The translations under genes and the position numbers were made by a program. A DNA stretch of 60,587 nucleotides, counting the filler, from Sluysia triapertura (lineage: Eukaryota): assembly GCA_046118255.1 (NCBI GenBank). It is 4 parts of 4 records of this genome, joined end to end, with 100 filler letters (N's around TTAATTAATTAA, not from the genome) between each part and the next. Parts side by side here need not be neighbours in the genome. Positions count along the whole stretch, not along the records: positions 24,443 to 44,975 come from JBJNIA010016636.1; 3 more parts are not named here. The stretch is one strand, 5' to 3'. This document shows positions 1 to 60,587 of the stretch, one piece after another. The notes beneath the pieces were generated by a model. The model was given only the letters and a program-made list of their open reading frames with translations. It did no database searches and was not told where the DNA came from. Within the stretch, counting starts at the first letter, position 1; every line of letters begins with the position of its first letter.

Positions 1-24442: not shown

Positions 24443-27181
24443 TCACCATTAAATTATTAAATTTATTAAATTATTTAAAATTATTAGTTTATTTCCAGTC
24501 GATTCAACAATTATTATAGATTCATCATTACACAAGATTACAAAATGTATTATTTTAAACACAAAATTATGGATTATACAAAATTATCATTTAAAATTAC
24601 AAAATTATAAATTATACACAAAATTATAAATATGTAAAATTATTTCCACTCATTAATGTCATAATAAATTTTATTTTTATATAATTTCTATTTAATCACA
24701 ATTCAAAATGATTTTTCTCGAATATAATCCTCTCAAAGTTTGGTTACATATAACTTTTGTCTATACTATCTAGATCATAATTTAGATTATTTTTGATCGA
24801 AAATAATGTTATTAATTTTTGATTAATTTCAATTTAATATGATTTTATCTTACACATTATATTCTAAATCGTGCTTTTTAGATAATTTTAGTCGGATTTT
24901 ATGTTTTTAATGTTTGATTTTATGTCACTTAATTTAATTTATTATTGACTATGATAATAAGGTTTGATGTTTATACATTTTAATTTCACATTGTCTTCAC
25001 AGAATTTCATTTTAAAATGATTGTTTATACGATTTCGATTTATAATTGATTGCTATTTGTTACTAAATTTTAAATTTATATTAATTCTATGTAATCTTAT
25101 TTTAAATTAATATAAAAGCATTACAATCTCGGTGATCATGATTTTAATTTTATTTTGAAAATAAAATAAAATAAATATTTGAAAATTTAAAGTGAATTAA
25201 AATTTAATTGGTCATATTATTACTAAAATAAATACATTAACTAGAACAAGAAATTAGCTACATAACTGAAATTAACTATACGGAAATCATGACTATGGAA
25301 ACGTTATTATAGAATGGATTGCAAAAAGTTATTGTTCATAATATAATATTAGTGAAAAATACTATATAAAATGGAGTGAAGGACACAAAAAAAATTTATA
25401 AACATCGGAGAGATATTTATTTATGTCAAATCCATTGATACATTTATTTGTAACAAAGTGCAAAACTTGAATTGATAATTATTTATGAAAAATTATAAAG
25501 GTCGATTTGATACTTATTTATTCATTTAACAATAAACTGTGTAACTTTGTAATTTTAATTAAATGTAGTCCTTTTTTAAGTATTTTTATATTTATTTTGT
25601 TTTATTTGTTGTTTAATATACTTTTTATGATTTAAGAGTTTTTTTGCATTTCTCAGTTTAGTGAATTGAGATTTTGGAATTATTTTAACTGTACAACTTG
25701 CACTTCCATCTGTGCCATCCGAAATTGGGTCAGAAATAACCTTTGCATAATGGAGATTAACAGAATCTAAAGGAAAATTTGCTCATCGTTTTGTAAAGAA
25801 AAACCATAATATATAAAATATAATCCTGCGTATATCACATTACATCCAAAATAAGAATCATGAAATTAAAATTAAAGAGTTATAAAGCTAAAGTAATAAA
25901 CAAGTTAATTTTTTAAATCATTAAAAAAAATAAAGTAATTATTATAAAGTAATTCAATTATTTTATTATTATTGTAAGTAAAAGTAATAGTATTAGTACT
26001 GCTTATTTCTGTATTAGGGAAATTAAAAATTAAGCTGTTAAGTTCGTGCTTCTCAGGACGAATAACAATATGTAATGGAAAAATTTTATAGTTACGATAA
26101 TGAATGTAATAATGTGCTGAATTATAATAAAAATAAGCTAAATAATGATTTTAATCACAACAAATAGTAATTTAATGGGTGTTAAAATATTGATAATATT
26201 TTATAGCGTTATTTATGCTTTCATAGAAAGCATAAATAATACTAATGTTAGTTAATGAAAATATTTAATAAAAACCTCAATTTTTATAAGTTTTAGACGT
26301 CAATAATTTCTAATTTAAATTTTTGGTTAACAATAGTTTATTGCCACATTTAAGCTAATTTAAATGCAAAAGCGTCATGTGCACAAGGAATTAATTGTAT
26401 TAGTGATGCTTATTATTTGTTGAAGAGTTTAGGAATCTTATGGTTTGTCGTTAGCTTAAATGTCATAAGATATCATTTTTAAGATATTGAAGATGGTATG
26501 CGTCATAAATGTGTTAAGACTGGATGAAATTTCTGAGTTTAAAATATTACCGCTAACTTGTAATTTCAAATATAGTGCATATATTAAGTGGCAATTAATA
26601 AATAATTGTTTATTGATTTTTTCTTTATCACATTATCCGTTATGTTGTAAAGTGATGATTTTATTCCATCAATCATTACATTATAGGTGGATTTTGTAAG
26701 AAGACACATTTGCATTGAGTTTATTTGTTTGAATTGATATTAACTGATAAGAGTTTAAATTTCTACAGAATAGCATGAGAAATGATATTCTTTGATATTT
26801 CTTTCAATTTAAAATTCATAGTAATGATGAAGTTAAATGAAATTGCATCAGTTATTAATATATTAAATCAAATTCTCGTAAAGTTTATAAATTACATATG
26901 ATGCCTACTTTTCGCCATAAGTCACTTACTGTATGCTAATCCAAAATATATTCATTAAGCTAGCTAAGTTTAAGTTAAGGATTTTCGATAAAAAATATTC
27001 TAACAGTTCAGTAGCATTATAATTTAACTAGGCCATAATTTAAGTCTAGTCAACCAATGTATTTACGTAATCAACACAAAATATTTTTGATTATTTTTGC
27101 TAATTACCTTAGTTTCAAATATTATTGTTTCATTAAAATAAAACATGAAAATAAAAATTAGATCACAGTTTAAAAACTAAC

Positions 27182-30100
27182 ATTAGTTCCAAGAATACAT
27201 CGAGATAATCCAACAAAAGTTTTTCCTGCAGCTGGTATTCCTCCTACCATTCGAAATTTGCCATCACTTGTAAGATAACTGAATGCACCACCACTACCCA
27301 TAAATCCAAAAATGCATGGTAAAAATTCTTTCGATGCTTTTGAAAGAGTTTTATGAACACATTTTTTATAATAGACTTCTAGCTATTTAATGTTAGAATA
27401 ATATTAAGATAGTATAATAATTCAAAATTATTCGTGACGGAAATATTTACATTTTGTGCAAGTATAAAAAAATTATTTTATTTATATAATCCGCAATATT
27501 TAAGTATTGGAAATTTAACTTAGCCACATTATGTAAGTATAAATAACAAATTATACTTTTATGTTGCATCAAACACATCATACTGAATTACCCAATTGTT
27601 TTCGAATGAAGATACCAATTATTTTGTTTAATTTCAGTAATAAAAGTATGTTTATTTGACGCATCGTTAAGTTCGTACTACCAATTTGACATATTATGAG
27701 ATTTGTAGAATTTAATAAAATTATTAAATGAACTTAGAGGTTGGTTAGAATGGTCATTCAAACTTTAACCTTTGAATTAAAACAAGAAAACTTTCGAAAT
27801 CGTTATTTACGATTGAAACCATCCCAGGGTCTCTCGATCCAAAATGAATAAATATTAATTGTAAAATAAATAGAAATTATAAAATAAATAAAAATGGCTA
27901 ACAAGCAGTGTAGTACTGCTCATACCGTTGTAATAATAACTTATGCAATGAACAATCTTAACGCCAATACTATAATCCTCAGATTTACAGTTAAAATTAA
28001 CTAAAATACTCTTTGAAGAAGCTATATGAGGGTTCATTTTTATCAATTTTCATATTATAAATAGAATTTGATTTACTATTTTTATTTTTTTGTGTTGAAT
28101 TTTAATTCTAGTGAAAACAAATTAGTGATCGCATTTAGTATTTTGATTTTTAAAATAGTTGTATTATTTTTGAATTATTGTGACTCTATGTTAAATATAT
28201 TATCATCTAAATCACAGTTCTTTTTATTAGTTACATTACGTATAGGCCGATTTTTTGATTTTGATTTATAAGTTTGAGCGGTATTTTATATTCAAACGAT
28301 TGATGTAAAGTGTTACCATTATTATTTATTTATTTGATTTAATATTCATTTGTTTGATTAAAAATTTCATTCTTTTGTAACCGCCTGTATCACGATTAGT
28401 TATTTAAGAAATTAAAGACCTAAAATGTTTTAATTTTAAAATTATTTATTATTTTGAGAGCTTATTTATGTTGCCCTTTAATTTTTTTGTACTAATTTTA
28501 TTTAGTGTCATTAATTGGTTAGAGTAAGAATTAATGAATTCAAAGCAACAATAATTCAACATCACGACAAATAGATACTCTGTAAAATATGTGCCAAACA
28601 ATAGTTCTAGAAATTTAAGATTATTAAAAAAGCTCGACATAAATTGTTAAAGTATTTATATAAAGATAAAATTAGACCCTCAATTTAGGAGAAAGCAATT
28701 TGTAAATTAAACTATGTAGAATAAAAAATTGATATATAAATTACACATTAAAATTGTTCACTTTTAATTACAGGTATGCCCACTATACATTGTAAGTCGC
28801 ACAGTTTAACCGAACCTAGTTAAAGATTATTTTGGCCTAAGTTAAGAATAAGAAAAACCATAGCAGTAGAGTGACATAATTGTTCAGTTTGTCATCCTAA
28901 GTATAAATTATTTGAACTATTAATTTAAATGAAGCCCTGGTAGTACACTTTAATATCGACATAATACTGCCGCTTATTTCAAAATAGCATTTTTATGAAA
29001 GATACGAAGCTCCATAAATTCAATACATTTACATATTAAAATATTTTGATCGTGAAAGTATTTTAATATCAATATGGGCTACAAATAACTTTATGTAAGT
29101 TTAACAAGATTAAAATTTATTTTGGTTTTGACATTTACTATTCTGCAATTATTTGCATCACGTTTTTGTTGTTATTAACTGCTATTGAATTATTTGACAT
29201 TAATTCTTTTCATTAAACTGAAACACATTTGAAACACTTTTCTATAATTGAAAAGGATTTTAATTATTTTAAAGACAACAATCACATTTTTTTGTATTAT
29301 TTTATCTAAATATATCCTAAGAATTGCAGCGCATACATATTACTTATACAATAGATTTTAATTAAAGAAAATACATTAGTAAGCGATTATTGTTTATTTT
29401 CTATTAACGTTTATAATTTCAGCAAATATTTCAATGAAAAATACTGCATTAAACAACATTAAGCTGTAATTTTATAACTTACATGTAATAAAAAATTATT
29501 GGTTTGTTTAACGTCACCAACTTCAATTGTTGGAAATATAATATCATTGAATTGAACACTATTAATTAATTGATATGCACCTCGGGATTGTGCCACAAAT
29601 TCGTCAATAAATTCGACTTCGCGTTCCAGTATCTGTTTGATAATTTCACTAAATAAATTATACAAATTTAATTCTATAAATAAAAAAATCGTTTGTTTTG
29701 TATAAAACTATCAGATGATTCATAATTTTTCAATAATTTTAAATCGATAATATTTTGGGATTGTTTATTACAAAAATGCATGATAAAAATAGACCTTGAA
29801 GATAAAAATAGTAACTTGGTCGAATAATTTATTTCTGTTTAAATTTTTAATTTATAGATTAAAAACAAATAAAATTATAAATTTAATATACATTTTTTAA
29901 CAAAGATTAGCTTTATGAACACAATTTTAATTTTATGTATAATTGATAAATAAACAAATGTAATATTTGCTTTTTCTGGCTTCATTTTACATTTAGTTAT
30001 AGTTACACTTTCTCACCGTATTGTTAGAGGTTTAAAAATGTTAAAAGTTATATTTATTTTTAGTCATAACTATTCTAAAGAGTAAATGCATTTGCAACAA

Positions 30101-30792
30101 ATATTTTTTAATCATTTCAAAAAGTTTATTATTTCATTCTAAATGTTTTGATTAGGTTTTTCTTTATTGCTTGATGAAAATTAATGTATAGCAATAAAAA
30201 TTAGTTTATATTTCGCTAATATTTACTTCAAAATAAGTGCTCGAAAGCGCTTAAAATAAATTACTTTGAAGCAGAAATAACTTTGCCTTTATTAATCAAA
30301 CAAAAAAATATTAAGTTTTTTAAATAGTATCAAAATAGTTTTAAGTTTAAGTACGGAAATAATTTAAAGCCATAAAAGTAAAATCATAATTTACTGTCTT
30401 AGCATTATAAATTTAGAAATCTCAGAAATTTATTACTTTATTATTAAGACCTAAAATATAAATAATTTATAAACATACCAAAATTTAATTCCACCAGCTC
30501 CAGTAACATGCATTTTTATTGATTTATCTTCAGGAAATACAGCATTTTCTTTCATCCATTTAATTGATTCTTCAAACATGTCATTTTTGAACAATGCCAG
30601 AGTTAATGGACAAAACGTATGAGTGTCGTCTTCGAAACTTTTTTTATCACTTTTAGCAAGATAAACGATTTTGGTTAATGAGCATCCTCTGTCTATACTG
30701 GATAACACACCTATATTTAAAAGTGATGCTTTTTTAAAATATATCTGATGCATCATGAGTGCGTTATTGGTTTCCGTATTTGATTTAGTCAT
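27182..30792 (-). CDS. Divergent type II pantothenate kinase-like protein, 3'-partial
   Basis: Phase-consistent exons 30792-30479, 29648-29483 and 27382-27182 give SIDRGCSLTKIVY (cf. IDIGGSLTKLVY), HVTGAGGIKF (TGGGAYKF), FIDEFVAQSRG (DE..C...G), FMGSG (NIGSG) and VGGIPAAGKTFVGL (GGTSLGGGTF.GL). No stops. Later exons not found before the contig end. Confidence 0.8.
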
Positions 30793-30859
30793 TGTTTATT
30801 GTAATAAGTAAGAAAAGGAATAAATTTTATAAACGAGTTGTATAAAGAATTATATTATT

Positions 30860-31445
30860 GACCTTTGGAGTACTTAACGTTGATATTCATCAAATCGATT
30901 TAAAGTTAAATTTAATTGTTTTTACTGATATATAATTTTCTTCAAGCATATGTCGAATAACGAGTAATGCCATTCGAGCCGATCGTACACTATATGGATA
31001 AGACAAATAACTTAACAATTTGAACACGTAGTTTGATGATATACAGCTACTCTGTCCAGTTTTGATTATATAATCGTTTCGTAACACTTGTATAATAGCT
31101 TTAGCCCCGATTTTCCCACTTGGTTGATCGTCGTCACTAGTATTAAAGACACATACTAAATCAACAAGGGAAAGTATCATCTGAACAGTCCTAACCAATT
31201 TTTCTTCTGTACCCGACAAAGTTAACATATGACCTGTTGTTTCAGATTGTCGCATGAGAACATCCATACCTAGACTACTAAATTGCACGATAGCATACAA
31301 GCGTTCTAGGTGACTAGTACCGACTTGAACAAGACGATCTACAATTAATTATTTCAGCAGACTCAATCTAGATCCACGATCATTAAAGCGCATCATTGAT
31401 TCTCCTTGGAAAGATTCATCATATGTAGAAATAGATCTGTTAGAT
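30860..31445 (-). pseudogene. Unidentified helical-protein gene fragment with in-frame stops
   Basis: ORF 30890-31300 extends upstream through one TAA (…RLSLLK*LIVDRLVQVGTSHLERLYAIVQF…). It lies between an LTR-like repeat and the PanK start. Confidence 0.4.
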
Positions 31446-31476
31446 AAGCTTCACGTCGTTTTTCTAATTCAGTTAT

Positions 31477-31864
31477 GTTGTACTGATAGAGGTGGGAGAG
31501 GATTAATGATAAAAAATGAAAATAAACAAAAAAATAGAAGGAATAGGAAATAATAATAATGATAACATTATGTGGTTATTATGTTTATTAATACCAAATC
31601 ATTGAGATTTATTATGAAATTTTATTATGAAAATTATTATAAAAATTATTATAAAAGTTATTTGGTATTTATATTATATAACAATAATGACTATAATTGT
31701 TACACATATTTTAATATGATATGAATCGTAATAACAATAGCGATAGTTCATGATAATTAGATGTGATGGTTGTGTTTGTTTTTAAATGAGTTTAGTAGTT
31801 TGTTTGTATATGTGAAGTGCTTTTATGTGATGAAATGTGATGGATTTGTGATGAATTCCCTACA
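31477..31864 (-). mobile_element. Solo-LTR-like repeat (TGTAGGG...), copy A
   Basis: Begins TGTAGGGAA on minus. About 300 bp is clearly homologous to 56245-56537. It truncates the Gypsy 3' LTR. The far end is approximate and no clean TSD is visible. Confidence 0.6.
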
Positions 31865-32178
31865 CATTAAAAACTTCGTCGTCTTCAGAGAGTTTTCTTT
31901 TTTGGTTGTGTTTTTTACGTTTTGTTATTCCTTTTATATTAATTCCCGACACGATAATAATTAAATTTTGATATATACAGTGTTAAATTAAATTTAGTAT
32001 TAATTGAATACACAGTGTTAGTTACTAAATATATACAGTATTAATTTAAATTTCAGTACATACATCGTTATTAATAAATAATTCTATCATAATATTGGAC
32101 ATAATAGTAAGTAATAATAATAATAACAATATTAGTTACTTTTATTAGTTGTATTTAATTTAACAATAATAATAATGA

Positions 32179-32209
<31 letters not shown>

Positions 32210-32350
32210 GAAAAGAATACAGATACAAATCATAATGATAATAATAATAATAATACTAGCAACAATATTATTGTTTTCCCTTTTGTTTTGTTATTAAATT
32301 GTATTAATTGAATTAAAAATTAATTGAGTATATTTTTTAAATGTATTACA
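31865..32350 (-). repeat. 3' LTR of the Gypsy element (truncated)
   Basis: Starts TGTAATACA 2 nt after the PPT and has a TATAAAA box at about 31938-31932. Cut at 31864 by a second LTR-like repeat. Confidence 0.65.
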
Positions 32351-32385
32351 AATTCCTCCCACGACGGGCAAGCTTTGTCCCAAAG

Positions 32386-32794
32386 CTAAGAATAAAAGTA
32401 TTGTTCATCGGATGAAGGGTTGGCGTATCGTTCTGGACGTTTAGTATATATGTCCAAAGATTTATAAAAATTTCGCAATTGTGTTCGTCTTTTGTGTCGA
32501 CGCTGTGATGGAGTCAGTGCAGATGACAAATCAGGCGGAGGCAGTACAGGCGTATTCAAATACTACCTAGAAGATTGGTGTGGTGTGCTAGGTTGAGTTC
32601 AAAAAAGTAACGGAAATGCTCTTTAAAATATGATGTATATCCATGTATTTCTTCGCGACACAGAGCGCATGTTGAAAATTTTGTTGTATTGATGCTAAAC
32701 AAGTTTATGATGCATTTATAGTCATATTTATGATTGCATGGGATGCATTCGACATAATATTCATTTATGTATTCTTACAAATTGGGCAAGCCAT
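32386..32794 (-). pseudogene. RING-finger protein ORF inside the Gypsy element (frameshifted)
   Basis: MACPICKN/..NEYYVECIPCNHKYDYKCIINLFSINTTKFSTCALCREEI gives CxxC..CxHxxDxxC..CxxC spacing, followed by a Pro/basic tail (PVLPPPDLSSALTPSQRRHKRR). Confidence 0.7.
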
Positions 32795-33014
32795 TTATCA
32801 AATAGTGAGAGTAGGGTCACCAAAAACATACTTTTATTAGCCTATATACAGATCCTACCTATGTAGCAATCGTCGATCATGTGCCAACTACTCAGTGAGG
32901 CTGAGATCAGTGGACTTCATACATCGAGATTGAAACCTATAAAGATACAATAAAATAAGTAATACAAAAAAGGTGTATATACAAATGCGTATGTTTATGC
33001 TACTTTCATCGTTA

Positions 33015-33398
33015 TTAATTCCTTCTTACGTTACAGCAACAGCTGCTTATGGGATATATAAGTGTTAAGCCTGTAAACGGATGCACTACTGCATTGTATA
33101 AAATTCGCATAGTATCCAGTCCGATAATGCATGATGTAGGGCAATTTCTGATGATAACAAAAGTGACCATTACTCTTCGATCTAGAATTTCGATCTCATT
33201 TGTGATCAAAACGACTACAGGTACGTCACGACCCATGCAGTCAACTAACTGACCAGCAGTTGGTTGAATAAAAGATAGTTCATGTAGCTGTAATGATACA
33301 AAGTGACGTATTGTATATGGAGCAGCTGTATCAAGAAGTGCACGTCCTGGTATTCCATTAATTTTTATGTTCTGCCATACACAGGGTTTGTCAATCAT
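33015..33398 (-). CDS. Second, stand-alone retropepsin-like aspartic protease
   Basis: IKINGIPGRALLDTAAPYTI...FVIIRNCPTSCIIGLDTM matches the retropepsin pattern (DTG replaced by DTA; IIGxD). Open 127-aa frame. Confidence 0.75.
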   Translation of the reverse strand: MIDKPCVWQNIKINGIPGRALLDTAAPYTIRHFVSLQLHELSFIQPTAGQLVDCMGRDVPVVVLITNEIEILDRRVMVTFVIIRNCPTSCIIGLDTMRILYNAVVHPFTGLTLIYPISSCCCNVRRN

Positions 33399-33404
33399 TG
33401 GGTT

Positions 33405-34262
33405 TCAAAGTGTTAATAACGGTTTTGGATTATATATAGTGAATTTTCTCTTTTGTCTTACACAGACTTTCTTGGGTTTCGACCAGCGAAAAATTGAAAT
33501 AACAATAGAGATTACAGTCCAGCTGAATTCTATTATTATTGTTGCAATCAGGAGTTTTATCAACTAAATTGAATGAGTGCAGTTTGATTCCTTTTCTAAA
33601 TTGGTTAACTTCATAGGAATTTTCATCGATGAGTTTGTTGAATCAGTGTAGTTATATGAATATCGGGGTGTCGATGTAATTTCGGATTTCTGTGTTGTAG
33701 TCATTGAGGAAATACCAAGGTTACTATCCGTATTATTTCCGTCAGGGTGAAATTCTTTATCATCATAAGAGTCGGTTGTTATCTCGTATATGAAATCATA
33801 GTCACCTTTTCGTTTGGATAATTGAAGTTTTCATAATTCCTGTGATGCTCGGGGCCAAATCTAAAGCTTCGACGTTCCATAAAGATAGGTACCCATGTAG
33901 GTAGTTCATACGTGGTATCCGGTGATAAGTGTTTGCAGACAACAGGTTGGTCCGGTCACATTACTTTTATTTTATCATTTGGACATATTAAAAGGGCTAA
34001 AAACGGTATAATGGCCAAATATATCTTTACAGAATCAGAAGTAGTTGATATTTGCAAGTGGTCCTTGATTATTTTAATAGTTTCATCCATTCCAGGGTAT
34101 TCGTTGGTTTTGAGGGTAAATACGATATTTAGGACAGTTAATTGATCCTGTTTATAGATAGGTATTAAGTGTCTGTAGTGAAAATGTGAAGTCTGGTATC
34201 CAATTCTGTGGGTAAGTGCATGTTATTAATGCAAATAATACAAATGTTTGTAAGTGCCATCT
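33405..34262 (-). pseudogene. Decayed type I membrane glycoprotein ORF inside the Gypsy element
   Basis: Signal-like RWHLQTFVLFALITCTYP, an ectodomain with stops, a Ser/Thr-rich stalk with N-glycan sequons (NNT, NYT, NSS, NCT), a hydrophobic segment LIKLLIATIIIEFSWTVISIVISIF and a basic tail RWSKPKKVCVRQKRK. Confidence 0.55.
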
Positions 34263-34276
34263 CGCGTTATTATGAG

Positions 34277-34786
34277 TCAGTGAAAAGGTGGGGGTGTTTC
34301 TTCATAAGGAGGAGGTTTTCGTTTTAAATAACAATTTTTCCAATCTATTAATGATAATAACAACAATAAGATAGCGAAAAAACAAAAAAATGGAATCATC
34401 AAAATTAAAGTGAACAATGGTTCTTGTAGTACTATTGATGTAATAGTCGTGTTTGTAGTTAAGTCGAGGTATTCCAACATCCATGTGTATGAATTTTGTA
34501 TTACATTACAATAGCAGATATCAATTCCATGATTTGAACAATTCATTAGGAAATATGGTTTATTCGTATTCAATCGAACTATATGTACTATATTTGCACA
34601 GGGCTTTTTATTACATGACGGTTTGCAAGAAAGACTTGCACTTGGTACCTCTTTCCCAAGGTAAGCTAGTAACTTTACAAGAGGTTTATTACATTCCGTG
34701 GCTCTGCATGCATCTGTTTCAACAATCAAATTGTTCCAAGTGATACTGAATATAAGTATCATTAAGACATTCGTTAATCCTTTCAT
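34277..34786 (-). CDS. Intact 169-aa Cys-rich type I membrane protein in the env position, with PPPY tail
   Basis: ATG lies 1 nt after the pol stop (TAAcATG). Signal peptide MKGLTNVLMILIFSITW, 8 ectodomain Cys, sequons NCS and NTT, TM LFTLILMIPFFCFFAILLLLLSLI, tail WKNCYLKRKPPPYEETPPPFH. Confidence 0.75.
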   Translation of the reverse strand: MKGLTNVLMILIFSITWNNLIVETDACRATECNKPLVKLLAYLGKEVPSASLSCKPSCNKKPCANIVHIVRLNTNKPYFLMNCSNHGIDICYCNVIQNSYTWMLEYLDLTTNTTITSIVLQEPLFTLILMIPFFCFFAILLLLLSLIDWKNCYLKRKPPPYEETPPPFH

Positions 34787-34787
34787 G

Positions 34788-37700
34788 TTAGAGTATCGAG
34801 TTTGTTTTTGTTGTTGCATTAGACAAATTTGATTCCGTTATAGCCTTTTTACATCTGTTTGCATGTACAGTTTTAGTCTTTTTTGAATTCTTATTAATAA
34901 CTTCTAAGTTTGTAGGGGTTATATTGACAACTTCGTATGGACCCTTAAGCGATGATTGAGGGTCCGTAAATGACCTTTGGAAATTACGGAATCGTAAATC
35001 AAAACCTGATCTCCAACTCTAAACTTATGAGGTTTCGTCTTTTATCATAATATTCCTTCATATTCTCTTAATTATGTCTGATATTCAAACCAGCCTTAAT
35101 CCAAGAATCATGTAGTCTATTTTTTACTATTGATATATAATCCGGGGTATCAATATACTGTGATTGGGATCCAGACCATTCTAAATCAATTGGCACATTA
35201 GTATGTCTGCCGTACATTAATTAAAAAGGCGTTTCTTTTGTTGTATGGATAGTATTTCTATATGCGAATAAACAGGGTTTTACGTATAAATCACAATCAG
35301 TTTGTTTTGAATTTATGTAGGATTGCAGCATATTTACTAGCGTCTTATTAAATCGTTCCACTAATCCATCTGTTTGTGGATGGTATGGTGATGTATATAT
35401 TCGAGCAATACCAAAAAATTTTGTCACTGCTGCTGATGTTTCACTCATAAAGTCTTTTCCTCTATCAGTAAGCAACTTCTTGGGGGTTCCGCACCGATAT
35501 ACTATTTCTTCGACAAATAGTTGTGCTATTGTTTCTGCCTTCTGATCTTTCATAGGAAAGGCTTCCGGCCATCGCGTCTGATAGTCTGAGAAGACAAGTA
35601 TATATTTATTTCCCATAGGCGTAATTGGTAATGGTCCTAGCACGTCCATTGCAGTATTTTCCATTGGGCTTGTTGGAACCGTCATGGGTGTTCTTGTTTT
35701 TGATCCAGTGTTTTTTCTTGACATGCATATGTGACACGTACCACACCATTCTTTAACATCATGTTGTATAGTCTTCCAATAATATTTTTGTTCAATTCTT
35801 TTTAGTGTTTTTCCAAAAGATAGATGTCCACCCAATAGACCGTCATGATATTGAATCATTAAAGCTACTTTTCTGGTATCCGGTACAACTATACGTAACC
35901 CATCTTTGGTCATGTACTTCAAAAGACTAGTTTCCATTTGGAAGATAATTCGTCGGCTAATTCGTTATCAATAATAAGATCAATTATAAGTTTTAAGTCA
36001 GGGTCTTCTCTTTGAGCTTGCGCCATTGATTTTTCGGTTTTACTAAGATCCACTACCATTGCGCATACTTCTCCTTTCTCGTTTACATTTTCAAGTCTTG
36101 ACATGAAATCCGCGTTTTTATTGTATACACCCTTTCTATAAGTTATTTCGATGTCGTATTATGCTAACGCTAAACTCCATGTAGCCAACCTTCCCATTAC
36201 GTTTCGTATATCTCTAAGATACATTAACGGTTTATGATCTGTATACAAGTATACATTATGTCCTAAAAGATAGTCTAAACTGCTTTAGAGCATAAATAAT
36301 AGCCAGACATTCCTTTTCAATAACCGAATAACGTGTTTCACAGGAATTTAGTCTACGACTTTGGACCGCAATTACATATTCTCTTCCGTTTTCATCCTTT
36401 TGTACCAGTATTGCGCCTATTGCGAAGTCACTTGCATCTGTCATGAGTATAAGTGGTTTTTCCATATTAGGGAATCGTAAGATTGGTGCTGTTATAAGTG
36501 CTGTTTTTAATGTTTGAAAAGCATTTTCCTGAGTTTCTGTCCAAATAAAATTTTTAATCAATTTACCTTTTTCTCTCACATCTTTATATTTCTTTGTAAG
36601 TTCCGTCAATGGTTTAGCTATCGTCGCAAAATTCTTTATGAATTTTCTGTAATAGTTGGCTAATCCTAAAAAGGCTTGAACTTCTATTTGATTTGTAGGA
36701 GTTTGAAATAATTTAACCTTCTTTAATTTCTTTGGATCTGGTGAAATACCATGTTGTGATACTACATGTCCTAGGAATACAACTTTCTCTTTAGCCCATT
36801 CACATTTTGTTTGTTTTATTTTCAGTCTCGCATTTTGTAGGCGAATAAATACTTCTTGTGTATCTTTCAAATGATTTTCGAAATCCATAGAATATATTAT
36901 TATATCGTCTACATATATACCATTGTATGTTGGCATCCGGCTAATACAAAATTCATGTACCGTTGAAATGTAGCCGGAGCTCCCGTTAAACCAAAAGGCA
37001 TTTTTTCATATTCAAATAACCCCTCCTCGGTAGAAAATCAGTTTTATGTTTATCTTCCTCTGATATGGATATCTGCCAGTATCCACTTTGTAAATCTAAT
37101 GTCGTGAAGTACTTAGCATTTCCGAGTTTATTAAGCATATCGTGTATTCGTGGTAGGGGATATTCATCCTTTCCAGTTACTTCGTTTAACTTGCGAAAAT
37201 CTATACAAAATCTCATTGATCCATCTTTCTTCTTGACTAATAATACCGGAGATGAGTATGGTGAGAAGCTAGGGCGTATTACTCCCGCCTTTTTCATTGT
37301 TTCAATTTGTTCTTTCATAATTTCCGTATGATGGAATGGTATTGGATACGGTCGTAGTTTGACAGGTTTATTAGTGGTTAACGGAATTGTATGTTTAATT
37401 ACTGTTGCACTTCCTATATCATATGGATTCTTTGATACTACTTGTGGATATTTATCCAGAAGTTGCTTTAATTCTAATTTTTGCATTATAGATAGGTTGT
37501 CATTATTTTTTACAATGTCGTCATAATCTTCTGTTGTAATCTCGCCTTTTAAATGGATTTGAGGTTTTTCCTTGGCTACGCATATGATGCTATCTTCCAG
37601 TACTGGTTCCAATGTTCCAATTTTCTGATTCTTAAATAGTTCAATTGGATCGCATGTAGGATTGCAAATTCGGACAGGTAATTTGTGATGAATTATTTTG

Positions 37701-38215
37701 TTAACACTTCGTGATATTAAAATTGAATATTTATGAGTTAAATATGTTAACGGTTCAAATGTTAAGGTTTCTTCTCCGTAATAAGGGGTATAGGCCGTGA
37801 TTATTGATTCGGTATTCGGGGCTAAGGTTACATTTTCCCGTAATACTACTGTATATCTTTCGGGTATTTTTTCATGTAAATCTATTAGTTCGAATTGACT
37901 TAAATTGATTACGACCCCTTCCAATCTCTTTAGAATGTCAATTCCTACAATTTTCATATGGAGAATCCTTTATAATTCTTGGAGTACAATTAATTGTTCT
38001 TCCAACAATTTTCCTATCAAATTTATTTTTTCACCTGCTACTGACGTTATGACACCAAAGTGTGGAGTTATATCTTGTATCATTTCTTTATTTAATATTT
38101 CTACATTAATAATTGAATGAGTCGCGCCTGTGTCGATTAGACCCGTATATTTATTTCCATTAAATCCAATTGTTGATAAGAATGTATTCTTATGGTTCTC
38201 TTTATCCTGAGCCAT
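34788..38215 (-). pseudogene. pol: Gypsy pol (protease, RT, RNase H, integrase) with stops and frameshifts
   Basis: LIDTGATHS; SPYSSPVLLVKKKDGSMRFCIDFRKLN; YVDD; TDASDFAIGA; YSVIEKECLA; TDHKPL; HHCC; MDVLGPLP; TDRGKDF; ERFNKTL; GPY motif near 34940. Split across ORFs 37970-38215, 36986-37957, 36256-36936, 35919-36104 and 35221-35937. Confidence 0.95.
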
Positions 38216-38952
38216 GTAATAATGTTCGTTTATTCGTGGTGGTAGGAATCTATCCCTTTGATTTCGTATTTCATTTTCTCTCCATATTTCGAAATGGTGA
38301 TTAAAGTCTCACGTCTTAATTCTAGTCGGTTTCAGACTTCCATTTTCCTCGAAATTTATTCTTGAGAACTTTCGAATTATGTTCCTTGATAAAAATTTTA
38401 ACTCGTATTTAACGTAAAAAATGAATAACTTTATTTATATTTCTTAAGTCGTTTACTGTTATTTTAAATGTTAACTTTATAATACTTAAAAGTTTATTCT
38501 CTATAATTCTTAACTGAGTTTAAAAATCTAATGGTTTTTGATGTAAATTAAATTCTCTTTATTTTATCTGTTGTTAGAGATTAGATTTATTTAGACTATT
38601 ATTTTAAACTAAAAAAATTATCCCAGTTTCCACTCTCTTTTCAAACTATAAAATTTATTCAATAAATTATATTAATGAAATAATAATGAAACATACAATT
38701 TTATACTGAAAATAAAATATTCTTTTCTTTCGTAAATTTTTTATTAGTTTTAAAACAAAACTTAAATATTTAATCTATTCAGAAAATGCTAAAATTCACT
38801 TACTTATGGATAGTTCAATTTGAAATTTTAATGACTTGTAATTGTTGAATACCTAATATAATGTCTTCCAAATTTACAATGTCTTTCAAATTTTTACAAT
38901 ACAACGTCTCCCAAAATTCACAATATAAATATTCTAAAATTTACAATATAAT

Positions 38953-39120
38953 TGTAGTGTTCAACTCATTAATGAACCCAACTCAACCACAAATATTCAA
39001 TACACAGTCTAGCCCTACCACATCTTTCACACAGGCCAACACTTAAAATATAACATACGTTAAACTTATTATGTACTTCAAATATATTATATTAATACGC
39101 TCTATCTAAAATATAACGTA
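38953..39120 (+). mobile_element. LTR-like fragment (TGTAGTG start, C/A-rich)
   Basis: TGTAGTGTTCAACTCATT resembles the minus-strand start TGTAGTGGTCAACACTCATT at 279. Confidence 0.4.
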
Positions 39121-39280
39121 ATACATTTAAATTACAATAATTTGTCGCATAACACTGTTTTAATCCGCCGATATCGCCTCTTCCAACTGTAACAACATCG
39201 CGTGAATTTTCGCACCCTTCTTTTTTATTAGTATTATTATTATTATTATTATCATTATCATACTTGCTTTATATTCTAAG

Positions 39281-39515
39281 TAACACTACTTCACCGATCA
39301 TGCGTACTTATAAACTTGTTACTTGTGAATTCAAATGGTTGGATTTTAACACAGGTAGAGAGGACTATTATGAAATAAGAAAGGAGAATCTTCACAAATT
39401 TTCGCAGAACGGCAACATGCTGGATGGATCATTGGTTTGATTTAACTATGGAAGATATCAGAATTTTAGAGGAAACTTCCAAAAAAGAGCCTGATAATCA
39501 ACTACGGGATGGAAC
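39281..39515 (+). pseudogene. Phosphatidylinositol transfer protein (class I PITP) C-terminal fragment
   Basis: [61 protein letters not shown] matches PITP MCAYKLVT..FKWWG...ERRLFTNFHRQ..CW.D.W..LTM.DIR..EEE. One frameshift and stops. Confidence 0.85.
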
Positions 39516-40919
39516 AGTGCGATGAACAATGTTATGTGCTATGACTTTAGTGATATGGATGCGTTATGAATTGCTGGTATAATGCACTTTGGACTACATC
39601 GCTTGATTCGTACGATTGGGATTATTTAAACAATCTAAATTATGGTATGCATGCAACACAAAATATCGGTACAAACAGTTAGCCCCATCAATTATACGAA
39701 TTACTACACAGTTTTAGAGATGAAGAAAGCCAACAAATGCAAATATTAGATCAAATTATTAATTGTGTACATCTCATACAAGACTTAACACAATTAATCA
39801 TTTGTTGCCTCTAGCTGGCTTATTAATTCCTCAAAAGTAATCCAGTGCACATATAACGATAACGATCAATATGGTAATGATTTTAATGAAATATGACGTA
39901 CAATAGAACCGTTATAAATCTATTCAGCATTGCGTCAAGGAAATATAATCATTGATGATAGTAAGCAAAGTCAAAATTAAATTACATTATATCTATTGAC
40001 AAATACAATTAGTATCATAAAGTCATTTTTTGGTCTTGCATTTTTTGATTATATTAAAAATATCGTAAATAAAATAACAAGTTATAAATAATATTTATGA
40101 ATATCCGGTATTTTTTGTAGTGAAATATATTTATATTAAACTTTTGTAATCAATGATCTCAGTCGGAAAATGAACAATGAATGATTTTAATAAATCACAT
40201 GATAAGCAAATACTGCCAATATTTAATATTTTAAAATTTTTGGGTTTCTTAAAGGCAATGTTACAGTAAATCTAATGAAGCTGTCTGATTTTGAAATTTC
40301 AAAAAAATCGTTATTATCAACAATTTTGTTATATAGTAAAAAGAACATGACTGATGCATATTATCAATTGATTAATGACAATATGATTAAACTTTCAGAA
40401 AAATATGAAATTGATCGAGTTTTAGGAATTAATAGTAAAAATAACACTTGTTTAGTCGCTTGGAAATACTGGACTGACGATTTTGCAACTTGGGAACCTA
40501 TATCAGATATTTACGAACCTTACATTAAAATATATAATGAAAAGACAAAAGAAGTAATTGAAATATGTAATTATTGTGATTAATTAGGAATTACGAAATA
40601 CAGTAACATTTTAGTTACAAATAATTATTTAGGAAATAAATAAAATATCACGCAGGTTTAAAGTATTTAATATTATATTAAAAAATGTGGAATACGGTGA
40701 TTTAAATTCTACAACTGCATTGAAATATTTAAGTCAAATTTCAAAACATTCTATCCGAAAATCAAATTTTGTTAAATATTATATAACAGAATATTTGGAC
40801 ACACTAAAAAAAGTTTATCCTTTACTTGAAGTTAAAATCATGAATGATGTTGATAATGAAGGTTAAGTTTTATTTTATAATTTAATTCAGTAAGGTAAAT
40901 AAATTTAAGTTCAAATTTA

Positions 40920-41410
40920 ACTCAATGACGGTCCTTACTCGTCAAGATTTTCTCTACTAAATTCGAATTTAACGGGCTTCACCCGGAGTATGTTTTAATG
41001 TTTAAATACCATATGAATTTCATTAAACATCTAAAAGTAAAATATTAAGTTTTATTTTGATATTTTTACACCGAATTGCGCAAGTTTAATTGCCTGCATG
41101 CGTATTCATCTTCGAGATTTAATCGTAAGTCAAGAAGTTAATAAGTATATTTTGTAAATAAACAAATCAATTTTAAATTGAAATATTTCTAATGTGAACC
41201 ATTTAGACTATTTAGCTCAATTTTCATCAAATATAGAAAATTAAACATTTTCAGTAGTAATAAATTAAAAGTATTTAACTTATCGCATATCATTGCGTAG
41301 TCTATTAAAACGATGTATCTTAAAGACATTTACTTTAGTTTTAGCATTTTCTCTTGTTTTCGCAGATAATCAAGACTTACATAAGGTAAATACTTATAGG
41401 CTACTGTCAT
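40920..41410 (-). pseudogene. Degraded intronless orphan ORF in the SUV39H-like intron
   Basis: MTVAYKYLPYVSLDYLRKQEKMLKLK*MSLRYIVLIDYAMICDKLNTF...IRMQAIKLAQFGVKISK...ILRVKPVKFEFSRENLDE reads as a protein-like remnant with scattered stops. Confidence 0.35.
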
Positions 41411-42439
41411 GAATTTGAATTTGAATTTTGAGTTTACTGTAGTTAATTAATTCTCATAAAATGTTAGGTTTTTTATAAATGAATAATTATTCAAGCCGAT
41501 GGATTGTAAATTTCGCACCTTTGTATACATTTAATTATAAATCATTATAATCTATATATAAGTTATCAAGTAATGAATAATTTAGTTTGCCTTATCTTTA
41601 TTAATAAAGTTTCTAATAATTCATTTTCTCCTAAATTCGTATTTACACATTTAAAAATACAATTAATATTTCTGTTTTTATTTTTGAATTCGTACGTTAG
41701 AATCACAATTTTCGTTACAGGGAAGTCAATATTACAATTTTTGTTTATAACTTTTTATACTCAAATTTTATTTATATAGAATAAAAGTCCGTAAAATAAA
41801 ATTTGCATCAATATTTAAAGAAATTGTCCAAATTTCAAAAATTTAAAACATTTAAACTCTAAATATCTAAAACTAGTTATACAATGCATACTGTATAAAT
41901 GTCCCTAAAATTATACAATTACAATATAGATATATTACGGATGTATGCTTAAAATATAAGAAGTTCCATTACCATTGATTTGAAAGGTTTCTAGACTGGT
42001 GTGTTCCTACACAGAGCGCATCTTAAAAAACCTGATTTAAGAAAATTATACTGATATTGCGCAGTAAGATTTTGTAAAAATTTATTTTTATTATTTAAAA
42101 AATTCAAATATTAAATAAATTTAAATAAAGTTAAATCTTTAACATTATTAACTTTATTCTAATTTTTTAAAAATTAAATTAAATTTGATCTAAAAATTAT
42201 GAGCACATTTTTATTCAATAGATTAAATCTATAAACTGGCAAAATTTCGTGTAAAATTTTTTACTGCAGGTCAAATTGTATCAAGAAGTATTTAAATACT
42301 CGAGCTGAAACTTGACCAATGTACTCGTAGTTTCTCCTACTAATCAAAGTTTTTAAAATTAATGTAGACAAAAAACCAAAGTAATACTAATTGTATATTT
42401 CCAAAAAATAATGTAACATTTAAAGTCTTTTACTAGAAA

Positions 42440-42988
42440 TAATCACAAACCTTGGAAATATTGAATTATATAAATCTTGAATTTCATAAATTTTGTATTC
42501 GTTGAATTTCATTTATTACACTTTCAAGATGCTTTACAATCATATGTTGTCTTTATTATATATACGTTTTCTACCAGTATGTCTCATACATTATTTATAT
42601 CGAGTATATATAATAGCCAAACTAAATTGATATTACCAGATAATCAATTAATTGTAACTATTGACTTGTGGATTTGGAGATTTTTCCTCGTCAACTATTT
42701 CGCACCAAATCTTCATATCAAATTTTCGTGGTAATAATTTATAGCAGTCAAGTCCATCTAAATGCAGCTTTTGTTCATCAGAAATATAATAGATTAAAGC
42801 ATTGTTTTATTACATTTCACGCTTACAATATATTCTATTTGCTAATGAACCTGACAGAGCCCGATTCTTGATATGTCAAATATATTAAAGCGTAAAATCA
42901 GCGCTTCATATGAATTACGTGACTCATTTTTTGTGTAAATTCGAGTGATGTTTTGAATGAAATAAACATTTGACTTAAACTTTTGCAT
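42440..42988 (-). pseudogene. Degraded intronless orphan ORF in the SUV39H-like intron
   Basis: MQKFKSNVYFIQNITRIYTKNESRNSYEALILRFNIFDIS.../YISDEQKLHLDGLDCYKLLPRKFDMKIWCEIVDEEKSP, with frameshifts. Confidence 0.3.
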
Positions 42989-43967
42989 TTGCGACTAAAA
43001 ACTGCAGAACATAAATTATTTGATTTAAAGTTTTAGGATGAAACTTTATATAAATACAAGACTAACTTATCAATATGAGTGCTAATTAATGTATTTAAAA
43101 ATATTGAGTATAGTAGGTTTCTGACTTTCTGCATAAAATATTACAGAATTTTAACCATTATTTATAAATCTAAAAATTAACTTGATACACTATATTTAAT
43201 TAATAATTTTTTTTCACTTTCAAATAGTTAATATATATTGTGAAAATATTGTGAACCTTAATTTTTACAGAATAAACGTAATTTTTAAGCTGAATTTTAA
43301 GCTGAAGTCATTTTGGTGTGTGAGCAGTTATTCTCAATCTAAATAATAGACATTTAGTTTTGCGAAAATCCTTATCGTTTAGATGCTTGTTCTTTTTCGT
43401 ATTTAAATTTCGTTAATAATTGGATTTCTAAATTCAATTTTTATTAGTGTGATTGCTTATTAATTAATTTTTTATTAAAATAATAATATTAGAGTTGAAT
43501 AATTATATCTTGTTTTTATCAACAAATTTTTTTAACTTAGTTAAGACATTAAATTATATCATACATTTAAATTTTATTTCTAAATTTTCTTTCATTATTA
43601 AATGATTTGCTTTCGAAATTAAAATACATTTATTTGATTTTATAATTTTGTGTATTAATCTTTCAGTTCCTCCTAATATAGAATACGTTAACGACTATGT
43701 AGGTAGTACAAAATATGTTAGAAGACCTGAACATTTGGGCAGTGTTTGTTCATGCATAGATATTTGTAAACAAACGAAGCAATGCTATAATGATCATGGT
43801 AATAAAGGAATGCCTTGTAAATCCTGCAATATTTCATATGAGTGCAATGAGAAATTTCAAATTACCATTACCACTATATCCGATTATAAGAAGACGAAGA
43901 AGCAATTTAAAGAAATAATGTTCAAGCATGACGAAGATTCTAAGGAGAGCAATCCAGCGGCAAATGA

Positions 43968-44351
43968 TTGGTGTCCGATACTCAGGATGTAACTGATCAC
44001 GAAAATGTTGATAACAATTATAATACATCACTATTACAATTTGTTGAAGGCATGATAAAGCATGTTATTGAAATGGTGAATAAGTCTCGATGGATAGTTC
44101 CGGCTCTACCTGATGGAGAATTTAAGACCTTGCTTTTGGCATCTACACGATACTCTAGTGCTAGTAAAGATGAAAGAATCAATGAGTTTAAGGATCCTTA
44201 TAGAAGTGTTTTTAAAGTTTCTCTCGGAAAGATAATCACTGATAATGCTATATCGAGTTGGAAAACTGATATTTTAGACAATATATGTCCGAATTCCTTA
44301 ATCATCACGAAGCTGTGTTTATTGAAAATATTAGACTATGGAAATGCGTGA
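43968..44351 (+). pseudogene. USP9X/USP24 (fat facets)-like N-terminal fragment
   Basis: EMVNKSRWIVPALPDGEFKTLL...SLGKIITDNAISSWKTDILDNI..N...LCLLKI matches USP9X [22 protein letters not shown]...[22 protein letters not shown].NN...LCVAKL. Confidence 0.8.
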
Positions 44352-44975
44352 TGTTTTAATGTGCAATTTAAGTACCATGGTCGATTTTATTACTCTTTAC
44401 TACTTGTTTTTCGTTTAAAATTTTAAGACTTTAAAGTACATTATGTTAATGAAGCTTTTACTGTTAATATTCAATACATTAGTGTTTGTTACTATAGTGT
44501 CTTAAATAATTTTAAATTTATAAATTTTAATTTTGAAGTTAACAACAATATAACCCGGCCATCACAATAATGTCTCCCCAATTTAAAATGTCAATGTTTG
44601 TTGTTTTCTTATCACTTAACCTATAACAAAATAGAAATTAAACATTGTCCAGTTACAGTAAATGTCTTATGGTGTTCCTGTAACTATATCTAAGTTAAAC
44701 TTTACGTAGAATTTAGCATATAATTCGTTAATTAACTTTATTCTATTGGAAGATCTTACGCTTAATAATTTATGTTAATAATCACGGTTAATCAAATTCT
44801 TGCCTTGGTATCTTTGTTACTCTAAACTTGATTTTATTATGAACCTTTAAATTATAACTCCAAATAAAAAAAATTTAAAAACTTTATTGAAATTAATTAA
44901 TTACAATTAATAATTAATCAAGCAGCAAGATTAATTCTCCAAGTTGGAAGAAGATCTCATATAACACCCTATCTC

Positions 44976-45075
44976 NNNNNNNNNNNNNNNNNNNNNNNNN
45001 NNNNNNNNNNNNNNNNNNNTTAATTAATTAANNNNNNNNNNNNNNNNNNNNNNNNNNNNNNNNNNNNNNNNNNNN
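44976..45075. other. Artificial contig-joining spacer
   Basis: N run with central TTAATTAATTAA. Confidence 0.95.
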
Positions 45076-45121
<46 letters not shown>

Positions 45122-48100
45122 AATAATTTATTTATATGATAACAGTGAAATGAATAATATTTACAATATCTTAACGATGCAGATATTGATTTTTTTAAAT
45201 TATTGCGATTAATATCAATGAAAGATAAAAATAGATTTAAATAACATATGTATGTTAAGAGTAAATTGAGAAATACTTAAATATCGTCTAAAATGCAGAA
45301 AAATATATCTTTATCATTAAAAGAAAATCATTATCTAATCTTTTAAGTCCAAGTAAATACAATTTAAAATATCAGTATATCGTTTTTCGAAATTATTTTC
45401 TCTATTTTGTATCTTACGTTTTTAGTATGAAAAATTGTAGATAATTCTATCTCAACACATTGTTTGCTTCTTACGTTTAGCTACAGAATTGTTGTCAGAA
45501 AATGTTTTTTTGTTTTTCTGTAGTTTTTCTACGGCAAAATATTTTTTGAGCAGAGTCCGGTTACAATAAAAGGGGACAATATAGGCTAATAAGTTTTCTA
45601 AATTCAAATATTGTATGGGTGGGGTCTTACAATTGCTCAAGAGTATAACTTTAATGATTTATTAAATAATACAAAAATATCAATTTTTATTCAAAATAAA
45701 AAGTTTTAACGATTATGGTACAGAATGTGAAAATAATTATTTTAGGAATTAAATCTGCGAGAGCGTTTAATCTACTGCTAAGATATTTTAGGTGGATTTT
45801 AGCCCTCAATATATCGGTGTCTTAAAAATTTTATAAAATAATATGAAATTTACCTGTTATATTTTATATTTTCAACTTCAAAAATTGAAATTCACCAAAC
45901 AAATATATAATTTACCAAAAATGGAATTGATGTTGTCCATAAGATAATTTCCAAATTGTTGAATAACTGTAAATTGTGAACGTTTACTAAGATTTCACAA
46001 TTCTTCGAGTCGCAATAAATTGATTTTCCAAAATGGCGATTTTCACTACACTGAAGCTAGTTTATATACCAGTCATCAATGGAATATTCTAGAACATTCA
46101 ATTCTGTTTTTAGAAGCTAATTTTTTTTTCGAAAATGATAATTTTTAAGTGATTTTAAAGATTAATAAATGGCTTTAAATGATTTAATAATTTTAAATAA
46201 GTGATTTTAATTCTTTTTTAGATAGTTTTAAATAATTTTAAAGTGTTATGACATTTTTAAATTGTTTTGTAGAGTTACGTTGACCACCTAACAGTTTAAA
46301 AACCATCTTACAAAATAAAATAACATTAATAACACGAATAAATAATGTTATTAAAATGTTCATTGGATTTTTAATTGACACATGATTTATAATAAGTATC
46401 TATTTGTTATTTCTAATTTTTATATACTTTTACTTGTTACTTTTTAGTTTAATTTATCGATTGTCCTAGTAAAATTTTTAATCGCTCCTTTTCTATTTTT
46501 TATGTTCTTTTTTGGATACCTTTTATTATTTCTTTTTCTGAAGTAGCTGAATTAGTTTCAGATATATTTAGAGCATAACATGTGGTGTGGTGATTAAAAT
46601 ATAATGCTTTTTTAAAGTTGTAACATGTAAAGAACTAGTAAATTATTATTTTGATAATTTATTATTATGATAATTTAGTATATTATTATTTCAAATTATT
46701 ATTTATATAATTAGTATATTGATTATTGTTTTTATTCATTATTATTAAGTTTTATTATTCATAGTGAGAAATAAGTACAATATATTAATTTTTTGTCAAA
46801 AATTTAGTTTAATGAAATAATGACAGATGACTTACTCATTGGGCCATTAAAGTACAATTTATTATATGAAACCCAACGATAAAGACAAGATAATAATTAT
46901 GCTATAATATTGTAATAATTTCAAGTTATTACTTTATTTAAAATAAGTTTAAAAATTAATTTATGCTTAATAATAATCAATGTTTCTGATTAAACTTAAA
47001 ATAACTCATAAATTTATCAAAATTGTTAGGAAGTTTTTAAATCTCTATAAATTATCGTTATTTACGAAGTCGAAAATTTAACTTTTCTCCGGCATCATAG
47101 ATAGAAATGCAAACAACAAATTATCTATAGTTTAGTTGAATATAATCAAAATTCTGTTGTAGAAATTATTTGTAGAAGAGTTAATTAAATTTTTCTGTGA
47201 TACAGGAATTAGTTTTAGTATTGTTAAAGACAAATAATTAAATTTATTTATGTTTCGTTAATGAAAATTCTTGAGTTTATGTCTCAAATAAGTTTATACT
47301 TTGCGCACATGTTTATAATTTATAAAAAAATATATCTCTTGACTAATTAAATGATATAAAGATGAAAGTGAAATTGAACTATGTTAAAAGTAAGTATTAA
47401 TGTTAACCGAGAAAGTAACATTTACCACAACAATAATCAGAATTCGATTATAAATATATATAAAATTGATTACCGTTTAAATTAACAGGATTCATGCCTT
47501 TTATCTTGCGATTTTAAAACAAAATTAAATCGAGTACAATGTTCAATAAAATTCTGCCGAATAATGCATAAAGTCGATAAAAAATAATAAAGATAATTTG
47601 AGTTATCATCACAAACCTTTAAAATCACTAATTTATTTAAAAAAATTAGTGATTAAATTCATTAAAAGAAAACTTATTTTCGAAAAAAAGAACATTTTCT
47701 GAAAAAGAAATCGACAATTCAAGAACATTCTATAATATTCGACAAAATTCCATCAATTTTCATAATAAAATTATAAAATAGTCACGCAATTTTTGTACAA
47801 TTTCATTATTGCACACTTTCTTTGTTGTTTCATCGAATTGTTGGATTTAGACGAAATTTTTAGTGAATTTCTAATTATTCATTCTTGGAAAACATTATTT
47901 CGAATTTCTCATTTATGTTAAGATGATATTAATTTTAGAAGTTAATTTCATAAAATATATATAATGACCGTTGGGCGTTCACTTTAATAATATTAATTAA
48001 ATTGTAGTGATTTAAAGAGATGTAGAAGTTTAATTTAATTCATTAGAAATCTGCAATTTAGAAAACAATAGTTGTAGTGGCAAGAAAAACACAATCAATA

Positions 48101-49839
48101 ATTCGAAATGTCACATATTGTAGTTAATAACAGATAATAATAACAATAACTGCAATAAAAAACAAACATATAAGTCTTCCGACTATAATGTCTCATGACC
48201 AGGTGGTTACCATTTCTGTCATTAAGGACAAGACGAATGATCATTTGTGGAGAGCCGTGCAGATGAAAAATGGACCTTGCATGATAACTTCTTTGAAAGT
48301 GAATCATATATTCAACAAGTTTAAATAAAGTTTTATAAAATAATTATCAAGATATTGTAATATAAATTAGTCTTCATACGATTCGATACTTTTACAATTC
48401 AAAAAAATACACTTCAAAGCAGATAAATCTTATTTTACTTTTTAATTTCTTATCTTTCACTCTTTTTAGTCCTGTAGATATTAAATGTAGATATTAAAAT
48501 TTCTTATGTAGTTGTTAAAACTTAAATTAAAATTATAAAACTGTCTAATTAATTAAAAAGTACATAAAAGTAATTTCTACGTAAAAAATAATTTTATCAG
48601 TTAATTAAAATTATGAAATTGTCTAATTAAAAAGTAATTCAAAGTAATTATTTTCTAAACAACTGTCTACATTTTTATCAGATTAATCACATTATTTATT
48701 TTTTCTTACACAATTATTTTCAAAATAATTTTGTCAAATTAATTATATTTTATAATTAATTGTATCTTTACAAGAACAAAAAATAACTATTTTGTAATAT
48801 TATTTGTAAAAATTATCTGTATTACTTGCAAAAATTATCTTTAAACACAAAAAGTATAAATAGCTTACGATCTTAGTAAACTCACACAAGACTTAGTAGC
48901 TCATTTTTAAAAGTTTTGACTTTTGTAAATCTATTGGAATTCTTCGGTCACGCATACAATTCTGTTGGAACTTAGTGCCTCAACCGTTTATATTCTATTG
49001 ATTCGATTATTCGATTTTTTGTGGAAAGGTTGATTTAAACTAACGATTTTTGTGGTTCAATTATTCGTGGGAAATTCGATTTAAACTAGTTTGCAGATCG
49101 TTAATGAATAATAATTATTTGGAACGGAACTCTGATTTATAATCGTAAGCTATTTATTATATGTTTTACAAAAATACATTGTATTAAAATCCACGCAAAA
49201 TCAAATTAATTTTATACCCAAGTATTCACCTGGGTCAAAATCACATTAAAATCGTATTTTATAATTTAATTAGGAGAAATCCTAAAATTTAATAAATTAT
49301 CTATTATTTATTGTAAATTGCTTTTTGAATTTCCTTGTAAAATATTTATATAATAAATTTTTCATAGAATACGATTTTCTTATTTTTGGTTTATTAGTTA
49401 AAGTGTAATTTGAGATTTAATTAAAGAAGTACAAGAAGTACAATAATAAAAAACATACATATAAAGACCCTCCATTATTATACAGTAACGTAATTTTATA
49501 ATTGTCAGAAGTTTTTTAGACAAAATCTGTACAGTCCTTTGATAACTACAAGAATAATATTTTTAATGAATTTAGATGAAGTTTCCATGAAATCATGATC
49601 AAGATACTATTTATATAAATTTGTCTTTATTTGATTCAAAGACAAATAATAAATAAACTTTAAGGCATATAGATCTTATTTTACCTTTTAATTTCTCATC
49701 TTGCACTCTAGTCCTTTCAAATCTAGATGAATATTATTTTTAATATAGGGATCATTCTACAAGGAGCTATTTGCAGAAATACGCAAAACATAATAAACTT
49801 AATCGAAATATTTATTTTGAATTACAAATTTTATAAAAC

Positions 49840-50240
49840 ATGACTTTACATCAAATCTTGATTGTTTTGTTTTGGTTTTATTAGAATCGAAATCAACTTC
49901 AATCATCATTTCTGCTAAATCCTGATCTTTATAATCCTTCTAATTGTTGTATTAGTTTGTTTTGCAATTCATAAATGTCGTTCATTTTAGCTAAAATGAA
50001 ATTCTACGAACAGCAGATCAGTTCGCCATTGTAGAAACTGTGTGAGATACTACCAAAATCACGATCATGCTGTGCAATCCTAGAATAATTTTTATAAAGA
50101 AAAGCTGTAACATACTCCGTAGGTAGTGTCTAGGAATCCACTAAGTTAATTCCATTTATTGACACGATTTGTTCGTTATTTTTAAAATCATCATAAGAAA
50201 GGTTTTGCTTCCAGAGCATTCAACATTTTAAAACAAACAT
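49840..50240 (-). pseudogene. Degraded fragment with a PDZ-like segment
   Basis: FKNNEQIVSINGINLVD resembles PDZ L..GDQI.SING..L; surrounded by stops. Confidence 0.3.
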
Positions 50241-50474
50241 GAAATTTTGGCGTACTAAAGCAAAATAAATTTTAAAATACAAAAATTGAAAAAGCTTACA
50301 TAAATTAAAACTAAAATATTGCAATATAACAGAGAAAATAAGCATTCAAGTAATCTAACTGAATAGGCATTTTGAATCAGTTCGATCTTATTTTAATATA
50401 AGTAATTTTCCAAAACCCTCAACACACAATAACATAAGTAAAAAATAAATATTTTAGAAGTTATTTTTAGAATT

Positions 50475-50688
50475 TATTCGGAATTTTGATTATTTTCGTC
50501 TTTAGATATTTCTTTAGATATATGTTCAACTCGAGCATTATGTACTTTTTCTTGTTCTGCATTTTTAAGCTTCTGATTGATGTCTTCTTGGTTCAAATCT
50601 ACCGAATACCAGATGTTGGCGATTTACAATCTAAATCTTCTACTCTTAATTCAAAAGGAAAACTACCATATCCAAATTTGTAGACATT
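50475..50688 (-). pseudogene. Possible stathmin-like fragment
   Basis: GSFPFELRVEDLDCKSP.../DLNQEDINQKLKNAEQ resembles stathmin FELIL..SP..DLSLEEIQKKLEAAEE; frameshifted. Confidence 0.35.
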
Positions 50689-50837
50689 TAAATTTTAAGT
50701 AGAATTCGAATTATTTTAAGAAATTTTAATATTTTTTTAAATATAAATATTAATTTAAATTAAAATTATTTAAATTAAAACTGGACAAAAAGGCGATATC
50801 AACAAGAATTATAATTAATTTATAAATAATAAAACTT

Positions 50838-50978
50838 ATGTATGTTGAGTGAAATATGATGTTATGAAGTGGATGAAATTTTTATGAATGTGTTTAGAGT
50901 GATTTATACATATTTATTTTATGTTTGTTGATGGGTGTATTTAACAACAAAAATGATGTGTACGGCTGTGACACTACA
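50838..50978 (-). mobile_element. LTR-like fragment (TGTAGTG start on minus)
   Basis: G/T-skewed plus strand ending GTGACACTACA. Confidence 0.35.
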
Positions 50979-51366
50979 ATATATTCAAAATATTTTGCAA
51001 TAAAATTTTTATCTCCTTATTATTAAGGGTTAAATCATTTGTAAAATTAAATACGCGGATTAAAGACCTTATTCAGGTTTTAATCATAAAATCTAATTTT
51101 TAGTGATTCTCTTATTTTATTTTCTGTATAAATTCAATAACATTCAATAGAATTGATTTTATGATAAATTATTACTAAAATGTTCACATTTTACTATTGT
51201 TCATTGATTGTTTTTGGAATATTGTAATTTATTGTAATTAATTTTAGTGTAAAATGTTATTAAGTAAAAAGATTAAATTTTAAAATTTTGGTTGCAGATA
51301 CGTCCACTTCACGTCATAAGTCGATATACTATAGCCAGACTCAACTAAATTTTGCTTTGCCCTAAG

Positions 51367-53100
51367 TTAGAAATTAAGATTTAGGGGGTTTAATATTTCA
51401 GGTAATGTATATGAATTTAAAAGATTATTGTTTCCATATGAAAAGAAAAATTTTAAAGTTTCAAATCTTATTTTTTTATATCGTAGTAATATCAAATTAA
51501 AATTGTAATCTCCAAGTGGTGATGCTTTAATATCATTCATTAAGTTGCAAAATCTAAACCTAATAATTTGATTATTAAAGGCAGCATAAAGTATTAGTTC
51601 GTTTTTTATTCTATCATAATTGAACTTCAAATTATTATGGAAGTATTTATCAATTGAAAAATTACTAAATAAACGAAAACTAATATTTATTAAATTATAA
51701 AAAACTTTAGAAACATCCCTAATAAGTTTGAAAGTTTTATATACTTTTGTTCTTTGTTGATGTCGTCTATGCTGCATCACCGAGTATATCATTAAGTCTA
51801 GTCCTGGAACAACATTCTAAAACATATATATAGTCAAAATAGCATTGAAAACAAATAAAATAAAATTAAAAGTAATAAAAGTAATGTTTGATTGGGAGAG
51901 TGTTCTTGATTTTATTCTCTTGGTATTGAAAATTTTGGTTAATGGTTGAATATCTGTCTTGGTTTTGATGATGACTGATAGTGTATTTAAGTGAGACATG
52001 TTATAATTCACATGAACAATGATGACAAAACTCGGAACAGAATTGACGAGCCTATTCGTAGGATGAATGATATCTGTATTTTTGTTTCTACTTGCAATTG
52101 GGCAAGAATCAGACAATTATTTGCCATTTGCAGGGTGATCATTCGTTTGAATTGAATCATTACACTGGAGATTTACAAGTTCAGTAAAAGTATCTAAAAT
52201 GATTGCAGACTTAATTGTTAATTCACGCTCGTATCGGTAAGGTTGATAGTAGTGACTCATAAGACCTGGAAATACCTCTTCATTGATGAGTAATTTCTCA
52301 TAAATGGGTATTAATTTCAATAACATAACTAAATTACATGTAACGACCATCACTTGATATATCGCTGGCGAATTACTCGAAATATGGCTAAATTTAGCAT
52401 TCTTTAAACGTTGTCTAGCTTGTATAAAATTATCTTGTATAAAAAAATATTTTTAAAGGATTTATTCAATACATCAATCTCGACGTGTACTTCTTTTAAT
52501 TTCACGGCATTGAGCTCGTGCATCGGTTGATTCATGAATTTTATAATTCATTTTTAATTCACTTAAATCCTTTATTTTAGTACTATGAAAAAATTGATTA
52601 ATTGGATCGAAGTTGAATTTCTCGTAATTGAATTATTAACTCTATCGCGATAGCATCTACTAATTTATAGGAATGAATACTAACATTATCATCTTTGATT
52701 ATCATAAAAGACCCTAATATTGACTTGAAATAAATACTACAAACTGAATCTAAAGTGCGATTAATTAGGTAGAATAATTGATTCGAATCATCAGATGTTA
52801 TAATCATTTTTTTAAATCTCCAGCGTATTCCGATTCATCACTTTCATTTTCTTCGTGAAAATTTTGAATATGTAATTTAATATCATCAGATACATCGGTA
52901 TTTCATAATATATCATTATAAACTCTGAAAAATCCATACAAAATGAATTCCCATCTCAAATGCATTCTGCAATGATACTTTTAAATTAGAATCACAATCG
53001 ACAAAATTTTGTTTATTGGTGATATTGGTACAACAATTTAATGTGTATATAAATTTTAGTTCTCTTTTCTTTTTTGAACGTATTATTTTTAGCTTGTGAT
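51367..53100 (-). pseudogene. Run of intronless orphan ORFs or one decayed long ORF
   Basis: Co-oriented ORFs 52598-52807, 52117-52353, 51817-52116 (same frame as 52117-52353, one stop between) and 51367-51792. No recognisable domain. Confidence 0.35.
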
Positions 53101-53961
53101 TTTCTTTTTTACTAATAAATTGAGAATAATAAAAATGTTACTAAAAAGGATGATCGTTGATTGGTCATCCAACCAAAATTGCTCATTTAAATATCTTGAA
53201 AGCAACTCTGGTTGGATGGCTAGTAATATGATTGGAAAGCTTGTAACACAATTACACTGAGTGATTAGCCATTATCAGTGTTGACAAAAATCTGATGACA
53301 GTAATGGAGGATGTCAACACTGGTGATGGTAGAGACATTTGTTAATGATTTTTATGTCAATTATAAAATAAATAAAATGAAAACTTGATAATAATAATAA
53401 CAATAAAAATATTGTCATTATTATTATTATGAACACTAAGAGAAAAACACATAAATCTTCTTTAAAAAATTACATAATCTTCCTATTCTTTTAAAAAAAT
53501 ATTCTTAACATATAAAGAATAAAAATAGAATATAAAAATTGATAAAAATGAAATAAAAATTGCTGACATTGTATGAAACAGCAACGATAACAGGGCACAC
53601 AATGCTCGATTTAACGTTGCTGCTTCGTTGTAAAAAAAATTGAATTCTTTAAAACTGTGTTCGATTTACCTGAAATTGTTGAAAAGTTTAATCATGTTGG
53701 AGTAGATTAAAAGGTATTTGAAATTAAATTACTGATTAAGAATTGTTTCGGAAAGAATTGATAAATAAAATTAACCTTTAAGGATACAATAATTGATATG
53801 AGTCTTGCAATGAAATAAAGAATGTTGGAATAAGTTCTTAGATATTAATTGAAGTTTATGTTTGAAAACCATGTTTATGTATTGAAATATTGTGGATAAA
53901 AGGCTTATTGAGAAGATTGTAATTTAGTGAATTTAAAAAAGGACAACTACGATATAACTCT

Positions 53962-54535
53962 TGTTACATTTAAGGTGTATTTGCACAATATTTTGTGTGA
54001 ATTGTCTATTTGATGTTTTTGGTATTGTTGTTCTGTGTTGTTGATAATTATGTGTAGATGGATAGTGAGTTTGAAATATTGATTCGAAGGTGTGAAGTAG
54101 GTATTTTATGCGCTTAGAGTAGATTTATTGGTGTTGTGAAATAGTATTAAATGTAATTGTGGTTTATATGTTGTAAGTTTGTGATTGTGATTTGGTTTAA
54201 GCAAATAAGCTATTGAATAAATATTATTAAATATTAGGTATTAATTGTTACAGTGTAGTGTAAAATAAAGGGTTCGAAAGCATTGAATAGATTATTTCGA
54301 ATGTGTTTGTTATTAGGTAACCATGAAAGTCGCGTACATGTTTTTGGTGGATTGGTTAATGTAAATTGGTAATGTTGGGTGTAACTGTGATTTAGATGTT
54401 GTGGAATTGTGAATATAAATTGATTTTAAAGAGTATGTAATAGATGGATGTATAACTGTTGAGGTGTAATGAAAAGAGAAGGAAAAGATGTTAGTTTTTA
54501 ATAAAATTTTAGTGGTTATCAAGATTGGCCACACA
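53962..54535 (-). mobile_element. Solo-LTR-like element (TGTGTGG...GTAACA)
   Basis: About 570-bp block with strong G/T skew, bounded by TG..CA. No clear TSD. Confidence 0.4.
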
Positions 54536-54575
54536 ATGGCCAAGAAATGACTTATTATAAAAATGAATGCAATAA

Positions 54576-54953
54576 CTATGGTTTTAATTGTAACAACATA
54601 AATAAAGTGAATCTTTGTAATATAACAATAAAATCAACATTTATAGTTAACTTGATATAATTAAGATCAGATAAAATAACAAAAATAACATTTAAAATAA
54701 TACCAAAATAATACCAACGTAAAATATAACCATGCTTTCTAAAATGTGGAATGAGTAAACATACGACTAAATATGCACAGAATACACCAGATGACAAAGC
54801 AGCTCCACCCGTAAATAAATATCCATAAATATGGCATAAAATTACATCAAAATAAAAATAAACGATACACAATAGAAACATTATACGAACTGATTTAATA
54901 TCTTTATAAAATAACTGCATTTGAAAATATTCCCATAATAGAATGGAATACAT
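54576..54953 (-). CDS. Multi-pass membrane protein fragment, weakly rhomboid-like
   Basis: 125-aa ORF with 3-4 hydrophobic segments. GGAALSSGVF loosely resembles the rhomboid GxSG helix. It abuts the LTR-like element. Confidence 0.3.
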   Translation of the reverse strand: MYSILLWEYFQMQLFYKDIKSVRIMFLLCIVYFYFDVILCHIYGYLFTGGAALSSGVFCAYLVVCLLIPHFRKHGYILRWYYFGIILNVIFVILSDLNYIKLTINVDFIVILQRFTLFMLLQLKP

Positions 54954-55039
54954 TAAATTTAATACAGTATAAAAAATTGATTTTTTGCATATATTTTTTA
55001 ATTAATTCAAGACCTATATTATTATTTTTATATTTTTGT

Positions 55040-56130
55040 AATTTTAGGTCTGGTCGGACATAGTTCAATTTCTACTTTGTGATTTTTTTTAATTTCACAT
55101 CTACTTCGAGAATTAAGTGACGATGTATATGTAGATACATTGTAGATACATTTGATCTCCGCGCATTTAAAGCGAGATTGACAATCCTTTCCTTTTTAAT
55201 TAAAATTGTGCGATATCCACAATTTTTAACATGAACTGAGAATGTACTTTCATATTGATATGACAAAGCGGGATAATCTGGCAAACAATCGGATACTTCT
55301 ATTGTATTTCTTTGACATTGTATTCAAAAAGTACCGTTTCCCATTTGAAAGAGTTTTTGGCACATTTAGGTATAACTTTGTATGTTACAATATATTTATC
55401 ATTAACACATTTTTATGCATTTTCGGTTCAGGACAAGTAGAGTACATGGGTAAACATCCTCGGATATAATATCGAATAAACATTTACAACTGATAGCTCT
55501 TATTACTTTCCACAATTTAAGTCCTTCAAGAGTTTCTTTATTAGATTGATCGTCAACAAGTTCCAGAATTCTAGGTTCCTTTTTACACTTAAAAAGAATA
55601 TTTGTAATTATTTCATCTTTTCTCTCACAATTATAGTTCTTATATCTTTTATATCTTTTTATATCTTTTATATAAATTTATATCTTTTTCTTAATGTAAT
55701 TTCTTTTTCATCATTTTCATATGTGGTTTTTTCTTATATATTTTAGTAACGATTTCTTCACATCAATTTCTTGATGGATTCAATTGCCAACTAATGTTTG
55801 ACAAATTGGAAGTTTCCGATACATTCCTCAATTTCAATTCGATTTTTGTGATTACAACAAACATTATATTCACGTACAACTACATCAACACAATCACAAC
55901 CTTCTCGTTCTTGGCATATAAGTTTTATAAGTTTATTATTATCTTTACATTTGGAAGATGTTTCTTCACGACAATCCTTACGTTAACAACGAATAGGTAC
56001 TGATGTTCTAGATTCGTCTTTTATACATTTGCCCATTTTACATTAATAGTTGCATTACGACCATTTTCTTCATTACATGAATAATCTTTATATGGTTTTA
56101 AATGGTCACAACGCTGTTATATTAGACAGT
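55040..56130 (-). pseudogene. Decayed cysteine-rich repeat protein fragment
   Basis: Frameshifted pieces GKCIKDESRTSVPIRC, DCREETSSKCKDNNKLIKLICQEREGCDCVDVVVREYN and ISCKCLFDIISEDVYPCTCPEPK show periodic CxC/CxCP motifs. Confidence 0.55.
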
Positions 56131-56244
56131 CAATTAAAATGTTAGAGTTGTTAAAAGATCAAATTTTATAACAGATACTAAATGTAAACTTTATAAATTG
56201 ACACTCATATAAATATATATAAAGTGGAAAAATAAAGATTGATA

Positions 56245-56537
56245 GTAAGGATAAAAGAAATAATAATGATAACAATAACGTGGTTATTATGTTTATTAAT
56301 AATGGCATTGTTGATGTTGATATGAAATTTTATTATAAAATTTTATTATGAAATTTATTATAAAAGTTATTATTTAATTTGAATTATAATAATGATAATA
56401 GCTGTAGTACATGATAATTATGTGCAATGTTTATGTTTGTTTTTTGAATGAGTTAAGTAATTTGTTTAATAATCTGTGTATATGTGAAATGTTTTTTATG
56501 TGATGAAGTGTGATGGATTTTATGAGATTTCCCTACA
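56245..56537 (-). mobile_element. Solo-LTR-like repeat (TGTAGGG...), copy B
   Basis: Homologous to 31535-31864 (shared GTGGTTATTATGTTTATTAATA, TGTATATGTGAA..TTTTATGTGATGAA.TGTGATGGATTT and TTCCCTACA). Confidence 0.6.
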
Positions 56538-57617
56538 AGTTTATAAAATATTTAAATCAAAATAAAATAATAAAATAACGAAAAAATTGTTTAAATTAAC
56601 GATGTTTTAAAAATTTTCTGCACATGTTAAAATAACATTAAAATTAATGTATGTGTAAGGTTGAATTTTATTAGTATTCCTAATGTTGAAATGTAAATTA
56701 AAGTATATATTAAATTGATACATACCAACTCAAACATGTAATTCAAATCGACATGGGACGTACAGTTGACACATGACGTATTGTATAAAAAACGTCCTAG
56801 AGAAAAGAAATTTGGTATTTGGTTAGTTTAATGTTTATTTTAAGTTTATAAATTATGCTAATAACAAAATATTAGTGTAATAATGATGTTAAATTTTGAT
56901 TTAGTTGTGTTGAAAAGATAAGGAAATTGTTCACCACAAATCTCATTTTATTTTTGTAATTACAGGATACAATAAAATTTGAAGCCGGCGGAAATTATTA
57001 TTGAAATTTAATTATTAAAATTAGTTGACTTATGATCGACTAAAAAGAATAAATAGTTTTATTAAGTAATTATTTCCACTTTCCAATTTTTATTCTTCAA
57101 CGACTGTGTAAACAAATGTATTTATGTAATAAAATCAGAACAATATAGCTGGACAAAAAATATAACTTTATATGCAAAGATTTATCTCCATTACGAGCGC
57201 TGCCTCAACACATTTTTAATAAACATTGTGATTGAGGACTTATCTTTAGCTACTGATTAAACTTAATAAACTCTTATGTTATTGTTATTTTATTATTGAT
57301 AATAATACGGACGTCAACATTTATCGTGTTTTGTCACCCTTGGATTTTTATACATTTAGCACGAAAGACAGTGATCTTGTGTACTGAAAGCATATTATTA
57401 TAAAATAGCTGATAATTTAATGTTACAATTGAAAATATTTTGAGATTTATTGTAGAAGACAGTGATTTATAATTCTGATAATTTATTGTGACAATTGAAA
57501 AATATATTGAGATTTCGTATTAATTTACATATTGAGTTATATTTGAATAGACTCAACATCTTATGTAAAAGGTTACCAGTACTAATTTATTATAACAATT
57601 ATTTTCTGCTAGATTTG

Positions 57618-57679
<62 letters not shown>

Positions 57680-58953
57680 GTTTTGTAAATTCTAGATTAT
57701 TATGTAACGTGCTATATTGTTTGAAGAGACGGAAATCATGTGAGAAACATGATACTTCTTGACTAAATTATTAAGAAAACACGATGAGATTATTTCACTT
57801 GTAAAAAATATATTCAGTATATTGGTTTTGTGTTCGGTGTATTAGAATAATATAAAGTGATATTAAATGTATCTAATTGAATAAAAAAGCATAACCACAA
57901 TTGAAATATGTTTAGTTTATGTGATTTAAATAGTTATGTCTGAACAAAATTTAAGTTTGATTTATTGGACAAGGACCCTTTTCGAACTGCAACTTAGATA
58001 CATAAATTTTCATAAATTGTGATGGTGACAATGTTTAATTAAATAGCATTCATTCGAATTAGAAATTAATCTTCATACATAGACAACAAAGTAGTAAAAA
58101 GTAAACTTATTATTTGGATATTATTATGGAAAAAAACAAAAAAGTTTTAATATAAAATATAAGTAAAAAAAATTGAAGAATTATTAAATTATTAAAGAAT
58201 TTAATGAAATGTGTAATATTGATTGTAATATCGATATATGATTCAAAAGGTTTAATTTTCGTACAATAAATTATGATATTTTAAGTGATCTTAATTGAAA
58301 TAAATGTGTTTTAATGGTTTAATTAGATATGACTACTGCTGTCGATGCAGTAGATTATAATATTACTGATTTAATATTTCTAGACAATATCTGTCTTATT
58401 TTGTGCAATACAATAATGTGAATCATGTTTAAAAGATGTCAAATGCGTTGATGTACAAATACTTACTTAAGTTGAAACATAGAAAATATTATTCAAAGAA
58501 CAAAATAACTAATAACTGAATTTATAAAATGGTTTGAAAATAAATGAAGAAAAATCAAAGTTTGTAATCTTCAGAAATAATAAAACAAAGGTAATATAGG
58601 GTGGTGACCATTGTGTTGGTTACCAATAAAAGGAAAAAGTAGAATTAAATATCTGGCCAACTATCTGCCAATGTTTACGTTATGAAAGTCTTATTGTCGC
58701 TTGGAAACCAAAATGAATGCGTCAGTAAAACAATATTTTATACAGAATGCACAGTAATATCAAGATAAGGTTATACAGTGTTCATTTTTTGAATATATAC
58801 ATCCAACAATCAGAGATTGTCAAATCAGTGGAAAATTATGAAATATAAAGAAGTCTTTATTATTTCAGAAATATTATTCTTCAGACAAATAATAATAATA
58901 ATGATAATAATCATAATAATAATGATAATAGTGATAATAATCATAATAAGAAT

Positions 58954-59338
58954 NNNNNNNNNNNNNNNNNNNNNNNNNNNNNNNNNNNNNNNNNNNNNNN
59001 NNNNNNNNNNNNNNNNNNNNNNNNNNNNNNNNNNNNNNNNNNNNNNNNNNNNNNNNNNNNNNNNNNNNNNNNNNNNNNNNNNNNNNNNNNNNNNNNNNNN
59101 NNNNNNNNNNNNNNNNNNNNNNNNNNNNNNNNNNNNNNNNNNNNNNNNNNNNNNNNNNNNNNNNNNNNNNNNNNNNNNNNNNNNNNNNNNNNNNNNNNNN
59201 NNNNNNNNNNNNNNNNNNNNNNNNNNNNNNNNNNNNNNNNNNNNNNNNNNNNNNNNNNNNNNNNNNNNNNNNNNNNNNNNNNNNNNNNNNNNNNNNNNNN
59301 NNNNNNNNNNNNNNNNNNNNNNNNNNNNNNNNNNNNNN
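58954..59338. other. Scaffold gap (N run without linker)
   Basis: 385 N flanked by an AAT-type repeat. Confidence 0.95.
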
Positions 59339-60587
59339 ATTTTTAATAAGTTTATTTCGGTAAAATATTTAATTTTTCTTTATATTCTATTTACAAAATT
59401 ATTAATTTTTATCGCCTTTGAACATTTTGAAAATTGTTTTCTTTTTATCGCTCAAATTTCCTACATTCTATATAGTTTTGTTATCAAAAACATTTTTAGT
59501 TTATATATAATACATATTTTCATATTTTTCTTTCAAACGATCCATTAAAACAAAGATTGCATAATAGTAATATAAAAATCAAAATTAAAATCAAAGTAAC
59601 AATTATTGAAATAAATTTGTAACTAATTTTCATAGCATCATTTTAGTTTCTCATTTTAAAGCTACAAAAAATTATGTACAGTTGAGTCCACAGAAGTTTG
59701 TAGGTAATGAAGAGTTGGATAAGATTTTCTTAAACTTAGGTTTGTTATTATTAAAGTCCTGGAGAAAGCGTAAGCGGAAATTTACATCATAAATATAAAC
59801 TTATAAGGACTTTTCAGTCATTTTCTTACTTTATTAAGTACAAAATAATTTATTATTTAAAAAAGACTTTAAAAAATCTTTTAAAAAAAAAAATTATTTA
59901 AAAAAAAGACTTTTAAAAAAATTTTGTTAAAAGTTATATAATTATATCATGGTTAACAATATATATGTAGTATAATATAGTATAAACTTTAACACTTAAA
60001 ATTGATTTAATTTAAATTTATTTAATTTATTTCTAAAATAAAATTAAAGTCATTTTTATTAAGATTATAATGCTTTTCATCAATTTAAAATGAGAATTAG
60101 TGGAGTTAATATAAATTCAAAATTTAAGAACAAATAACATCTGAGTTCAGACTAAAATAAAATAAATAGTTATTTTAAAATAAGATTCTATAAAGATAGT
60201 ATAATATTAAATTTTAATAACAAAAAGATTATAACATGAAAGTCGAAATTGAGTAAAACTAGTATACAATTAAAAATTATTCTCAATAAAAATGAATGTA
60301 AATTAAAGATTGAGAAAATAATGTCATATTGAATTTAAAAGCATTTTAATCGACAAAAAACTTTACTAAAATGAGATTACATATAAATTATATGAAATTA
60401 AAATTTAATAAGATTATTTGGACGAAAATATTTAATATTTTACCTCATTTAATTATTAGTATTGCAAAACTTGTTATTACTCTGAATTAACTATTATCAC
60501 TGTAAAGAATTTTTACTACTTCGAATTAATAATAATAATTATTATTATTATTATCGTTGTGAATTAATTATTATTATTATTATACTG

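Follow-up and report, generated by a model that had tools for sequence, protein, structure and literature searches.

A Burro-like Ty3/Gypsy element of Sluysia triapertura with four likely accessory genes between pol and the polypurine tract

Structure of the element

The analysed window, a stretch of 60,587 nucleotides from Sluysia triapertura, contains on its minus strand a 5′-truncated and broken copy of a repeated Ty3/Gypsy retrotransposon, in which four open reading frames (ORFs A to D) are located between pol and the polypurine tract (PPT; Table 1). About 6 kb of internal region are left in this copy. The order of the Pfam domains on the minus strand, protease (PR), reverse transcriptase (RT), RNase H (RH), and integrase (IN), is that of the Ty3/Gypsy group (Metaviridae), and the PPT directly precedes the TG start (32360–32350), as is also characteristic of this group. 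An earlier, sequence-only reading had described four co-oriented and tightly spaced ORFs after pol; this anatomy is real, with measured distances of 1 nt between pol and ORF A, 14 nt between the stop of ORF A and the start of ORF B, and 6 nt between the stop of ORF B and ORF C. The host sequence in the window appears AT-rich and animal-like, with short exon-like ORFs, a tyrosine kinase, PITP, and PanK.

Table 1. Features of the Ty3/Gypsy copy and its 3′ surroundings.
Feature	Position	Strand	Basis
Decayed pol: protease, spacer, RT, RNase H, integrase; 5′-truncated	34788..38308	-	Pfam matches
ORF A: type I membrane protein, intact and orphan; ectodomain with eight Cys, tail with PPPY	34277..34786	-	sequence, hydropathy
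ORF B: type I membrane protein in pieces, with signal-like part, one likely Fn3-like domain (~34050–33870), short S/T stalk, TM, basic tail	33405..34262	-	profile match
ORF C: intact second retropepsin, D-T-A motif	33015..33398	-	PF13650
ORF D: RING-H2-like finger with frameshifts; second His position taken by Asp; tail basic and rich in Pro	32386..32794	-	PF13639
Gypsy 3′ signal: 7-bp hairpin, purine tract (PPT), TG start of presumed 3′ LTR	32350..32387	-	pattern match
AT-rich stretch past PPT, presumed LTR start	31865..32350	-	no second copy in window
Separate TG...CA repeat: solo LTR of other family, or distal part of the element's LTR	31476..31864	-	second copy

Alignment to intact relatives revealed four stops and six frame changes in pol, whose own stop codon lies at 34790–34788. 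The spacer between PR and RT is present and can be aligned to that of the relatives; neither a dUTPase nor any other Pfam domain matched it at E-values up to 1. Residues 1–2150 of the env-bearing relative P0121 had no match in the window, so gag and env are missing from this copy, a point that the earlier reading did not make. In this respect the copy does not describe its family: the truncation point lies at approximately 38300–38400, and the missing genes therefore say nothing about full-length copies. The copy in the window is dead: its pol has about 10 lesions, and gag, env, and the 5′ LTR are missing.

The 3′ signal consists of a hairpin (32387–32371), a purine tract (32360–32353), and TGTAATACA at 32350, and is the sole match of this pattern on the minus strand of the window. 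The same pattern occurred in 12 of 90 Gypsy loci in sense and in 4 of 90 in antisense orientation, figures to be read with the pattern having been composed after inspection of the window. Of the boundary proposed previously at 32350, the hairpin, purine tract, and TG stand, and the LTR itself is presumed. A 5′ LTR was not found in the window (best local score 38 versus a shuffle maximum of 46), nor was another copy of 32350–31865, and from 31864 onward the sequence belongs to a separate repeat that is covered by many contigs and whose second copy begins at the same base at 56538. Summed contig depth was 659 at 31906–32306 and 4,541–13,327 over 32708–35113, but the former bin was partly skipped as repeat, and contig depth cannot rank parts of the element; the doubt about the LTR does not rely on it.

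Proteins encoded between pol and the PPT

ORF A is intact and encodes, as proposed in the earlier reading, a Cys-rich type I membrane protein of 169 amino acids with a hydrophobic segment at residues 7–17, eight ectodomain cysteines, a transmembrane (TM) segment at 122–149, and a PPPY motif at 158. Motifs of this type recruit Nedd4-type ligases. The protein had no Pfam or PHROG match, no homologue among 37 candidate proteins of 92–296 amino acids, and no counterpart among the relatives examined in the integrase clade described below. A comparison with 1.84 billion proteins gave two matches, both of 22 residues and to tandem repeats, which were rejected as artefacts, and the Atlas leads US6, DUF2650, PRIMA1, ORF7a, and Shisa were kept as leads only (every score ≤0.84). 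The single-sequence structure model was poor (pLDDT 57), and fold searches with it returned nothing at E 0.001 and no Z ≥5, the TM helix alone being aligned.

ORF B is split over two frames with internal stops and extends from about 34262 to a stop codon at 33407–33405; its signal-like piece has no start codon in its own frame. It had been taken for a decayed membrane glycoprotein with a mucin stalk. The decayed membrane ORF is confirmed, but the S/T stalk is short and a fibronectin-III (Fn3)-like domain is more likely than a mucin. Among 810 chunks of the window ORF B scored highest against a profile of the Fn3 unit of the relatives (E 0.002–0.007), a score reached by none of 877 reported shuffles, with a match of only about 20–30 residues. 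Comparison with the Fn3 unit by hhalign gave an E-value of 0.001 at a probability of 22%, and Pfam fn3 did not match. These similarities weakly indicate that ORF B may encode an Fn3 membrane protein akin to those of the relatives.

ORF C, which had been recognised before as a second retropepsin, is intact; its 127 amino acids match PF13650 above the curated cut-off (E 3.7e-5). No homologue was found among seven candidate proteins of 69–223 amino acids. The catalytic motif of active retropepsins is D-T/S-G, which is also found in 10 of 11 protease motifs of the close relatives. ORF C instead carries D-T-A, as does the extra protease of P0121, and departs in this from the motif expected of an active retropepsin. 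In the protease tree ORF C clusters with the extra proteases of the clade (support 98/96) on a long branch (3.08), which demonstrates their kinship at the sequence level. Selective retention was considered for the intact ORFs A and C and rejected as unneeded, since neutral decay suffices to account for their intactness (P 0.23 and 0.34, respectively).

ORF D is spread over three frames, with an ATG at 32794 and a stop at 32388–32386. The frameshifted RING finger of the earlier reading is present as a RING-like ORF, although its match to PF13639 (E 2.1e-5, 25.2 bits) stays below the cut-off of 27.3. RING-H2 fingers have eight zinc ligands in a C3H2C3 arrangement; in ORF D Asp replaces the second His, and a different frame encodes the first Cys pair. 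Matches to PDB structures were weak (RNF38 and RNF13, E 0.07–0.12), and Pfam detected no BIR domain alongside the finger.

Relationship to unnamed polyproteins and to published elements

In an integrase tree based on 56 of 122 rows, the integrase of the window element fell within a 15-row set together with P0001 and P0121 (98/91) and within a nested 5-row set together with P0002, P0003, P0004, and P0010 (99/99), so that its placement in this clade is clear from sequence. The clade comprises unnamed metagenomic polyproteins (P0001–P0015, P0020, and P0121), whose integrases are 53–60% identical to that of the window. Contigs of 10–22 kb carry P0006, P0008, P0011, P0012, and P0013. Scans of loci for DNA of these relatives recovered distant Gypsy elements only (best 80 of 581, at most 42% identity; 10 loci).

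A TM-like segment follows the integrase in 9 of 16 close relatives, compared to 1 of 91 others (13 of 104 without the anchor motif). The membrane proteins that continue Pol in these nine relatives mostly have Fn3 ectodomains, and an extra post-integrase retropepsin occurs in 4 of the 16. For the post-integrase ectodomain of P0008, structure prediction (pLDDT 86.8) shows an Fn3 fold that matches FnIII tandems (best E 7e-7); Pfam fn3 matched three of six aligned ectodomains of relatives (best E 4.5e-4). Whereas the membrane and protease modules of the relatives are fused in frame to Pol, those of the window element form ORFs of their own. None of the 17 polyproteins was found to contain ORF A or the RING finger; a RING pattern was likewise absent from the polyproteins, as distinct from separate ORFs, of 21 relatives. 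Ankyrin repeats were seen in P0013 and in no other relative.

P0121 is a single ORF of 3,735 amino acids on an 11.5-kb contig with the layout Gag-Env-PR-RT-RH-IN-Fn3. It has a Gag-like start, a CCHC motif, a fusion glycoprotein (PF24664, E 1.2e-91), RT, RH, and IN, contains two proteases, and ends in a membrane tail. It is the only one of the 17 close proteins with Gag and Env and stands outside the 5-row set of the window integrase, but as an env-bearing member of the clade it bears out the earlier suggestion of a complex lineage.

That this is an undescribed new system could not be upheld. The layout of P0121 is that of the planarian Burro elements, which have env in frame between gag and pol, a dUTPase-like spacer between PR and RT, an ORF1 of approximately 4,900–5,100 amino acids, and an internal region that can reach 25 kb, and for which RING and other accessory domains (BIR, BCL2, MATH, and ankyrin, the latter listed for Burro1) have been reported (PMC6431247). 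The window element resembles Burro/GYPSM1 in that many accessory domains, among them a RING-like finger, accompany its Ty3/Gypsy pol, P0121 in an env between gag and pol that is related to mononegavirus-type fusion proteins, and P0013 in its ankyrin repeats. In contrast, no BIR, BCL2, or MATH match was obtained in this analysis, the window copy lacks gag and env, and the passages on Burro in PMC6431247 mention neither Fn3 membrane proteins nor a second retropepsin or a post-integrase cassette. This comparison is by published description.

Extra ORFs after pol are also known from LTR elements of bdelloid rotifers, which carry one ORF3 per family (env, esterase, exonuclease, or TM), including small Cys-containing TM proteins; the words RING and fibronectin do not appear in that study (PMC5408684). 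Errantiviruses, the env-bearing Ty3/Gypsy elements, likewise have membrane protein genes tied to a Gypsy pol (PMC13524379, which does not mention Burro), but the post-pol proteins of the window have no fusion-protein match and the env of P0121 precedes pol. We found no published description of Fn3 surface proteins or extra proteases in such elements, with Burro judged from PMC6431247.

Origin and predicted roles of the cassette

Diverged contigs, all from one run that is possibly the source of the window itself, were found for every ORF (9 at 34566, 19 at 33575, 5 at 33173, and 4 at 32766), whereas the flanks of the element are covered by single identical contigs; no RNA run was among those listed as containing the sequence. 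One diverged contig of 328 nt bridges the end of pol and ORF A. A chance pile-up is thus very unlikely, and the cassette is very probably native to the element family. None of the contigs listed spans the whole element, and one contig joint connects 34843 to 31864, skipping the cassette. The proposed linkage of the cassette to the RT/IN inside the 3′ boundary is thus retained as far as the cassette belongs to the pol lineage, but not as a fixed four-gene module, because ORF A and the RING were not found in the relatives examined and one joint lacks the cassette altogether.

We consider the window element likely to be a Burro-like complex Ty3/Gypsy element whose four ORFs are accessory genes of its own family, for which we predict effects at the surface of the host cell and in ubiquitin pathways and not in membrane fusion. 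All functions given for the cassette are inferred. ORF A might recruit Nedd4-type ligases via its PPPY motif, for budding or for the removal of host surface proteins; ORF B might serve in adhesion or attachment, or as a receptor decoy; ORF C might process products of the cassette or, given its D-T-A motif, be catalytically weak; and ORF D might act as an E3 ligase, each of these assignments being tentative. In the relatives, the membrane protein and the extra protease, which follow the integrase in frame and have internal signal sequences, would be released from the polyprotein by cleavage. In the window, the same kinds of modules form separate ORFs that almost abut and are probably translated through re-initiation or from subgenomic RNAs. 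An acceptor-like site lies near 32937. Any membrane fusion would depend on the separate env between gag and pol that is missing in the window copy. As P0121 has such a separate fusion glycoprotein, the membrane proteins of the cassette are probably not fusogens. For full-length copies of the window family, the presence and the absence of env appear equally plausible. It is conceivable, though doubtful, that the window represents an undescribed and diverse lineage of infectious Ty3/Gypsy viruses. Their entry system would have two parts, an Fn3 attachment protein and a separate mononegavirus-type fusion protein; a dedicated second retropepsin would process these modules, a PPPY adaptor and a RING ligase would promote budding or counteract the host, and modules would shift between in-frame fusions and free ORFs.

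An unlikely alternative is that the cassette is native, but that the family is env-less and cell-bound and its extra genes tune survival, signalling, or ubiquitination of the host cell, as does the captured IAP of Burro1, a RING-BIR protein that is reported to protect planarian stem cells from apoptosis (PMC13465017, citing Lee et al. 2026). The lack of env and gag in the window and the Fn3-TM module, instead of env, immediately before the protease in P0008 agree with this scenario, but the former is uninformative in a truncated copy and P0121 of the same clade does have env. It is very improbable that ORF A or ORF B is an envelope or cell-fusion protein: ORF A has the usual position of env after pol, a signal, cysteines, and a TM segment, and the small TM ORF3s with cysteines of bdelloid elements have been proposed as possible fusogens (PMC5408684), but ORF A has no Pfam match, the related ectodomains are predicted to fold as Fn3, and P0121 carries a fusion glycoprotein and an Fn3 tail side by side. 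Also very improbable is the view that insertions or captured pieces of host sequence, without relation to one another, have accumulated between pol and a PPT that perhaps belongs to another element. This view would fit the absence of clade counterparts among the matches to ORFs A and D, the presumed status of the LTR, and the joint omitting the cassette, but conflicts with the close spacing on one strand, the lack of visible introns, the diverged contigs, and the grouping of ORF C among the clade's own extra proteases.

Under the favoured reading of a native accessory cassette, the element belongs to the complex Ty3/Gypsy elements with many accessory genes that are known from few groups, and adds to them accessory types of which we found no description in such elements: surface proteins with Fn3 domains, a lineage of duplicated retropepsins, and an orphan membrane protein with a PPPY motif. 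A set of at least 16 unnamed relatives shows such accessory types, there as fusions to Pol and in the window family as free ORFs. If the roles in attachment, budding, or host control are true, these elements would offer a test of how far retrotransposons have independently evolved retrovirus-like accessory systems.

The Gypsy copy and its boundaries

The Ty3/Gypsy copy in the window, which is read on the minus strand (see table), is 5'-truncated and dead. Its pol carries four stops and six frame changes relative to intact relatives, no 5' LTR was found within the window, and the Gag and Env of P0121, the nearest complete relative, have no counterpart anywhere in it. The upstream DNA is unique, a contig at depth 16 being identical to 38256-39042 in X1, the one run of contigs that contains the stretch and possibly of the same source as the window.

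Features of the element and the neighbouring repeat
Feature	Position	Strand	State or basis
Ty3/Gypsy pol	about 38308-34788	minus	Pfam order PR, RT, RH, IN
ORF A	34786-34277	minus	intact
ORF B	about 34262-33405	minus	broken
ORF C	33398-33015	minus	intact
ORF D	32794-32386	minus	frameshifted
7-bp hairpin, purine tract, TG	32387-32350	minus	sequence
Separate TG...CA repeat	31864-31476	minus	~390 bp, two copies in window

Gaps of 1, 14, 6 and 220 nt separate the pol stop from ORF A and the successive ORFs A to D (the cassette). The intact state of ORFs A and C is unremarkable, being expected at the lesion density of pol with P of 0.23 and 0.34, respectively. A pyrimidine-rich run ending in AG (32947-32936, minus), about 140 nt upstream of the RING start and with ATGs between, looks like a splice acceptor.

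The 3' signal pattern, composed from the window's own site and then applied to Gypsy loci, matched 12/90 loci in sense vs 4/90 in antisense orientation and had a single minus-strand match in the window; the Gypsy 3' signal is therefore credible. The sequence-only reading, which described four co-oriented ORFs, the first three closely spaced, closed by this signal and an LTR at 32350, holds for the ORFs, their spacing and the hairpin, purine tract and TG, while the LTR body remains putative, with no second copy of 32350-31865 within the window. The other copy of the separate TG...CA repeat (about 56220-56538, minus) begins at the same base, 56538; very many X1 contigs cover 31476-31864, and the repeat is possibly a solo LTR of another family. 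Further copies of an ORF-bearing stretch at 31093-31446 are suggested by a contig at depth 102 that differs at 10 of 354 nt.

Most 1-kb bins of the AT-rich window have 18-37% GC. Its exon-like host ORFs, which encode a tyrosine kinase, PITP, PanK and a chromodomain protein, make the host look animal-like. The kinase exons (15891-17578, plus) contain long Asn/Gly/Ser-rich inserts within the kinase domain. Another exon-like ORF (43968-44348, plus), to which Pfam gives no match, presumably resembles USP9X/FAF. A tRNA-like sequence at 1333-1404 and two similar copies (22799-22879 and 23190-23321) are likely a tRNA-derived SINE.

Relatives and their modules

An integrase search among proteins 434-2000 aa long yielded 486 matches, 120 of which were listed; among the matches listed, the metagenomic polyproteins P0001-P0015 share 53-60% integrase identity with the window. 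A tree built from 56 of the 122 rows (P0001-P0020, P0121 and every third other row) placed the window integrase in a starred set with P0002, P0003, P0004 and P0010 (99/99), and in a wider one with P0001, P0121 and others (98/91). P0002 (MGL4337186.1), labelled a Turicibacter MAG protein, is likely eukaryotic contamination in a bacterial bin.

P0121, a cluster mate of P0001, is a 3,735-aa single ORF on an 11.5-kb contig. It starts with a Ty3 capsid-like region (weak, E 0.011) and CCHC, followed by a fusion glycoprotein matching PF24664 (E 1.2e-91), two proteases, RT, RH and IN, and then a signal, an ectodomain and a TM segment. No other clade member offers as good an intact example as this complete Gag-Env-PR-PR-RT-RH-IN-Fn3-TM polyprotein.

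A TM-like segment follows the integrase in 9/16 close relatives vs 1/91 others (13 of 104 other proteins, without the anchor motif, were left out), and a protease in 4/16; these counts were made on proteins and cover modules fused to Pol only. Modules are shuffled within the clade: P0008 has Fn3-TM also ahead of the protease, P0009 two proteases behind the integrase, P0012 an extra protease ahead of the canonical one, P0013 ankyrin repeats, P0011 a Cys-rich membrane protein with PPSY, and P0017 a signal-like segment at its end.

Identity of the post-pol ORFs

ORF A, with a signal-like segment, eight ectodomain cysteines, a TM segment at 122-149 and PPPY at 158, is an orphan, without homologues in Pfam, PHROG, protein-library or fold searches.

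Pfam fn3 was found in 3/6 post-integrase ectodomains of relatives. The predicted structure of the P0008 ectodomain (pLDDT 86.8; modelled along with five other stretches) matches the tandem FnIII domains of neogenin and fibronectin (best E 7e-7; TM-scores of 0.3-0.5). Among 810 chunks of the window scored against profiles of 19 units from the relatives' ectodomains, or of 17 after removal of two false units, ORF B ranked top (E 0.002 and 0.007), and of 1000 shuffles the 877 reported all stayed below its score. Since the match is short, with an hhalign probability of 22% and no Pfam fn3 match in ORF B, its relationship to these Fn3 units is no more than likely.

ORF C matches PF13650 above the cut-off and groups with the clade's seven extra proteases (98/96; long branch), apart from canonical proteases including that of the window pol. 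Its catalytic motif is D-T-A, as in the extra protease of P0121. ORF D matches PF13639 below the cut-off and weakly resembles RING-H2 proteins, Asp taking the place of the second His; a RING pattern occurs in 0/21 relatives (protein records, fused modules only).

Cassette linkage and resemblance to Burro

Of 6,948 X1 records aligned to the stretch, 4,983 are less than 95% alike. Diverged contigs lie over every ORF (9 at 34566, 19 at 33575, 5 at 33173, 10 at 32863 and 4 at 32766), with a 328-nt one bridging the end of pol and ORF A. Since other contigs differ from the window at some of its breaks, part of the lesions look specific to the window copy. One contig joins 34843 to 31864 with the cassette missing, representing either a deleted copy or insertion of the 31864 repeat into another copy. 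This joint and the lack of a contig spanning the entire element among those listed count against a fixed four-ORF module, which the relatives' proteins examined, yielding neither an ORF A homologue nor a RING pattern, do not support either.

In Burro, giant planarian Gypsy-like elements, a huge ORF1 includes Gag, and an env akin to the fusion proteins of mononegaviruses lies in frame between gag and pol; the domains described also include RING, BIR, BCL2, MATH and ankyrin (PMC6431247 section 7). The Burro1 RING-BIR protein is reported to protect stem cells from apoptosis (PMC13465017, citing Lee et al. 2026); PMC5408684, PMC13524379, PMC10084718, PMC11410931 and PMC8532177 served for further comparison. 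By description, the P0121 layout agrees with that of Burro, and the ankyrin repeats of P0013 are shared with it. Searches of a mainly open-access literature listed no account of Fn3 membrane proteins or of additional retropepsins in elements of this kind, and Grohme 2018 and Lee 2026 with supplements could already describe post-pol ORFs. Of the earlier interpretation, a complex Gypsy lineage with post-pol modules and one env-bearing member is supported; a new system is not, given the Burro-like layout. The element would work like Burro-type complex Gypsy elements by description, with Burro membership not established.

PPxY, D-T/S-G and RING ligands are read here by their textbook functions. 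The family would carry accessory modules typical of its lineage, which relatives appear to encode in frame after the integrase, with internal signal sequences. In the window family they would be split into abutting ORFs, probably translated by re-initiation or via subgenomic RNAs, and the stop that separates pol from ORF A may be native or a lesion. ORF A is predicted to recruit Nedd4-type ligases via PPPY, ORF B to mediate adhesion or attachment or to be a decoy, and ORF D to be an E3; ORF C may process cassette products or be only weakly active. Membrane fusion would be provided by a separate env, as present in P0121.
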